IMG/VR virus record: IMGVR_UViG_3300035698_012970
Coordinates: 1 to 64,000 of that record
DNA from: a virus
Length of the DNA: 64,000 nucleotides
Strand: one strand, 5' to 3'
Shown in pieces: positions 1 to 64,000 of this stretch. The notes beneath the pieces were generated by a model, which ran no database searches, was not told the DNA's origin, and saw only the letters and a program-made list of their open reading frames with translations. Each line of letters starts with the position of its first letter. Position 1 is the first letter of the stretch. The position numbers were made by a program, and so were the translations under genes.

Positions 1-648
1 CCCTTTGCGTCCATAAGCTTCAGGTAAAATTAAGTTAAACACCCATTCTTGATTCTTTACATATGCAAAATTATCAAAATAAACTTCACCTAAGCCATAC
101 GCAGGAGGATTACTTGTAGCATGTAATCTCAGGTTATTACCAGCATCACTACCAATCCTATTTTTAGTCCACTTTACAACTCCGTGTTTCATAAAGAATG
201 GAAGACTTAGATATATTGCTTTTAGTCTTTCAATTTTATTTCTACCATCATTAAGTGTGTTGGAGAAAAGTGTAATAGCTCTATCTTGCTTAAATGTGAA
301 GCTATGTAGCATTAGTAAATTCAGCATCAAAGTACTACCAACTTGTCTAGCTGTCATGTTAATAGAAAACCTATTATCATACATTTTCTGAAACATTTCT
401 TTTTGTACCTTATGGAGCTTTATAGGACCATCAGTTCCTGGAAGTTTACAGTAATTTTCTATGAAATATATTGGGTTATCTCTACAGATTAAATATTCGG
501 TAGATTCTATACCCGTGAATTCAAAAAGTAGGTTTTTATTTCTTACCCCTATATTTCCTCTATACCATAATTTTTCCCATTTTTTACTGGAAATTCCTTT
601 ATTATATTGGACTTCTAGTTCTTCGACTATCTTAGTTGTGTATATCAT
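1..648 (-). CDS. Terminase large subunit-like ATPase paralog, N-terminal part (runs off window), degenerate Walker motifs
   Basis: Missing from the ORF track; translated by hand from ATG at 648: ...CRDNPIYFIENYCKL..GPIKLHKVQKEM..NRFSINMTARQVGSTL...GEVYFDNFAY. Resembles the T4 gp17-type ATPase (RQxGKT / DExAF) with K->S and E->N. Confidence 0.75.
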   Translation of the reverse strand, partial: MIYTTKIVEELEVQYNKGISSKKWEKLWYRGNIGVRNKNLLFEFTGIESTEYLICRDNPIYFIENYCKLPGTDGPIKLHKVQKEMFQKMYDNRFSINMTARQVGSTLMLNLLMLHSFTFKQDRAITLFSNTLNDGRNKIERLKAIYLSLPFFMKHGVVKWTKNRIGSDAGNNLRLHATSNPPAYGLGEVYFDNFAYVKNQEWVFNLILPEAYGRKG

Positions 649-650
649 AA

Positions 651-1748
651 TTAATTACTTAAAGGTATTTTTATTGCTGGATGAGATTTGTAATTTTTCA
701 ATATAATATCATTAATACTAGAGCAGTGTATTCCATTTTGTACTTTTACTGTAGGTAATTCATAAGGTTTTCTAGTCAGTTGTTCTTTGATACCACCTAA
801 TTGGTTTACATAAATGTGAGTGTCCCCAGTATTTATTATAAGTTCATCAGGTATCATATTTACTTCACCACCAAGCATTACTAATAAAAGCCCATATGAT
901 GCAATATTAAATGGCAAACCCAAAGGAACATCGCTAGAACGGATGTTCGCGAGAAGAGAAATTACTTTCTTGGAAACATCCCATTGATCAATTTCACTGT
1001 GACTTAATGATTCTGGTCCACCTCCATTGTATATTTCATTGAACATTTCCTGGGTTATTAGAGTTCTTCTCTCTTTGAGTGTAAGATCCCTAGTCCAAAC
1101 TTGGAAGCCATAATGACAGGGTGGTAATTTCATTTCACCAATCTCTGCTACATTCCAGGCAGAAACCATCATGCGTCTATCATCAGGGTTTGATTTAAGT
1201 TTATCAATTAACTCTTGGATTTGATCGATTGATTCTCTCCCTACTATAGCAGATTCTTCAATTTTCTTAGTTTTTGAAGAATAATGTTGACCTATTTTAT
1301 TGTATTTTTCCCAATTTCTCCATTGCTTACCGTAAATAGGACCCATTTCTCCCCACTGTTTAGCAAATCCATCATCACTTATGATTTTATCAATGAATTC
1401 TTCTTTAGATAGTCGTCTAAATGTGTGTTTTTCTCCTTCTACCTCGATGTTATATTCTGGATGCTTTTGTATGAAATATTTATAAGCATCACCAACCCAA
1501 ATATAATTACCATCTTCAATTAGGGATTTTATATTAGTTTCGCCTCTTAAGAACCATAAAAGTTCAGTAACTATACCATGAAAATACATTTTTTTCGTAG
1601 TTAATAAAGGAAATCCTTCTGACATATTATGTCTAATCACCCTACCAAAAACAGAAATAGTATCAATTCCAGTCCGGTTAGATTTTCTAGTTCCATTTTT
1701 AATAATATCTTTTAATAGATCCTGATATTTTTTATCTAAATTATTCAT
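651..1748 (-). CDS. thyA: Thymidylate synthase
   Basis: RTGIDT, FPLLTTKK, ELLWFLRG, GPIYGKQWR, LPPCH, RSSDVPLGLPFNIASY (Asn = dUMP specificity), GDTHIY. Start at 1748 (MNNLDKKY) preferred over 1772, which overlaps the upstream gene. Confidence 0.95.
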   Translation of the reverse strand: MNNLDKKYQDLLKDIIKNGTRKSNRTGIDTISVFGRVIRHNMSEGFPLLTTKKMYFHGIVTELLWFLRGETNIKSLIEDGNYIWVGDAYKYFIQKHPEYNIEVEGEKHTFRRLSKEEFIDKIISDDGFAKQWGEMGPIYGKQWRNWEKYNKIGQHYSSKTKKIEESAIVGRESIDQIQELIDKLKSNPDDRRMMVSAWNVAEIGEMKLPPCHYGFQVWTRDLTLKERRTLITQEMFNEIYNGGGPESLSHSEIDQWDVSKKVISLLANIRSSDVPLGLPFNIASYGLLLVMLGGEVNMIPDELIINTGDTHIYVNQLGGIKEQLTRKPYELPTVKVQNGIHCSSINDIILKNYKSHPAIKIPLSN

Positions 1749-1749
1749 C

Positions 1750-2538
1750 TTATTGTTTTTTAGTTCTCTCACAATACCAACCTTTCCATTTATTAGTTTT
1801 TTTACATAATGTTTGGAAACTTATTTTTTCTTTTATACAAAACTCTTTAGCTTCTTTTTGACCTGTTGCTTCATACACAAAAACCAAATCCTTATAGAAT
1901 CTAAATTTAGCTCTTGGTTTAATATCCATTGATTTACCCAATTTAGCTTTGCTTATCATATCTTTTGTTTCTTTAGAGTGGGTTTTTCCGTACATCGGAT
2001 TATTTTCTCCTGTTACCTTTCCTCCTCCTATTAACGATTTTCTCTGTGCATCTACTTGAGCTTTCGGTTTCTTAATACTTTTTTGAGCTTTACTAATTTT
2101 CTTATTCCTTTCCTTTAGTTTGTTTTCGTTTTTTCTTAAGTTTTCCCAATCTTTTTTTGCCCTTATTGAAAATGAAACGAACCTTTTCTTTTTTTCTTCG
2201 GGCGATAAATTCTCTAAATTCTTCTTTTTATTTCTGAGTATCAACTCTTTATCCGGATGGTTTGAAATAGTATCCCCTCCTTCCCCACCAGAAGTAATAT
2301 TATACCCAAATTTCCGATTTGTTGAATCATAATAAGAAATCCAAAATTTTTCTCGTTCATTCAACATTTCTTTAGAATCACATTCTTCCAGTAATTCTTT
2401 AGTAAAATTGACAACCCCATATTTTTTAATAGCTTGTTTAATTATTTTACCAGAGCCTAAATATTTTGGGTCGTTATTAGAATCCTGTCCAATATAAACT
2501 TTATTGTTTATTTGATTAATAATTTTATATACAATCAT
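1750..2538 (-). CDS. Free-standing GIY-YIG homing endonuclease with NUMOD3 motif
   Basis: IVYKI..N..NNKVYIGQ, YLGSG, EKFWI, GYNITSGG, GENNPMYGKTHSKETK. Confidence 0.9.
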   Translation of the reverse strand: MIVYKIINQINNKVYIGQDSNNDPKYLGSGKIIKQAIKKYGVVNFTKELLEECDSKEMLNEREKFWISYYDSTNRKFGYNITSGGEGGDTISNHPDKELILRNKKKNLENLSPEEKKKRFVSFSIRAKKDWENLRKNENKLKERNKKISKAQKSIKKPKAQVDAQRKSLIGGGKVTGENNPMYGKTHSKETKDMISKAKLGKSMDIKPRAKFRFYKDLVFVYEATGQKEAKEFCIKEKISFQTLCKKTNKWKGWYCERTKKQ

Positions 2539-2557
2539 TGTTTTAAAATGTTTATTA

Positions 2558-2565
2558 TATATATC
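2558..2565 (-). promoter_or_regulatory. GATATATA putative late-promoter motif
   Basis: Exact motif shortly upstream of starts here and at 12399, 33671(+), 51394, 56562, 60498, 61008, 63260; analogous to the T4 late promoter TATAAATA. Confidence 0.6.
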
Positions 2566-2604
2566 AGTTAAGAACCAAAAAACATCGGTTACAATGGGTA
2601 AAGT

Positions 2605-2901
2605 TTATCCAACATCTTTATCCCCAATCTTTAATAAATCATCAAGAGTTTTCTGGTTACGTTCTAATACCTCTTTAGCGTTCCCATATTCTTCTTCTGA
2701 TACAAGTTTAGGATTTATACATTCAACTCTCGAATCACCATTTTTTATTGGCATTATAAATGTTAATATCGGTTCATTTTCTGCATCTTTCTCTAGCATC
2801 TTAGCTATGCTATTCAAACCTTCTTGTGCTCGTTGCCTTGATAATCCACCTATGTCGATATAGAATATTAATATTATCTTGTCCATTATTATCTTGTCCA
2901 T
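2605..2901 (-). CDS. Hypothetical protein
   Basis: Tiles the minus-strand gene array. Confidence 0.7.
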   Translation of the reverse strand: MDKIIMDKIILIFYIDIGGLSRQRAQEGLNSIAKMLEKDAENEPILTFIMPIKNGDSRVECINPKLVSEEEYGNAKEVLERNQKTLDDLLKIGDKDVG

Positions 2902-3137
2902 TATTTAAAATTTCTTAATTTATTATACTCTTCTGGGGATAGGATTATTTCACTATTATGAATATTTCTACCTTTTAGAACCTTCCAGATGGTTTTTATT
3001 TTTTTAAACCAACTACAATCCTCGTATGAATTATAAAAAGTAACATAATACTCTTCACCCTCACCATCGAACCTGTCTACTGACATCGCCGAGCAATTAT
3101 CACCACATTTTACTAGCACTTCTGTTCTCTTCGTCAT
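2901..3137 (-). CDS. Hypothetical protein
   Basis: Start/stop overlap with neighbour. Confidence 0.7.
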   Translation of the reverse strand: MTKRTEVLVKCGDNCSAMSVDRFDGEGEEYYVTFYNSYEDCSWFKKIKTIWKVLKGRNIHNSEIILSPEEYNKLRNFK

Positions 3138-3164
3138 TTATTTCTATTATTTTCCATCATTACT

Positions 3165-4124
3165 TTATTCAGTTTTACCAAATCCAATTGGCTTAATTTT
3201 GCCTTTAATTTTAGCTTTTATTTTCATACCATTTAGTCTATTTAGACTATCCTCAAAAGTGTTACCTAATGCGAATACTGATATTATTAATTCCTTGATG
3301 TGTGCAAGAGACATTCCCTCAGTACGTTTGATCCATTCAGCAAGTTCTATACTTTTTAGATCTGGTTTTGTTAGTTTGTTTCTAATATAAGCTTCTCTAA
3401 CCTCATTTTCTGGATTTCCAATTTCATATCTCCTATCAAATCTTGAAGGCCTATTAGAAATTCTTTCTTCTAATTTTTCTGGATAGTTAGTAGTTGCAAG
3501 ATAAACAATATTATCAATTTGTTTTACCCCATCTAATAAATTAAGAAGTAATGATGCTGACCAGCTACCCTCGTTAACAATAGCATCAATATCCTCTAAT
3601 ATAACGATTAAAGGCCTATCTCTTTCTATTGATCGCAATGGGCCGATTAAATTGTTATAATCGTTTATAGAATCCCCACTGGTAATATTAATAACAATTC
3701 CTTGTTTTTCTTTTATTAAATGGTTAGTGCAGAGCTGTATAATACCTGATTTACCATTACCTGGACTTCCATACATTAAAATACCTCTTTTATGTAAGAA
3801 TCCATATCCTGTATAAGTAGCTTTTCTTTCCCAGAATTTTTCAATATCATCTATAAGGTCCATTAACTCGGGGCTAGGAAGCTGATATAATTCGTCAGTG
3901 TTAACTTCCTTTTTTTCTAAGTGTACTCCTATGTTTGGTTCATTCTTTGTTTCATAAAATCCAGGTGGGATTTTGGTAATGGTTGGCATTGTAGGAATAT
4001 ACTTATTTGCTCCGTGAACTGACCATTGATTATGTCCATTATTCACTTCATCAATTTTTGTTGTAGAACTATCATCTACTAACGTTGGGCTACTTTCAGT
4101 AACCTCAGGTTCATTGTATTGCAT
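3165..4124 (-). CDS. AAA+ ATPase
   Basis: RGILMYGSPGNGKS Walker A, VILEDID Walker B, ATTNYPE, RPSRFD arginine finger. Confidence 0.9.
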   Translation of the reverse strand: MQYNEPEVTESSPTLVDDSSTTKIDEVNNGHNQWSVHGANKYIPTMPTITKIPPGFYETKNEPNIGVHLEKKEVNTDELYQLPSPELMDLIDDIEKFWERKATYTGYGFLHKRGILMYGSPGNGKSGIIQLCTNHLIKEKQGIVINITSGDSINDYNNLIGPLRSIERDRPLIVILEDIDAIVNEGSWSASLLLNLLDGVKQIDNIVYLATTNYPEKLEERISNRPSRFDRRYEIGNPENEVREAYIRNKLTKPDLKSIELAEWIKRTEGMSLAHIKELIISVFALGNTFEDSLNRLNGMKIKAKIKGKIKPIGFGKTE

Positions 4125-4193
4125 ATTATTTTTTCTTTAAATTCTATCCCCGGTATAAATTTTGTGAAAGTCCAGTTCTCTTCAATATATCTT

Positions 4194-4604
4194 TTACCAC
4201 ATTTTACTAGCTTTATTTTCTTCATCTAGCTTTATTGTTACTTCATTTCCATTCTCGCCATATCTAATGACATGCAATTCCCTATTTTGGATAGCTGCGC
4301 TAATGTTTATCATATGAACAGTTCCTTTACTTTCACCATCCCAAAAAACTATTGTACCGTCACTGTTCTTACTCATTTCGACATTTCTTCTATACCCAGC
4401 TGATTTACCAAACTTATCCCAGTCTGCTGGAAATTTTGCAACTGGTATATTATTTTCATTTGCCCATCTTTCACCAAGTGAATCTGCTCCCCTTGCACCA
4501 CCGCATACAACTTCAGTTACTCTATCGAGTATTAATTCATCACATGATTTTTTTAAAAGGGCATAATTATTAAAATCTCTTCCACCTGCTATTATAAATT
4601 TCAT
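4194..4604 (-). CDS. SLOG-family (DUF2493/YspA-like) protein
   Basis: IIAGGRDF, GGARGAD, ADWDKFGKSAGYRRN, FWDGESKGT. Confidence 0.85.
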   Translation of the reverse strand: MKFIIAGGRDFNNYALLKKSCDELILDRVTEVVCGGARGADSLGERWANENNIPVAKFPADWDKFGKSAGYRRNVEMSKNSDGTIVFWDGESKGTVHMINISAAIQNRELHVIRYGENGNEVTIKLDEENKASKMW

Positions 4605-4616
4605 ATTGTTTTATTA

Positions 4617-4940
4617 TTATTTAGTTTCGTTAAAGTGTTCACGTAATATATTTGCCAGCATATATTGAATCATATCAGCATCAACTGCAATAGGTAACCG
4701 TCGTACAATAACTCCATTCAGTCGATCTATTCGTAAATATAACATTCGATCCTTAACTGCAGGATCTACTAGCATTGCTTTTCTAAGTGTATCATTAAAA
4801 TGTTCTCTTGTTGGGGCAAGCAAATAAAATTTTTCTTTGTAGTTTGCGATTCCACTAATCAATAGAGTTGTGTTCCCAACTTTTCTTAATTCTCCTAAAT
4901 GACCCAAAAGCATTTGGGCTCTGTTAATTTCCCTTCCCAT
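4617..4940 (-). CDS. Hypothetical protein
   Basis: Tiles array. Confidence 0.65.
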   Translation of the reverse strand: MGREINRAQMLLGHLGELRKVGNTTLLISGIANYKEKFYLLAPTREHFNDTLRKAMLVDPAVKDRMLYLRIDRLNGVIVRRLPIAVDADMIQYMLANILREHFNETK

Positions 4941-4953
4941 ATTATATCTAAAT

Positions 4954-5655
4954 TTATCTAAACCAATTTATCATACCGTCCCAAAGTGCATCACCATGGC
5001 CGATTTTTCCATAATCTTTCCATTCTTCATCGTCCATTTTATCCATTTCAAGATCTTCCTTATGTATATCACTCATATCATCTAATAGTACAGGATTTTT
5101 TCTCTTTTGTAGTAATTCCCACCACTCATCTTTTTCGATTTTTTCATAATCAGGAATTATACTAATTTCACCAGGATATGAGCTAGGTTCAACCATTGCA
5201 GGTAAACCATAATAGTAAATCTTTCTTCCTTTCATCTCTTCCGGATTTAGAAAGTTATATGGGTGTTCTGTAAGTTCTATAATTAATGATTGAGCTTTAC
5301 TCATAGCATAAGCTATATTATGACTACCAAAGGAATATACCTCTTTACCATTAGCTTTTATTATACATCTACCTGTACTAGTTATCTGCCAATCATTCCA
5401 TTTATATTTAGAACGATTTCCTTGCTTGTAATCAATTTCCCAGCATGGTCTATTAATCAGTACATCAACATATGGTATCAATTCGCCAGAAAAATCAAGC
5501 CACCATGTTGTTGGTGTGCCGTTCATTTCACCAAGCTTATGTTTATAATTCTCAATGTTCCATACCTGACATAGTTTATTATCAACCATAATCTCAAATG
5601 CCTTTCTGCATTTATGGGTTTTCTGCATTTGTTCTATTGTGATACTATCTTTCAT
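4954..5655 (-). CDS. Hypothetical protein
   Basis: 233-aa ORF tiling array. Confidence 0.75.
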   Translation of the reverse strand: MKDSITIEQMQKTHKCRKAFEIMVDNKLCQVWNIENYKHKLGEMNGTPTTWWLDFSGELIPYVDVLINRPCWEIDYKQGNRSKYKWNDWQITSTGRCIIKANGKEVYSFGSHNIAYAMSKAQSLIIELTEHPYNFLNPEEMKGRKIYYYGLPAMVEPSSYPGEISIIPDYEKIEKDEWWELLQKRKNPVLLDDMSDIHKEDLEMDKMDDEEWKDYGKIGHGDALWDGMINWFR

Positions 5656-5657
5656 AT

Positions 5658-5972
5658 TTAATCTTTAAAAAGCTTACCATACACTGCTTCAAATTCTTCA
5701 AATGTACAATCTGCAATAAGTTTATCTTTATAACCTAAAAAACACCATTCACTTTCCTTTACCATATCATCAGGATCCTTATATTTAGTATAGCTTAATA
5801 ATTGATATACTCCAGTTTTACCACTCTCCATCGTAGTTTCCCAGATTTGTCCAACTGGATCATGGAATAGTAAACCTAAAGTGATATAATACCCTGAACC
5901 TCTTTTGATATTCGCCTCGAGTTTACCGTCTAATCTATCCCTGTAAATCTTCTTCAGTTCTTTTGTTTTCAT
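5658..5972 (-). CDS. Hypothetical protein
   Basis: Tiles array. Confidence 0.7.
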   Translation of the reverse strand: MKTKELKKIYRDRLDGKLEANIKRGSGYYITLGLLFHDPVGQIWETTMESGKTGVYQLLSYTKYKDPDDMVKESEWCFLGYKDKLIADCTFEEFEAVYGKLFKD

Positions 5973-6159
5973 TTCTTATCCTCCATTTATCATACCATAT
6001 ACCGATTTGAACTAACAATAATCCAAAGAAACCTAAGTCAACATATGTCATACTATCATACATAGCACCAAATATTATAGATATAATACTTATTAACATA
6101 ATTACAAGTACTATCCAACCAAATATAGTTACTTTATCTTTATTCTTCAGCTTTATCAT
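5935..6159 (-). CDS. Small membrane protein (2 TM)
   Basis: Two hydrophobic segments. Confidence 0.65.
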   Translation of the reverse strand: MIKLKNKDKVTIFGWIVLVIMLISIISIIFGAMYDSMTYVDLGFFGLLLVQIGIWYDKWRIRNENKRTEEDLQG

Positions 6160-6406
6160 CTTTCTCGATTTTAGTATAATTATTAAATAGTGAAGTAAAC
6201 CATATTACAGCTATTAGAATAGATATAGCTAATCCAGGAATACCTCCTATTCCTTTCCAGTAATAGATACCAGATTCACTATTAATTATACTAAGATTAA
6301 CTACTAATGCTAATATAAATGATATTATCGTACTAAGTGTAAATCTAAGAAGTGAGATTTCATAAATAGTACCAAAAGCAGTTGTAAGTTGGATTACTCT
6401 TTTCAT
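6140..6406 (-). CDS. Small membrane protein (2 TM)
   Basis: Two hydrophobic segments. Confidence 0.65.
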   Translation of the reverse strand: MKRVIQLTTAFGTIYEISLLRFTLSTIISFILALVVNLSIINSESGIYYWKGIGGIPGLAISILIAVIWFTSLFNNYTKIEKDDKAEE

Positions 6407-6479
6407 AAAACATATTTTATGTTTTAAGTGAAGAATGTATGTTTTGTTTCGTTTCGTTTAAATGAGGTTTTTGGCTGGT

Positions 6480-7304
6480 TTACCAAGATTCTAGTGATTT
6501 GTAGTACGTATCACTATCAACAAAAGGGAATAGATTTGCATGTTCTCTAATACGAAATGTCATATCCTTAACCATATTTTTATGATCAGAATGGCTTACG
6601 TATTCTCTGGAGACCATTGGCCAGATAGTATAATTTATTATTGCTGTATCTCTACTGGTGATAAAGTGATCGAAATCTAACTTATCATCTTTTCTTAAAT
6701 GTAAATTATCTATTATTTTATTCATTATAGTCTTGTTATACATCGCAAAATTTAAAGTTGATCCTATATTAGATGGCCTTGCGATATGCTCGTTAAGAAG
6801 CTCTATTGAGCCGAAGAAGTAATGATTACCAATCAATACATCCCATTCTTTTGGTAGTACATCGAATGCTTTTTTAATTTTATCCAAAGCACCATCAGCA
6901 AGATAAGCATCATCTTCCATTATGATAACTGTGTCATTTGTTAAAAACGCTTCATTCAGGCAATCCATATAGCTGTTGAAGATAGCTAATTTAACATCAG
7001 AACCCTCTATTGCAGAAAACCTTTCGACATCAAACAAATCAAACAGATCTTTGTTACGTTTTTGGAATTCTATCCACCTATCTTCTCTACTATCCAGATT
7101 TATAACCTTGATTGTAGTTGGAAACTTACTTGTGTTCCCTGACTTTATTATATTTTCGGTTTTTCTATCTATTATACGAGATAGATCCGCTTGTTTATTA
7201 TTTTTAGATAATAATCTAAAAGTTCCTGGTCCTATGTTACTTGCAAGTGGGTTATCCATATTATTGTTCGTTCCAATCAGGGTCTTCCCATCTTTCATTA
7301 CCAT
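6480..7304 (-). CDS. Glycosyltransferase family 25-like
   Basis: VINLDSREDRW, ERFSAIEG, IIMEDDA motifs. Confidence 0.8.
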   Translation of the reverse strand: MVMKDGKTLIGTNNNMDNPLASNIGPGTFRLLSKNNKQADLSRIIDRKTENIIKSGNTSKFPTTIKVINLDSREDRWIEFQKRNKDLFDLFDVERFSAIEGSDVKLAIFNSYMDCLNEAFLTNDTVIIMEDDAYLADGALDKIKKAFDVLPKEWDVLIGNHYFFGSIELLNEHIARPSNIGSTLNFAMYNKTIMNKIIDNLHLRKDDKLDFDHFITSRDTAIINYTIWPMVSREYVSHSDHKNMVKDMTFRIREHANLFPFVDSDTYYKSLESW

Positions 7305-7752
7305 CTTCTAGATAGGTATCATTCTCGTCAAATGCTAATTCCCATTCATATCCTTCCTTGATCCACGTTTTTGAGTGGAATGGAAATTCTATTTCATACT
7401 TAAATCTAGAACGACTTTCGAATCCACCATCGACAATCTCTTCTAGTTCTTTTATGATCTCAAGAAATATCTCAGGATCCTCTTGGTCATGCAATTCGTT
7501 TTCAAAATAAATAACTATTTTCCCGTTAGGCGATTTACTATATTCAATCGATTCTGAAATTAATTCTAATATTTCTGAATTAAAATCCAAATCTAATATC
7601 TCCTTAGCTATAGTGTTTGATCCTATATCAAAATCTTTATTTGAAGTTAAATCTAGGTAATAAAGATAACTTTCTCCCATTTTTGTTTCTGTATTATTTT
7701 GCATATATAACTCCATTAAAAAATTGATTTTCGACTTATAAATCGGGTACAA
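7261..7752 (-). CDS. Acidic hypothetical protein (true start probably downstream of 7752)
   Basis: Tiles array; the 5' end overlaps rnhB. Confidence 0.65.
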   Translation of the reverse strand: MYPIYKSKINFLMELYMQNNTETKMGESYLYYLDLTSNKDFDIGSNTIAKEILDLDFNSEILELISESIEYSKSPNGKIVIYFENELHDQEDPEIFLEIIKELEEIVDGGFESRSRFKYEIEFPFHSKTWIKEGYEWELAFDENDTYLEDGNERWEDPDWNEQ

Positions 7753-8291
7753 AAAGTTTTTCTGTGATGTTGTGTTATTCCCGTTTCTCTAATAGCATCA
7801 ATATGTGCTTTTGTTCCATAGCCAAAATTTGATTCCCACAGGTACTGGGGGTGTTCTTTACTTAACTCTGTCATCATCTTATCTCGCGTAACCTTAGCAA
7901 CAATTGATGCTGCTGAAATTGATAGGACCTTATCGTCACCTTTAATTATACATTCGTATGGGATATGCCTGAATCCTGGGAATTGGTTACCATCAACCAT
8001 TAGTTTAGTTGGAGTAATTGGTAGATCAGCTATTGCCATTCGCATAGAAACGAATGTAGCTTTTAATATATTAATTCTATCAATTTCTTCAGGTCCAACT
8101 ATTCCTATACCAATTGAGATAGCATTTTCCAAGATTATCTTGTGAGCTGCTTCTCTTTTCTTTTTACTTAGTTTTTTACTATCCCGGATTAATGGATCAG
8201 TAAATTCATCGGGTAATATCACTGCTGCTGAAACTACCCAACCAGCAAGACATCCTCTTCCAACTTCATCTATTCCTGCAACATATTCCAT
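7716..8291 (-). CDS. rnhB: Ribonuclease HII
   Basis: AGIDEVGRG, DSKKLS, VDGN, KGD, SAASIVAKVTRD, GYGT..H. Confidence 0.95.
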   Translation of the reverse strand: MEYVAGIDEVGRGCLAGWVVSAAVILPDEFTDPLIRDSKKLSKKKREAAHKIILENAISIGIGIVGPEEIDRINILKATFVSMRMAIADLPITPTKLMVDGNQFPGFRHIPYECIIKGDDKVLSISAASIVAKVTRDKMMTELSKEHPQYLWESNFGYGTKAHIDAIRETGITQHHRKTFCTRFISRKSIF

Positions 8292-8554
8292 TAAACTGCT
8301 TTCTCAACATTATTCAAATTCCACACTCTTACTAATCTATCATATTCCTCATCAGGGATAAATCCTTTTAATGGAATCCATCCGCCAACACATGACTCGC
8401 CAGTAATACCTCTTGTCCTGCTATCGTAAACCCAGCAAAAATCATGCTCTTCATCAACTACATCTACAAGTCTTACAATATCATCCCAAGCACCTATAAC
8501 TAAGGTATTTCTATAAGGTTCTAATTCTTCTTTTAAACTTTTTAATGTTGTCAT
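8291..8554 (-). CDS. Hypothetical protein
   Basis: Tiles array. Confidence 0.7.
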   Translation of the reverse strand: MTTLKSLKEELEPYRNTLVIGAWDDIVRLVDVVDEEHDFCWVYDSRTRGITGESCVGGWIPLKGFIPDEEYDRLVRVWNLNNVEKAV

Positions 8555-8555
8555 T

Positions 8556-8951
8556 TTACCAATCTATTTCTATTGCTATACTCCAGTCAATTTTAGATAA
8601 AATATCCAATAAACTTTCCCGTACATCCTTAATACCATTATCAAACCATATAACCCCAATTTCCATAGATTTTTTATCATGAAGTTGAGTCATACATAAT
8701 CTTGTATTTAATACTTCAGGGTAATTTTCCTGATATGACTTAAAAATTTGATATGGGGTTTCAACATAACATAGTTTTTTAAATTTATCAATTGCATTTT
8801 CTATAAATGTTTCTTCCATTGATGCAACACGTTTAGGTGAAGATATAAATGTTCCACTATACGTATCTGATGAATGTAGAAAGGAAATATTTACGTCTTC
8901 TAAAATTCCTTGTGTTATGAAACACCCTGACCCTTTATTAATTGTTTTCAT
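8556..8951 (-). CDS. Hypothetical protein
   Basis: Tiles array. Confidence 0.7.
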   Translation of the reverse strand: MKTINKGSGCFITQGILEDVNISFLHSSDTYSGTFISSPKRVASMEETFIENAIDKFKKLCYVETPYQIFKSYQENYPEVLNTRLCMTQLHDKKSMEIGVIWFDNGIKDVRESLLDILSKIDWSIAIEIDW

Positions 8952-8954
8952 TTT

Positions 8955-10550
8955 CTAATATTCAAATGTGGTGTAACCGCCTTGGGTACCGATGAAATTA
9001 ATATGTTGTGCTTTGCCATCATGATGTATAATAACATGACTTTGTAACCATCCACTAGCTCCTTTATTGTAATCAAGTCTTAGTTTGGTTGAAGTACCAA
9101 CTGCTAATGCTCCATCAAATCTGCCCGGTGCATGATAATGGCCAATAACACATTTAGTATTCAATCTTCTAAATTGTAATAATGAACCCCTAGATCCGCT
9201 TGTTCCAATATCTCCGTGGTGTCCTAATTCCCAATCAAGTACTTTAAAACTTGACGATCTATCCAATGTAGTAAATCCTGGGAATTTCTGGTCTATAATA
9301 TAAGGAATGATTCCTTTTGGTGCATCACCTCTTAGTAATGCTGCAGAATATTCAATATATTCAAGTTTGTTTTTAAATTGTTTCTTCCAATCAACTCTTT
9401 TTAACCAGCGATCAATAAAGTCATCGTGGTTACTTCTAACCACTGTCACATTATAGTCTGCTAATTGCTCCAACCATTCGAGCATATTATCAATCTCAAG
9501 TTTTAATGAATTCGAACCGTCAACCTCTCTTTCGTATAATTTGAAAGGGTCTTGTTCCTCGTGATGACTAATAGAATGCCCATTAAAAATATCATGTAAT
9601 ATAACATTCTTTGGCTTTAATTTGGGCATTAAGTCATTGAAAGTTTTATCTAAGATATTCTCATCATGATCACCGACATGAATATCACCAAGTATTATTG
9701 CTGCAATTGAATCATTCTTGGTTACCTCACCATTCTTAACTTGGTAGAATAAATCATTAAAGTTACCATTCTTTGTTGCGGTTACCTGTCTTAGATAGAA
9801 ACGCTCATCATCTTTGATTTCTACTACAACAAAACCTAATGTGTGGTGAAATTCCCCTTTCTTACCGGCTTTAGTATTAGTATAATTAGGTAAAGTACAT
9901 GCTCCAGTTGTAACCATCATTTTTGGATCTCTTCCAGCTAATACCGGAATCATTTCCATTTGAACTTTTGGTGCACCGAATATACATGAATTTTCCCCAC
10001 TAACAGCAGACATACTTGACATTGGTCTAGCAGCAGTTGGTTGTATTTTAATATCAGAAAGTATTGAAACATAATCATGGATGTTATGTCTATTAGCATC
10101 CAGGTACGGGAGAAGTTCATCTTCCCATACTTCTTCATGCTTTTTACCATGCTCAGCTTTTAATGATGTTGGATTTCTATATCTTCCTGCTATAACATGA
10201 ATGTCAGCATCTATAAAATTACCATAAGCTTTTATGTTATTAAAAAACTTGGTATGTACATCAGTGTTACATTGTCCCCAAGTTATTATAAACCTTTTCT
10301 TGGTCTCATCATATTGCTTGAGTTTTGCTTTTTGGAATTGCTCTGGTTCTGGTATTTTGGTTTCAGAGAATCCTAAATCTGCACACCACTTTAAAACAGT
10401 TCTTTCTGATTTCCCTGTATAATCCTTTAATATTGACATCCGATCATCCCAAGTCATATCCGTATCTTTATAGGTTTCGTAGATATAATCTTTTTGTTCT
10501 TCTGTTAGTTTTTTGAATCTTAACTTATCTTTCATAAATGGAAATTTCAT
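8955..10550 (-). CDS. Calcineurin-like metallophosphoesterase with N-terminal HTH-like region
   Basis: LGDIH, HDIFNG, SNHD, HHGD, GHYH metal motifs; N-terminal GKSERTVLKW helix. Confidence 0.75.
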   Translation of the reverse strand: MKFPFMKDKLRFKKLTEEQKDYIYETYKDTDMTWDDRMSILKDYTGKSERTVLKWCADLGFSETKIPEPEQFQKAKLKQYDETKKRFIITWGQCNTDVHTKFFNNIKAYGNFIDADIHVIAGRYRNPTSLKAEHGKKHEEVWEDELLPYLDANRHNIHDYVSILSDIKIQPTAARPMSSMSAVSGENSCIFGAPKVQMEMIPVLAGRDPKMMVTTGACTLPNYTNTKAGKKGEFHHTLGFVVVEIKDDERFYLRQVTATKNGNFNDLFYQVKNGEVTKNDSIAAIILGDIHVGDHDENILDKTFNDLMPKLKPKNVILHDIFNGHSISHHEEQDPFKLYEREVDGSNSLKLEIDNMLEWLEQLADYNVTVVRSNHDDFIDRWLKRVDWKKQFKNKLEYIEYSAALLRGDAPKGIIPYIIDQKFPGFTTLDRSSSFKVLDWELGHHGDIGTSGSRGSLLQFRRLNTKCVIGHYHAPGRFDGALAVGTSTKLRLDYNKGASGWLQSHVIIHHDGKAQHINFIGTQGGYTTFEY

Positions 10551-10568
10551 TTTAAACTATATTGGTAA

Positions 10569-10856
10569 TTAATCGGAGGTTTCTTCCTTATTGTCCAAGG
10601 AATCTATTACATTAACAAGTACTGCATTCTCTAACTTTTCAAAATAGTCATTAACATAACTACATTTTTCATACTCTTCTGTGGATTCGTAATAATCAAG
10701 TAATGATTTTTTTATTACCTCTCGTTTGCCTATAAGCTTTTTGTTCATAACAGCCTTTAGTCCAAGGGTTTCCAGTCTACGAATAGCATTTTCATAGATT
10801 TCTCTTTCTAGTGGTTTTTCCCCCTCAGTTTGCATTGTTGTTCCTTCTTGTTCCAT
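10569..10856 (-). CDS. Hypothetical protein with UVR-like EEYEKC motif
   Basis: EEYEKC; a similar ERYETC motif occurs in 11059..11361. Confidence 0.65.
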   Translation of the reverse strand: MEQEGTTMQTEGEKPLEREIYENAIRRLETLGLKAVMNKKLIGKREVIKKSLLDYYESTEEYEKCSYVNDYFEKLENAVLVNVIDSLDNKEETSD

Positions 10857-10858
10857 TT

Positions 10859-11086
10859 TTAGAATATAAAAGAAAATGCTGTTATAGGCAATTGGAAAGG
10901 TGCACTGTTTTCACTTGGTGCGTTATATTCAACTGCCAGTAAAATATTACCTTCTATATCTGCATAAGCATTTCTAACCTTTACGGTTTTATTCGTTGCA
11001 TTTTCTCTTAATATATCTCCGCTAGTAACTTCTATATTATTGATTCTACCAGCTCGAATTAATCTGTATTTATCTCCGTGTGCCAT
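10859..11086 (-). CDS. Hypothetical protein
   Basis: Tiles array. Confidence 0.65.
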   Translation of the reverse strand: MAHGDKYRLIRAGRINNIEVTSGDILRENATNKTVKVRNAYADIEGNILLAVEYNAPSENSAPFQLPITAFSFIF

Positions 11087-11361
11087 TCTTTTAGTTTTTC
11101 TATTAAAGCTTTAATTTCGATACAAGTTTCGTATCTTTCTAGATTTTCTGAAAATTTAAGGAAGTTATTAAGGAAAACAAGATAATCTTTTTCCTGTATG
11201 ATCACAGAATACCCTTCATCTGATTCATCAGATGTAAATATTACACTAAATGGATATCTGTTATTTATTGCTGCTGTAACCTTTTTGTATATAAGATCCC
11301 AAAAACCTTTTTTTCCCTCTTGTGACATTTCAACATGAGGAATATTTTCATGTTCTTCCAT
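11059..11361 (-). CDS. Hypothetical protein with UVR-like ERYETC motif
   Basis: C-terminal helical motif. Confidence 0.65.
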   Translation of the reverse strand: MEEHENIPHVEMSQEGKKGFWDLIYKKVTAAINNRYPFSVIFTSDESDEGYSVIIQEKDYLVFLNNFLKFSENLERYETCIEIKALIEKLKEWHTEINTD

Positions 11362-11417
11362 ATTTTCTCCGTAGTTGTTATATGGTATATAACGAGAAAA
11401 CTTTCGAATATTAAAAG

Positions 11418-11660
11418 TTATTTAGATTGTAATTTGTTAGCTTCCTTTCTGAAATCATCATACTGTATGATTTTACCCACAGTTTGTTGATCTAAACCTA
11501 ATGAACCTTCTTCAGTTCCCCAAGGTCTTTCATCATACCATTTGATAAAATTATCGATTGTTGTATATTTCTTATTTGGTTGCTTAGCTTCCATGTTTGT
11601 TTCTGTTCCGTTGCTCATAATTATAAATTGTTTATGTATATATCGATTAAGCTTCCCCAA
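11418..11660 (-). CDS. Hypothetical protein
   Basis: Tiles array. Confidence 0.6.
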   Translation of the reverse strand: MGKLNRYIHKQFIIMSNGTETNMEAKQPNKKYTTIDNFIKWYDERPWGTEEGSLGLDQQTVGKIIQYDDFRKEANKLQSK

Positions 11661-11967
11661 AAAATAGAAATTTTAGTAGGAAACCAGCTGCTAACACTCC
11701 AAGAGTTGCTATCGTTGACCATGCTACAGATCTACCTTTGATTCTATCTTCCAGTAACTTCAGGTCACCTTTAAATGTTGTATTTATAACTGCTAACTTT
11801 TGTGCAATCTGAGCAACCTCATCCTTTAAATCTGATTTAGCATCATCAAGTTTATCATCAATTTTCTCAAGTCTGGTATCAAGTTTATCAACTTGTTTAA
11901 TTAACTCTCCTAATAATACCTTTAATGTTACGTAACCATTGCTATTATCTTCATTAATCTTTGACAT
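11647..11967 (-). CDS. Coiled-coil protein with C-terminal TM anchor
   Basis: Heptad DKLDTRLEKIDDKLDD followed by a hydrophobic tail. Confidence 0.7.
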   Translation of the reverse strand: MSKINEDNSNGYVTLKVLLGELIKQVDKLDTRLEKIDDKLDDAKSDLKDEVAQIAQKLAVINTTFKGDLKLLEDRIKGRSVAWSTIATLGVLAAGFLLKFLFFGEA

Positions 11968-12352
11968 CTGACCAATACTTATTTGCTGGGATTGTGATTG
12001 CTATTAATTTGCAGCCATCATCTGTCTTCACAAAATGTGGTGTATTAGGAGAAATTTCTACAACTTCTCCTGCACTGTATTTATGTATTACATCTTTGAT
12101 TGTTACTGTGATTGTGCCTTCATAGACTATGAAGATTTCTTTTTCATCATGATAATGAATTTCTACTTCGGTAAGTGGGGTTAATTCTGAATCGAGGATA
12201 CAGATTTCTTTAATTCTCATAATGCTTCTTACCTTACTTTCACCATTTACTACTTTTACACTAGCCCATTCCTCAGGACCAAAATTAAAAACCAAGTGAT
12301 CAGGTATTTGCTCTATCATTTCATAGAGTACATTAATTTCCTTTTTATCCAT
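11954..12352 (-). CDS. Cupin domain protein
   Basis: HYHDEKEIFIVYEG and GEVVEISPNTPH cupin motifs. Confidence 0.85.
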   Translation of the reverse strand: MDKKEINVLYEMIEQIPDHLVFNFGPEEWASVKVVNGESKVRSIMRIKEICILDSELTPLTEVEIHYHDEKEIFIVYEGTITVTIKDVIHKYSAGEVVEISPNTPHFVKTDDGCKLIAITIPANKYWSDVKD

Positions 12353-12459
12353 ATAATTCTTTATTTTGCAAATCCCCCAATCTTCAAAATAACCATCTTA
12401 TATATCGTGAGTATATAAGAGATCTTGTGGTTTTTGAAACTTTTAAAGAAATCTATACT

Positions 12460-12663
12460 TTAGTCGATGATTTCAACTAAAGTATCTGTGACCATTATAA
12501 AATGATCTATAGAATTTATTGGAGTTTTTATTATAAAATTTCCATAGAACTCATCATCTTTACTAAATTCAGAATGTACTATTTCCGAATTATGCATCTT
12601 TATCAAGTAACATACTTGGATATGAGCTCTTGGTGAATATGTAGTAACTATAATCTCGTTCAA
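12460..12663 (-). CDS. Hypothetical protein
   Basis: Tiles array, TTG start. Confidence 0.5.
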   Translation of the reverse strand: MNEIIVTTYSPRAHIQVCYLIKMHNSEIVHSEFSKDDEFYGNFIIKTPINSIDHFIMVTDTLVEIID

Positions 12664-12664
12664 T

Positions 12665-12931
12665 TTACATCAATATAGCATTAGTTGGAACGTCTATATC
12701 CATAATAAAATATTCATCGGTATCTATATTATGAACTAGAACCTCATCTTCCTTAACTGTTCCTAATAATTTATGTTTTTCGCCATTAAGGTCAAATTCT
12801 GCTCCTAAATGTTCCTCTGTTAATTTAGATCTTGTTATCCATTTTCTTTGATTTCTTACAAAATTCTTTTCGTAATATTCAATTAGATTTTGAGTAGGTT
12901 CTTTGATTCTTTTAGCAGGTTTCCTTATCAT
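12665..12931 (-). CDS. Hypothetical protein
   Basis: Tiles array. Confidence 0.7.
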   Translation of the reverse strand: MIRKPAKRIKEPTQNLIEYYEKNFVRNQRKWITRSKLTEEHLGAEFDLNGEKHKLLGTVKEDEVLVHNIDTDEYFIMDIDVPTNAILM

Positions 12932-13006
12932 ATTTTTATTTGTTATAATCTTTACGCTAATATAATCATTTTGTTTCTATTACCTACTATTAAAAGCTGT
13001 TTAATT

Positions 13007-13822
13007 TTATTTAATTCTGATCCAATCTTTTGGAAATATATCAACAATCTCAGATTTAGGGTTTTTAATCCAGTTATCAGGATAATAAACAGCCTTTTTA
13101 GATTTAGATATGTATGCTGCCCACCATGCAAATGTACTATTTGGTATTATAAAATATTTACAGTTAGACATCAATTGTAAATAATTTGAAAATTTATAAC
13201 CTTTATATGAGTGATCAACAATATATCCAAGATCTCCTATATTTTCCCTACACCAATCTATATCATCAGAAAAAATAAAGCATTTAGTGTTGATGTCAGC
13301 TAATCTAGACAACCCCTTTTCTATATAATCTCTGCCGATAAGACCTAAGTATTCATTATCTATAAAATCAGCTCTCCTAATATTTAACATAACTGATTCA
13401 GAATCTCTTATATCGTTTAGTAGTTTATTATCCTTAACTTTGTCTTTGAAATCAAAATCTATTGTGTTGAAATATTTTGGTGAAGCCCAATAACCTTCTA
13501 TTCGTAGATTCTTAGCTTTGCTGGTGATTGTTTTTGTTAATAGAAAGTTATTTACCCTATGTACATCATCCCAAGGTTCTACTATAACTTCAGCAGGTTC
13601 GCTGAAACCATTAACTATCTCGACGTTTGTTAGATTGAATATATCCAAATCATAATTTCTGTATATAAAGTTTTCTTCTCTATCTCTTCTTTCTAATTGG
13701 AATGTATCCAATATTAGCTTCCTATTAGTCAAATTTGATATATGTCTACCAAATGCATATTGAAACATTTGATTTCCTAGTCCACCAAAAAGGGTAACTA
13801 TTATTTTATTGTTTTGTTCCAT
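13007..13822 (-). CDS. Alpha-1,2-fucosyltransferase-like (GT11)
   Basis: [45 protein letters not shown]. Confidence 0.9.
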
Positions 13823-14871
13823 ACAGATAATTCATGTTCAGTTATTTCCTTTATTATATCATCTATATTATATGTGTATTCCCAATCTGGATAATCTTTT
13901 TGAAATTTAGAAACATCACTGATGTACCAAATATGATCACCAATCCTATTATCATCAGATATTGAATATTTCATTTTACGTCCAGATATTTTATCTAGTT
14001 TTTCTATAGCCTCAAGCATAGATATGTTGGAATGTCTAGATCCTCCTATATTATAAACCTCTCCGGCTTTTGGGTTTAGAAAGAATTTATGAAACGCAGA
14101 TATTAAATCATAGCTGTGTATATTATCTCTTACTTGTTTTCCCTTATAACCAAATATTGTATATGGTTTTTCTTGTACATGACATTTGATTAAATAAGAT
14201 ATGAATCCATGTGCCTCAGCACCATTATGAGAAGGTCCGGTTAAACAACCACCTCTGAATATACCAGTTTTCATACCAAAATATCTACCATATTCCTGTA
14301 CTAATACATCTGCTGCTACCTTAGAAGCTCCGAATAAAGAATGTTTGGTTTGATCTATTGACATAGATTCATCAATACCTATAAAGTATTTATGCTCACT
14401 GTCAATTTCCCACCTTTTGTCTAATTCTATCAAAGGAAGACGATTTGGTGTATCTCCATAAACTTTATTTGTTGAAGTAAAAATAAATGTTGCATCTGGA
14501 CAGAATTGTCTAGTACATTCTAATACATTTAATGTCCCATTTGCATTAACACTAAAATCAGTTAATGGTTCTTTAGCTGCCCAATCATGAGATGGTTGAG
14601 CAGCAGTATGTATAACTAATTTAATATCACTATTATATTTACTGAATACTTTGAGTACATCAAAATAATCTCTGATATCAATTGGGTTGTGTTGATATGA
14701 ATCTCCTAGTTCTTTCTCGAGTTTTATTTTCTGTGAATTCGTCGATGAACCAAAGAAATAGTTTCTCATATCATTATCTATACCTATTATGTTATACCCC
14801 AATTTACCAAAATAAGTACATGCCTCACTACCGATCAGACCACATGAGCCTGTTACTAAAATGTATTCCAT
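13801..14871 (-). CDS. NAD-dependent NDP-sugar epimerase (CDP-paratose 2-epimerase/RfbE-like)
   Basis: [40 protein letters not shown]. Confidence 0.9.
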
Positions 14872-14872
14872 A

Positions 14873-15736
14873 TTATTCTTTAATTGCGTATGTATTATAA
14901 CCTAATCCAATAAACACATTAAACCCGAGATTATTTAATCTATCTTTAAGAGAGGTTTTATCATCATCAATTAAATGTATATGTTCCCAGATTATGAATT
15001 GGATTTTTTCTAGTTCATGGTCTGGAATTAAATCTATTATTTTCTTATCGTACCCCTCAGCATCTATATGCAACCAATCTACAGGATGATTTTCAAAGAT
15101 ATAATCAGGTTTAATACTAACAACAGTTTCTTTATATGATGTTTTATGGTTCTTTAATAGGTTTGATTCCATTAAAGATGATGACTCTGAGTTACCATCC
15201 ATATCGGTAAAAAAATCTACAGGCCCTTCAGTTTCACTAACAACACATTTTTTAAATGAAATGTTATTGTCATTCTGATAATTACTTACTAGTTTATTGA
15301 ATGGTAATATATTAGGTTCTATTATAAATAACTTACCAATTAATGTGTTTTTGTATGCTTCGACCCATTCTCCGCTGTTTCCATCATGACTTCCAATAAC
15401 AACACCATCAGGATTTCTACCAAATATATGATGAAATTCCTTACACCACTTTAAGAATTCTATTTCACAAATATCAGATTTAGAATTGAACTTCCAAATC
15501 TTATTGAATATGACATCACCCATATTATCAATGATCCTTATATCCATATTTCTGGAATAGTTAAATCTACACCACATATCAGAATTAAAAAATTTAGTAC
15601 TCCATGATGTAACCCCATTATATAAAAAATAAACAGTTATTGGGTAGTTGAGTGAAGAATTGCTACATTCCACAGTAACTTGTAGGAGGTTATTATCTAT
15701 ATCCTGGTAATGTACTTTAATGCCATTTATTTCCAT
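14873..15736 (-). CDS. FkbM-family methyltransferase
   Basis: [26 protein letters not shown]. Confidence 0.8.
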
Positions 15737-16516
15737 CTAGATATTTGTTTGTTTTAGCATACCCTTTTCTTTATTGAAACAATGCAAAGAAGTTATATGC
15801 ATTGTGTAATACCCAGGAGTAACATTATTCCATGTATCTGGATCTTTCTCTCTTAGTCTATCTAAAAGCCAGAATACTTTTCTGCATGCCATATAGATGT
15901 CGTCTCTCAAATGTCTGATAAGATCACAAGATCTGATATAATATACTATATGTAAATTATCACCTCTCCTCATAAAATGATACCCAATTGTGCAAGGTAC
16001 TCTTTCTTTATGAACTGCTCCAGTATCTTCAGGGAACCAGATTGGTAGGAATGCTTGTCGAGTAAATGGTTCTCTTTCTAGCTGATCAACAACATCATTG
16101 AAATCACCATATTCGAACCTAACACCCCTAAGTTTTAATGTTCTTTTACCGTTATGTGATTGCTTTGGCCAAATTCTCTCTGGGTAAGTATGTGAGAATT
16201 CTTGTAATCCACCAAATTCTTTATTATCTTTTTGTGCATATGGCCAATTAATATGAGATGGTGGTGGGTTATATCCAATCCCGCTAACCCTCTCATCAAA
16301 ATGTTCATCAGCCCATGGTAAGTTTGGTCTTATTTCTTTCTTAAGTTCCTCGATAGTTTTAGGTATAAACATTTGAAATGAGTGGTTCATTTTTTCCCAC
16401 ATATCATCAGGTGCAGGAATACCTTGCCATTTCTCAGTTTTAACTAAACATCCATAGTCATAAAGAACATCTTTTGACCATTCCATTACATCTGATGGTT
16501 TATAACAAATTTTCAT
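15737..16516 (-). CDS. Thymidylate-synthase-family enzyme, putative dCMP (hydroxy)methylase
   Basis: VPCT catalytic Cys; RSCDLIRHLRDDIY places Asp at the ThyA Asn177-equivalent site; SLH motif as in T4 gp42. Confidence 0.75.
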   Translation of the reverse strand: MKICYKPSDVMEWSKDVLYDYGCLVKTEKWQGIPAPDDMWEKMNHSFQMFIPKTIEELKKEIRPNLPWADEHFDERVSGIGYNPPPSHINWPYAQKDNKEFGGLQEFSHTYPERIWPKQSHNGKRTLKLRGVRFEYGDFNDVVDQLEREPFTRQAFLPIWFPEDTGAVHKERVPCTIGYHFMRRGDNLHIVYYIRSCDLIRHLRDDIYMACRKVFWLLDRLREKDPDTWNNVTPGYYTMHITSLHCFNKEKGMLKQTNI

Positions 16517-17037
16517 TAGAATTTAATTTTTAGCCCCTTTCCTTGTAATGCAACCAATGCTTCCGCATTACCCTTTGCATCATTTACTGGATGATGATCA
16601 TGTGTAGTCTTTCTGTATTTCTTTTTCCATTCCCAGTTTTTAGAAGCATCCTTAACGAATCCACAATAAAGATCTCCGATTCTCCTAGCAGAAAACCCAA
16701 ATGGATTTCTACCCAGATACTTATGGAAATAGTAGTTAATCCACTGCCAATCGAATGCAGGATTATCACTAATAAAAATTGCTCTATCGTGTGTTACTGA
16801 TTCAATCCAGATAGCAAAATTTTTCATAACTAATTCTGGTGAATTGAATGTTTCATGTTTTTCCCTTGAAATACCACTAATTGCTAAAGCTTCTTCATCC
16901 CATTCATCAGTAATAGGTTTTACTTCACCATAAAAGGTTTTACTCGTATCTCCAACAACTACTGCCCCGAAAGATACCATACTTCTGTTTGCGGGACTTG
17001 GTCCATCACTTTCTACGTCTACTACTATATAAGTCAT
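16516..17037 (-). CDS. DEDDh 3'-5' exonuclease
   Basis: VDVESDG, NPAFDW, HHPVNDA. Confidence 0.85.
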   Translation of the reverse strand: MTYIVVDVESDGPSPANRSMVSFGAVVVGDTSKTFYGEVKPITDEWDEEALAISGISREKHETFNSPELVMKNFAIWIESVTHDRAIFISDNPAFDWQWINYYFHKYLGRNPFGFSARRIGDLYCGFVKDASKNWEWKKKYRKTTHDHHPVNDAKGNAEALVALQGKGLKIKF

Positions 17038-17285
17038 TATTGTAATTTTAATCTGTATTCATTTTCAATCCAAGACATTTCTTTTTCTGCTTCTTCTTTG
17101 GAAAGTCCCATTTCAGTTGAAACTAGATTAACCCCATATTCTAACCATTCCTGGTATTTTGATTTAGGCATTGATCTGGTCATATGCCAATGTGGGTTTC
17201 TAATTGCTTTTTTCTCGTCTAGTTCAATAAAAGATCTATGTCTCTCTTTTAAAAGATTCATCACAACTGCTTTTTTTGAATTCAT
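17037..17285 (-). CDS. Hypothetical protein
   Basis: Tiles array. Confidence 0.7.
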   Translation of the reverse strand: MNSKKAVVMNLLKERHRSFIELDEKKAIRNPHWHMTRSMPKSKYQEWLEYGVNLVSTEMGLSKEEAEKEMSWIENEYRLKLQ

Positions 17286-17300
17286 TATATTTTAATTAAG

Positions 17301-17729
17301 TTAATTGTTTAATATAGAATTTAAAAATTCATTATATCTAGGTAGTATTCTAACTGAAGCTTCTTCATAATCCATAAATTTAGCATCATCCACTTCATTC
17401 AATTGTAGCATAATCTTGGGTAAGGTTTCGGATTCTAATCCAAGATCCAATAGTGAATTAATTCGGTACTCAAAAATATAAACTTCTTTATATTTTCTTT
17501 TACCCTTTGTGTATGGAATAATGTACATATTACTTAAATCTTTTGTATTAATATCTATGCCAACCTCTTCTAAAGTCTCTCTACATGCAGCTTCCTCTAT
17601 ACTTTCTCCTTTCTCAATCTTACCTTTTGGAGGCATGTAACTTCCAAACCATTTTGATCTAGGTGAATGACAAAGTAGAATTTTTTTACTCCATATTATT
17701 ACTATCCCTGCGGATCTTTCAATACCCAT
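17301..17729 (-). CDS. NUDIX hydrolase
   Basis: GKIEKGESIEEAACRETLEEVG Nudix box. Confidence 0.9.
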   Translation of the reverse strand: MGIERSAGIVIIWSKKILLCHSPRSKWFGSYMPPKGKIEKGESIEEAACRETLEEVGIDINTKDLSNMYIIPYTKGKRKYKEVYIFEYRINSLLDLGLESETLPKIMLQLNEVDDAKFMDYEEASVRILPRYNEFLNSILNN

Positions 17730-18025
17730 TATACAGTATGTTTTTGAGCAAAACTAATTACCATATCTTCAATTTCCTTTGGTAATGTATGTCGATATTC
17801 CATTAGCTTAAGACAAGCTTTCTGAAATTTTGTATCTTTGGCAGTTTCGGGACATGGAATATTAGATTGTGTTCGAACTTCATTGATTATAAGATCCTCA
17901 TCTATATAAGATAATATATCCGTTTGCTCATTTCTGCTACAGTGGTCGAGGTACTCACAAACATCATTAAAGTCTAAAGTGACCTCTACATCTACATCAA
18001 TATTTTTGGTAATTGTTATGCTCAT
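17729..18025 (-). CDS. Hypothetical protein
   Basis: Tiles array. Confidence 0.65.
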   Translation of the reverse strand: MSITITKNIDVDVEVTLDFNDVCEYLDHCSRNEQTDILSYIDEDLIINEVRTQSNIPCPETAKDTKFQKACLKLMEYRHTLPKEIEDMVISFAQKHTV

Positions 18026-18115
18026 AATGTTTTCTTTTTATATTCTATTGATTTATCTTATCTTAGTTTCTCTAAATTTATACTTTTATCTAGTTTATCC
18101 AATAAAAAATTTACT

Positions 18116-18547
18116 ATGAAGATAAATATAGAAAACAAATATGTTATGTCTAAATATTATCATAAAAATTGGTTCGTTTACCTGATAGTAAATTTCTTTC
18201 AATTTATAGGAAAGATTCTCAATAAATTTACTGGGTGGTTAGAATCATTATTTAGTGACGAAAGAGGAGAAGGTTCATCAAAAAGATTTGTTGGTATCAT
18301 CGCAGGTCTTACGTTATGTGCAGCATTAATTATTAGTCAATTTAAGGGAGTAGGATTTGATCCACCTACTGCTTTAGTAAATGCGGTTGCTGCACTTGCT
18401 TTTGGAGCCTTAGGACTAGCATCTATTGATAAGATATGGTCAAATGGACCAAGGAAAGAAGCTAAAAATAAACCTGTAGTTCCACAAAAACCTGAATCAA
18501 AACCTCCTACTTTTGAGGACGACGATCAGCCTCCTGTGGAGATTTAA
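18116..18547 (+). CDS. Membrane protein, holin-like (start possibly 18146)
   Basis: GSSKRFVG followed by two TM helices and a charged Pro-rich tail; plus strand; GATAAATA at 18121. Confidence 0.6.
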   Translation: MKINIENKYVMSKYYHKNWFVYLIVNFFQFIGKILNKFTGWLESLFSDERGEGSSKRFVGIIAGLTLCAALIISQFKGVGFDPPTALVNAVAALAFGALGLASIDKIWSNGPRKEAKNKPVVPQKPESKPPTFEDDDQPPVEI

Positions 18548-18722
18548 TACCAGTTTCTCTTCCGTACCATTGTTCTCTTTTTTCCAAAATTCGGTCGAAG
18601 TTTTCCAAACATCCTGTTAAATACTCAGCTAATATAAAATCTGGTGTATCACTTCCACCCTCTAAACTATGTTTATTTATTATACCTTCTATTTCATCTC
18701 TAAATTCAATGTATTTACTCAT
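18507..18722 (-). CDS. Hypothetical phage protein
   Basis: INKHSLEGGSDTPDFILAEYL. Confidence 0.7.
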   Translation of the reverse strand: MSKYIEFRDEIEGIINKHSLEGGSDTPDFILAEYLTGCLENFDRILEKREQWYGRETGIKSPQEADRRPQK

Positions 18723-18728
18723 TTTATA

Positions 18729-19064
18729 TTATTTTATTAATTCACCAATTCGTTCCTCGTATACTTCTATTTTTTCTTTAAGGTATTCTATCTTAGCGTC
18801 TAAGAAATGTTTCCATGCATTTCTTTCCTTGTCGTAACCTAAGTTTGGATTAATTTTACCAATATACCTATCCATAGACCTATATACATAAATATAATCT
18901 GCTTCCTTGGATTCTTCTAATTTTTCAATTTCAACATTGGTTTCTTCCATATTCTCATTAAGCTCAATGATCTTAGTTGATTGAATTATTTTTCTCGCTA
19001 AAACCTTTTTATCTTTTATTTTTGTCATAATAAATATTCTAATATTTTTTCTTTTTTCCCGCAC
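18729..19064 (-). CDS. Hypothetical protein
   Basis: Tiles array. Confidence 0.6.
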   Translation of the reverse strand: MREKRKNIRIFIMTKIKDKKVLARKIIQSTKIIELNENMEETNVEIEKLEESKEADYIYVYRSMDRYIGKINPNLGYDKERNAWKHFLDAKIEYLKEKIEVYEERIGELIK

Positions 19065-19591
19065 TGTTTAATACCTTCCATACCTTTTGGTGTATGTACA
19101 AAGTTTCTCAATCCCCAAGTTCTTTCGTCATCATCTCTACCCAATTGCATATCATCAATTGCTACCCATTCAACAATTTCTGTATGATCTTTTAAATATT
19201 GATGTATTTCCATGACTCTTTCTTGTTGAAGCATCCATTGGAAAGACCACGGATAATTACTATAACCATTACAATTTTCACAAAATTTAGTAACTCCAAT
19301 AGGTTTTTTGATAATACCATGTAACTCATAATATTTACCAAGCTCCTCTAGGGTTGCATATGTTCTCCAATCTGAGGATACCACAATCTCAGCACCAGTT
19401 TCCGTTAATATTTCATTAAGCACTTTAATAGCTTTAATATCAAAACTATCAAAACGAACTTCTACCGGTCCAGTATCACTAAAAGTATCTCTTGTGTGTG
19501 TTTTGAAATATTTTCTTTGTTTCTTAAATCTACTTCCAAAATTATTATTCAAGCAAATTACGCCGTCATTGTCTAAAAATATGACTTTCAT
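19025..19591 (-). CDS. HAD-superfamily protein (HAD_SAK_2, RNA-repair-associated type)
   Basis: IFLDNDGV, IVVSSDWR, WVAIDD. Confidence 0.85.
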   Translation of the reverse strand: MKVIFLDNDGVICLNNNFGSRFKKQRKYFKTHTRDTFSDTGPVEVRFDSFDIKAIKVLNEILTETGAEIVVSSDWRTYATLEELGKYYELHGIIKKPIGVTKFCENCNGYSNYPWSFQWMLQQERVMEIHQYLKDHTEIVEWVAIDDMQLGRDDDERTWGLRNFVHTPKGMEGIKQCGKKEKILEYLL

Positions 19592-19736
19592 GTTATTTAT
19601 ATTGATTATCTTTTTAAGTTTTCGCTATTGTCTATAAGTAATCTAGTATTATATAATGATAAAAAAATCAAAAGACAAAAAAATGTCTAACTAGATTCAA
19701 TATATACTCTATACAACGATTAAAAAAAATTAAATT

Positions 19737-20858
19737 ATGTCAGAAGAAACTTTAAGTGTAAGAGGTAAATTTGGGTGGACAAATACTCAGTTTACAAAAG
19801 ATGGTTCAATAGCATGTACCGTAAGTGGTGGTGTTGGTCCATTTAAGATGAGGGTTTATGATTACCTCACTGGACAATATACAGATTGGATTAATCCAAT
19901 CGAAGGAAATCCAAATAAAATGATAAAGGAAGCATTAGAACGTGGTTATTACCACTTTGAAGTACTGGATGGGTTAGGAGAATTCCACCCATATCCAATG
20001 GGTCAAATAAATGCTAGACACATGCTAGAAATAGAAAAAAATGATGGTGGTAATGCAGTTTTAGCTCCAGTAGCAGCAGGAGACCCAGAAATTATTTATG
20101 ATTTCGTAGCATTCGAAGAAAGTGTGAATGAAGTAACGTTTGGAAAACTTGACGTTATGAAAAACAACGTACTTTATTACGAAAGTGGGTTTGAATATCC
20201 ATATAATGAAACTGGGTGTTACTATGCAGAATCAGAATTAAATAATATTACATTTGCTGATTGGAAGGTTCCAGAATTCACGGATTATATGTATATCTTA
20301 AATCAAATACCAACCCTTACTGATGCTGGTATAAGGGATTTCTTTGAGAATGTATTAGATATTAGCTATGAAGGATACGTAGAAAAGGGATATGTAATAG
20401 ACGGTATTTCTATTGATTCCAGATTAGTATTCTATAGTACATATGCCCAATATTGGCTGGATCTTTATAATCACAAAAAAAGATTCGTAGCAAGTACATG
20501 TGAATTGGAATTTTATAATGCGGCTCCAGAGCAAATGCTTGTTAAAAATTGTTATAATTCAACTACCGATCCAAATGATTTATGTCAAGCTAGACTTGTC
20601 AGAAGAACAGGTGTTATAAACCTAGAACATTATACATTCCTAGAAGGTTGGAATTATATTCATTTCCCTAGTGGTTTTGATATGACCCCAGAAGATTTAT
20701 TTGGAACAGACGGTAAAGTAGAATTTATCAAAACTGTTGGATCAGATCCAGTAGTTAAAGTTTGGTGGCCTCAGTATGGACTTAATACAATAGGTAAACT
20801 TGATGATAGTACTATGTATGCAGTCAAAGCTACAGAAAACTTTAGAGTATCTGTATAA
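19737..20858 (+). CDS. Beta-rich protein sharing a C-terminal GW/WPxY domain with the T9SS protein
   Basis: SprB-like N-terminus (DGSIACTVSGGVGPF); C-terminal LEGWNYIHFP...VWWPQYGLNTIG. Confidence 0.75.
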   Translation: MSEETLSVRGKFGWTNTQFTKDGSIACTVSGGVGPFKMRVYDYLTGQYTDWINPIEGNPNKMIKEALERGYYHFEVLDGLGEFHPYPMGQINARHMLEIEKNDGGNAVLAPVAAGDPEIIYDFVAFEESVNEVTFGKLDVMKNNVLYYESGFEYPYNETGCYYAESELNNITFADWKVPEFTDYMYILNQIPTLTDAGIRDFFENVLDISYEGYVEKGYVIDGISIDSRLVFYSTYAQYWLDLYNHKKRFVASTCELEFYNAAPEQMLVKNCYNSTTDPNDLCQARLVRRTGVINLEHYTFLEGWNYIHFPSGFDMTPEDLFGTDGKVEFIKTVGSDPVVKVWWPQYGLNTIGKLDDSTMYAVKATENFRVSV

Positions 20859-20878
20859 GGATAAACTAAACAAACTAG

Positions 20879-20902
20879 AAAGGATCCTAATTAGGATCCT
20901 TT
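20879..20902. terminator. Palindromic hairpin between convergent genes
   Basis: AAAGGATCCTAATTAGGATCCTTT perfect inverted repeat. Confidence 0.7.
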
Positions 20903-21882
20903 TCTGTGTTCATATGATTCTCAAAATCCAACCAGATTTTATCCTCGGGTGTACCATAAATATATGCATTAAAATCACTAAATAATGCTTTGAATAGCAT
21001 AATAGTTTTTCCAAGTTCCTTTCCACTAAGATGAGCATATTTTTCTATGATAATCTTACCATTAAACTTAGAAGCAATGATTTTTCTACGTTCTTCCTTC
21101 TTTCTAAATACTTTTAGCTTATCTAAAAATCCAGGAAATGTTTCATTGATTCTTGAATGATATTTACTTTTATCCTTCTCGAACACAACATTAGGTAATC
21201 CTTCCTTTGCGTTACAATATTCAAGGAACTGATTATACATCTTACGTTTCTTGTTCCTTTTCTTGTCAATGTGATTTAGATTTTCAAATCTAAAAATATC
21301 CATTGAGAAATACTTAGAAGCAATAACATAGTCAAAGATTTCTTCCATTGTATCAAACCCTTCCAACCATCTCTCGTAATCAAAACCAAGGAATGGAAGA
21401 ATTACTGAAGGATCTCTTGATAAATTAACATCACCAAGAAATTTTTCATTATCCATTCTATAGCGATAGTTTAATCCACCAAATCCGTATGAAAGATCAA
21501 ACTTATGTGCAAGCTTTCCCATTAAGTTACCAAGATCATTCCAAGAAAAGAAATTAAATGAGCTTTCCCAGTTTCTTGTTGGTGTCATGATAAAGTCAAT
21601 CTGTAGTTCTTTATAATCGAATGAGTGAACATTACCATTGAAGAAAATCTCATTTGGTTTAAAAACATCGATAATTTTTTCTCTAACTTGTCCTAGATTC
21701 CCATCATTCAAAATTAGAATGTCCATATCACCAAAAGATTCTTTTTCCCTGAATGCTTGTAGTACTCGTCCAGTCCAACCAATATTGGCTAGTATTCCTG
21801 TGATTTCTTCTACAAGTTCATTATATTCACCAACTTCATATCGTCTTGTTGGTGTATTCTTAAGTGCGCTTCCTCCAATCAT
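20887..21882 (-). CDS. Pol-beta-superfamily nucleotidyltransferase
   Basis: KESFGDMDIL and QIDF acidic triad. Confidence 0.7.
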   Translation of the reverse strand: MIGGSALKNTPTRRYEVGEYNELVEEITGILANIGWTGRVLQAFREKESFGDMDILILNDGNLGQVREKIIDVFKPNEIFFNGNVHSFDYKELQIDFIMTPTRNWESSFNFFSWNDLGNLMGKLAHKFDLSYGFGGLNYRYRMDNEKFLGDVNLSRDPSVILPFLGFDYERWLEGFDTMEEIFDYVIASKYFSMDIFRFENLNHIDKKRNKKRKMYNQFLEYCNAKEGLPNVVFEKDKSKYHSRINETFPGFLDKLKVFRKKEERRKIIASKFNGKIIIEKYAHLSGKELGKTIMLFKALFSDFNAYIYGTPEDKIWLDFENHMNTEKDPN

Positions 21883-21892
21883 AATTTCATTC

Positions 21893-22090
21893 TTAATATT
21901 CGTAATTCTTTCTATCGTATTGATCCTTACCCATTAGCCAACCCATGTATACTGAGGCATAAAGTATTTTTTCTTCCTCACTCCAAAATAAACCAGGTTT
22001 ATAATAATCTTCCCTAACTTTTTTTAGCGCCTCATGAAAATCAACATTAACTTTAGCTTCATTGTATAATCTTTTAACAGGTTCAGTCAT
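21893..22090 (-). CDS. Hypothetical protein
   Basis: Tiles array. Confidence 0.65.
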   Translation of the reverse strand: MTEPVKRLYNEAKVNVDFHEALKKVREDYYKPGLFWSEEEKILYASVYMGWLMGKDQYDRKNYEY

Positions 22091-22091
22091 G

Positions 22092-22421
22092 TTATTTATT
22101 TGCGTATTTTTTCATTCTCCACTCATTGAGCATTATTGTATCAGATTCTCTTCTCCAAGAAAATCCACTTCTGAATCCACTTTGCTCTCTATTGAGACCA
22201 ACCTTATCAACTAATTCCATTGCTTGTTTTCTTGAAATCGTTAGTTTGGTAGTAGTTATTGGTGAATCCTTACGAAGATATTTTATTAATCTAAAACTCC
22301 AATCAGTATCGGTTTTCCATTCTGTTATCCACCATAAGTGATTCCATTTACTAGCAACCAAATTAACATTAACCTCATTAATTCCTGTCGTTTTAAATTC
22401 ACCTACTACAATACTTTCCAT
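22092..22421 (-). CDS. Hypothetical protein
   Basis: Tiles array. Confidence 0.7.
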   Translation of the reverse strand: MESIVVGEFKTTGINEVNVNLVASKWNHLWWITEWKTDTDWSFRLIKYLRKDSPITTTKLTISRKQAMELVDKVGLNREQSGFRSGFSWRRESDTIMLNEWRMKKYANK

Positions 22422-22424
22422 ATC

Positions 22425-22712
22425 TTATCGCATTAAACTGGTTTTAAACTCTTCTGATGTACAAATTGAATGTTTTACATATAGATCCTCGTAATGCCAC
22501 CAACCTTCTACTCTATTATTCCAGATGATACCCAATGCTTTTGGTATATCTTTCTCTCTAACACAAGGATATACGTTATTTTGCTTTGTTTCAACACCTC
22601 CTAAATTAAGAGCACTCCTTTGTGTTGACATTTGTGATAAATCACCGCTGAGAAAAAACGTAAATTCTTCATTCTTTTCTCCTTTTATTGCTGATTCTAT
22701 TAAGTCTTTCAT
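22425..22712 (-). CDS. Hypothetical protein
   Basis: Tiles array. Confidence 0.7.
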   Translation of the reverse strand: MKDLIESAIKGEKNEEFTFFLSGDLSQMSTQRSALNLGGVETKQNNVYPCVREKDIPKALGIIWNNRVEGWWHYEDLYVKHSICTSEEFKTSLMR

Positions 22713-22718
22713 ATAAGA

Positions 22719-23096
22719 TTATTTAAAAGTTTTAATTGCTGTATCTAAATCAATATTGAATTGCTCCTCAGTTCTTGGAAAATAGTCCTCTTCTAGGAGC
22801 ATTTTAGTTATTTTAGCTTCTTTACTTTTCGCTTCGTTGTTTATATGACCTTCCATATCAGAAACCCTATATGTGAATTTCTCAACCTTGCATTCTGAAC
22901 TTTGGTATACACAAGTTACTTCCAACTCGAATAGATCTCCTTTTGTAGTATTAGGAGCATCCCAAGTTACAAAACTTGGGATAATTCTAATCGCTCTTCT
23001 TATGAATGTTTGGAAACAATAGAAAGGTTTCTCTGGTACAAGGATTTCCGTTTCTTTATCTAAGAATTTTTCGTATCTATAAGTTTTAATTTTCAT
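22719..23096 (-). CDS. Hypothetical protein
   Basis: Tiles array. Confidence 0.7.
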   Translation of the reverse strand: MKIKTYRYEKFLDKETEILVPEKPFYCFQTFIRRAIRIIPSFVTWDAPNTTKGDLFELEVTCVYQSSECKVEKFTYRVSDMEGHINNEAKSKEAKITKMLLEEDYFPRTEEQFNIDLDTAIKTFK

Positions 23097-23099
23097 AGC

Positions 23100-23495
23100 T
23101 TATATTGTTAAAAAAATATTTCGTAATTGTATCAATACTGACTTAATTTGTTTTGCATTATCAAAAACGTTACACCAACTTCCTACAGGTACAGACACAG
23201 TAAAAAGAGTTTTTGTGAAATAACTATCTACGAAGAATCTTGATCTACAAGGTTCTAGATTTTCTTCAAAGTCAGCATCTGATGTTAGTAAACCGCATAT
23301 CCAACTACCATTATCGTTACATTCTAATAATATATAAGGATGTCTAAATACTGGATGCATATATACGTCACCTTTTTTATGTTTGTCTGGTTTTTTTGTT
23401 GCAACCGATCCAGGTAGACATTCGATCCATTTAAACAATTGATCCTTAGTATATCCACCTTTTTTAACCTTATCTAATAATATTGATTTATCCAT
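23100..23495 (-). CDS. Hypothetical protein
   Basis: First gene after the promoter at 23520-23550. Confidence 0.7.
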   Translation of the reverse strand: MDKSILLDKVKKGGYTKDQLFKWIECLPGSVATKKPDKHKKGDVYMHPVFRHPYILLECNDNGSWICGLLTSDADFEENLEPCRSRFFVDSYFTKTLFTVSVPVGSWCNVFDNAKQIKSVLIQLRNIFLTI

Positions 23496-23519
23496 TAAGT
23501 CCTATTTTTAAATATGTCA

Positions 23520-23550
23520 CAAATATAATAAAAACTAACGATATAAAAAA
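23520..23550 (-). promoter_or_regulatory. Bacteroidota-type promoter (T-run/ATYACG ... TAnnTTTG)
   Basis: Minus strand TTTTTTATATCGTT-N-TATATTTG; same architecture at about 31751, 32667, 33590, 40706, 50604, 51687, 61042. Confidence 0.65.
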
Positions 23551-23618
23551 ATAATAAGAAAGTATATATAGATTGTTAGATGTCTAACAAATTAAAATTA
23601 TTAAAAAATTATTAAAAA

Positions 23619-26600
23619 ATGATGAAAAAATTATTAACAACATTAGTTATCCTAATGTTTTCATTGATGGCGTTCAGTCAAGTACAAGTAACAGTAACCT
23701 ATGGAGGTTGGGGGGAAGAAAGCCGTTGGGAGATCGTAGAGGCATTAACTGATAACATATTACTTAGTGGCGGTCCTCATGCGTCTGACTGTCAAACTCC
23801 TCATTGTTTTGATGCAAATTTTCCGTTCCCATCTGGAGAATATATCTTCAAAGCTTATGACACTTATGGCGATGGATGGATAGGATCAAACTGCACAGGA
23901 TCATTCGAAGTAACTCCGATAAATGGTATAGGAACCGGAGAAATATTCTTTTATCATGGACAATCTATACAAGCTACATTTAGTGTATATAGTTCAGTTC
24001 CGACTGATGTTGGAATCGTCGGTTTAATTTCACCTATTACTTTACCAGATCTAGGTATCGAATACCCAGTAATTTCAATACGAAATTATGGTACTGATAC
24101 TATAAATCTGATTGAATTGGATTATACTTATAACTCAAACATAGTTAGTGAACTATACTTTGGTATATTAGCACCTGGAGAAATAGTAGAACATACATTT
24201 GCTCAATCTATAGATATGACAGCAGCAGGTGATTATGAATTAACTTTCCATGCTAATATCTTAAACGATACATTACAAGTTCAGAATAATACTTTAAATG
24301 TAATTGTGACAAGTATTAATATGATAGAAAACTTTCCTTGGGTTGAGCCTTTTGATAGTTTTCCTATTCCTGGGTGGTTTGCCAATACTATATCTGTATG
24401 GGTGCCAAATGTAGGACAATCGCCAAGTAATACTTGGTTATCATACGCAAACACAGCTGTATTTGCTAATATGTATTTTTGGCCTAATGGATGGGCAGAT
24501 TATAGATCACCTCCAATATTATTAACAGAACATTCAACTTTATTATTTGATTGGTCAAGTGCATTTAGTCCATTAGGATTAGAAGATGCATTTGAGGTAC
24601 AAATATCGACAGACTTAGGTGTTACTTGGACAACATTATGGTATCGTCAAGGTATTGATTTACAATCAGAAGATGGCGGAACAAGTCAAGCTCCTGGAAC
24701 TTATGCTACAGAAAGTTTTGACCTTACACCTTATACTGGTGAAATTGTTTACATTAATTTTAAAGCAATTACTGGTCATGGTGCTAATATATATGTAGAT
24801 AATGTGTCGGTGTTACATAAAAACACACTTGATATAGAATTACTAGATATATACGCAAGTAATGAATGTGAATTAACAAATACTGAACATATTAATTTCT
24901 TAATTGATAATGATGGGTTACTACCTATCAATGAGTTTATGATCGTATACCAAGTTAATGGTACATCATATCTTGAGAATGTAAACGCAACAATATTACC
25001 AACAGATTCACCATTTGTATACACATCAACTAATGTATTTGATATGTCAATTGCTGGTGATTATATAATAAGTGCTAACCTTATTTTGGTTGGTGATAAT
25101 GAAGTAGATAATAAAGTTGAAACAATTCAAAGTATTTATACAATCGATACATTCCCGTTTACTGAAGATTTTGAATTAGGGTATACAAACTACTTTTACT
25201 TTGGTGAGAATAAACATTCAGAGGTTGAAGTCTTTCAGATTGATACAACATTAGCTCAAAGCTGGTATGAATTACAAGCGAACACATATTATAATGGTAA
25301 CGTTGGTCACTTCGTTAAGATGTCAGCACAAGATGCTGGTGCATTTGGTTGGGCTGGTAATACATATGAACTAGCTTGGTCTTCAGAGAAACGTATCTCT
25401 GAAATATATAGTTGTCCTATTGATGCAACATCATTAACAACACTAGAATTAAAGGTAGACTTAAAACAATTCTTTAAATATCATACATACTATACTTGGT
25501 TTAGAGTATTAGTTAATGATAGTGTAATTGGTGACCTTGGTGGTAATACAACGTACCAACCAGGAACTGAATACAGTGACGATCTTATACAGATCACATA
25601 TAATCTAAACGAACATGCTGGAACAGTATTTAATCTTAAATTTCAAGCTGTAAATAAGTATGACGAGGACATATACCCAATGGGTAATATGACAACAATA
25701 GATAATATCACACTACAAGAGGTACCATTAGTAACTCAAGAACTTGATCTTAAAACGGGTTGGGGAATGATGTCAACCTACATTGAACCATTAGAACCTA
25801 GTTTTGATACCCTATTTGCAAATACAGCATCTGATATAATGTTAATCAAAGATGATAATGGTATGGTTTATTGGCCATTATATAGTTTAAATATGATTGG
25901 TGATATTAGTATATTTGAAGGTTATCAAATAAAAACATATCATCAAATGATGTATGATATGGTAGGTTATGCTGCTATCCCAGAAGAAAATGAATTTACA
26001 ATTCCTTCAGGTTGGAGTATTATACCTTATATGAGAGATAATCCTGGTGCTGTTGATTTAGTATTAGCATCAATCACAAATGATATTATATTAGTTGGTG
26101 ATGAGAATGGAATGGTTTATTGGCCATATTATGGTGTTAACCAAGTTGGTAATATGCTTGATGGTGAAGGATATAAGATGAATACATTAAATTCAATTAC
26201 GTTTACATTCCCATCAAATACAGACCCAGTGATTCTTGCTGGTTCAGGTAGTAATAAAACAGTAGTGAAGGATATGGTGAACTATGATAAAGTTGAACCG
26301 ACTAGCAGTAATATGTATATCGCTATTGAATCTGATAAAATGCATTATGGTGATGAATTAGCGGTGTATTCAAACGATAAATTAATTGGTAGTACTGTTG
26401 TTCAGAAAAATGGTGTGGGTATTATAACAGTGTGGGGTAACGATGCTGATATAAATGACCAGAAAGTAGCAAATGAAGGCGAAATTTACACGATAGAGCT
26501 ATTCAGTTATGATGATGGTGCAACAAGTAAACTATCAAATTTGGTCTTTAAAATAGGTTCTGATGTATATGAAACAAATTCAATTGTAATCATTACAGAT

Positions 26601-26873
26601 TTTTCAATTGAATTCGAAGCCAAACTATATCAAAGCTACCCAAACCCAACAAATGGTTTAACAACAGTTAAGTTTAGTATAACAAATAAAGACTTTGTTG
26701 TTATACAACTTTATGATAATTTAGGTAAAAATGTTTATACAATAGCACATGGCATGTATACTGAAGGTACACATACTATTGACATTAATATCTCATCACT
26801 TAAGCCTGGAAATTATCATTATATTATGACAACTCCTAGCGTTAAGTTACAGAAACAATTAACAATCATATGA
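23619..26873 (+). CDS. Secreted multi-domain protein with T9SS type A C-terminal sorting domain
   Basis: Signal peptide ending AFS-Q; CARDB/cleaved-adhesin-like beta domains; C-terminal YPNP...IQLYDNLGK...LKPGNY...KQLTII. Confidence 0.85.
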   Translation: MMKKLLTTLVILMFSLMAFSQVQVTVTYGGWGEESRWEIVEALTDNILLSGGPHASDCQTPHCFDANFPFPSGEYIFKAYDTYGDGWIGSNCTGSFEVTPINGIGTGEIFFYHGQSIQATFSVYSSVPTDVGIVGLISPITLPDLGIEYPVISIRNYGTDTINLIELDYTYNSNIVSELYFGILAPGEIVEHTFAQSIDMTAAGDYELTFHANILNDTLQVQNNTLNVIVTSINMIENFPWVEPFDSFPIPGWFANTISVWVPNVGQSPSNTWLSYANTAVFANMYFWPNGWADYRSPPILLTEHSTLLFDWSSAFSPLGLEDAFEVQISTDLGVTWTTLWYRQGIDLQSEDGGTSQAPGTYATESFDLTPYTGEIVYINFKAITGHGANIYVDNVSVLHKNTLDIELLDIYASNECELTNTEHINFLIDNDGLLPINEFMIVYQVNGTSYLENVNATILPTDSPFVYTSTNVFDMSIAGDYIISANLILVGDNEVDNKVETIQSIYTIDTFPFTEDFELGYTNYFYFGENKHSEVEVFQIDTTLAQSWYELQANTYYNGNVGHFVKMSAQDAGAFGWAGNTYELAWSSEKRISEIYSCPIDATSLTTLELKVDLKQFFKYHTYYTWFRVLVNDSVIGDLGGNTTYQPGTEYSDDLIQITYNLNEHAGTVFNLKFQAVNKYDEDIYPMGNMTTIDNITLQEVPLVTQELDLKTGWGMMSTYIEPLEPSFDTLFANTASDIMLIKDDNGMVYWPLYSLNMIGDISIFEGYQIKTYHQMMYDMVGYAAIPEENEFTIPSGWSIIPYMRDNPGAVDLVLASITNDIILVGDENGMVYWPYYGVNQVGNMLDGEGYKMNTLNSITFTFPSNTDPVILAGSGSNKTVVKDMVNYDKVEPTSSNMYIAIESDKMHYGDELAVYSNDKLIGSTVVQKNGVGIITVWGNDADINDQKVANEGEIYTIELFSYDDGATSKLSNLVFKIGSDVYETNSIVIITDFSIEFEAKLYQSYPNPTNGLTTVKFSITNKDFVVIQLYDNLGKNVYTIAHGMYTEGTHTIDINISSLKPGNYHYIMTTPSVKLQKQLTII

Positions 26874-26931
26874 TAGGAAGGGGATAGTGAAACCGAAGCG
26901 TTTAACTATTCTATGGTCTAACATATAGCAA

Positions 26932-26964
26932 TAAAAAAGGTGAGATTAACGTCTCACCTTTTTT
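26932..26964. terminator. Bidirectional intrinsic terminator
   Basis: AAAAAAGGTGAGA-ttaacg-TCTCACCTTTTTT between convergent units. Confidence 0.85.
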
Positions 26965-27139
26965 ATTCAGTATATTTACTTATCTAGTTTTCACCTTTCG
27001 TTTTTCTTTCTTCCTTAGCGATATTCATTGCTTTATATGCACCTTTCTTAGTTCTATGTAAGCTCATTGTTGCATATGCGCTTTCATAAATACAAGTTGT
27101 ATATAGAAATTCAAAAATCTCAGTTTTCTCCGTCATAAA

Positions 27140-27805
27140 TTATTTATCGTCTTCTTCAGTTTTAATAAAGATCTTATCAAACTTATAAGCCAAATGCTCA
27201 TATAAAGGTTTTCCAGTATAAGAGAATCTAGTTAATAAAATTCTAAATTCATAGGCATCAAAAATAGTATATGTAAAACCATCCCTGTAATTACCGTTTG
27301 AAGATTCTAGTAACTCATCCCACTTAACACCTCTTGCTTCAAAATCCTCGTCACTAACGCCTTCCGGTGTATCAGTTTGATTCTGATAATGGTAATCCTC
27401 AAGTTCTAAGGTTTCCACTATTTTATCAATGATCGTATATTGGTTTCTTTCATTAGTAAAGAATTTAATATACCAATAATCAGCATCATAAAAGATCGAA
27501 CAAGATAAATATGCACTAATATTAATCTTTGATGTTGAGGTTTGATTTTTTTCAAGCATTGATTCAATCCAAAAATCATCTACGTTACCTTTTTTATGTT
27601 CATCAATTGTATATTGAGCCATTGAATTCTTAGGATTATCACTAAGATCTTTTAACGCTTTTGCAATACTCATTGAATGAACTAAGCGTAGATATGATTC
27701 GTCATTAGCTATGACTTCTATTGCGATTTCCTTGCATTTTTTTAATAATGCTAGAATATCTCTATCCTTTTTAATTCGGTATGCACTATAGATTTTTGTA
27801 CTCAT
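27140..27805 (-). CDS. Hypothetical protein
   Basis: 221-aa ORF with DYHYQNQTD motif. Confidence 0.75.
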   Translation of the reverse strand: MSTKIYSAYRIKKDRDILALLKKCKEIAIEVIANDESYLRLVHSMSIAKALKDLSDNPKNSMAQYTIDEHKKGNVDDFWIESMLEKNQTSTSKINISAYLSCSIFYDADYWYIKFFTNERNQYTIIDKIVETLELEDYHYQNQTDTPEGVSDEDFEARGVKWDELLESSNGNYRDGFTYTIFDAYEFRILLTRFSYTGKPLYEHLAYKFDKIFIKTEEDDK

Positions 27806-28287
27806 TTATTATAATTTACGATTGTTACTCTACAATCTTTTAGCTCGTATTTTATAATGTTTTCGATTTTTGTCCAGTTTCCACCGGCCAAACCTGCACC
27901 AATTCTAGGTAATCCAATGTGTTTACCCTTAAATTCTACATTCATTTTTCTCATACAAAGAATAAGAGCTTCATAATCGATCGGTGAGATGTTATTATTT
28001 CGCTTATAATCATATTGAGTATAAGCATTAACTACATAAAAAATTCCACCCTCATGAGTATAGCCACTTCCATAGTCGATACACCCAAGTTTAAAAATTG
28101 ATGGCCCACTTTTTTCCATTGGGTATTCGTCACAACCAAAAGCTTTAGCCATTTGTGGTGCAAGGCCTTTACCCATTCTGGATAAACAATTGCATCCATG
28201 TACAATCACATCGAACTCACCATTTAAGGCGAGTTCGATTAGGTTTCCTGTTATAGTTGAAAAATTCAGCATTTTTTTAATTATCAT
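27802..28287 (-). CDS. Macro domain (ADP-ribose processing) protein
   Basis: GNL, IVHGCNC..MGKGLA, NAYTQ, LPRIGAGLAGGNW. Confidence 0.9.
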   Translation of the reverse strand: MIIKKMLNFSTITGNLIELALNGEFDVIVHGCNCLSRMGKGLAPQMAKAFGCDEYPMEKSGPSIFKLGCIDYGSGYTHEGGIFYVVNAYTQYDYKRNNNISPIDYEALILCMRKMNVEFKGKHIGLPRIGAGLAGGNWTKIENIIKYELKDCRVTIVNYNK

Positions 28288-28568
28288 AGTTCCACGTATC
28301 TATTCTCTAAAAATTTCTTACTATAAACTCCAAGAACATGCTGATTCTCGTTATCAAGAATTACATACTCACCTGTGTTAACATATAATTCACGGCTTCC
28401 ACTACCCATATTATTGGTAATACACATGCAACTTTCGTCATATTGGGTTAAAGCAACTGAAAGATCTCCATTATAACCTTCTATGGCTTTTTTGATCTCG
28501 TCTAACATAGATATAGATCCATCCCATACCCATACTAAAGTTTCTTCTTTTCTTCTGTATTTTTTCAT
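28284..28568 (-). CDS. Hypothetical protein
   Basis: Tiles array. Confidence 0.7.
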   Translation of the reverse strand: MKKYRRKEETLVWVWDGSISMLDEIKKAIEGYNGDLSVALTQYDESCMCITNNMGSGSRELYVNTGEYVILDNENQHVLGVYSKKFLENRYVEL

Positions 28569-29938
28569 TAGTGGTCGTGTATTTCATTAGTTGAAACCCA
28601 CATATTAAGACCAAATGAGATAAACAAAGCCAATATGTAAACTAAGACAATGTGCCATGTCTTAGGACTTGTTTTTACATAAGAGAATTCTTCGATGAAT
28701 TGTCTACGTTCAAATCGATGTAGGTTCTTTCCAAGATAATCAGCGTATGCTTGCCAAGTCTTATCAGTCAATATAGGAGTTTTAGATTTGGTTACCTTCT
28801 TAATTTCTTGACCGCCAAGTGGAATAGGTATAATACCTTTAAGATCTACCTTAACTCCTGTTTGTGCTGTTATATCAGCTAATACTTCATCAGGCATAAC
28901 AATTGGTGTAATTTTCCTTCCATCAGTTGTTTCTAATGTATACTGATACATTTCTAATACCTTAGATGCGGCTTCAGCAGTTAATGCTCCAGACATTGCC
29001 CATGAGAATGAATGTGCCCATTGGATTTCGTTACCTTTCTTACCGATACAAACAACCAATTCATTTTGGTTACCTTTGACCCAATAGTTTTCTTGGTATT
29101 TAGCTATTAAAGGATCTTTATCCTCGAATACTAATATCCACAATCTTAAATGTTTACTTACACCAAATTTAGCATTTAGATTTCTAAATATTTCTTGAGT
29201 CTCGTGTGATACTTTCGCACCAAGTATTGTAGGACAGTTATACTTATCAATCCTGTACTCATATTCAAATAGACCCATACTGTCCGCTTCTTCTTCAGTT
29301 ACGACTGGTATATTAAAAACCGATAAGTCAGAAGCTTTTACACGATTTTCATATCGATGTTCAGTAAAAACTCCTTTTCTACTTTTTTCTACTTTTGGCC
29401 AGGTTGTCTTAAATACTCTGGATGTTGGACCTACCCGGGAATTTTGAAACTTAGTACCAGATGAATACACTGCACCATCTCTTGTTGAGTGATTTTTTCT
29501 AGTCTTAGTAACTTTTTTACCAGTTCCATAAATACCTACTAATGAATCATGTAGATGTTCATTCATACCATATCTATTACCTAAGTCTGTAATACAATAC
29601 CAACTAGGTCCGTGGTCATCTTGGTAGGAGCAGTCATAGTAACGAGTACAGTATGTAGTATTACCATCACCATCAGTTCCACACGCATAACTTTCGCTAC
29701 ACGTTTCACTAATCCACTCATTCCAAGGTTCTTCTTCATGAACAGAAACTATAGATTCACCCCAATATTCTGTGAATTTTACAGATGCATTGTCCATGAT
29801 TGCCTTTGCTCCGATGATCAGTAACAAAGTAACAACTAGTGGGACTCCAAATTCCCACCACTTATACTCCTTTGGATTTCTTAGATAGAAAACCAAGGTT
29901 ACTATCAAAACTACTATTAATGCTCCAAATATGATCAT
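28568..29938 (-). CDS. Membrane protein with Cys-rich extracytoplasmic domain
   Basis: Two N-terminal TMs, CSESYAC...CTRYYDC, C-terminal TM. Confidence 0.8.
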   Translation of the reverse strand: MIIFGALIVVLIVTLVFYLRNPKEYKWWEFGVPLVVTLLLIIGAKAIMDNASVKFTEYWGESIVSVHEEEPWNEWISETCSESYACGTDGDGNTTYCTRYYDCSYQDDHGPSWYCITDLGNRYGMNEHLHDSLVGIYGTGKKVTKTRKNHSTRDGAVYSSGTKFQNSRVGPTSRVFKTTWPKVEKSRKGVFTEHRYENRVKASDLSVFNIPVVTEEEADSMGLFEYEYRIDKYNCPTILGAKVSHETQEIFRNLNAKFGVSKHLRLWILVFEDKDPLIAKYQENYWVKGNQNELVVCIGKKGNEIQWAHSFSWAMSGALTAEAASKVLEMYQYTLETTDGRKITPIVMPDEVLADITAQTGVKVDLKGIIPIPLGGQEIKKVTKSKTPILTDKTWQAYADYLGKNLHRFERRQFIEEFSYVKTSPKTWHIVLVYILALFISFGLNMWVSTNEIHDH

Positions 29939-29940
29939 AA

Positions 29941-30468
29941 TTAAAATAAATCAGGTGAACTATCTACACCGCTTTCAAAAGCTTTTGTAGTAGCATGATT
30001 CTTGATAATATTAACCTGCATTGGTTCCCTACTTCCAACAATCATTTTCTTAGGGAATGTAAGCAACATGTCACGATGCATTTTCTGCATATCCAGCAAC
30101 TTCTTTTGTTCAATAAAGAATCCATTTCGCTCTCCTTCGATAGAGTTCATCAACTTTTTATAAAGAGATGAATCAAAATCCGGGTTTGCTTCTTGTATCC
30201 ATTTCATCATTTCACCACCGGTTGAATAACGACCTTCCATGATACCAAATTGAATTTCCTTGAATTGCTTAGCATACTCGTTAGTAACACCAGCTTGAGA
30301 CTTTAGAATCTCCCAAAGCTTAGTATAGAAGAGTTCAGAAACTTCTTGTTGAGCTTCAACTTTGTTTCGGAGTCTAACTTCATCGTTCGAAACTCCAATT
30401 CCTCAGAATATAGAAATTCCGGCAAAAATAGCAACCACTGCTACGATAATTAAAACTGTCTTTTTCAT
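29941..30468 (-). pseudogene. LemA-like membrane-anchored protein interrupted by an in-frame TGA at codon 22
   Basis: ATG at 30468 MKKTVLIIVAVVAIFAGISIF*GIGVSNDEVRLRN... continues in frame into the 29941..30240 ORF; stop at 30403-30405. Confidence 0.7.
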
Positions 30469-30483
30469 CTTTTCGAATTTATA

Positions 30484-30753
30484 TTAAATTATAGTTTTAC
30501 TTTTCTTAGGAATCCAAATCTTTATCCCAATGATAACCAAGATAAGACTAACTCCGTAATAGATATAATTAAACATCCTATTTACTCCGGATTGAGTTTT
30601 CAGTTCAGTGTAAGCAGCATCATCGTTTAATTGATCAGCAGCTCTAATTGCATATTCCTGAGATACTTCATAATTTGCAACGTCCAGTAGGAGAATTCCC
30701 CCAGCCACTATGGCCAGGAGTATTAACACTGTATAGATAATTTTTTTATTCAT
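30484..30753 (-). CDS. Small 2-TM membrane protein
   Basis: Hydrophobic termini. Confidence 0.7.
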   Translation of the reverse strand: MNKKIIYTVLILLAIVAGGILLLDVANYEVSQEYAIRAADQLNDDAAYTELKTQSGVNRMFNYIYYGVSLILVIIGIKIWIPKKSKTII

Positions 30754-30754
30754 A

Positions 30755-31711
30755 TTATTCGGTTTTTAATCCAAACATTCCTTCTAACATACTTGGTGCC
30801 ATAACTTTAGGTAAAGTTAATGTTCCTTTTCTAAATCCTTCGGCCATACCGTTATTAAGATTAGCTTGTGATAGTTTGAGTTCAATATCTACATCAAGTT
30901 CTTTCTGAGCTTTAATAGCACTTCTAGCTTCGTTAAATTTATTAGCAGCTTTCACTTCATTAGATGCGGTAGTAAATTTCATTTCAGATGCAAACTTCTC
31001 ATTAATAGCAATCTGAATCTTTTCATCAATATAATTAAATCCTCCAGCAGCACCAACATTCATAATCTTTACACCCATAGTTTCAAAATATGCGATTGTT
31101 CTTACACGCATCGTATCAAAAATGGCTTTTCTATTTGACTGACATCCCGATAAATCCAGCACTCCAAATTCACTTGTTAGAATATTTTGAATATAAGCTC
31201 TAACGTCATTATCCATTACTTGTGCCAAGGTACGTCCACTATTTAGATATAAGAATCGTGAAGTCCACTCTTCTGGGATATTACCCGTGGCGGTGATTCC
31301 AATACCAAAACCAATTGATTCTTTACTTTCTACTTCAATATCTTCTTTCTTATTACCAGATGTTCCTGTTCCATTAGCGGCAGTCCATTCTCTTGTAACT
31401 GGAGCACGATTAACTTTAATCACTTTAACTGATGGGATCCATTTACCATCGTTACTCAATCGACCTTCTTGGTGCCATTGTGTCGGGATTAAAACTCTCT
31501 TAGACGCTACTTTCTTACTCTCTAAGTAATCAGCAGATTTAAGTACTTTTTGTCCAGCTTTATTACCCTGCTCTAATGGAATTACATAAGCAGTCTCATT
31601 TGGCTCAACATTTGCGTATATTTGTTCTTGATAAGGTTTACGACAAGATGTGAAATTGAGTGCTAGTAATGTTACTAGTGCAATCATTAATAATTTTGAC
31701 ATTTTCTTCAT
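30755..31711 (-). CDS. SPFH/band-7-like lipoprotein
   Basis: Lipobox FTSC; IEVESKESIGF, coiled C-terminus. Confidence 0.7.
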   Translation of the reverse strand: MKKMSKLLMIALVTLLALNFTSCRKPYQEQIYANVEPNETAYVIPLEQGNKAGQKVLKSADYLESKKVASKRVLIPTQWHQEGRLSNDGKWIPSVKVIKVNRAPVTREWTAANGTGTSGNKKEDIEVESKESIGFGIGITATGNIPEEWTSRFLYLNSGRTLAQVMDNDVRAYIQNILTSEFGVLDLSGCQSNRKAIFDTMRVRTIAYFETMGVKIMNVGAAGGFNYIDEKIQIAINEKFASEMKFTTASNEVKAANKFNEARSAIKAQKELDVDIELKLSQANLNNGMAEGFRKGTLTLPKVMAPSMLEGMFGLKTE

Positions 31712-31801
31712 TTTTCTTTTTATTAGTTATTACTTTTAAATTGAGTTTGCAATATAGAATTAATTTTCGTAGTAAAAAAATTATTACTGATAAATTAAAT
31801 A

Positions 31802-32017
31802 TTATTCCTCATAATCATCAAGTCCAACATGTGATTCTTCGTTATCAGTTAAATACCGATCATATTCATGAAGTAAATCATCATCTTTCCACCTTGATTT
31901 ATCATTTGGATGCATACCATCGTCGGTAAATGTCCACGTATAATAATTATGATCATCGTCTTTTTCGAAGTACTTGTCCAACCATTCGTCGAACATTAAT
32001 TTGTTAGTTTTTTCCAT
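31802..32017 (-). CDS. Acidic hypothetical protein
   Basis: Tiles array. Confidence 0.65.
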   Translation of the reverse strand: MEKTNKLMFDEWLDKYFEKDDDHNYYTWTFTDDGMHPNDKSRWKDDDLLHEYDRYLTDNEESHVGLDDYEE

Positions 32018-32020
32018 ATT

Positions 32021-32416
32021 TTAGTAAATTATTTGATATGCACCCCACATTAAAAGAAGATGCATCGTATTATCTGTTACTGCATAAACAAATGTAGTAA
32101 ACCCACCCTTTAATATATGATAGTTATCGGCTTCCCATGATTCTTTAACAAAACGTTTTAGATTCCTACCTCTGATAAATTCAATATAAATATTAGCTAA
32201 ACCAAATTTATCAATGAAAAAATGTGATGCAAAGACTGCACCTATCCAAATAGGATCAAAATTCCACATAATAAGACAAACACTTGCTGTATATAAAACA
32301 CAATGTATAATTGCAGCTAACCAACCCATTTTAGTATTTTTACTCTTCATTAGTGCCATCCACTTATTTTGAAGTAAATAATCACCAACTAAATGTCCTA
32401 ATAGCATTTCAAACAT
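32021..32416 (-). CDS. DUF3307-like membrane protein
   Basis: GHLVGDYLLQ..WMA..K, HCVLY, SHFFID, DNTMH. Confidence 0.85.
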   Translation of the reverse strand: MFEMLLGHLVGDYLLQNKWMALMKSKNTKMGWLAAIIHCVLYTASVCLIMWNFDPIWIGAVFASHFFIDKFGLANIYIEFIRGRNLKRFVKESWEADNYHILKGGFTTFVYAVTDNTMHLLLMWGAYQIIY

Positions 32417-32427
32417 TGTATTTTATT

Positions 32428-32649
32428 TTAATCTAAATAACCATCACCATCACCTTCATAGATCTTACCATTTTCTTTAGCTAATTCCTTAGCATAATCG
32501 ATAGCACCATCATGATCGTTCCAAAATTCTTTTCTTGATGCTAGAGCATAATCAGTGATTTCATATAACATATGCGGAGTTAAACCAACAACTGATATTC
32601 GACTTCTGTCGCCTTGCGGATATATGATGAAATAAGTTTCTGTGTCCAT
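32428..32649 (-). CDS. Hypothetical protein
   Basis: Tiles array. Confidence 0.65.
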   Translation of the reverse strand: MDTETYFIIYPQGDRSRISVVGLTPHMLYEITDYALASRKEFWNDHDGAIDYAKELAKENGKIYEGDGDGYLD

Positions 32650-32694
32650 AATTTATTTTAGAATATAAAGATATAAAAAAATAACGTAATAAAA

Positions 32695-32732
32695 AAATAA
32701 AACCAATATTAATTAAAATATTGGTTTTATTT
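32695..32732 (-). terminator. AT-rich intrinsic terminator
   Basis: AAATAAAACCAATATT-loop-AATATTGGTTTTATTT with a T-run on the minus strand. Confidence 0.6.
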
Positions 32733-32743
32733 CATTTGTGTGT

Positions 32744-33558
32744 TTATTGTTTGGCTATACACTTCATATATTCTAGATATTTCATGGCGTCATCGGCTTT
32801 TAATTCCTCGTCATAAATATATAAGCGTATATCTGTAATCTGATGGGTTGATAACTTCAATACATCAGATTTGTTTAATCTGACGAAGACACTATATTCA
32901 TATCCTCGATTATCCCAATCCCCACAATCTACTTCTGTTGTTGGCCATTCTAGTTTTTCATCATTTTCGAATAATATGATAGCGCCTTTTTCATATAAAT
33001 TAACCGTACTTCCATATGTAGTAATTCTCATATAAATAGTAGTATCAGATACTGTAACGTACTTACTAAATTTTATAGTTTCTAATATCGGACTTCCATA
33101 TGCGGTCTCGTTTTTGAATTTATCAACCGATTTTTTGATATCTTTACATAAATAATCTTCAGGTAATACTAAACCACCAAGTATAGTAAATTCGAATTGT
33201 GTTTATATTTAGAATTATATTTAAAGTATAAAACCCCAATCTCATTATTTTCCAATGTTAGTCTATAATAATGTCCCCTTATAAATTCACATTTTATAAC
33301 TTTGAAGACTTTATTAACCAGATAGTTATAATTACTTTCTGACTGATCATTTCCCTTTTTATATCGATCCCCATATTTCATTTCAGGAGTAGAATAGAAT
33401 TCAGTATAACCTAATTTGTGTAATCCTTCAGAAAGTGTATTTACTTTTAAATCCCTTTCTAATAACAAATCTACCGATTCACCAGGAAATTCGAGAGTTT
33501 GTGAATATGCCGTTATTGTTAACACCATTGCTAATAAAATAAAAATAATCCTTTTCAT
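32744..33558 (-). pseudogene. Secreted protein (signal peptide AYS-Q) split by a 1-nt frameshift near 33192
   Basis: ORF 33169..33558 joins an open alternate frame (FEFTILGGLVLPEDYLCKDIKKSVDKFKNET...) that runs into ORF 32744..33031. Confidence 0.65.
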
Positions 33559-33684
33559 ATCTCTAAAATTTAGTTATTATTAATTTGTACAAACATAGGG
33601 TTATCTTTCGTAATAAAAAAATGAATTCAATTTTTACCATGACAAACCTTAGGAAAACAGCAAATAATTTGATATATATAACAT

Positions 33685-34641
33685 ATGATAACAACAAAAA
33701 CAGTAATGCTAAAAATATCAAGTAATCTTCTAAAATATTACAGAGAGAAGGGATATAATGTTTCAAACCAGAAATATTCGGAGATAAAAGTTAAAGATCT
33801 CACTAAAGGATCACACGTCAAAGTTAATGGTCTATGTGATGATTGTGATTGTGAATTTATAAGAGAATATCGTACAGTAAAGTACATAGATGGGAAGACC
33901 TACTGTAAAAAATGCCAAGCGTCGATAAGTGCAAAGAAAAGAATAAAAGAGGTTGGAAGTAATTTTGGTAAATCTAAAAGTACCCCGTTTTCAAACCCCG
34001 AAATACAGAGAAAAATAGCCACAAAGTATTCAAAGAATCCTAAAAAGTTAAAAGAAATACACAATAAAAGGAAAAAAACAAGATATGAAAAATATGGTGA
34101 CGAGAACTGGAATAATCAGAAGAAGAAGAAAGAAACCTCTATGATAAAACATGGTACTGAAAATTGGAATAATCCAGAAAAGAGAAAGGCAACATGTCTA
34201 AAGAAACATGGGAATAAAACATGGAATAACCAAGAAAAGAAAAAAGAAACATGCTTAGAAAGATATGGTGTCGAACATACTCAGCATAATGAAGAAATTT
34301 TTAATAAAACGCTTAAAAGTGCACATAAGGTTAAAGAATATAAAAATGGAATATTTTACCAAGGAAGTTATGAAATGGAATTTTTGGATTTATATTGGGA
34401 TCGGATGCAAATATTGAATGGTAAAAAATTCATATATATTGGGTTTGATGGTAATCAGCATGTATATTTTTCAGATTTTTATATTCCATCATTAAACTTA
34501 ATCGTTGAAATAAAATCCCAATATACCCTTGATTATGATTCAAATTCATACTATAAACATACAACGGTTAAAAATAGTGATTATAACTTTATTTGTATTA
34601 TAGATAAGATATATGACGAGTTTGAATCACTATTAAAATAA
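33685..34641 (+). CDS. Putative homing endonuclease: Zn ribbon, KKETCLERYG repeats, C-terminal PD-(D/E)XK domain
   Basis: CDDC..CKKC; about four K-x-T-x-x-x-K/R-[YH]G repeats; YFSDFYIP..NLIVEIKS; opposite strand; GATATATA upstream. Confidence 0.75.
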   Translation: MITTKTVMLKISSNLLKYYREKGYNVSNQKYSEIKVKDLTKGSHVKVNGLCDDCDCEFIREYRTVKYIDGKTYCKKCQASISAKKRIKEVGSNFGKSKSTPFSNPEIQRKIATKYSKNPKKLKEIHNKRKKTRYEKYGDENWNNQKKKKETSMIKHGTENWNNPEKRKATCLKKHGNKTWNNQEKKKETCLERYGVEHTQHNEEIFNKTLKSAHKVKEYKNGIFYQGSYEMEFLDLYWDRMQILNGKKFIYIGFDGNQHVYFSDFYIPSLNLIVEIKSQYTLDYDSNSYYKHTTVKNSDYNFICIIDKIYDEFESLLK

Positions 34642-34947
34642 TGCCTTTGGTAAATTAGCATACTTGAGTAGTATATCCCCGTGACATGATCCCTTGCCGT
34701 TAATATCTTTACACCAACATGCAAGTACTTTACCCCTTAGTTCAGGTAAAGCAGCCATAAGTTCTTCATTACCAAGTAGATATCCTTCATAATTGGCAAT
34801 AGCTTCGTCTCTGGTTGCTACAATGTATTTAGCTGTAGTTCCTTCTTTGTGTGTATATGGGTTTCCCCATTTGGATCCACGTCCAATATAAACATCATAT
34901 TCATCTTTTTTACAGTGTACTACTCTTGGTTTCGGCATCATCTCCAT
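34633..34947 (-). CDS. DUF4326-like protein
   Basis: VYIGRGSKWGNPY, ELRGKVLACWC, CHGDIL. Confidence 0.85.
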   Translation of the reverse strand: MEMMPKPRVVHCKKDEYDVYIGRGSKWGNPYTHKEGTTAKYIVATRDEAIANYEGYLLGNEELMAALPELRGKVLACWCKDINGKGSCHGDILLKYANLPKALF

Positions 34948-35464
34948 ATTTAAAATCTATGTAATGTAAAACCGGGCTTGGTGAAGATAGTGGTTTTACT
35001 TCGACCATATCCAAACTCACAGTTTTTGCAAATATCTGTTTAAATTCAGGCCCGGGCGTTATGGTACCATTTGCAACCCCTTCTTCATATTCTTTCTTTC
35101 GTTTTTCTCTCTCTTCTTCCTTAAGTCTAACGTGTTCATCAATCTCTGATTGTGGTGTATCCCACTCAAAAAGAACAGTTGTACCTTCCGCAGAAATCAT
35201 CGCTGTCCAAGATTGGTCTTCATTTAATCTAAAATACTTATATCCGTTTTGTTCTCTTGCCCCGTACGATTTAATTAGACGAAAAAGATTCGTAGAACGT
35301 GCATTCTTAGCAAATATTATTTTTGGCTGAGATTTTGGTGAATAGAAACCATCCCCATCCATTATATGCATCTCATGACCAACATACATCAAAACATCAC
35401 CAGTCAAGGGACATTTCATATGGGTTTCTTCCGGTTCTTGTTTACCTCCGTCGTAATATCTCAT
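34910..35464 (-). CDS. Hypothetical protein with C-terminal major-capsid (gp23 Gol-region)-like segment
   Basis: KQIFAKTVSLDMVEVKPLSSPSPVLHYIDFKYG. Confidence 0.65.
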   Translation of the reverse strand: MRYYDGGKQEPEETHMKCPLTGDVLMYVGHEMHIMDGDGFYSPKSQPKIIFAKNARSTNLFRLIKSYGAREQNGYKYFRLNEDQSWTAMISAEGTTVLFEWDTPQSEIDEHVRLKEEEREKRKKEYEEGVANGTITPGPEFKQIFAKTVSLDMVEVKPLSSPSPVLHYIDFKYGDDAETKSSTL

Positions 35465-35467
35465 ATC

Positions 35468-35755
35468 TTATTTTTTATACCAAAGTTTCTGTGTAACTGC
35501 CTCTTTGTGCCTATATTTTTCTCCGTAGTCACTAATTATCCATTTATCTAATCTTTCTCTAGCCTCTTCAAAGCTTTTAAAATACTTGGTAAATATTATC
35601 GAATTCCTTATCTCGTGATCTTGTAGTGCATAAAAAGGTAACCCAAATTCACTTTCTGCGTTATTCTCTTCCATAGTCGGATTACTTGCAAGTTTATTAT
35701 GCTTAATAATACTATATCTTTTTCTTATCTTCTTTAATAGTTTAGCTTTCATCAA
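35468..35755 (-). CDS. Hypothetical protein
   Basis: Tiles array. Confidence 0.7.
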   Translation of the reverse strand: MMKAKLLKKIRKRYSIIKHNKLASNPTMEENNAESEFGLPFYALQDHEIRNSIIFTKYFKSFEEARERLDKWIISDYGEKYRHKEAVTQKLWYKK

Positions 35756-36032
35756 CTTCTATATTTCTGGTTAAATGTTTATACATTTCCTCTTTTACTC
35801 TTTGAGAAACGTACTCTGCTTTCTCTAAATCTGGTATGATTTCTTTAGGTTCACACATAAATTCTGGAGTCATTTTTACAATGACCTCAAAATTTGTACC
35901 TGTGCTATAAGAAAAATTGTCCTTTTGTATTATTACTACTGTTACTGCTTCACTCATTATATTATTCTTTTGAATCTCTATATACTCTTTGGAAATCGTC
36001 TTTAAAAAGTTTTCCCATGAAATCTGCTGCAT
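35742..36032 (-). CDS. Hypothetical protein
   Basis: Tiles array. Confidence 0.55.
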   Translation of the reverse strand: MQQISWENFLKTISKEYIEIQKNNIMSEAVTVVIIQKDNFSYSTGTNFEVIVKMTPEFMCEPKEIIPDLEKAEYVSQRVKEEMYKHLTRNIEVDES

Positions 36033-36279
36033 AATGACTTCCTAATGGAGTCATTATATCTTCACATAATAAAAACGGAACAAATACATTATGTTCTCCT
36101 ATTTCTTTCATGGTAAACTTTACTTTACAGCCCAATTGTCCATTTGGATAACCTTCCATTGGTTTTGTTCTGGATAACTTCTTATCTAAGATTTTACATT
36201 TCACAGGTAGCAACCAGTCATTATCCTTAAATGAAGTCTCAATTTTGTTCATTGCTAACTTAACTATTTTTGGTATCAT
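35962..36279 (-). CDS. Hypothetical protein
   Basis: Tiles array. Confidence 0.7.
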   Translation of the reverse strand: MIPKIVKLAMNKIETSFKDNDWLLPVKCKILDKKLSRTKPMEGYPNGQLGCKVKFTMKEIGEHNVFVPFLLCEDIMTPLGSHYAADFMGKLFKDDFQRVYRDSKE

Positions 36280-37139
36280 TATTCTGCGTTATTTGGTACA
36301 AGGTTTCTGATATATTCACGATCCTGTGTGAATGTTGGGGTATCTAGATCTGTTATCCATTTAGTTCTAGTGCTACCCTCTCCTCTAGTACCAATATTCC
36401 CGTCTGGCATTAGACTTGCACTGATTAGCTTATAGTCAATAACCTCAGTCACTTTTCTAATAACAGCTCCTCTTTTCTTTCTAATTTCAGCCTTATCCCA
36501 ATTAACACCCTTTTGAAACATCATTTCCTGCATCTCGTCTGTTTTCTTGCCATTTAATTCTTTGTGTGAATATAAACATTGTGCACATGACGAGATTGAA
36601 TTTCTAACCGCATCTTGTTGTCTCCAAACTAGATAATTTATAACCTCAGTTAATGTAGGGAGTTGGAAAACCCTTGCATCAAACATAGCTATCTTTTTAC
36701 TCATATCTTCCATCTCGACCCATTCAAAATTTGGACGCATTGTCTTTTCATCAATATGCGCAATCTCTTTTAGCCCTCTAATAAATCTTAGCTGATTAAA
36801 TTTCGCTGTTGCTAAAGATGCAGCGACAGATGTTATCTTCTGTATAGTCCCATCAAACCATGCTTCGGTATTAAGATTATCAAAATCAGTAAGAATTACT
36901 GAAATCTCGTCTGATTGGACATAAGCAAGTTTAGCTCCCATGATTTCTTTACATAGATATTCAGCAGTTGAATTCATATCTTCTATGAATCCATGATCAA
37001 AAGGTCTTATTAAACCTCTTGTATATGTGTGGAATGCTTTACCGTCAATTCTAATGACAGTATAACTTCTTCTCATTAATTTTTGTTTAGTACGACTTTC
37101 GTAGTACGATTTCATTCTATCTCCTAAGTTGTCTTTCAT
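36279..37139 (-). CDS. tRNA(His) guanylyltransferase Thg1-like protein (3'-5' polymerase)
   Basis: LGDRMKSYYE, IRIDGKAFH, YVQSDEIS, FDARV, WRQQDAVRNS. Confidence 0.92.
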   Translation of the reverse strand: MKDNLGDRMKSYYESRTKQKLMRRSYTVIRIDGKAFHTYTRGLIRPFDHGFIEDMNSTAEYLCKEIMGAKLAYVQSDEISVILTDFDNLNTEAWFDGTIQKITSVAASLATAKFNQLRFIRGLKEIAHIDEKTMRPNFEWVEMEDMSKKIAMFDARVFQLPTLTEVINYLVWRQQDAVRNSISSCAQCLYSHKELNGKKTDEMQEMMFQKGVNWDKAEIRKKRGAVIRKVTEVIDYKLISASLMPDGNIGTRGEGSTRTKWITDLDTPTFTQDREYIRNLVPNNAE

Positions 37140-37266
37140 TTTATTTACTAGTTATTTATATCTATTCTTATGCTTTCCCTTGGGTTGTTTATATTCGCCC
37201 ATTTTATCAAGTTTTTTAACTACCAGAAAAGCTACCCCGATTGCTATTATTCCAAACATGTCTATT

Positions 37267-37503
37267 TTATTTAATTATTTCATCTACGTAATCAAACATA
37301 ATTAATACTCCAATTAGCCAATATATGTTTATATTTTTACTATACATCGCATCACCATTATTATTTGCAACTGCATAATAAGCCTCGGTTATATCCCCAT
37401 GATGTTGTATAGTAATACTACATCTATCATTCACGAAGTGGTTTTCTTCAATCATTTCGAATCCATTCTTTTCTAAAAATGGTTTTATCTCCTTTAATAT
37501 CAT
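37267..37503 (-). CDS. Hypothetical protein
   Basis: Tiles array. Confidence 0.65.
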   Translation of the reverse strand: MILKEIKPFLEKNGFEMIEENHFVNDRCSITIQHHGDITEAYYAVANNNGDAMYSKNINIYWLIGVLIMFDYVDEIIK

Positions 37504-37901
37504 TATTTTGCTCGCTTTAATTCATTAATGATTTCATTAATTGTTAGTTTTTCATATATTAAACACCCAGTGATAATATCAGTACTGTCACCCTCCAGAA
37601 TTCTCAAAATATCACTCAGTGCACTTATAACTGTTTCTAAGTACACTTCTTTCACGGTAAAACTATGAAGAGGTTCGGTTTTCTCTCTTGCTATAATCAT
37701 TGCATCAGCAACTTTATATGCCATTTCAACTTTTTCTCGCAGTAATTCTTCACTTGCCTTCTCGGCAGTAAGTTGAATCCATTCTTCCTTTTCTCCCTCC
37801 TTAGCAATGTTCTTTCGCTGTCCACCAGTATAAAATGTACTTAATTTATTTGCACTAATGATCTGTCCTGCTAAATAATCTCTTAGTTTTATATTTTCCA
37901 T
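37503..37901 (-). CDS. Hypothetical phage protein
   Basis: LRDYLAGQ...AYKVADAMIIARE motif. Confidence 0.75.
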   Translation of the reverse strand: MENIKLRDYLAGQIISANKLSTFYTGGQRKNIAKEGEKEEWIQLTAEKASEELLREKVEMAYKVADAMIIAREKTEPLHSFTVKEVYLETVISALSDILRILEGDSTDIITGCLIYEKLTINEIINELKRAK

Positions 37902-38383
37902 TATATTGTAAATAATCCTATTAAAATACTAATCACTCCAATTATCTCAATCCACCATATATGATCCTTCCATTTCCAGATAAGTGCACCAATATAAAAT
38001 AGTGCAGAGAGCCCACCAAATATAGACAAAGCATACCACGCATCATAATCTATACCAAGACCTAATAGCGCTGCGCCTATGCCAATTGCAGCCCCCGTAA
38101 AATGAATTATAGGCACTGGTCCTTTCCTAGGTAAGAACTGTGTAGCTCCACCAACGAAAATCAATCCCATACCCGATGCAAAAAGCCAAACTGAACTACT
38201 ATCCCCATTGAAGGTCATGAGTGAACCCAACGCATACATAACTAATGTAAAAATCCATTGTAAATGAAATGGTTTCAATTTATACCAACTATCCGAGATG
38301 GAAGGTAATGGTCTTTTAAATTTTATCAACAAAAATGTGATATAAACAACAAATATTGTTGTTTGTATTAATGTAATTATCAT
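37901..38383 (-). CDS. Multi-pass membrane protein
   Basis: About 6 TM segments, PSISDSWY. Confidence 0.75.
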   Translation of the reverse strand: MIITLIQTTIFVVYITFLLIKFKRPLPSISDSWYKLKPFHLQWIFTLVMYALGSLMTFNGDSSSVWLFASGMGLIFVGGATQFLPRKGPVPIIHFTGAAIGIGAALLGLGIDYDAWYALSIFGGLSALFYIGALIWKWKDHIWWIEIIGVISILIGLFTI

Positions 38384-38391
38384 AATATTCT

Positions 38392-38691
38392 TTATTTCAT
38401 TCTCTCTATACTATCTCCGTAATTCTTTATTCTCAAAATTGTTAATTCTCCATTCTTTTTGGACTTACCTATCTTAAATTCAAAGTCGTCACTTATACTA
38501 CAACCATCGCCATCCCAATCATATCTTTTTCCTAATCCAGTTCTCATGTTATAAACAAGCTTTTCACTTTCTTCCATTTTAATTGTAACGTTACCAGTTA
38601 ATAAATTAAATCTAGGTTTAACATTCCAGTATTTTCCAATATGAGTTTGCTCTCTAAAGATTTGCTTGACTTTACTAACTGTTACTTTCAT
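38392..38691 (-). CDS. Hypothetical protein
   Basis: Tiles array. Confidence 0.7.
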   Translation of the reverse strand: MKVTVSKVKQIFREQTHIGKYWNVKPRFNLLTGNVTIKMEESEKLVYNMRTGLGKRYDWDGDGCSISDDFEFKIGKSKKNGELTILRIKNYGDSIERMK

Positions 38692-38692
38692 A

Positions 38693-39049
38693 TTAGTTAT
38701 TATTAAGTAAATTCTTTTCTTTGCAATGATTTAAACAGTCATCAGTACTACCTTCAATCCAAGTTTTAACCATTTCTAGTCCACCTGCTCCCTCACACAT
38801 ACATAATGGACAAAATTCATTTCCATTTGTATCTTTACCAAGCATACCAACTCCACCAGCTTTTAAACCAGCAGACCATATTGCATTATTTGCAGCCATT
38901 AGTGGATCAAATATTACTAATTCTTCATCCTCTAATTCTTTTACCACGCGATTCATTGCATCTTCACCACTTTTGGCCACTAAATGACCCATACCCTTTC
39001 TGTCAACCGCTTCTCTGAGCTGTTCCCAGTGTTTAGTACAAATTTTCAT
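38693..39049 (-). CDS. Hypothetical Zn-binding protein
   Basis: CTKH...CPLC. Confidence 0.7.
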   Translation of the reverse strand: MKICTKHWEQLREAVDRKGMGHLVAKSGEDAMNRVVKELEDEELVIFDPLMAANNAIWSAGLKAGGVGMLGKDTNGNEFCPLCMCEGAGGLEMVKTWIEGSTDDCLNHCKEKNLLNNN

Positions 39050-39180
39050 AATTATATTTTAAGCGTCCATCATTTTTTTATAACCAGCAAAGTAATACTC
39101 AAGCCGATAAACTTCTCCTGTACTAGGATCTTTCTTATAAGTACTACCAGACGGATATGCATGCACCCATTTAGCCATTA

Positions 39181-39420
39181 TCAGCAGTTTTTAGTTATTT
39201 TCTTTTTCTTTATTTGGCTTTTACCATTTTGTCTTAGTTTTAAAATATTATATTCTAATTTCCTAATTTCGACAAAATCTGAACTTCTTCTTGGTGATAT
39301 ATCTAGTTCATCATTATTAACATCCCAATATTGAATATTACTATAATAGTCATCATAATTATCTTCTGCTGTTACTGTAATAGCATCTCCAGTTTTAGAG
39401 TCCTTTTTATACCTAATCAT
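39181..39420 (-). CDS. Hypothetical protein
   Basis: Tiles array; FVEI motif shared with the next ORF. Confidence 0.6.
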   Translation of the reverse strand: MIRYKKDSKTGDAITVTAEDNYDDYYSNIQYWDVNNDELDISPRRSSDFVEIRKLEYNILKLRQNGKSQIKKKKITKNC

Positions 39421-39652
39421 TTTTGGTAACTTTTAATTGTTTCTTTTTCTCCCTGGTATACTTCTTTTCTGAAATTTCAACAAATCCTATTAAATCTGGA
39501 ACTATATCTTCATCGCCATCACCGATCTCTTTACCATGAATATTATAATAATGATCAGGAAAATCAATTCTGGTATTATGTTCAAAGATTGATCTTAATA
39601 TCAATTCTCCAGTATTAGAGTTCTTATAATGTTTTTTAATATGATTTCCCAT
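39413..39652 (-). CDS. Hypothetical protein
   Basis: Tiles array. Confidence 0.6.
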   Translation of the reverse strand: MGNHIKKHYKNSNTGELILRSIFEHNTRIDFPDHYYNIHGKEIGDGDEDIVPDLIGFVEISEKKYTREKKKQLKVTKND

Positions 39653-39897
39653 TATACTTGTGTTAATATTAGATTTCTAAGAAGATTTGCTTTTGTTAAA
39701 ACAGCTCTACCTGTGATATCTGTTCCCTCGTGTTCATTCCCAATATGAGATAATCCATCATCTCTCGATCCTTTCCAAAAATTATAAATGAGTTCTTTTA
39801 GTTCTTCATGCGAAATCACATCAAGAGCTAATTTAACTATTTCATTTTCTTTTCTAATCATTTCATTTTCTGCAGTACTAGACATATTCGTAAGCAA
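39652..39897 (-). CDS. Hypothetical protein
   Basis: Tiles array. Confidence 0.55.
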   Translation of the reverse strand: MLTNMSSTAENEMIRKENEIVKLALDVISHEELKELIYNFWKGSRDDGLSHIGNEHEGTDITGRAVLTKANLLRNLILTQV

Positions 39898-40681
39898 GGT
39901 TAAATAGTTCCTTATTGATTTGAATATCTTTGTTGAAATTCATAATCTTTCTGGCATTTCTTAGTTTACCATTCTTAGTATAATGAAAATTCCCATTAAT
40001 AAACTTTTCCTGGATTATATTGTAAAGTGCCCATAGGGTATCAGCTTTATCCTCATCCCTTGTTGGTTTAATAAGCTCATCATAGTCTATACTAATGGAT
40101 AACATTTCATCTTTTTCAAATCTAATATTAAGTGCTTTCTTTACGAAAGTAAAAGTAGTCTTAGAATCCATTTTAACATCTTTCATTCTTTCCATTGCTT
40201 CGATAGTCACTGAAAGATTTTCGACCATATATTTGATTTTCTCCTGTAGATCTTCAAAGTTATATCCCATATGGCGGATCTTAATACTCTTAAATTCCTG
40301 GGTCGATATTATTAATCCATTTTCACAGATCATTCTGAATAAACCAGCAATAAAAGTAAAACTGCTTCTTCCGTCGTGTGAGTTGACTAATAAAATCTGA
40401 GGATAAACCTCTTCACCATCATTTTGTATGATTTTAAGATCCTCGTTCATAAAAACAATCAAGTGCTTCTGAAATCCAATAGTGTTTCCTTTTCTTGCTT
40501 TGACCTGTCTTGCATCAGCAGCATACCAACCTAATGATCTCATATCATTAATAAGTGTGGATGTAGTAATGTGTTTGTATAATCGAGAAACAACCTCAGA
40601 AGATTCTTCAGTAAAAGCAGAGGGAACAAGTTCCATCAATTCTTCATCGGTCAATCCTTCGGTAGCAGTTAATCGTAGCAT
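39878..40681 (-). CDS. DUF932/DUF945-like protein
   Basis: PSAF, LLVNSHDG, AGLFRMICENG, LWALYNIIQE. Confidence 0.85.
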   Translation of the reverse strand: MLRLTATEGLTDEELMELVPSAFTEESSEVVSRLYKHITTSTLINDMRSLGWYAADARQVKARKGNTIGFQKHLIVFMNEDLKIIQNDGEEVYPQILLVNSHDGRSSFTFIAGLFRMICENGLIISTQEFKSIKIRHMGYNFEDLQEKIKYMVENLSVTIEAMERMKDVKMDSKTTFTFVKKALNIRFEKDEMLSISIDYDELIKPTRDEDKADTLWALYNIIQEKFINGNFHYTKNGKLRNARKIMNFNKDIQINKELFNLAYEYV

Positions 40682-40736
40682 AATTCTAATTTTAGTTTAT
40701 ACGTTAAAAGTAATAATACTTTTCGTAATAAAAAAA

Positions 40737-41846
40737 TTATGGGTAATCAAAAGTTATAGCAAATTCCATATCAAGGAAATCTTTGATATCCTTAACGAAT
40801 TCAGTTTCTGTTTTGGGTCTATAAACTACACCATTTTTAGTGTAAGCCCAATTATCTCTAACAAGATCTAAACATGTTATAACAATTGTTCTTCTCTTTG
40901 CATTTCTAATATAAGGATCTTTATTTACAGCGTGTTTTAATAAATCAAGATCCAACATAGTTCTTCTGAACTCGCCTTGAAATTTATTACGTATATTTGT
41001 TTCGTATGGATTTTTCTTTATATCATATTTAATATGTTCATTTGTCATTGGTCCATTACCATGACGAGTTTGATACGCTCTTGTAACAAGATATAAATTA
41101 ACATCACTATCATCACCTTCTAATATTTCAAGAACGTTAGTCATGCCAACGTTAGATCTAGTAACATGTGGAAAAAATCCATAATGTTGATCAAGTAATA
41201 ATCCTTGTGAACTTTCAAAAATTAAGTTATTATATTCTTTATGAACATTATCTCTAATTTCTATATAAGGACTATCTAACATTTCCTGTACTGCATTCAA
41301 GAACATAGTTACTCGATTATCCCTCATGTGAGGTGGCATATTATTATCTATGTAATAATATTCCCTAAATAGTTTTATTTTAGTTTCAAGGACATCCCTA
41401 TTTAATAAATCTCCTGCAGTCAACGAGAAGAATTTTTCTTCTCGTTCAAATGTATTACCAACTCCTGTTCCGCATGTTCCATGTTTGGAATTCTCATAAT
41501 CTATTACCTTATCTAATGGTAAAGTAACAGGAGCATCCGGGCTGATGTATAACATAGGTTTAACCCCTTTTTCTAAGAGTAGATGTAGTTCCCTTATAAG
41601 ACCCATTGGATCTACAGTACAATACTTAGTCCAATAAGTTGGGAGTCCTTGAAAACTACCAGAACCGAAGTTAGAAAAGATATGATATTCTTCTCCGTCT
41701 CTTACTCCGTGCCCAGCTTGTTGTCCCCCAGAGAATCTAATTACAATAGTAGATCCTTTATAAGCTGCAAGTGCGAGGGCATTGACAGTTCTGCCTTTGC
41801 CCTCGTCTCCAAATATTAACCCAATTACAACATCCCTTGTTCTCAT
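40737..41846 (-). CDS. Adenylosuccinate synthetase-like protein (PurA family, short form)
   Basis: FGDEGKG, RFSGGQQAGH, GTCGTGVG, FESSQGLLLD, PHVTRS, TRHGNGP. Confidence 0.85.
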   Translation of the reverse strand: MRTRDVVIGLIFGDEGKGRTVNALALAAYKGSTIVIRFSGGQQAGHGVRDGEEYHIFSNFGSGSFQGLPTYWTKYCTVDPMGLIRELHLLLEKGVKPMLYISPDAPVTLPLDKVIDYENSKHGTCGTGVGNTFEREEKFFSLTAGDLLNRDVLETKIKLFREYYYIDNNMPPHMRDNRVTMFLNAVQEMLDSPYIEIRDNVHKEYNNLIFESSQGLLLDQHYGFFPHVTRSNVGMTNVLEILEGDDSDVNLYLVTRAYQTRHGNGPMTNEHIKYDIKKNPYETNIRNKFQGEFRRTMLDLDLLKHAVNKDPYIRNAKRRTIVITCLDLVRDNWAYTKNGVVYRPKTETEFVKDIKDFLDMEFAITFDYP

Positions 41847-42746
41847 CTAAAGCATTGTTGGTGCATCAGTAGGAATAACATCAGTATTAGTATCAAGAAC
41901 CTCTTCTTGCGGTTCAGTATTTATCGTTGTTGATTCGGGTGCATTAGATGCTCCTTTAGCAACAATTGTTGAGATTATACCAGATACTTCGGTATGAGAT
42001 TGTGCAACAATTAGGTTGTCTCCTAAAACTTGTTTCCAACCATTCGAAGTAGTCTCATTTTTCCCTTGCCAGGTTTCTCCTATGTGAATATGATAAACAT
42101 CATATTTCTTCATTGCCATTGCTAGCAAACTATCAGCAGTTTCGTCTGAGTATTGACCTTCTTCGCCCATAAGTTCTTTTTGAGTCGAAGCAGGTAAAGT
42201 CTCTAAGTTTGGCTCATCACCAATTGTAAATAAGAAACCTTTTTTACCTCTCTTGTCAGCTGCATCATGCTCAGTGTATCGAGCAGCAAAGAACCAAGCA
42301 AGTAAATAACTTTCTCCTCCGTTTGCGCCTCCACCTTTTTCAAGGTATGTGTGTGTTAACCATTTATCCATAAGCTCATCGCTTGATTCAAATTGACCAA
42401 CCTGAAGCGGTGCATTGTCAGTTTCATGATCTCCAATTCCAACAAAAAGAATTTGCGGATCAGGAATTCCAGCTTTTATAACTGAGTCGACAATATGTGG
42501 TAGTCCATTTTTTACCAATTGCCCTGGTACAGCTCCCATAGAACCTGTTAGGTCAAGATTGATAATAATAGGTACAGAATTTGGATGCTCCTTTGAATCT
42601 CTCGATTCTCTAAGTGCTATCCCAAGTGGACGCATGTCCTTGTGTATTTCACGTTGTGAAAACGTTTTGTGAATCGGTTGATCGTAATAACCAGCGCTCT
42701 TAGCTCTGACTGTACGACTCGTGCTATCATATCCTCCGTGTCCCAT
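41847..42746 (-). CDS. vWA-domain protein
   Basis: LDLTGSM MIDAS motif, GIGD, LQVGQFES, GGGANGGESY, IGDE. Confidence 0.8.
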   Translation of the reverse strand: MGHGGYDSTSRTVRAKSAGYYDQPIHKTFSQREIHKDMRPLGIALRESRDSKEHPNSVPIIINLDLTGSMGAVPGQLVKNGLPHIVDSVIKAGIPDPQILFVGIGDHETDNAPLQVGQFESSDELMDKWLTHTYLEKGGGANGGESYLLAWFFAARYTEHDAADKRGKKGFLFTIGDEPNLETLPASTQKELMGEEGQYSDETADSLLAMAMKKYDVYHIHIGETWQGKNETTSNGWKQVLGDNLIVAQSHTEVSGIISTIVAKGASNAPESTTINTEPQEEVLDTNTDVIPTDAPTML

Positions 42747-42748
42747 AA

Positions 42749-43117
42749 TTATGCAGTTGCTGTTTCTGCTACTTCTTCAAACAAATGTTCGAATCTTTCT
42801 TTAGCAACATCTAATCTGATTCTTTCGTTGCGAATCTTAACTGCAACTTCTAAATCTTTTCCGATATAATCATCAGCATTGAAATCACTTGCTAACGTAA
42901 GCGATTGAGCGTTAGTCGGAGATAAATCTAGCATGTTTTCCAACTCTCTTTCCATTTCGACGATCTTTAATTCAAGATCTTCAACTTTTCTGCGATACTT
43001 AAGTTCCGCAGTAGTAACGATAGCCATTGCTCTATCGTCTCTGATTTGCTTATTGTTTCTCTTCAGAGAAGCTATAAACGCACCATTCTTTGCATTGTTT
43101 AGTTTTGTTGTTTCCAT
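42749..43117 (-). CDS. Coiled-coil protein co-located with vWA and PurA-like genes
   Basis: Helical heptad pattern; tight operon. Confidence 0.75.
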   Translation of the reverse strand: METTKLNNAKNGAFIASLKRNNKQIRDDRAMAIVTTAELKYRRKVEDLELKIVEMERELENMLDLSPTNAQSLTLASDFNADDYIGKDLEVAVKIRNERIRLDVAKERFEHLFEEVAETATA

Positions 43118-43357
43118 TTTTAAATTTTTAATGGTTAATATTAATATTTTGCCTCATAGAGGCATCTTTATTTACTAATTAAAATATAAATATACTTGCA
43201 ATCACAGCAATCTGTCCAATTATAAGTGACCATATTTGAATGCGCCAGACTAAACGATAATCCTTAAAATCTCCATCACTCCATTCACTAGCTGGTTCCC
43301 TGTCCATATGCCAAATCCCTAGAAGTGGAACATATCTCAATTTACTTTTTTTCATAG

Positions 43358-43924
43358 TTATTCTTTTGGTATAAAATTATATCTAAAATAAGGTTTATCG
43401 TAATAACATCTAGTCGCTACTATACCTTTTTCGTTTATTTCTTTAACCATATCATATGTTAATTTACTTCTTACCTGTAAACCTAGTGTTCTATTATTCC
43501 CGTAATACATACTGACCTTATCATCACCCTCAGATATCAATTCATGCGCTGGAGGTTGATCTGTACCGCCAACTAAGCATTTTCTATTAATACACCAAAT
43601 GCATACAGATGGGTTTACCGTAGTTGTAATTTTCCCTGGATCCACACCAAAATCATGATATCTTTTTAGTAACTCATTTTCTGGTTCATATTTGGGTTCC
43701 ATATAACCTATTGACCCACATCCTTTAATAGATGGACTTCCTTTAATAGATGGGCTACCTTTTACAATTGGTTCATTAATATATTTTGGTTTATGGTTTT
43801 GATAGTGTGTAAAATCCTTTTTAGTTGGAGCTTTATTAACAAAAATAATGATTGCAACAAAGATCCCACACATTAAACATGTCCATATAGGATACTCCAA
43901 TAAAAATTGTATAACATCAGACAT
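43358..43924 (-). CDS. Membrane-anchored hypothetical protein with KGSPSI tandem repeat
   Basis: N-terminal TM; KGSPSI-KGSPSI-KGCGSI (18-bp repeat at about 43710-43762). Confidence 0.65.
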   Translation of the reverse strand: MSDVIQFLLEYPIWTCLMCGIFVAIIIFVNKAPTKKDFTHYQNHKPKYINEPIVKGSPSIKGSPSIKGCGSIGYMEPKYEPENELLKRYHDFGVDPGKITTTVNPSVCIWCINRKCLVGGTDQPPAHELISEGDDKVSMYYGNNRTLGLQVRSKLTYDMVKEINEKGIVATRCYYDKPYFRYNFIPKE

Positions 43925-43971
43925 ATTATTTTAATTTTACATTCTATATTAATACTCGGTTTAGTTTCATA

Positions 43972-44664
43972 TTACTTCTGGTCTGATTCTTTTCTTTGAA
44001 CCTCATTAAAGTTTAAACTACTATCAAGCTCATCTGTGTTAACTTTACCCTTACTCTTACTTGCACTAAGTTTAGACGATCTGTAACTCTTTATATTTTT
44101 ACTTGTTGAGCCAAATGATGCACTAACTCCTCTTGTATTAGCACCATAAGTCATCGAATTTTGTGAATTAATACCCATACTTCCACCAGTGGTAACTGCA
44201 TCTTGGTTTGCTCCAAGGAATAAGAATTTCCATCCTTTCTTTTCCATTTCAGGGATAATTTTTTTGATTGCCTCTCCTGTGTATTCCCGACTTGCATTCT
44301 CACATCCATCAGTGATAATAACACAAACAACATCACGATCTGTTTCAAGTTCGTTGATAGTTTTTCCAATCGCATCATACATCGCAGTCATTCCCCTTGG
44401 TACAAAAGTCTCTCTGTAAACAAGATCCTGTACTTCGTTCATTGGAACTGATTTGTAATCCATTTGATATTTAGTATCAAATTGTACTAAGGTAAGGAAT
44501 GCCTCCCCATCAGAGTTTCTCTGTTCATTTAAGAACTCATTAAATCCATCAACTGTTACTTGACCAATGGTGGACATAGATCCTGAACGATCTAAGATAA
44601 TGATAACTTCTGTTTCAACTAATTTTTCTTTAGTTAATTTTTCTTCTTTTTCTGGTATAATCAT
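43972..44664 (-). CDS. vWA-domain protein
   Basis: ILDRSGSM, PRGMTAMYDAIG, IITDGCENAS, FLGANQDA. Confidence 0.9.
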   Translation of the reverse strand: MIIPEKEEKLTKEKLVETEVIIILDRSGSMSTIGQVTVDGFNEFLNEQRNSDGEAFLTLVQFDTKYQMDYKSVPMNEVQDLVYRETFVPRGMTAMYDAIGKTINELETDRDVVCVIITDGCENASREYTGEAIKKIIPEMEKKGWKFLFLGANQDAVTTGGSMGINSQNSMTYGANTRGVSASFGSTSKNIKSYRSSKLSASKSKGKVNTDELDSSLNFNEVQRKESDQK

Positions 44665-44679
44665 AATTTCTATTTTGGT

Positions 44680-45057
44680 TTAATTTTTTCCTTTTAGTAC
44701 CCAGTAATCAGGGCCACTTCTGTTTGGACCATCAAGTCCGTCATCAAAATGCGTTTCTACTACCCAACCAGCTTTAATATATCTTTTTTCTAACTCTTTT
44801 TGCATTATAGCTAACCTTGCTGATTTGTGTTTTTGTATTCCGGTTTCGCCTGGCAAATCATATTGAAAAGTTGCGTAACCTAATTCAATACTAACTTCAT
44901 TAAAGTAACCAGTACCGAAATTACTTTTAATCTTTTCATCAATAAAATCTTCTCTCGACTTAATTAAAGCTAATTCTTCTTCGTTCAAAGGATCAGTTTC
45001 GATCTTTTTCTTGAGTTTTTTGTATCCTATAGCCATATCTTCATATTTTACTGCCAT
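44680..45057 (-). CDS. Hypothetical protein
   Basis: Tiles array. Confidence 0.7.
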   Translation of the reverse strand: MAVKYEDMAIGYKKLKKKIETDPLNEEELALIKSREDFIDEKIKSNFGTGYFNEVSIELGYATFQYDLPGETGIQKHKSARLAIMQKELEKRYIKAGWVVETHFDDGLDGPNRSGPDYWVLKGKN

Positions 45058-45096
45058 GATTATTTTATATCATAAAAAGTATCTTTGTTTCGCTGA

Positions 45097-45309
45097 TTAA
45101 CTAATTCTAAACTCTTTAAATTTTACTAAACTAGTACATCCGCCAACTGATGTTGCCCATTCAGGAGCATCCCATGCTTTCTCGTCATCTTCATCGAGTT
45201 CACACCATTCATTCCACTCCTTTTGTTTCTCTAACGGTACTACATACCAATGGCTCGATTGATCCTGTGATAAATAATATTCTTTACTCATTTTTAAACA
45301 CTGGTTCAT
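45097..45309 (-). CDS. Hypothetical protein
   Basis: YLSQDQSSHWYVVP. Confidence 0.65.
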   Translation of the reverse strand: MNQCLKMSKEYYLSQDQSSHWYVVPLEKQKEWNEWCELDEDDEKAWDAPEWATSVGGCTSLVKFKEFRIS

Positions 45310-45697
45310 TTGTTTGTTTACTTAAAAACATTACCTCTCTCATTGGTCTTACCCATCCCAGCTTACCTTGTAGTCTGGTTGCATAACATTTATCACAAAT
45401 TGTGTATGGATTTGTAAAACGCTCAACCTGCTTTAATTTACCATCTTCGCAATGTGGGCAATCTTGATCTACCCCATAATCACCATTCTTAATTTTAATA
45501 TACTGTTCTTCAGTAACATCAACTTCTGTTTGATTAAGATTTTCACAAAAGGTATCAAAATTTAGAAACGGTTCATCTTCATCTTCTCCGATTATAAATC
45601 CATCAGCTCCACCACAGTCTAAATCATATTCCTTTTTAAGAAAATCTATCCAGTTTTGTTCTGGTATCTTTTCAACTTCTTCTATTGTAATTTTCAT
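45284..45697 (-). CDS. Hypothetical protein with Zn ribbon
   Basis: CPHC...CDKC. Confidence 0.7.
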   Translation of the reverse strand: MKITIEEVEKIPEQNWIDFLKKEYDLDCGGADGFIIGEDEDEPFLNFDTFCENLNQTEVDVTEEQYIKIKNGDYGVDQDCPHCEDGKLKQVERFTNPYTICDKCYATRLQGKLGWVRPMREVMFLSKQTNEPVFKNE

Positions 45698-45968
45698 CTA
45701 ATGCTTTAATTAATGTTTCTAATTTTTCTTCTGTCATATAGCCATCATAATCGTAATTATGTAAACAAATAAGATCATCGCAATCCTTTGGACTGTTTGG
45801 ATTCATCTGACAAATCCATAGCGTTTCATTTGGTGTACCAACACAACCAGCACTCAAATGTCTATCTCTACCGATTTGATATAATAGCGCATCTCCTACT
45901 GTAAAATGTCCAATTGGTTCGAATCCTAATCTTATGTAATCGTCTCTAATCATATTAAATATCGTCAA
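45672..45968 (-). CDS. Hypothetical protein
   Basis: Tiles array. Confidence 0.65.
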   Translation of the reverse strand: MTIFNMIRDDYIRLGFEPIGHFTVGDALLYQIGRDRHLSAGCVGTPNETLWICQMNPNSPKDCDDLICLHNYDYDGYMTEEKLETLIKALDENYNRRS

Positions 45969-45986
45969 ATTTTGTTGGTGTAGGAC

Positions 45987-46460
45987 CTACTGTTTCCATG
46001 ATTTTAATATTTCTTCTCTTAGATTATCAATAAAATCTTTTCTCTGTTTCAATAAATGTTTATCATATTCATTAGCTAAATACCTATCAAATGCCCATTG
46101 AATTTTATCTTTGATTTCAGTAAGAAATTTTTTCGGTAAAATCAATTCAGCTGAAAATCTTACGCCCTTTCTATGCCCATCAAAATTATCACCTTCATGA
46201 ATTACAACATTACAATATAATAACTTATCTTGAATATGAAAATATAAATCTACGCATCCATCATAAGTACTCCACGTATTAAGTTCTGATAAATTCAATG
46301 GATAGTACTCAGGATGTTCATTTTTCCAACGATCATTCCATTCCTTTTTAACTATCTTAACTGAACCGAAATTCTTAACGATAGCACAAACATCACTCCA
46401 ACGAGAACTGTTAACGCCATCTACTAATTTTAGTAATTTATACAATTCCTTTGCTTCCAT
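45987..46460 (-). CDS. Hypothetical protein
   Basis: Tiles array. Confidence 0.7.
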   Translation of the reverse strand: MEAKELYKLLKLVDGVNSSRWSDVCAIVKNFGSVKIVKKEWNDRWKNEHPEYYPLNLSELNTWSTYDGCVDLYFHIQDKLLYCNVVIHEGDNFDGHRKGVRFSAELILPKKFLTEIKDKIQWAFDRYLANEYDKHLLKQRKDFIDNLREEILKSWKQ

Positions 46461-46462
46461 AT

Positions 46463-46708
46463 TTATTTTTTAATATAATCCTTAAAAATCAATACCCATT
46501 CTTTATAATATACTGTTTTTGTTACGTCAAAAAATATACTAAGAGGTTCTTCTTTTTCAACGTTTTGGTATTCGTAGACTTTTTCATATCTTTCCCACCA
46601 GACTCTGTGTTTATCATCTAACCTTACTGGGAATAATGCAAACCTGATTACAGTTTTTTTATCTCCAATCTTAGTTTTTTCTTTTTTATTCCATCTCATA
46701 TTAATCAA
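46463..46708 (-). CDS. Hypothetical protein
   Basis: RFALFPV...WWERY. Confidence 0.7.
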   Translation of the reverse strand: MINMRWNKKEKTKIGDKKTVIRFALFPVRLDDKHRVWWERYEKVYEYQNVEKEEPLSIFFDVTKTVYYKEWVLIFKDYIKK

Positions 46709-47012
46709 ATATTGGATCCTGGTGAAATGGTGATTTATAATCTCCTTTTTTAGCTTTCTTAATCTTTAATTCTTCTGGTAGAAAATCACCAAATTCTCTA
46801 ACCATGTTTGTTTTAGCGAGAATGTGATACTTCTCTTTTAAATCAAAACCCTTTGTTAGGATATTCCAAGAAGTACCTTTAGTCATACCCTTATTAACTG
46901 AGCTTATTTTTCCCCAGTCCTTAATACCAACCTTAGCTGCTCCAAACATAAAAGCTATTTGTTCATTGGTTATGGTCTCTGCTATTTTTCTTGCGTCTTT
47001 TCTATTCATCAT
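46701..47012 (-). CDS. Hypothetical protein
   Basis: Tiles array. Confidence 0.7.
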   Translation of the reverse strand: MMNRKDARKIAETITNEQIAFMFGAAKVGIKDWGKISSVNKGMTKGTSWNILTKGFDLKEKYHILAKTNMVREFGDFLPEELKIKKAKKGDYKSPFHQDPIFD

Positions 47013-48520
47013 ACAACTTTTGCGATTTCTTTATATCTAAACTTATAATTTTTTATCATAAACTTAAGCATTTCCAAACTTGAAGCACAGATTATAAATC
47101 CATGATTTTTGAGGTTCATAGCAAAACCACTAGTATGTAGGTAATTTCTATCTTTAAACTCCCCTATGATAGCGTTATATTCCCTCATATCACCGCATGG
47201 ATAGTAATCTTTCGTCGTAGGAGTATGAGAAAGATTAGCATGTCCGTGGATCATATAATTGATTTTTGGGAAATGCTCATATAACGCTACTTGAATTGGT
47301 GTGTCAACAGATGGTTTCTTATCTCCATAATAACCAATTTTATCACCATCTTTTGTTACACAAACAAAGTCATCTGCTCCCAAATATTCTTTTGGTGCAT
47401 TTCTTTTTGAAACCCAAATACCCCCTTGTTTTCCTCTTGCAGTAGGAAACATTTTTTTACATCGGGTTGATGCATTACCAAAATATCTTCCACCTCTTTC
47501 GTTCTCGACTTTTTTAGCAACATTCTTTACAATCTCTGAGAAACTGTTTAATGTTTTAGGTGGTTCTATTGGAGCTACGCCACCAAGGTGACTTGATCCT
47601 TTACGTATAGATCCTTTAGTCCATCCATAGAATTTAAGGATACTTTTACCCAATTTATCTATGTCACTAGTAAGTCCCCAACTGTTACCTAAAGCATCAA
47701 TTAAATTAAATTTATATGGTTTTTGTGTTTTGTCTATTGCAATGACTGCGTTAGCACCCATTTTGAAGATCCTTGAAACTGCATCACCTAAGGCAGACTC
47801 CATTGATTCCATTGAAACCAATCCCTTCTCAGTCACAAGATTTCTTAAAACCTTAGTTACTATCATGACTGAGCCTTTAGGTTTCTTTGGATAGATCTTA
47901 TTAATCGAATTATCAACGTTTGCTCCCCAGATAATTAAATCCTGATCTAAATTAGTAGCCAATCTTAATATATCTAGACTTCCGCCATTTACAACATCAG
48001 AATTTAACTGTAAACCAAGTTCATTAATTATATTTGATGAATGTGATTTACTTAGATCATTATCGAATGTTCCGCCAACAATAATTGGATTTTCTGGTAG
48101 TGCATTAAAAACTTCATTACTCAAAGCTTTTTTCAATTCTTTTACTTTAGGTTTGATTTTCCAAGTATCAATCACTTTTATATTATCTGTCCAAAATTGG
48201 ATTGCTTGTACCTCTTCCTCTAATCCAAATGCATACATTTTATACCCAATTTCATGATTAGTTATTATTTTATGTGATACTCTCCAAGCTCTTGGTAACT
48301 CTACATAATTAATAGCTAATGCTTGATCCCAAACTTTATACCCAACAAAGATAGCTAAGATTGGTCTGCTGATTTCAGAATCATCTTTAATATGTCTAAA
48401 TAGAATATAGTCACCAAATTTCCATTCAGTATCTACTTCTAGAAAATACTCAACATTTTCTTTTAATTTTTCATATTTATTAAACCAATGTCGTGCTTGA
48501 TATATGGCGTCGAATGTCAT
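47009..48520 (-). CDS. Multidomain protein with C-terminal class II aldolase/adducin-like domain
   Basis: GNASTR, KPSVDTPIQ, YMIHGH, NLKNHG. Confidence 0.75.
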   Translation of the reverse strand: MTFDAIYQARHWFNKYEKLKENVEYFLEVDTEWKFGDYILFRHIKDDSEISRPILAIFVGYKVWDQALAINYVELPRAWRVSHKIITNHEIGYKMYAFGLEEEVQAIQFWTDNIKVIDTWKIKPKVKELKKALSNEVFNALPENPIIVGGTFDNDLSKSHSSNIINELGLQLNSDVVNGGSLDILRLATNLDQDLIIWGANVDNSINKIYPKKPKGSVMIVTKVLRNLVTEKGLVSMESMESALGDAVSRIFKMGANAVIAIDKTQKPYKFNLIDALGNSWGLTSDIDKLGKSILKFYGWTKGSIRKGSSHLGGVAPIEPPKTLNSFSEIVKNVAKKVENERGGRYFGNASTRCKKMFPTARGKQGGIWVSKRNAPKEYLGADDFVCVTKDGDKIGYYGDKKPSVDTPIQVALYEHFPKINYMIHGHANLSHTPTTKDYYPCGDMREYNAIIGEFKDRNYLHTSGFAMNLKNHGFIICASSLEMLKFMIKNYKFRYKEIAKVV

Positions 48521-48792
48521 TACTTATTCATTTTAGTTCTTACGTAATCGACCTTTTCTTCTTCAGTAAGATCTGAGAAAAATTGAACTGCAATTGCCTT
48601 TCCTTCAAGTACTAACTTAGCCATTTTTTCACGATCAGATTTACTTGTGTATTCAGGATCATAATTAAGAGGCTTTGCAATTTGCCACCCTTCCATTGTA
48701 GTACCATCAACCTCAACTGTTATTTGTTCTGAGATGCTCCCATCTTCAGCCTGTTCTTTTATTAAATTATCAATTAGAATCGCTTTCATCAT
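48520..48792 (-). CDS. Hypothetical protein
   Basis: Tiles array. Confidence 0.7.
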   Translation of the reverse strand: MMKAILIDNLIKEQAEDGSISEQITVEVDGTTMEGWQIAKPLNYDPEYTSKSDREKMAKLVLEGKAIAVQFFSDLTEEEKVDYVRTKMNK

Positions 48793-48804
48793 TTCTTTTA
48801 TTAA

Positions 48805-49173
48805 TTATTTCAATAAATCTAGTCTACCATTCATAACTTTAGTAAGATTCGCTTTCTTCCCTGTCCTATGATCTATAACCTCGTTTCTTGGATAGTTATA
48901 GGTTTTAATTCTTTTATCACCTTGGATCTGAGATTTTCTTTCGTCGTTAGTTTCTTCAGCTTTCTTTGTTATTTTTTCCTCTTCTAATCTTTTCTCAATT
49001 CTCTCAAGTGCAATATTATAATTTTTAAGTTTACTCCTAGTTTCCTGACAGGTTTCAGTAAATCCGCTAGGTTTATGAGTGATGGTTACACAGGACTCAG
49101 TTTTGTTCTTGTGCTGTCCACCAGGACCACTCCCTTTAGTATAATGAACCTTTATATCTTTTTTGTTAATCAT
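48805..49173 (-). CDS. Stand-alone RF-1 (GGQ) domain, peptidyl-tRNA hydrolase/ribosome-rescue-like
   Basis: GSGPGGQHKNKTES..ITHKPSG..CQETRS; RIKTYNYP..VIDHR as in the RF1 C-terminus; no stop-recognition domain. Confidence 0.85.
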   Translation of the reverse strand: MINKKDIKVHYTKGSGPGGQHKNKTESCVTITHKPSGFTETCQETRSKLKNYNIALERIEKRLEEEKITKKAEETNDERKSQIQGDKRIKTYNYPRNEVIDHRTGKKANLTKVMNGRLDLLK

Positions 49174-49421
49174 TTTTCTGCCTTTATCATTTCAACATAT
49201 TTTAATAATCTCTCTATCACCTCAGGTTCTAAAGCTACTACGTGATTCTCATGATGATTTACTGCAACATTTATGTTGTAACCATCAAATGATACGTATA
49301 CTCCATCTCCTAGATGCTGTTGATGTTGATCTTGATCTGCCATTATATGTCCTCCTGTCCTCTTAGTTTTCTTAGAAACGCCCTGTCTGCTTTGGTGAGT
49401 TGAATAGGGCTTATATACCAA
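49170..49421 (-). CDS. Hypothetical protein
   Basis: HLGDGVYVSFDGY; start probably internal. Confidence 0.6.
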   Translation of the reverse strand: MVYKPYSTHQSRQGVSKKTKRTGGHIMADQDQHQQHLGDGVYVSFDGYNINVAVNHHENHVVALEPEVIERLLKYVEMIKAEK

Positions 49422-49852
49422 TATCGGAAACTAAATCCCCATGAATCTTTCCGTTCCTTTGCTTTACGATTGAATGCTTCCTTACATAAAGGATGTTCTT
49501 TAGCAAGTTTCAATTCTTTAGTTACAGTTTTCATAAGTCGCTTAGCAATTCGATCATAACCACGTTCGTTTGATGTCTCACTACTTTTAGCAGCATCAGA
49601 AAGTAATTTCCTATATTTCTTTATATTTCTAACCTCTTCTTCTTTCATTCCAGTTTCTGACATTATTCTCCTAAGAAGTTTACTTTCTTCTTGATTTGGT
49701 ATATGCGGATCGTTTTTACCCATACCATATTTCAATTTTCTAGGATATTTTGTGTTTGAACGCGAACCTAACATTTGTTCCTCGTAATCCATAGTAAAAT
49801 CATGATCTTCGTAACTCATAATTATCTTTTTTCGAATGTTGGTTTTAACCAC
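49343..49852 (-). CDS. Basic hypothetical protein
   Basis: Tiles array. Confidence 0.65.
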   Translation of the reverse strand: MVKTNIRKKIIMSYEDHDFTMDYEEQMLGSRSNTKYPRKLKYGMGKNDPHIPNQEESKLLRRIMSETGMKEEEVRNIKKYRKLLSDAAKSSETSNERGYDRIAKRLMKTVTKELKLAKEHPLCKEAFNRKAKERKDSWGFSFRYWYISPIQLTKADRAFLRKLRGQEDI

Positions 49853-50580
49853 ATTCCATTTCCAAATACTAACTTAAGAAATCCAGGAATCATTGAATCA
49901 ACAGTGCTAAGAAGCTCGATGGTTCCGATGGTATCATGCTTCATCATTTTAATAACTTCTTCTCTGATTCTTTCACCACTTACTGTGTTCCCAAGCTTCT
50001 CTAAAATCTCTTCCTGTCTCATAGCGGCCCAAATGTCATCATGAATCATGAAACCTTTGGTGATTGAGAATCTAAGAGCTCTCAAAATTCTTAAAGGATC
50101 ATCCATCATTGTTTGTTTTGCAGGTAGTGGTGTTCTTAAAACTCCTCTGCCATTCTTAAGATCTCCAATCCCGTTGAATAAATCAATGATAGTTCCATCT
50201 TCTGCTTTTGCTAAAGCGTTTAGTGTGAAGTCCCTTCTAATAAGATCATCTTCTAATGTACCTAATACTAAGATAGGATGTCTTGTATTCTCGATATAGC
50301 CAACTTCTTTTCTGGCCATTACAAAGTCTGCAACCAAACCTTCATTCTTATCTCCTTTTGGAAATTTTGCTCTGATCGTAAACATTTTAGGGGTTGATAA
50401 GAAGATTTCAAATCCTCTTTCTGTCATCCAGGTTTCCATGAAAGCAAATCCTTCTTCAACTGTTTTGTTTAAATCGTCCATCACAAAAGTGAAATCGATA
50501 TCTTTGGAACTAATTCCTAAGATTCCATCTCTAATACATCCGCCAACGCGATATAGTTTTGGCTCTTTGCTATCTGTCAT
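49822..50580 (-). CDS. cca: CCA-adding enzyme / class II tRNA nucleotidyltransferase (short form)
   Basis: VGGCIRD..LG...KDIDF, EDDLIRRDFTLNA, DDPLRILRALRF, SGERIREE. Confidence 0.9.
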   Translation of the reverse strand: MTDSKEPKLYRVGGCIRDGILGISSKDIDFTFVMDDLNKTVEEGFAFMETWMTERGFEIFLSTPKMFTIRAKFPKGDKNEGLVADFVMARKEVGYIENTRHPILVLGTLEDDLIRRDFTLNALAKAEDGTIIDLFNGIGDLKNGRGVLRTPLPAKQTMMDDPLRILRALRFSITKGFMIHDDIWAAMRQEEILEKLGNTVSGERIREEVIKMMKHDTIGTIELLSTVDSMIPGFLKLVFGNGMWLKPTFEKR

Positions 50581-50638
50581 TTTTGTTTATCTTTAATTAA
50601 ATACAAATATATTAAATCCATGCGTATTAAAAAAATGT

Positions 50639-51379
50639 TTATATAGTTTTTAATTTACAATTATCAAAATGCCATCTATTCATATTACCAACATCACCAA
50701 TTTTCCCACAATGTGGACAAGTTATTTTCTTTGTGTTTAACTTAATGTTTTCCCACCTTTCTATTGCGATCTTTCGTTTTATAGGATCTTTATGTTTTAT
50801 ACAGTTATCAAAATGCCTACCGTTCATAATATTTAAAGCACCAATTTTTCCACAATGTGGACATTCAACTCTTTCCATGTTCTTGAGTGCAACACTTAGG
50901 TTTTTTCTTGCGGTTTCAGATTCCCATTTCTTTTTCATCAGTTTCCCATGCTCTTCTTTTTTCCCTATATTCCCCCACGTTTCTATATTTGAGTTTGTAA
51001 CCTTTTTTCTATAGGAATCGTCCTCCCATAATTTTAAATTCCTTTTAGATGATTTAATAAAAGCTTCTGGTGTACTTAAAGCTTTGCTAATATATGCCCC
51101 GGCTTCACCAATAGCACCCCCGGGTAAAATATTATACCCTATATCTGGATTCATTGAATTATAAAACTCTATCCAATAAACCTCAGCTTCATTTAATTCA
51201 TCAGAGGAAGAGCACTCTTGTATAACTTCTTTTGTAAAGTTGCTTTTTGAGTGCTTATCGATAGCATGTTTAAGTTTTTTACCTGAGCCGATGTAGTTTT
51301 TCGTTGATTCAATAGATCTAGCACATTGACCTATGTAAATAAAGCCATTGGTTAGATCTGTAGTTTTATAGATATACAT
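50639..51379 (-). CDS. GIY-YIG homing endonuclease with two CPHC Zn-finger repeats
   Basis: YIYKTT....GFIYIGQ, YIGSG, GYNILPGG, CPHCGKIG..MN..HFDNC x2. Confidence 0.9.
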   Translation of the reverse strand: MYIYKTTDLTNGFIYIGQCARSIESTKNYIGSGKKLKHAIDKHSKSNFTKEVIQECSSSDELNEAEVYWIEFYNSMNPDIGYNILPGGAIGEAGAYISKALSTPEAFIKSSKRNLKLWEDDSYRKKVTNSNIETWGNIGKKEEHGKLMKKKWESETARKNLSVALKNMERVECPHCGKIGALNIMNGRHFDNCIKHKDPIKRKIAIERWENIKLNTKKITCPHCGKIGDVGNMNRWHFDNCKLKTI

Positions 51380-51436
51380 AAAATGTTTTATTTTATATAT
51401 CTATAAAGAGGCTGCGTTACCGACAGATCTAGAGGT

Positions 51437-51670
51437 TTATTTTCTACTTCTTAATTTATCACTTGATACTGCTGCTAGTGCGGATAAGAATATTAATGGA
51501 CTAACCATTCCATAAAAAATTATCATCCAAACCCACCATAGAATATTATGGTTTTCATAGTGTGATCTTCGAACCTTATAAAGAATAAGAAATCCTATTA
51601 GACCACAGCCGAACCAGATAAATCTGGAAAGCATTAAATTTGCATTTATTAAATCAAGTAATCCTTGCAT
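51437..51670 (-). CDS. Small membrane protein
   Basis: Two TM segments; promoter upstream. Confidence 0.65.
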   Translation of the reverse strand: MQGLLDLINANLMLSRFIWFGCGLIGFLILYKVRRSHYENHNILWWVWMIIFYGMVSPLIFLSALAAVSSDKLRSRK

Positions 51671-51775
51671 ACATTTTAATTTTTATAAAAGTAAGTATAT
51701 TTTACGTAACAAAAAAATTATATTAAATGAATTTCCAATGTTTTTTAATGATATCCACATTCAGTACATCTCATT

Positions 51776-52117
51776 TTAATATAGGTTTTCTGAAATTAAC
51801 ATTGATTTTACTTCTCCTTCGATACCTAACCATTTATTTAATTCTGGATCATCGTGATCTGATGCTTCCAAACCATAAAAGATTTGACCTCTTTCCTTAG
51901 CTATCTTCCAAGCTTCTTCTCGACCAATATATCTGTTAGTAGATGTTAGAAATCCTTGTTTATCTCTATTAGGTAGCTTATCAGTGTCTATCTTACCAAT
52001 TAAAGCTTCTAGTGTTTCGTAACAATCTCCATGTCTATGACCACAAACAATAGTACCATTATAATCTATTGCAGCGCATAAAATAAATTCTTTTTGCATA
52101 TTAGTATAATTTAACAC
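51776..52117 (-). CDS. Conserved phage hypothetical protein
   Basis: ILCAAI, CGHRHGDC, QGFLTS.NRY..REEA, SENLY. Confidence 0.75.
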   Translation of the reverse strand: MLNYTNMQKEFILCAAIDYNGTIVCGHRHGDCYETLEALIGKIDTDKLPNRDKQGFLTSTNRYIGREEAWKIAKERGQIFYGLEASDHDDPELNKWLGIEGEVKSMLISENLY

Positions 52118-52361
52118 CAGATATTTTAGCTAGTTTTACATCAATATCTCTATAGTGAAGTTCACACACTACTCCAGTTTCACACCAAGTTACCTCAACA
52201 ACCTCTAATTTTATTGGAAGTTTTTTATCCCTGAATATTTTAACAAAGTCATCAGCTATTTTTATATTGTCACTTATTCTAGGTACTCCATCACGAGAAC
52301 TTATATGAGGCCATCTAACTCCTTGGTAATGATCAATGTTTGTTCTAAATGTTATTGTCAT
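52101..52361 (-). CDS. Hypothetical protein
   Basis: Tiles array. Confidence 0.7.
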   Translation of the reverse strand: MTITFRTNIDHYQGVRWPHISSRDGVPRISDNIKIADDFVKIFRDKKLPIKLEVVEVTWCETGVVCELHYRDIDVKLAKISGVKLY

Positions 52362-52385
52362 ATTCTATTATTTTTTAAGAATTTT

Positions 52386-52691
52386 TTAATAGCTTCTCTC
52401 GTGTAAGTCATCAACATTTTGGGTAACGATTTGAACATCGAAATGTTCTTCAAGCTCTGCTAATCCAATATGAGCTTTATTCGGTTCACAACCAGCAAGT
52501 TGCATTCTCCTTTCATTATAGAATTTCAAAACCAATTCTGGATCTTCGTTCCATCCTTGTGGTGTAGCTACTTTATTAACATCGTACTTTTCCCAAAGTC
52601 CTCCACTATCTCTGAATGTTTGTATTCCAGATTCAGCACTTATTCCAGCACCGCTGAATACAACTATTTTCTTTTTATCTTGGTATATCAT
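52386..52691 (-). pseudogene. Truncated Sir2/CobB NAD-dependent deacylase (N-terminal part only)
   Basis: FSGAGISAESGIQTFR, PNKAH, TQNVDDLHER then stop; catalytic HG and the C-terminal half are absent. Confidence 0.8.
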
Positions 52692-52710
52692 AAGGTCTAC
52701 CTATATTTTT

Positions 52711-53040
52711 TTAAGAGTTTTCATTCTTCTTTTTAATTTGCCATGTATGTCCACCATATCCACTGAATGTTAGCCAGCCTTCTTCTCCAATACCACTTCC
52801 AATGCCACCAACGCTAACATCAAATCCGCAGTCAAAATCTTCACCAAGCACACTAAAGAATGCTGAGTCTTCGCCATTTGGTCTTAGTTCAATACCTTTG
52901 ATTTTTGTGGACATTCCACCTTTACCAAACATTGCTCTGTCCATAGAATCACCAGAATCATGTAATGTTCCACCAATCCATTCTTCTTGTCTTTCTATAA
53001 ATTGTTCCCACATAGGGTACGTTTTTCCGTTAACTTCCAT
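52711..53040 (-). CDS. Hypothetical protein
   Basis: Tiles array. Confidence 0.7.
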   Translation of the reverse strand: MEVNGKTYPMWEQFIERQEEWIGGTLHDSGDSMDRAMFGKGGMSTKIKGIELRPNGEDSAFFSVLGEDFDCGFDVSVGGIGSGIGEEGWLTFSGYGGHTWQIKKKNENS

Positions 53041-53046
53041 ATTTTT

Positions 53047-53274
53047 TTATTTACATGGTTCTTCTGAATGATCAAATCCTACTCCTTGATTAGCTGGTAA
53101 TTTCATCCACGCAACTACATCAAGGATCTCACAAGCATAATCTCTCATAAACTTGCCCTTATAATAAAAACCAACAAATTCACCATATTTTCTGGTGCTT
53201 ATCCATAATTGTTGGAAATGTGGCCACTCTTTTAATTCTTCTGGTTTTTCAAACCTTGCATCTATAAATTCCAT
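53047..53274 (-). CDS. Hypothetical protein (DUF551-like C-terminus)
   Basis: VVAWMKLP. Confidence 0.65.
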   Translation of the reverse strand: MEFIDARFEKPEELKEWPHFQQLWISTRKYGEFVGFYYKGKFMRDYACEILDVVAWMKLPANQGVGFDHSEEPCK

Positions 53275-53276
53275 TG

Positions 53277-53519
53277 TTAATCTTTTAATTTATGAATTAC
53301 TGTTTTAATTGGTTTTTGTATATCAACCTTATGGTTATCGATTCTTCTCATCGCGTCATCAAAACTACCAAATTTCTTCCTTATCCAATTACCATGCAAC
53401 CAATGACCGAAATAGTCCCAACCTTCGTCGTCTGACGTGTTGGCTTCAAATGTATGTTGGGCAAAAAACTCTGATGGACCATTAAACACATCTTCTACAA
53501 TTCTATATTTATATGTCAT
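53277..53519 (-). CDS. Hypothetical protein
   Basis: Tiles array. Confidence 0.65.
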   Translation of the reverse strand: MTYKYRIVEDVFNGPSEFFAQHTFEANTSDDEGWDYFGHWLHGNWIRKKFGSFDDAMRRIDNHKVDIQKPIKTVIHKLKD

Positions 53520-53665
53520 TTTCTAAAAATTTATTAACCGCTTCCATTACTTGAAGCGGATCTATCATATGTCTATAATGTGGTGTTACACAACCCCAAG
53601 CATCACATGGGTCCTCTATTAATCTTGTTGGTAACTCTTCAAGAATTCCTGCAAGATCTTTTAGT

Positions 53666-53974
53666 TTAATCGTCGTTTTCTTCCCCATTGTTTATTTGTC
53701 TATGAATCTCATTACCATTTTCATCCACTGTCTTAATGCCATATGTTATTGGTCCAGGTGTTGAATCAAGGACAATTTTAGGCATTGGAATACCTTTTTT
53801 ATCAAACTCTTCCTTAACTCCTTTCCACATCTCTTTGAACATATTACCCCATTCTTCAACATCCTTCGGGTTATTTGGATCAAATCCTTTCAGATCTTGA
53901 CCAATAGTTCTTGCTGCTATATTCTTTACAATAGGAAATTGAAACCCATTAAACACATTACTTTCTTCCGGCAT
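53666..53974 (-). CDS. Hypothetical protein with N-terminal major-capsid-like segment
   Basis: FQFPIVKNIAARTIGQDLKGFDPNNP. Confidence 0.65.
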   Translation of the reverse strand: MPEESNVFNGFQFPIVKNIAARTIGQDLKGFDPNNPKDVEEWGNMFKEMWKGVKEEFDKKGIPMPKIVLDSTPGPITYGIKTVDENGNEIHRQINNGEENDD

Positions 53975-53978
53975 ATCT

Positions 53979-54248
53979 TTAATGTATTGGTGCTGATTTA
54001 CTTTCTGCTCCTGGATCTTCTACTATTACCTCTGATTTTTCGACTGCACTATCACCGATATTAACTCTTCCTTCATCAAGCCAAGCTCCTGTTCCAATAG
54101 CACCTTCTTTATTTACTTTCGGTGTAATCCATAATTGAGCACAACCATAAAGATCAAAGCTCACTGAAGTAACTACTCCTACGAAACCAGTAATTTTATC
54201 AGTTGCATTTTTTCCTAGTTTATCTAAAACTCTTTTTTCTTTTTCCAT
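53979..54248 (-). CDS. Conserved phage hypothetical protein
   Basis: LGK.ATDKITGFVGVVTSVSFDLYGC. Confidence 0.75.
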   Translation of the reverse strand: MEKEKRVLDKLGKNATDKITGFVGVVTSVSFDLYGCAQLWITPKVNKEGAIGTGAWLDEGRVNIGDSAVEKSEVIVEDPGAESKSAPIH

Positions 54249-54426
54249 TATTTTTTTATTTTTATTTTTGGTTTATCCATCGGGACCTCAACTAACTTAA
54301 ACTTTCGGTTAGTACTATACTTTTGAGGTCTAACATAAGGTCCTTGGACCCAATCATCTTCGGTGTTACCATTACATACAAAATAGATAAATTCTGGTAA
54401 ACCTTTAGCATATCTTCCACCACTCA

Positions 54427-54837
54427 TTACTCTTTTCCGTTTATAGTTTCTATTGTATACATTTCAAATAATAATCTTTCTGGTACATCATCATGTCCTG
54501 GAGTTTCTGCATAAGTTCTGGCTTCATCTTCAGAATAAAAAATACGTTTTATAACTGTATCATAAGTTTTATTTCCAGCGTCACCTTTATAAACTGAACC
54601 TCTTGTTCCCTGATGAACCATAATATAATAAAGTGTTGGCTGTTCAAAACCAAGTTCCTCAAGACATTTGAAAGTGTAATCTAGCAATAAAGGATTTTTG
54701 TCTATACTTCTAATCTCTTTAAGAACCTCATTGGCTTTATCGCAACCATCTTCGTAGTGGTATTCCCAGAATTGTTCTTTATAAATCTTTTCTCCGAGAT
54801 CTACTATTGCACATTTTACTGGTTCTTTATTTTTCAT
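54427..54837 (-). CDS. Hypothetical protein
   Basis: Tiles array. Confidence 0.7.
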   Translation of the reverse strand: MKNKEPVKCAIVDLGEKIYKEQFWEYHYEDGCDKANEVLKEIRSIDKNPLLLDYTFKCLEELGFEQPTLYYIMVHQGTRGSVYKGDAGNKTYDTVIKRIFYSEDEARTYAETPGHDDVPERLLFEMYTIETINGKE

Positions 54838-55012
54838 CTTCTTCAGTATATAAAATGTAAATTATTCTTCCTCTACTAGTCAATGTAGCTCCAGTAGATA
54901 TTATTTGTGAATCTGCTCTTTCAATTTTCCAACCTGCATCAAGTAATTCTTTGAGTTCCTCTGCATCACTAGTATCGTAATAGGGAAAAATGTGGTATAC
55001 TCTATTTTTCAT
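54827..55012 (-). CDS. Small hypothetical protein, tandem paralog of 55014..55196
   Basis: LKELLDAGWKIERADSQ...GRIIYIL. Confidence 0.7.
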   Translation of the reverse strand: MKNRVYHIFPYYDTSDAEELKELLDAGWKIERADSQIISTGATLTSRGRIIYILYTEEDEK

Positions 55013-55013
55013 A

Positions 55014-55196
55014 TTATTCCTTAAATTTCATTAAAACGTAAAACACTCCACCTTCGACTTCCTGATTGTAATTATTTGCAGTAGCAACCATTTGACAATC
55101 GGATCTTTGGATTTCCCAACCAGCATTCAGAAGCCCCTCTAATTTACGCCCGTCTGAATCATCTTTCGCTAAAATAACCTTGTAATCATGTTGCAT
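55014..55196 (-). CDS. Small hypothetical protein, tandem paralog
   Basis: LEGLLNAGWEIQRSDCQ...GGVFYVL. Confidence 0.7.
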   Translation of the reverse strand: MQHDYKVILAKDDSDGRKLEGLLNAGWEIQRSDCQMVATANNYNQEVEGGVFYVLMKFKE

Positions 55197-55222
55197 TATA
55201 AACCTTTTATTAAATTAATATA

Positions 55223-55945
55223 TTAGTCATCATAGAACCTATTTTCATGATTCGGAATGGTGTAACTTCTTCTTATTAGATTCACGACATCCTTTGCATC
55301 ATCTAAAGCATCATGGGTTACAATACCTTCAATACTAGCTCTTCTTTTGCATTCTGCAAGGCCAGGAGGTGCTATATCGTTGTCCCAATCAACAAACAAT
55401 ATTGCAGGATCAATGATCCTTCTGCGTATCGCTATGACCTGCTTCCACCTTGGTAACTTCTCTAGAAATAACTGATCAAAAGAAGCAAAGTTTTTACCAG
55501 CAACAGTAATATATGTCTTTGGCATATTAGACGTAAGTGATGGATATTTTTCAGTTGATGGTGGATGTGTTACCCTGTTTTGGAAAGTATATTTCTTTCC
55601 ATCCTCAGCTCTTATACCATTGTCATATAAGAATTGGAAAAATGCTTCAGTAACTTTATCTTCTCTAAGAAACTGATAACCCGTGGTGTCTTCCAGTGCT
55701 TCTTTTAGTGCTTTACTTTCTGTTGTTTGCCATTGAACCATACTTTCTATGATATCTTTATTCATATTAATGGCAAAAGCACTACCTTTGAATCCTTCTC
55801 TCACTATAAGGGCATGAAAACTTGGTAATTCATTTATTGGTATTTCAGGGTGTAGTGTATCCTCAATTACCGCACCAATGGTAAGGACCTCGTGACTATT
55901 GTGATCCAAACCAGTGCATTCTATATCCACCGACACATATATCAT
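55223..55945 (-). CDS. DEDDh 3'-5' exonuclease
   Basis: SVDIECTGLD, AGKNFASFD, HDALDDA. Confidence 0.85.
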   Translation of the reverse strand: MIYVSVDIECTGLDHNSHEVLTIGAVIEDTLHPEIPINELPSFHALIVREGFKGSAFAINMNKDIIESMVQWQTTESKALKEALEDTTGYQFLREDKVTEAFFQFLYDNGIRAEDGKKYTFQNRVTHPPSTEKYPSLTSNMPKTYITVAGKNFASFDQLFLEKLPRWKQVIAIRRRIIDPAILFVDWDNDIAPPGLAECKRRASIEGIVTHDALDDAKDVVNLIRRSYTIPNHENRFYDD

Positions 55946-55961
55946 CTTATTAACTTTTAGT

Positions 55962-56552
55962 TTATATTTTTCTTTCTGCCCACCATTTTTTAATAGCTTC
56001 GCTTTTTCTTTTTTTAACTTCTTCAGAATCAGGTTTTCTTATTTCCCAGGCTTTTCTTAATTTTTCTTTAGTTTCCTCAGTTGATTTAGAACCTCTCATA
56101 AAAGTATTACCTTTTTTACTTTCCCCTATTTTTTTACATCCATCAGGAGATACTTTTGTACCCTTTTTATTCGTATTTCCCATTTGAGCTTTTGACATCC
56201 TTTCCCTGGTTTTTTCACTAAACTCGTAACCATTATCAACTAAATCTCTAGAGTTTTTTAGATCACATGTTTTCCGATATTCAGCTATTAACTCCATTTC
56301 CCGATCTTTTATTATTTCCTTATTCTCATATTCATATAAGGTCTCTATAATTTCCATTATTGGTTTAAGCTCTTTGTCTAACAAACTACAAATCCATGCT
56401 GCTTTTTGGTTCTTATGCCCATGTTTTCTTCCTGAATATATGTGTTGCTGGTATCTTTTTTTGGGTTGTACGGATCTACCAACATATTTTACATCTAAAC
56501 TAATAGGATCCTTAAGTACGTAAAAATGAATAGGTTTTTTCATAAAAGACAT
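55962..56552 (-). CDS. GIY-YIG-like endonuclease with NUMOD3 repeats
   Basis: FYVLKDP....VKYVGRS..PKKRY..H; SEKTRERMSKAQMGN repeats. Confidence 0.8.
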   Translation of the reverse strand: MSFMKKPIHFYVLKDPISLDVKYVGRSVQPKKRYQQHIYSGRKHGHKNQKAAWICSLLDKELKPIMEIIETLYEYENKEIIKDREMELIAEYRKTCDLKNSRDLVDNGYEFSEKTRERMSKAQMGNTNKKGTKVSPDGCKKIGESKKGNTFMRGSKSTEETKEKLRKAWEIRKPDSEEVKKRKSEAIKKWWAERKI

Positions 56553-56606
56553 ATTTTAATCTATATATCTTTAATTTATTCATTTTTTCGATGGAAACGT
56601 ACTTCA

Positions 56607-57080
56607 TTACAGCATCTCGTTATCAGAGAATTTAATCTGGGTAGTACCCATTCCTGATAGATTGTACATGGCACTATATTCACCTGATGATCCTGATGCT
56701 CCCTTTACTCCTGCAGATCCTGATGTACCATATGCTTGGTTACTCATATATGAGTTTTGGAAAGAAGATTTCCAGTGCCATTCATCATTTACTAATTGGT
56801 TGAATTCATTATGATCTAATTCAATAACTTCTTCAATCGCCATTTCAAGCATTTTAATCTTTAGGTCGTATTCTTTTAAATATGACTGTGGTTTATTAGC
56901 TTCGTAAAAATTTAGATCAAATTCTTTTCCATTAACTACATCATCCAATTTTTTTGCTAATAAATCAGCAGCTTTTATACGATAAGCTTTAATTGATTCT
57001 GAATACTCTTCAGCATGTTTAGCTCTGTTAGTTTTTAGGATTGCTAATAATTCCTCTTTTTTTACTTTAATCGTGTCCAT
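56607..57080 (-). CDS. Conserved hypothetical protein with short GxxG-rich tail
   Basis: VKKEELL..LK.NR.KH..EY; GTSGSAGVKGASGSSG. Confidence 0.75.
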   Translation of the reverse strand: MDTIKVKKEELLAILKTNRAKHAEEYSESIKAYRIKAADLLAKKLDDVVNGKEFDLNFYEANKPQSYLKEYDLKIKMLEMAIEEVIELDHNEFNQLVNDEWHWKSSFQNSYMSNQAYGTSGSAGVKGASGSSGEYSAMYNLSGMGTTQIKFSDNEML

Positions 57081-57090
57081 TTTATTATTT

Positions 57091-57330
57091 TTAATTTTTC
57101 TTTGGTTTAACGTGGGCGTGGATCATTCTTGGTGGTTGAGGTTCACAATTTTTACAATAATATACAATTTCAAAATGATCGTCATCTTTACCATTACAAC
57201 AAGTACATTTGATATCATATCGATAATATTTTCTACCTATATGTACTCTTGGTGTTTTACATATGTCGCAATGACCTACTTCTATTTCTCCACTCATTAT
57301 TTTACTACTTTCATTTGATCTGGATCCCAA
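57091..57330 (-). CDS. Small Cys-rich Zn-binding protein
   Basis: CDIC, CTCC, CKNC. Confidence 0.65.
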   Translation of the reverse strand: MGSRSNESSKIMSGEIEVGHCDICKTPRVHIGRKYYRYDIKCTCCNGKDDDHFEIVYYCKNCEPQPPRMIHAHVKPKKN

Positions 57331-57734
57331 CCTTCTGGTCTACAGAACATATTAGGTTTTCTATCCAATTTTTCTATGAAATCAACTTCCATTGGATATG
57401 TTTGTGCAAATTTACTCATACGGAACGCATCACCATAAGAATGTCTGTGTATCTGTCCAGCTTGACAAATATACGCTTTTGTTACCATATGTCTTGCGGT
57501 TTCTTCGTCAAGTGCTTCAACTATTACTTCACCTTTGCCTGAGAATTCAAGCTCAACTCTAAATAGGAATGTTTCAGGTTCTTTTGGTGGTTTAGGAGGT
57601 TCTGGGATTAATGCTAAAGCATCTTTCAACTCTTTATAGGTTTCTTTACTTCTAGCTTTACCAGTATCTACCTTATCAATAAACTTCTCAGCAGCTAATT
57701 TGAGTGCTACATAAGCTTCGTTATTATTACCCAT
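57297..57734 (-). CDS. Hypothetical protein
   Basis: KFIDKVDTGKARSKETY. Confidence 0.7.
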   Translation of the reverse strand: MGNNNEAYVALKLAAEKFIDKVDTGKARSKETYKELKDALALIPEPPKPPKEPETFLFRVELEFSGKGEVIVEALDEETARHMVTKAYICQAGQIHRHSYGDAFRMSKFAQTYPMEVDFIEKLDRKPNMFCRPEGWDPDQMKVVK

Positions 57735-57743
57735 TTTATTCTT

Positions 57744-58082
57744 TTAGTTTATGAATTCAGGATCTAAAATTAAGACCCCTATACATTCTTCTAAATTCTC
57801 TTCTATTGATTCTATTTCAATTTGACTATCATCAAAGTGTATATCAAATCCTGTTAAAAATTGCCATTTAGCAGCACCATTTGTTATTTGTATTCTTTCT
57901 CTTGGTATATTTAAGTCCTTTGCTACCCTATATAAATCTGCATTCCATTGTGGCCTACCTAATTCATCATCTACCCTACTAGTGGTTATCCAAATTTCAT
58001 GCCCTTCTTGAATTAGCTTTTTAGCAAGCCTTTGTGTTCGTTCTTCTGCTAATGTGCTATCGAAATCAAAACTTATTTTCAT
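57744..58082 (-). CDS. Small HAD-like phosphatase
   Basis: ISFDFDSTL, ITTSR, K, HFDD. Confidence 0.8.
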   Translation of the reverse strand: MKISFDFDSTLAEERTQRLAKKLIQEGHEIWITTSRVDDELGRPQWNADLYRVAKDLNIPRERIQITNGAAKWQFLTGFDIHFDDSQIEIESIEENLEECIGVLILDPEFIN

Positions 58083-58118
58083 TTTAATTTATAGTAATGG
58101 TAACGAAATGGGTTTCGC

Positions 58119-58454
58119 TTATTTATTAGGATATCCATCCTCTAATTTCTTCAGATCTCCAGCAAGTCTTTTTACCAGACTTTCATCCCCGTCATCACCT
58201 GAAAGGAACTAATCTATCCTTTGTGCAAATATAGCTGCTCGTTTAAGTTGATGTACAGCTTCTTGCATAACAATATTTATCTCTTTAGAATACTTAATAT
58301 GAAACTTCTCTTCAGGATATTTTTCGTAATACTCGTCACTAGACCATAATTCATCCTTATCTTTCTCCCTACCTTGTTTGGTAATTACTCTTTCTATTTG
58401 GTCCGCAATCTCATCTATCTTATATTGACCATAATCAAAATATCCTCCGCTCAT
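58119..58454 (-). pseudogene. Conserved hypothetical protein interrupted by an in-frame TAG
   Basis: ...AQRID*FLSGDDGDESLVKRLAGDLKKLEDGYPNK; stop at 58209-58211; the frame stays open to TAA at 58119. Confidence 0.65.
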
Positions 58455-58459
58455 AATAT

Positions 58460-58732
58460 TTAAGTTTTATAATTATAATAACGTTTCTTATAATCTTCAA
58501 AAGCATTATATACAGTATCACCAATTCCATAATAATTTGGAAATACATTTTTATCTATCCATTTTTCCAAATCATAATGGGGTTCTTCAAGCTCCTGAAG
58601 ATCTTGGATAACACTATTCTCAGCAATTGTATTAGCTATAACTATTTTACCACCATATCTCATGCTAATAATAGTTAATGGATAAATATCCTCAATCTTT
58701 TCAACCTTAATCTTTTTATTCATCAATTTCAC
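58460..58732 (-). CDS. Hypothetical protein
   Basis: IYPLTIISMRYGG. Confidence 0.7.
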   Translation of the reverse strand: MKLMNKKIKVEKIEDIYPLTIISMRYGGKIVIANTIAENSVIQDLQELEEPHYDLEKWIDKNVFPNYYGIGDTVYNAFEDYKKRYYNYKT

Positions 58733-59117
58733 TTTGTAATAAGTCTATAAAATCACTACCCGACCATTCTTCGCCTTCTGTATTACCATATAATAAAGAA
58801 TCCAATTCTTCTTTAAATCTAGTAGCATCAAATGTCACATACCCACAATCACCTATCCCAGGATCTGCCTGTACGTCATATTCTCTATCATCGACCTTTA
58901 AAATACAGCTACCAGTACATGATGAACACTCGTCTTTTTTATAACCTGATGTCTGAAGATATCCATCATTACTCAACCATTTATGCTTATAATATAAGCG
59001 ATGTAAATTATCTATTTTACATAGTAGTTTTTTAGCTGATTTAGCATATTGTAAAGAAGGCATTTTAGGATTGGGTATTTCACTAATATCCATATCAAAT
59101 AGGTCATCTACTTCCAT
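58716..59117 (-). CDS. Hypothetical protein
   Basis: Tiles array. Confidence 0.7.
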   Translation of the reverse strand: MEVDDLFDMDISEIPNPKMPSLQYAKSAKKLLCKIDNLHRLYYKHKWLSNDGYLQTSGYKKDECSSCTGSCILKVDDREYDVQADPGIGDCGYVTFDATRFKEELDSLLYGNTEGEEWSGSDFIDLLQSEIDE

Positions 59118-59177
59118 AGTTTATAGATTTATATTAAACTATAGATAGGAAGTTTCGCTATTGTATAAGGAAAGTTG

Positions 59178-59241
59178 TTTCGCTACTATAGTAGCGAAAA
59201 TTGATAGTTTATAGTGATTTTAGCTACTCTGGTAGCGAAAA
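59178..59241. repeat. Perfect 22-bp palindrome plus an imperfect second copy downstream of the tRNA operon
   Basis: TTTCGCTACTATAGTAGCGAAA (59178-59199) and TTTTAGCTACTCTGGTAGCGAAAA (59218-59241). Confidence 0.8.
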
Positions 59242-59244
59242 TTG

Positions 59245-59325
59245 AGGCAGCGGAGGGATTCGAACCCTCGAAGCTTTCGCAGTAGATTTGCAATCTACCC
59301 CCTTTGGCCACTCGAGAACACTGCC
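59245..59325 (-). tRNA. tRNA-Cys(GCA) with extended variable arm
   Basis: GGCAGTG/CGCTGCC acceptor, GTAGA-TTGCAAA-TCTAC, GGTTCGAATCC, U73; CCA not encoded. Confidence 0.9.
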
Positions 59326-59330
59326 ATTTT

Positions 59331-59407
59331 AATAGATAAAGAGGATCTCGACTTCTCTTTCCAATTCCTAAACAGAGTTTCACCCCTCGAAGTACACATT
59401 ATCTATT
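59331..59407 (-). ncRNA. tRNA-sized structured element (degenerate tRNA or unknown small RNA)
   Basis: AATAGATAA/TTATCTATT closing stem; internal AAAGAG-AAGTCGAGATC-CTCTTT T-arm-like hairpin; no canonical D or anticodon arm. Confidence 0.35.
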
Positions 59408-59412
59408 ATTTG

Positions 59413-59499
59413 AAGAGAGTAACGGATTCGAACCATCGAGCCCCGTGAAGGGCTACCTACTTTCCAGGCAGGTGCCTTAAGCCACTCGGCCAACTCTCT
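59413..59499 (-). tRNA. tRNA-Ser(GGA)
   Basis: AGAGAGT/ACTCTCT, CCTGC-CTGGAAA-GTAGG, long variable arm, GGTTCGAATCC. Confidence 0.92.
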
Positions 59500-59516
59500 A
59501 GTTATCAATAAGTTAG

Positions 59517-59603
59517 CGGAAGATGAGGGATTCGAACCCTCGGGACGCTTTCGCGCCCACTGGTTTAGCAAACCAGCCATTTAAGCCACTCATGCAATCT
59601 TCC
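59517..59603 (-). tRNA. tRNA-Ser(GCT)
   Basis: GGAAGAT/ATCTTCC, CTGGT-TTGCTAA-ACCAG, long variable arm, G73. Confidence 0.95.
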
Positions 59604-59608
59604 AGTTT

Positions 59609-59698
59609 TGGAGGAAGGAGGTGGTCTTGATCCACACCCGATCTAACGAGACCTGGTTTTCAAGACCAGTCGGAGCACCCGCCCCTGCTTCACCTTCC
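59609..59698 (-). tRNA. tRNA-Ser(TGA), non-canonical 8/4 tRNA-Sec-like fold
   Basis: GGAAGGTG/CTCCTTCC acceptor, D arm GGGGC-GGGT-GCTCC, CTGGT-CTTGAAA-ACCAG, 4-bp T stem GTGG-ATCAAGA-CCAC, encoded CCA. Confidence 0.85.
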
Positions 59699-59705
59699 AA
59701 ATTTG

Positions 59706-59787
59706 TATCTCAGGTGGGACTCGAACCCACACTCCTTTCGGAACTAGGCCCTCGACCTAGCGCGTCTACCAATTCCGCCACTGAGAT
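59706..59787 (-). tRNA. tRNA-Leu(GAG)
   Basis: ATCTCAG/CTGAGAT, GCGGAATTGGTAGACGC, CTAGG-TCGAGGG-CCTAG (C33), A73. Confidence 0.9.
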
Positions 59788-59809
59788 ATATTTAATTTTA
59801 ATGTTAAAA

Positions 59810-60481
59810 CTAATTATGTAAACTATGACAATTTGGACATAACATTTGTAAATTATTTAACTTATGATTTCGGTTATTACCATCAATATGATGTAATTCT
59901 ATACATAATTCTACCCTTTGCCATATACTTATTCCACATCTTTCACATTTATTTTCTTTTATACCTTCCTTTAGCAATCTTTTCTTTAGTTTATGTGTTT
60001 GATAGTTTGGGTGTTTTCCTTCTAGAATTTCTTTCAGTTGAATTTTTCTGAAACTTTTCCTTCTAGTCCCCTTTAGTCCAACATTAGGTTGATAAACACC
60101 AAGATTCTTAGCTCTTTTTCTAAGAGTTAAAAAAGAAACCCCTAATGATTCTGCTGCTTGACCCATACTTAAACTTTCTTTACATGATTTGATTATTTCA
60201 TCATCACTAACTTTCATATTATATTTTGCAACACACGTTTGACTACAAAATTTGGGATTTTTGTTTGTTTTACTACCAGTAAAATATTCATTACAATATT
60301 TACACTTTACAGTTAGTCCTTCTTTAGTTATTCCTCTTTCTTTAAAGGTGTTACTTACTTTTTCGTTAATTTCCTTTCTGTTCTTTTTAGTCGAAAAGCA
60401 TCTAGCACATTTTGTTGAACAAAATCTACCAGAGCCATATTCTCCCTCGTGCTCAATGCCACAATTTTCACAAATTCTCAT
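59810..60481 (-). CDS. HNH homing endonuclease inserted in the tRNA operon
   Basis: CENC..GRFCS..C, KFCSQTC, CERCG, ELHHIDGNNRNHKLNNLQMLCPNCHS. Confidence 0.9.
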   Translation of the reverse strand: MRICENCGIEHEGEYGSGRFCSTKCARCFSTKKNRKEINEKVSNTFKERGITKEGLTVKCKYCNEYFTGSKTNKNPKFCSQTCVAKYNMKVSDDEIIKSCKESLSMGQAAESLGVSFLTLRKRAKNLGVYQPNVGLKGTRRKSFRKIQLKEILEGKHPNYQTHKLKKRLLKEGIKENKCERCGISIWQRVELCIELHHIDGNNRNHKLNNLQMLCPNCHSLHN

Positions 60482-60589
60482 GATAATAGTTTTATTCTAT
60501 ATATCAATTCGAACTGTTGTTTTATGGTCCATTATTGATATACTTCAAAAATGGACCATAAATTCATCATAATTTCAAAGAACGCATCG

Positions 60590-60669
60590 TGATCCGGGAG
60601 GGACTCGAACCCTCAATCCGAAGAAATAGGGCTTAAACCTATCGTGTATGCCAATTTCACCACCGGACC
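60590..60669 (-). tRNA. tRNA-Leu(TAA)
   Basis: GGTCCGG/CCGGATC, ATAGG-TTTAAGC-CCTAT, GGTTCGAGTCC, A73. Confidence 0.92.
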
Positions 60670-60678
60670 TTTTAATCG

Positions 60679-60752
60679 TACTCCTGGAGGGACTCGAACC
60701 CTCAAAAACATGTGCCTAAAACATGCGCGTATACCAATTCCGCCACAGGAGC
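60679..60752 (-). tRNA. tRNA-Leu(TAG) lacking the long variable arm
   Basis: GCTCCTG/CAGGAGT, Leu-type D loop GCGGAATTGGTATACGC, CATGT-TTTAGGC-ACATG, variable loop only TTTTT. Confidence 0.9.
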
Positions 60753-60763
60753 TTTAATTTTTG

Positions 60764-60835
60764 GGTGTTATTTGGGAATTGAACCCAAATTACTTGGACC
60801 ACAACCAAGCGTCTTACCATTAGACCAATAACACC
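60764..60835 (-). tRNA. tRNA-His(GTG) with encoded G-1
   Basis: G-GTGTTAT/ATAACAC-C, CTTGG-TTGTGGT-CCAAG, GGTTCAATTCC. Confidence 0.92.
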
Positions 60836-60842
60836 ATGTAAT

Positions 60843-60877
60843 AAAAAAGGTCCTTCGGAATTACCGAAGGACCTTTT
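60843..60877 (-). terminator. Intrinsic terminator (attenuator) between the leader ORF and the first tRNA
   Basis: AAAAGGTCCTTCGG-TAATT-CCGAAGGACC-TTTTTT, ending 7 nt before tRNA-His. Confidence 0.85.
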
Positions 60878-60906
60878 AGTTATGTATTATTAACTTTAAC
60901 TTAAGC

Positions 60907-60993
60907 TCAGCAAATCCTTATATCGTTCCTACCATGTAAATGGGAGAGCGAACTTAGACAGCTTAATAGACTTATGTTAATTATGTTTTTCAT
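60907..60993 (-). CDS. Putative attenuator leader peptide of the tRNA operon, MKNIINISLLSCLSSLSHLHGRNDIRIC
   Basis: 28 codons plus TGA, A-rich start context; codons 8-20 are all Ser/Leu/Cys/His, matching the downstream tRNAs. Confidence 0.8.
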   Translation of the reverse strand: MKNIINISLLSCLSSLSHLHGRNDIRIC

Positions 60994-61007
60994 TGTTTCT
61001 TATAGAT

Positions 61008-61073
61008 TATATATCAATTTTGTTTCGTTTTTTATTTAATACAAATATAGATCTTATTTACGTAATAAAAAAA
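61008..61073 (-). promoter_or_regulatory. Stacked promoter motifs driving the leader and tRNA operon
   Basis: TTTTTTTATTACG-N-TATATTTG (61042-61073), GAAAC (61022-61026) and GATATATA (61008-61015). Confidence 0.6.
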
Positions 61074-61823
61074 TTAAAAGCCAAGTTTTTCCAAATCAAA
61101 ATAAATATCTAATCCTTCTCTATATTTTTCAGGTATTATTAATTTATTCTTCATTCTTTGGAAAAAAGCTTCATCCCATACATTTCTAAGTATTTTCATA
61201 GTTTGTAAAGGATTTTTTTCTATTTCACTATTAAAATAATCAGCATTTAATACTGTCATTGCTAGTTTCTTAGCTTCAATTCTACCTTTATACTTAAGTA
61301 CATTTTTGAATCCTTTTGGATATGGATTATACCAGCCCCCACCTAATATCTCGAATTCACTACAATTAAAATAACTCTCTAATTTTTTAGGAGCCCCTTT
61401 TACACTAGTAAGCTCATTACCTAAAACATTATAAGAACCTGTAACCTCTTTTGGCCCGCCACGAAGATCCTTTAGTTTGTTTGACTGACATCTAAAATCG
61501 CCAGTTTTCTTTGGTCCTCCTTTAAGGGTAGTTAATATATTATGATCACAATTAAATTCACGGGTAACTTCTTTAGGAGCACCTTCGAGTGTAGCTAAGA
61601 TATTATGAGAACAATTGAAGTTACCAGTTACTTTATTAAAAACAATTCCATTAAAATCACTTAATTCAGACTTAGAGCAATCAAAATCGCCTATAACGTC
61701 GATCATACCTTTTATGGTTTCCTTCCATTTACCAATAGTATACTCATTTAAGAAATCAACTTGCTCTTCGGTTATAGTACTTTCAGATTCATTTAGCTCG
61801 TTAAAATATTTTAGATGCTCCAT
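61074..61823 (-). CDS. LRR-like repeat protein with capsid-targeting-like N-terminus
   Basis: Repeats G.F.CS.N.L.TL.G.PK.V; N-terminus MEHLKYFNELNE. Confidence 0.8.
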   Translation of the reverse strand: MEHLKYFNELNESESTITEEQVDFLNEYTIGKWKETIKGMIDVIGDFDCSKSELSDFNGIVFNKVTGNFNCSHNILATLEGAPKEVTREFNCDHNILTTLKGGPKKTGDFRCQSNKLKDLRGGPKEVTGSYNVLGNELTSVKGAPKKLESYFNCSEFEILGGGWYNPYPKGFKNVLKYKGRIEAKKLAMTVLNADYFNSEIEKNPLQTMKILRNVWDEAFFQRMKNKLIIPEKYREGLDIYFDLEKLGF

Positions 61824-62333
61824 CTATTTTTTAAAATATTTATCGTACATCATTTCACCAATATATCTAATTCTCTTTCCTTGTAACCAAATTTCGTTTG
61901 CTTCCTCACACATTGCTTCGGTCATATCATTTCTAACCATATTAATGACATTATCATATGCATCAAATGCTTTCTCGCTTATTCCTTTCTCATCTGTAAT
62001 GATCCCAATAATCTCATTCTCTATTCTTTTTCTGAAAGCTTCTACATGAGTAACTGCTCTACCAAAAAAATCTTCATAAGACATATCAGATTCATGGATT
62101 GGTCTTTTAATAGGATTACCAATACCTCTATCTCTATGTATGGTTTTAATATATTGTGCTACGTGCTTGATACTTTCCAATGCAGATTTATCATCTACGT
62201 TAAATTGTGTCTTGATCTTAGCTATTAGGGCATCAAAGAGCTCATAAGTTTTATCATATACCTTTGTAGATGGTAAAATACTTAGTCCTACTCTTTCGTT
62301 CATGGATGAATCATATTCTTTTAAGTTTTCCAT
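61824..62333 (-). CDS. Hypothetical protein, putative virion-internal
   Basis: N-terminus MENLKEYDSSMNE. Confidence 0.7.
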   Translation of the reverse strand: MENLKEYDSSMNERVGLSILPSTKVYDKTYELFDALIAKIKTQFNVDDKSALESIKHVAQYIKTIHRDRGIGNPIKRPIHESDMSYEDFFGRAVTHVEAFRKRIENEIIGIITDEKGISEKAFDAYDNVINMVRNDMTEAMCEEANEIWLQGKRIRYIGEMMYDKYFKK

Positions 62334-62905
62334 TATTTAATCTCCAAAAAAGATTTGTTAGGAACTACTGCTGAAATAGATCCTTCATCTTCTCCTATAT
62401 TTTTATAATAATAACCACTTTTAGCATTACCCATTTTTAAATTCCTCATCATCATGATATTTGCTTTTTCGTCAGTATGCGGATTATTTGTGGTATTAGT
62501 CATTTGACCTATGATTCTAACCGGGAATACTATTGGCTTAGAATCAAAAGGGATTTGATTATTATCAGAATAAACGGCTCTATAATTTCTATCTGTCGTA
62601 TAGTAATCATCCTCGGGCACATCGCTTCCACAATTATATCCACTATCACAATAGTACCCTAATTCATCTTTTTTCCTCTTTAGTGCTTCTTTGCCAGCTA
62701 ATAATGTTTTCCCATATTCTCTAGTTCCATCCCATTCACCTTCGGCAGGAACTCCAATTCTTGCTTGTAATGCTTGTGTTGCAGCTAATTTAGTTCCGAT
62801 ATGAATACCTTTCTTACCACTTAGATCCTTATTTGCCGAGCCGTGATAAAATCCTCGACTTCCACTATAATTTTCATTTAAGAATTGTTCCCAATTATTG
62901 ATCAT
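62333..62905 (-). CDS. ADP-ribosyltransferase-like protein, putative virion-internal
   Basis: N-terminus MINNWEQFLNE; FYHGS...GIHIGT..AA; YYYKNIGEDEGSIS. Confidence 0.55.
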   Translation of the reverse strand: MINNWEQFLNENYSGSRGFYHGSANKDLSGKKGIHIGTKLAATQALQARIGVPAEGEWDGTREYGKTLLAGKEALKRKKDELGYYCDSGYNCGSDVPEDDYYTTDRNYRAVYSDNNQIPFDSKPIVFPVRIIGQMTNTTNNPHTDEKANIMMMRNLKMGNAKSGYYYKNIGEDEGSISAVVPNKSFLEIK

Positions 62906-63252
62906 CCTGTTGAATCTATAAATTTGATCTCCTTAGCGGTAATACCGTCTGGCTTTTCGTGGGATTTACTACGCCCACGGTGTGTATGTATAAAATATCC
63001 ATTCTTGTCAATACCCATATCAAACCCATTTGGGTAATTGCCTTTACTGATTTTCTTTTTAAGGTCTGGGTGTAGATTAAGTCCTGAGATTATTCCATTT
63101 TTGGCTCTTGAATATTCCTTACATAAAGAAACAGCAACCTCTTTAAGTTCTTTGGAAATTCCTTTTAGATATTTAATTGATTTTTCGATTGGTACGCTAT
63201 CGTCAATCTGCTTAAAATTTTCGTAAAGTTCTAAATGTTCCATATAATGCAA
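62902..63252 (-). CDS. Hypothetical protein, putative virion-internal
   Basis: N-terminus MEHLELYENF; GATATATA upstream at 63260. Confidence 0.7.
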   Translation of the reverse strand: MHYMEHLELYENFKQIDDSVPIEKSIKYLKGISKELKEVAVSLCKEYSRAKNGIISGLNLHPDLKKKISKGNYPNGFDMGIDKNGYFIHTHRGRSKSHEKPDGITAKEIKFIDSTG

Positions 63253-63258
63253 TTTGCA

Positions 63259-63492
63259 CTATATATCTTTTTCCTTTAGTACCTTTATTGCTTTTATATA
63301 GCTCTTGATTTTCTCATTCGCCTCATCAATCCATTTTTGGTATCGATCTTTAGCATACTTAGGGTCATCTTCTTGTAGTTTTTCAGTAAAAATTTTTGCT
63401 GTTCTAATTTCCTCTTTCAAGTAATCCATCAATAACTCAATCGAATGTCTCATAATTTTATTTTTTGATAATAGAAGAATTTGGTATATCAT
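63259..63492 (-). CDS. Hypothetical protein
   Basis: Tiles array. Confidence 0.6.
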   Translation of the reverse strand: MIYQILLLSKNKIMRHSIELLMDYLKEEIRTAKIFTEKLQEDDPKYAKDRYQKWIDEANEKIKSYIKAIKVLKEKDI

Positions 63493-63832
63493 CTAAGTTA
63501 ATATCCTTATTGACATATTCATCTATGAATGGCGGAATGTGACTTATAGTACCGATCTTTCTATTGTCGAACCAAATACTCTTAAGACTGTCAATCCTAC
63601 AGATCTTTTTTATTCTTTCAATCTCGCCAGGAATAGGTAATGGTTTCCATTCAAGTCTTATCCCCTTAAAACGATCTACTAATTCACGATTAATGAGATA
63701 TATGGTTTTACTGTTGTTAGTAGTTTCTTTATAAAAAACCTCATAATACCATAAAATATTGGATAGATGTTGATGGTCTATATCATTAATAGGCTTTCTT
63801 TCGCCCATACTAGTTTGCCAAATTAATGTCAT
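63458..63832 (-). CDS. Hypothetical protein
   Basis: IDHQHLSNILW. Confidence 0.7.
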   Translation of the reverse strand: MTLIWQTSMGERKPINDIDHQHLSNILWYYEVFYKETTNNSKTIYLINRELVDRFKGIRLEWKPLPIPGEIERIKKICRIDSLKSIWFDNRKIGTISHIPPFIDEYVNKDINLDDIPNSSIIKK

Positions 63833-63835
63833 AAT

Positions 63836-64000
63836 TTAATCCTCGATTATCCAACGATTAAGTTCTTGACCTGGCATCTTAGGACCAAAATCAGCTTCTC
63901 CCATATCAGTAACGGGAACACAAAATTCAACTCTATCCTTAGCTAAATCTGCATAATAATATGCATTGCCCATTCTAATAAATCTAAAATGTGCTAATGG
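63836..64000 (-). CDS. Hypothetical protein, C-terminal part (runs off window)
   Basis: Open frame ...EFCVPVTDMGEADFGPKMPGQELNRWIIED*. Confidence 0.6.
   Translation of the reverse strand, partial: PLAHFRFIRMGNAYYYADLAKDRVEFCVPVTDMGEADFGPKMPGQELNRWIIED

Follow-up and report, generated by a model that had tools for sequence, protein, structure and literature searches.

The minus strand of the window, the whole 64,000-nucleotide stretch of viral DNA that was analyzed, carries a conserved promoter region followed by a 28-codon open reading frame (ORF), a hairpin with a T-run, and tRNA-His, the features of which are given below. The 249-aa gene adjoining this leader unit ends at 61074, and the hairpin at 60877–60843 is the first terminator after that gene. 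No relatives of the 249-aa protein were found in IMG/VR. The original prediction had placed a leader ORF at 60993–60907, a terminator, and downstream of these tRNA-His on the minus strand, and the sequence is as it described.

61057..61073, minus strand: conserved upstream motif TTTTTTTATTACGTAAA with palindromic core TTACGTAA, part of a promoter or a regulator site (motif scan)
61042..61049, minus strand: TATATTTG, matching the Bacteroidota −7 promoter box consensus, TAnnTTTG (read from sequence)
61006..61017, minus strand: TTGATATATAAT, alternative extended −10 element of sigma-70 type, 12 nt 5′ of the ATG (read from sequence)
60907..60993, minus strand: leader ORF, 28 codons plus TGA, encoding MKNIINISLLSCLSSLSHLHGRNDIRIC (sequence, ORF inspection)
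60934..60972, minus strand: putative sensor run of 13 consecutive Ser/Leu/His/Cys codons, sampling all eight operon anticodons (codon-window scans)
60956..60963, minus strand: region 1, AGCUGUCU, inside the sensor run, pairing with region 2 in the free-RNA fold as a putative anti-antiterminator (MFE structures)
60909..60919, minus strand: region 2, AAGGAUUUGCU, the last ORF codons to the stop, candidate antiterminator strand (pairs with 60874–60867)
60864..60877, minus strand: region 3, terminator 5′ arm AAAAGGUCCUUCGG (sequence, hairpin scan, folding)
60843..60858, minus strand: region 4, terminator 3′ arm CCGAAGGACCUUUU, ending in TTTTTT (sequence, hairpin scan, folding)

The ORF extends from an ATG at 60993 to a TGA at 60909–60907, and because a TAA lies in frame 9 nt 5′ of this ATG, the ATG at 60993 is its sole start. 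The ORF lacks a Shine-Dalgarno sequence and the region upstream of it is A-rich; in the MFE fold the AUG falls in an unpaired stretch. The promoter region at 61073–61006 offers two alternative candidates, the TAnnTTTG box and the extended −10 element, between which the choice is unresolved, the box TATATTTG being likely the promoter of the leader transcript.

Downstream of the hairpin the operon comprises eight tRNA genes, interrupted by an ORF for a homing endonuclease and by a boxA-like element.

60763..60835, minus strand: tRNA-His(GTG), including the encoded G−1 (ARAGORN; Rfam, 64 bits)
60678..60752, minus strand: tRNA-Leu(TAG) (ARAGORN, Rfam)
60589..60669, minus strand: tRNA-Leu(TAA) (ARAGORN, Rfam)
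60572..60583, minus strand: boxA-like GTTCTTTGAAAT, after the third tRNA, a variant of the GTTCTTTGACATGTTGG that accompanies attenuators 2 and 3 described below (sequence comparison)
59810..60481, minus strand: ORF of 223 aa for an HNH homing endonuclease, an insertion within the tRNA operon (match to PHROG HNH endonuclease families at E 4e-24)
59705..59787, minus strand: tRNA-Leu(GAG) (ARAGORN, Rfam)
59613..59698, minus strand: atypical tRNA shaped like tRNA-Sec, anticodon UGA (Rfam tRNA-Sec, 38.1 bits)
59516..59603, minus strand: tRNA-Ser(GCT) (ARAGORN, Rfam)
59412..59499, minus strand: tRNA-Ser(GGA) (ARAGORN, Rfam)
59244..59325, minus strand: tRNA-Cys(GCA), the last gene of the operon (ARAGORN, Rfam)

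Seven of the eight tRNAs that had been proposed (His-GTG, Leu-TAG, Leu-TAA, Leu-GAG, Ser-GCT, Ser-GGA, and Cys-GCA) are confirmed by both ARAGORN and Rfam. The remaining one, proposed as Ser-TGA, is atypical: it is found only by the Rfam tRNA-Sec model, at 38.1 bits against a gathering score of 47, and is missed by ARAGORN at default settings. Its anticodon loop is CUUGAAA, its D stem has 6 bp and a loop of 4 nt, its variable arm is long, and its T stem has 4 bp; a similar element is present in Cellulophaga phage phi17:2. Free-energy folding yields no cloverleaf for either this element or its phi17:2 counterpart. With its UGA anticodon the eighth tRNA is probably an atypical tRNA-Ser.

Leader codons 8–20 (60972–60934) read AGT CTA TTA AGC TGT CTA AGT TCG CTC TCC CAT TTA CAT. 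That these encode only Ser, Leu, His, and Cys, as had been claimed, is borne out by all 13 codons being cognate to the operon, and no other of the 79,819 stop-free 13-codon windows of the 88,151-bp contig from which the window is taken scores as high as this run. It is also the longest run of Ser/Leu/His/Cys codons in all six frames of the contig, the next-longest being a low-complexity run of 10 codons. This codon set makes up 17.3% of the coding codons of the phage, giving 0.173^13, or ∼1e-10, and the run includes the rare codons TCG, CTC, TCC, and AGC (2.3–3.9 per 1000). Chance origin of the 13-codon run can be excluded. Given 13 cognate codons, the probability of hitting all eight tRNA classes is 0.089; the claim that all eight anticodons are sampled stands insofar as the codons are present, with the qualification that the eighth tRNA is atypical and below the Rfam threshold.

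Two further tRNA operons with the same layout lie on the contig (G000) beyond the window, each headed by its own codon-matched leader.

G000 76455–76369: leader 2, RNINNFRSDFIWDMN, followed by Arg-UCU, Asp, Trp, Asn, Asn, Ile, and Met
G000 86007–85897: leader 3, RSVVVAYYKKYEE, followed by Glu, Lys, Val, Tyr, and Arg-ACG

All three units have promoter motif, leader, terminator, and tRNAs in the same order, and the motif is unique to them: the 88 kb contain exactly three copies of TTTTTAT[TA]ACGTA, one ahead of each leader ATG at a distance of 80–105 nt. For the extended −10 element, the three leaders share GATATATAAT or GTATATATAAG. A TAnnTTTG box also precedes leader 3 and the leaders of phi17:2 and the megaphage LR756500.1. 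When the best 13-codon window of each leader was counted against each of the three tRNA sets, leaders 1, 2, and 3 gave 13/5/1, 4/10/1, and 6/5/11, respectively, so that the diagonal of this cross-control matrix holds 13, 10, and 11 and the off-diagonal values are 1–6. The match extends to the choice between Arg codons: leader 2 uses AGA and leader 3 uses CGC, in both cases fitting the anticodon of the leader's own operon. Rfam detects no RNase P RNA in the 64–88 kb part of the contig at E ≤ 0.01.

The design recurs in phi17:2, in LR756500.1, and in dozens of IMG/VR contigs. Three such units are present in phi17:2, a cultured phage of Cellulophaga baltica, in which the leader QRLHLQELEQP precedes Pro, Glu, Gln, His, Leu, Leu, and Arg, the leader TKTGITVIDKTKGARA precedes Ala, Lys, Ile, Gly, Met, Asp, Thr, Val, and Arg, and the leader NYCTYNNSNWSFSY precedes Tyr, Ser, Asn, Trp, and Phe; in LR756500.1 the leader TLSTYPLGQAQTLGTPPITG precedes Ala, Leu, Pro, Tyr, Gln, Gly, and Thr. 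The differently grouped tRNAs of these related phages thus go with correspondingly different leaders. An analogue of the window unit in IMG/VR (L421) has the leader MKNLSLHSSLSYLLSYH... ahead of Tyr, Ser, Tyr, His, His, Ser, Leu, Leu, and Leu, that is, with Tyr where the window unit has Cys, and contains a 10-nt copy of the terminator 3′ arm inside the ORF.

A panel of 64 non-redundant units, each consisting of a terminator plus tRNAs, was assembled from IMG/VR. For 19 of the 64 leaders the top-ranked tRNA set is the true one, and the observed match between leaders and tRNAs is reached by none of 20,000 permutations, by none of 100,000 when the panel is collapsed to 21 dissimilar families, and by 26 of 20,000 in a second, independently chosen panel. 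These values overstate independence, because units of common descent have leader and tRNA set alike in common; the result nonetheless survives in the family-collapsed test. The covariation between leader codons and cluster anticodons that the original prediction proposed to look for in relatives is found, and the anatomy of the unit, the departure of its codon match from chance, the recurrence of the design, and the way in which leaders vary with tRNA content are matters of observation.

Conservation of leader 1 itself cannot be claimed, since no close relative of the contig was found. Searching the phage collection for distant DNA similarity to positions 59100–61900 returned matches limited to tRNA and HNH pieces, and a scan of IMG/VR with TTTTTTTATWACGTAWA gave only AT-rich chance matches, none with a tRNA within 700 nt downstream. 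Salt-lake metagenome contigs are identical across the leader and offer no natural variants for testing selection.

The terminator hairpin at 60877–60843 has 14 bp, with its loop at 60863–60859 and the paired part of the 3′ arm at 60858–60845; the TTTTTT run (60848–60843) overlaps the end of the 3′ arm. A simple scanner reports the same 14-pair hairpin on the plus strand. The fold of leader plus terminator has z = −4.75, and the hairpin is present in all full-length folds. Because tRNA-His begins 8 nt past the T-run (at 60834, or at 60835 counting the encoded G−1), there is no space for a promoter between them, and tRNA-His is obtainable only by read-through. Transcription of the tRNAs from a promoter downstream of the terminator would have refuted the prediction; one placed ahead of tRNA-His is ruled out for lack of room. 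In some panel units (e.g., L161) a promoter-like TAnnTTTG box does lie after the terminator and before boxA, and therefore not every unit need depend on read-through.

In the MFE fold of the free RNA, region 1 and region 2 form a weak helix of 7 pairs, 2 of them G-U. Within region 2, AAGGAUUU (60919–60912) can pair with AGGUCCUU (60874–60867) in the terminator 5′ arm over 8 bp, 2 of them G-U. The pairing predicted as an 8-bp antiterminator exists and its geometry fits, but the duplex is no better than expected by chance, at −8.6 kcal/mol compared with −7.7 ± 2.0 for dinucleotide shuffles (p = 0.30). The corresponding complementarity is significant in leader 2 (p 0.029) and leader 3 (p 0.002), and over the 64-unit panel it has a mean z of −2.4, with 58% of units at p ≤ 0.05. 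In the sister units and the panel, the significant copies of the terminator 3′ arm fall within the last stretch of the ORF, exactly the part that would be masked by a ribosome terminating there. When transcripts ended before the terminator 3′ arm were folded with the ribosome at defined positions, the 5′ arm was paired with a probability of 0.54–0.61 for a ribosome stalled at codons 8–17 and 0.28 for a ribosome at the stop, so the proposed check by ribosome masking came out in the expected direction, with the arm sequestered more during a stall. The terminator always wins in full-length equilibrium folds, and the attenuation model consequently rests on co-transcriptional kinetics.

Units 2 and 3, and many IMG/VR loci, have an rrn-type boxA that follows the T-run and precedes the first tRNA, frequently with no space for a promoter, and its RNA signal must therefore come from read-through transcripts. 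The consensus copy GTTCTTTGACATGTTGG occurs at G000 76268 and 85810, after attenuators 2 and 3, and is that of the 16S-23S spacer boxA of Bacteroidota rrn operons; the identical 17-mer lies 28–100 nt upstream of 23S rRNA in Bacteroidota genomes. The element GTTCTTTGACA after attenuators 2 and 3 fits the gammaproteobacterial rrn boxA consensus GYTCTTTAANA at 10 of 11 positions (PMC5725501), resembling the Nus antitermination signal of rrn operons. Unlike the rrn element, the phage boxA heads tRNA arrays and stands behind a proposed conditional terminator. On sequence grounds the boxA of units 2 and 3 meets both the rrn-type consensus and identity with the rrn element of the phylum; there are no data on NusB/NusE binding or antitermination activity. 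The TTGACA within the conserved 17-mer was considered as a sigma-70 −35 box and rejected, since there is no −10 at the proper spacing and the motif is the rrn spacer boxA. A search for a helix between the bases past boxA and the array end found only noisy duplexes.

We consider it likely, though by no means certain, that the window unit is a ribosome-mediated (leader-peptide) transcription attenuator that senses the speed of decoding on the codons of its own tRNAs. The original prediction read the locus at its core as such an attenuator, mirroring its tRNA set, and every computable test that it proposed was passed. In the proposed mechanism, transcription would start at the conserved promoter region at 61073–61006 and a ribosome would translate the leader as RNA polymerase nears the terminator. 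With an adequate supply, His, Leu (three tRNAs), Ser (three to four), and Cys codons would be decoded fast, and the ribosome would reach the UGA and cover region 2 (60919–60909); the 14-bp terminator would then form and transcription would end 8 nt short of tRNA-His. If any one codon were slow because its charged tRNA is scarce, the ribosome would stall within codons 8–20 and mask region 1, and the freed region 2 would pair with the terminator 5′ arm and allow read-through into the eight tRNA genes. The tRNA products would relieve the stall, closing a negative-feedback loop with OR logic over eight isoacceptors. Translation of the leader, conditional termination, the sign of the response, and the physiological trigger are inferred, in the absence of expression data. 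Leader-peptide attenuation requires coupling of transcription and translation, which to our knowledge has not been established in Bacteroidota. Probably the phage makes these tRNAs only when ribosomes slow for want of them; that the switch answers an anticodon-nuclease defense or loss of host tRNAs is an untested inference.

The same parts could instead be coupled differently, or with another sign, than in the classical competition between 2:3 and 3:4 pairing. Translation might promote read-through in a positive feedback, Rho or mRNA decay might act on the untranslated leader, or processing might depend on the ribosome. That the antiterminator of the window unit is not above chance and that the terminator dominates all equilibrium folds would be compatible with such variants, as would the boxA elements, which show that Rho-type termination matters for these arrays. 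The significant 3′-arm copies at ORF ends in the sister units and the 64-unit panel are, however, the signature of classical attenuation, and positive feedback provides no reason for sampling every isoacceptor; taken jointly, these variants appear improbable.

A simpler reading, in which the hairpin is an ordinary leaky terminator or insulator of the upstream block, the ORF encodes a small protein or is open merely by chance, and constitutive partial read-through supplies the tRNAs, can point to the position of the hairpin as first terminator past the gene ending at 61074, and to the lack of expression data. It leaves unexplained the 13-codon run, the three-fold recurrence with a dedicated promoter motif, and the covariation of leaders with tRNAs across dozens of contigs, and we regard it as very unlikely. 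No greater weight can be given to a bypass of the terminator by a processive antiterminator of phage or host, or by a promoter-bound regulator acting, for example, at the TTACGTAA motif, in which control would be temporal and leader translation would have no sensing role. The conserved 17-nt motif occurs at the promoters of the three tRNA operons alone, and the presence of boxA shows these arrays to use Nus-type antitermination, both of which suit this explanation; yet the boxA of units 2 and 3 comes after the terminator and cannot act on it, and no reason for codon-matched leaders is offered. Such a bypass may operate alongside attenuation as a further level of control.

Leader-peptide attenuation is classically known from amino-acid biosynthesis operons of Proteobacteria, with the leaders trpL, hisL, leuL, and pheL and the multivalent leaders thrL and ilvL. 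The phage unit has its parts in the same sequence as these, with a promoter, a short ORF with regulatory codons, a stop near the (here candidate) antiterminator strand, an intrinsic terminator, and regulated genes, and on the attenuator reading what is sensed in both is the rate of decoding by charged tRNA; as in the ilv and thr leaders, codons of several amino acids are mixed. It differs in that the output is tRNA genes rather than enzymes, the product acting directly on the sensor, and in that the sensor covers up to eight isoacceptors and four amino acids with ∼1–3 codons each instead of a long run of one codon. It is, moreover, a viral element with a host phylum of Bacteroidota and has no sequence homology to the classical leaders, and the Rfam leader families have no match at the locus. 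Of the criteria for an attenuator, a short ORF with a usable start behind a promoter, regulatory codons beyond chance, and an intrinsic terminator with no promoter after it are met. The criterion that the regulated genes serve amino-acid biosynthesis or encode a synthetase is not, as eight tRNAs and an HNH endonuclease lie downstream, and the unit is therefore not filed as a member of the classical families.

Closer in output is the pheM leader of the Escherichia coli pheST operon, an attenuator of phenylalanyl-tRNA synthetase, in which leader-peptide attenuation likewise governs a part of the translation machinery that increases charged-tRNA supply; that synthetase serves one amino acid, whereas the phage unit would control tRNAs themselves, for several amino acids. 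T-box riboswitches (RF00230) are also tRNA-responsive transcription attenuators with terminator/antiterminator competition, but they bind uncharged tRNA directly via a specifier codon without a ribosome and control synthetase or amino-acid genes, not tRNA genes; no T-box match is present in 56000–64000 at E ≤ 1. The long tRNA array of the trn operon of Anabaena sp. PCC 7120 is induced under translational stress (PMC8421152; PMC10272220), and is thus, like the proposed phage operon, an accessory tRNA array that is silent until translation is impaired. Its control differs in being exerted at the promoter by the repressor TrcR, which binds direct repeats (PMC8421152; PMC10272220). Neither paper contains the stem "attenuat" or the term "leader peptide", and no codon-matched sensor is described in them (PMC8421152; PMC10272220). 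We found no published account of tRNA genes gated by leader-peptide attenuation, the repressor-controlled Anabaena trn array being the nearest.

Genes for tRNA are usually thought to be controlled by promoters only. If the attenuator reading is true, the unit would be a direct closed-loop sensor of tRNA supply, which would explain how the cost of a large tRNA array is limited and why arrays are split into sub-operons by amino-acid group, and would give phages a concrete route to answer tRNA-targeting defenses. The correspondence between codons and tRNAs is an aid in delimiting tRNA operons and could help in judging whether atypical phage tRNAs are functional. A broader proposal, which is offered tentatively and may well prove wrong, is that in large phages of Bacteroidota, and perhaps others, tRNA arrays are self-regulating circuits, each sub-operon having a multi-input stalling sensor that fires on any limiting isoacceptor, after which polymerases passing the gate would acquire the host rrn antitermination complex at boxA and go on to transcribe the array in full. 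Possible triggers would be host tRNA shut-off, codon-usage mismatch, and cleavage by anticodon nucleases. Were this so, the leaders would provide a built-in key to the codons that each phage tRNA reads, including odd tRNAs such as the intron-split Arg-UCU, a Lys-UUU with an insertion, and the Sec-shaped Ser-UGA. The intron-containing tRNA is called Thr(CGT) by ARAGORN; this call was rejected in favor of Arg(UCU) because of the anticodon stem ACGGC/GCCGT, the U before the 5′ splice site, and the G before the 3′ exon CTAA.

The leader, terminator, and tRNA operon of the original prediction (unit 1) are all found in the sequence:

60993-60907, minus strand: leader ORF 1; an in-frame TAA 9 nt upstream leaves it a single possible start
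60877-60843, minus strand: terminator hairpin AAAAGGUCCUUCGG / UAAUU / CCGAAGGACCUUUU, then further U's
60834 (60835 counting the encoded G-1), minus strand: start of tRNA-His

Codons 8-20 of leader 1 (the sensor run) are 13 consecutive Ser, Leu, His, or Cys codons, the longest run for these amino acids in the six frames of the whole contig and the single best among 79,819 stop-free 13-codon windows. Because the four amino acids account for 17.3% of phage coding codons, the probability of such a run at a fixed position is ∼1e-10, which upholds the proposal that it exceeds chance; the requirement that 13 such codons represent all eight tRNA classes brings in a further factor of 0.089. The run includes four codons otherwise avoided by the phage (TCG, CTC, TCC, and AGC) because it covers all eight classes. 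The arrangement in unit 1 is real and non-random. A leader-peptide attenuator is its best explanation, and a quite probable one, with leader translation and conditional termination inferred and the unit's own antiterminator weak.

Seven of the eight tRNAs attributed to the operon are called concordantly by ARAGORN and Rfam, but the eighth (59613-59698, minus strand) is matched only by the Rfam tRNA-Sec model, at 38 bits vs. a threshold of 47. It aligns as Sec-like, with a D stem of 6 bp closed by a 4-nt loop, a long variable arm, and a T stem of 4 bp. Since the anticodon loop is CUUGAAA, the anticodon of this allo-tRNA-like molecule is UGA rather than UCA. An anticodon UGA decodes serine codons, and the molecule is probably a serine tRNA with an unusual structure. 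Cellulophaga phage phi17:2 (NC_021798.1) has a similar element at about 4880-4965 of its tRNA locus (L013), overlapped there by the short annotated CDS gp078 (33 aa, L013 4884-4985), which is probably not a gene.

Two more tRNA clusters lie on the contig beyond the window, and the same arrangement of parts stands ahead of each (contig coordinates):

76455-76369, minus strand: leader 2, MLEQGRNINNFRSDFIWDMNPCNLLHQT; after its terminator, an intron-split tRNA, then Asp, Trp, Asn, Asn, Ile, Met
76245-75970, minus strand: first gene of cluster 2, the split tRNA, with a group I intron of ∼200 nt (RF00028, 81.5 bits)
86007-85897, minus strand: leader 3, MNLNSLNTVNNSSRSVVVAYYKKYEEGGFWALHNIM; then Glu, Lys(UUU) with an insertion, Val, Tyr, Arg(ACG)
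85646-85551, minus strand: tRNA (Rfam, 54 bits) whose anticodon loop contains 20 inserted nt; it becomes Lys(UUU) when these are removed

Read by hand, the split tRNA appears to be Arg(UCU), its intron separating positions 34 and 35, because the anticodon stem is ACGGC/GCCGT, the 5' exon ends in CUU, and a G precedes the 3' exon CUAA. The ARAGORN call for this tRNA, Thr(CGT), looks wrong. Leader 2 encodes Arg twice, each time as AGA, and leader 3 uses CGC for its Arg; the two AAG codons of leader 3 suggest that the Lys(UUU) tRNA is in use. When leaders 1-3 are each scored against tRNA sets 1-3 as a control, the best-window counts are 13/5/1 for leader 1, 4/10/1 for leader 2, and 6/5/11 for leader 3.

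In phi17:2 an array of 22-24 tRNAs is split into three units, each having a TTTG...TATGTTTG promoter, a short ORF, and a terminator. Leaders and the tRNAs that follow them in this phage and in the uncultured phage LR756500.1 are:

phi17:2, MKIQRLHLQELEQP...: Pro, Glu, Gln, His, Leu, Leu, Arg(ACG)
phi17:2, ...TKTGITVIDKTKGARAYLGDTVIG (annotated gp077): Ala, Lys, Ile, Gly, Met, Asp, Thr, Val, Arg(UCU), Met
phi17:2, MKTNYCTYNNSNWSFSY...: Tyr, Ser, Asn, Trp, Phe
LR756500.1, MKAISVHIIHIWEHLLEEV...: His, Glu, Val, Trp, Leu
LR756500.1, MKTLSTYPLGQAQTLGTPPITG: Ala, Leu, Pro, Tyr, Gln, Gly, Thr
LR756500.1, MINLVNIIDNRRDDNNII...: Asn, Asp, Arg(UCU), Met

The annotated TTG start of gp077 (39 aa, L013 2943-3062), which contains the second leader of phi17:2, lies inside the promoter. 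A panel was assembled from ∼120 IMG/VR loci together with the same contig, phi17:2, and LR756500.1, taking each hairpin and T-run with a tRNA within 150 nt after it, and the 200 nt upstream were searched for the best 12-codon window without stops, scored against the unit's own tRNA set and those of all other units. The mean score over 64 non-redundant units is 3.34 for own sets vs. 1.58 for others, the own set ranks top of 64 for 19 leaders, and the observed mean match is attained in 0 of 20,000 permutations, or 0 of 100,000 when units are collapsed to families with dissimilar amino-acid sets (n = 21). A second panel, picked via the tRNA-Ser anticodon arm rather than via boxA, gives 26 of 20,000; the covariation of leader codons with tRNA content expected by the original prediction is thus present in other tRNA clusters. 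In this second panel, locus L421 (26% G+C) is analogous to unit 1, its leader MKNLSLHSSLSYLLSYHMTIESDSLCVGIKLKF preceding Tyr, Ser, Tyr, His, His, Ser, Leu, Leu, and Leu. It has Tyr codons in place of Cys, and the end of its ORF includes a 10-nt copy of the terminator 3' arm.

The unit 1 terminator forms in every full-length equilibrium fold, as in the classical trp leader, and for this reason transcripts truncated just 5' of the terminator 3' arm were folded with a 29-nt ribosome mask. The predicted probability that the 5' arm is paired upstream is 0.54-0.61 with the ribosome at codons 8-17, 0.30 at codon 20, and 0.28 at the stop. In unit 2 it is 0.65-0.80 with a stalled ribosome vs. 0.27 at the stop, because AACCUAUU in the ORF is a perfect copy of the terminator 3' arm, and in unit 3 the free RNA has the antiterminator as its minimum-energy fold, which gives way to the terminator once the ribosome occupies the stop. 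The distance from the stop codon to the hairpin downstream is 29 nt in unit 1, 25 nt in unit 2, and 19 nt in unit 3. Complementarity between the ORF end and the 5' arm, judged against dinucleotide shuffles, is significant in units 2 (p 0.029) and 3 (p 0.002) but not in unit 1 (p 0.30). The specific 8-bp antiterminator originally proposed for unit 1 is therefore plausible but unproven. Over the 64 units the mean z is -2.4 and 44% have p ≤ 0.01; the class as a whole does carry correctly placed antiterminators, and the attenuator reading is stronger for the class than for unit 1. In the predicted fold of free leader 1, AGCUGUCU in the sensor run pairs weakly with the candidate antiterminator strand (60919-60909), which would correspond to the classical 1:2 helix.

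Between the terminator and the first tRNA, units 2 and 3 share a 17-mer, GTTCTTTGACATGTTGG (contig 76268-76252 and 85810-85794, minus strand), identical to the boxA of Bacteroidota 16S-23S spacers and matching 10 of 11 positions of the published consensus GYTCTTTAANA (PMC5725501). Among bacterial genomes the exact pattern is found mostly in Bacteroidota, in the 16S-23S spacer 28-100 nt upstream of 23S rRNA. It also occurs in at least 118 IMG/VR stretches, often directly 3' of a T-run, and among the 119 matches listed, 79 have the start of a tRNA within 200 nt, usually 5-15 nt away. Given this identity and fit, the phage tRNA arrays, judged from sequence alone, bear the host rrn antitermination signal behind the attenuator. 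Where the T-run and boxA leave no room for a promoter, boxA RNA can be made only by read-through. A boxA-like variant, GTTCTTTGAAAT, follows tRNA-Leu(UAA) in unit 1 (60583-60572, minus strand); directly after it and before the HNH gene is a 12-bp hairpin, UUUAUGGUCCAU ... AUGGACCAUAAA (60524-60566, minus strand).

Literature searches turned up no description of tRNA genes under leader-peptide attenuation. The closest published parallel is the Anabaena trn array, which relies on promoter repeats and the repressor TrcR for its control (PMC8421152; PMC10272220), whereas unit 1 has a putative leader-peptide attenuator, a known kind of switch in altered form, applied to tRNA genes. An anti-defence role of the switch is proposed by inference only.

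The 88 kb contain exactly three copies of TTTTTAT[TA]ACGTA, one upstream of each leader ATG at a distance of 80-105 nt. A 17-nt motif with palindromic core TTACGTAA (window 61057-61073; contig 76562 and 86086) is found on the contig only at its three tRNA-operon promoters, where a dedicated regulator may bind. The operons are interrupted by endonuclease ORFs (window 59810-60481; contig 74765-75442 and 73662-74330), one HNH (PHROG) and two of DUF559/MTES_1575 type, one of the latter with an additional C2H2 zinc finger; tRNA-Tyr and tRNA-Arg flank a methyltransferase-domain ORF (82641-83297).

The IMG/VR source contig (88,151 bp, 32% G+C), whose first 64,000 bases make up the window, is only 38% complete by CheckV, so the phage is large; almost all genes around unit 1 are on the minus strand. 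A conserved 708-aa protein (phrog_1735, contig 76970-79096) has its best relatives in LR756500.1 (462 kb, 61% identity) and in Cellulophaga phages phi17:2 and phi4:1 (∼52%). The lack of Shine-Dalgarno sequences, the TAnnTTTG boxes in phage promoters, and the Bacteroidota rRNA-operon boxA point, on sequence grounds, to a Bacteroidota host. Salt-lake metagenomes from two studies contain DNA identical across the unit 1 stretch. Just upstream of tRNA operon 3, a tyrosine-integrase-like protein of 266 aa (contig 86681-87481, minus strand; PHROG integrase families, E 1e-39) is encoded in a phage otherwise resembling a large lytic type.
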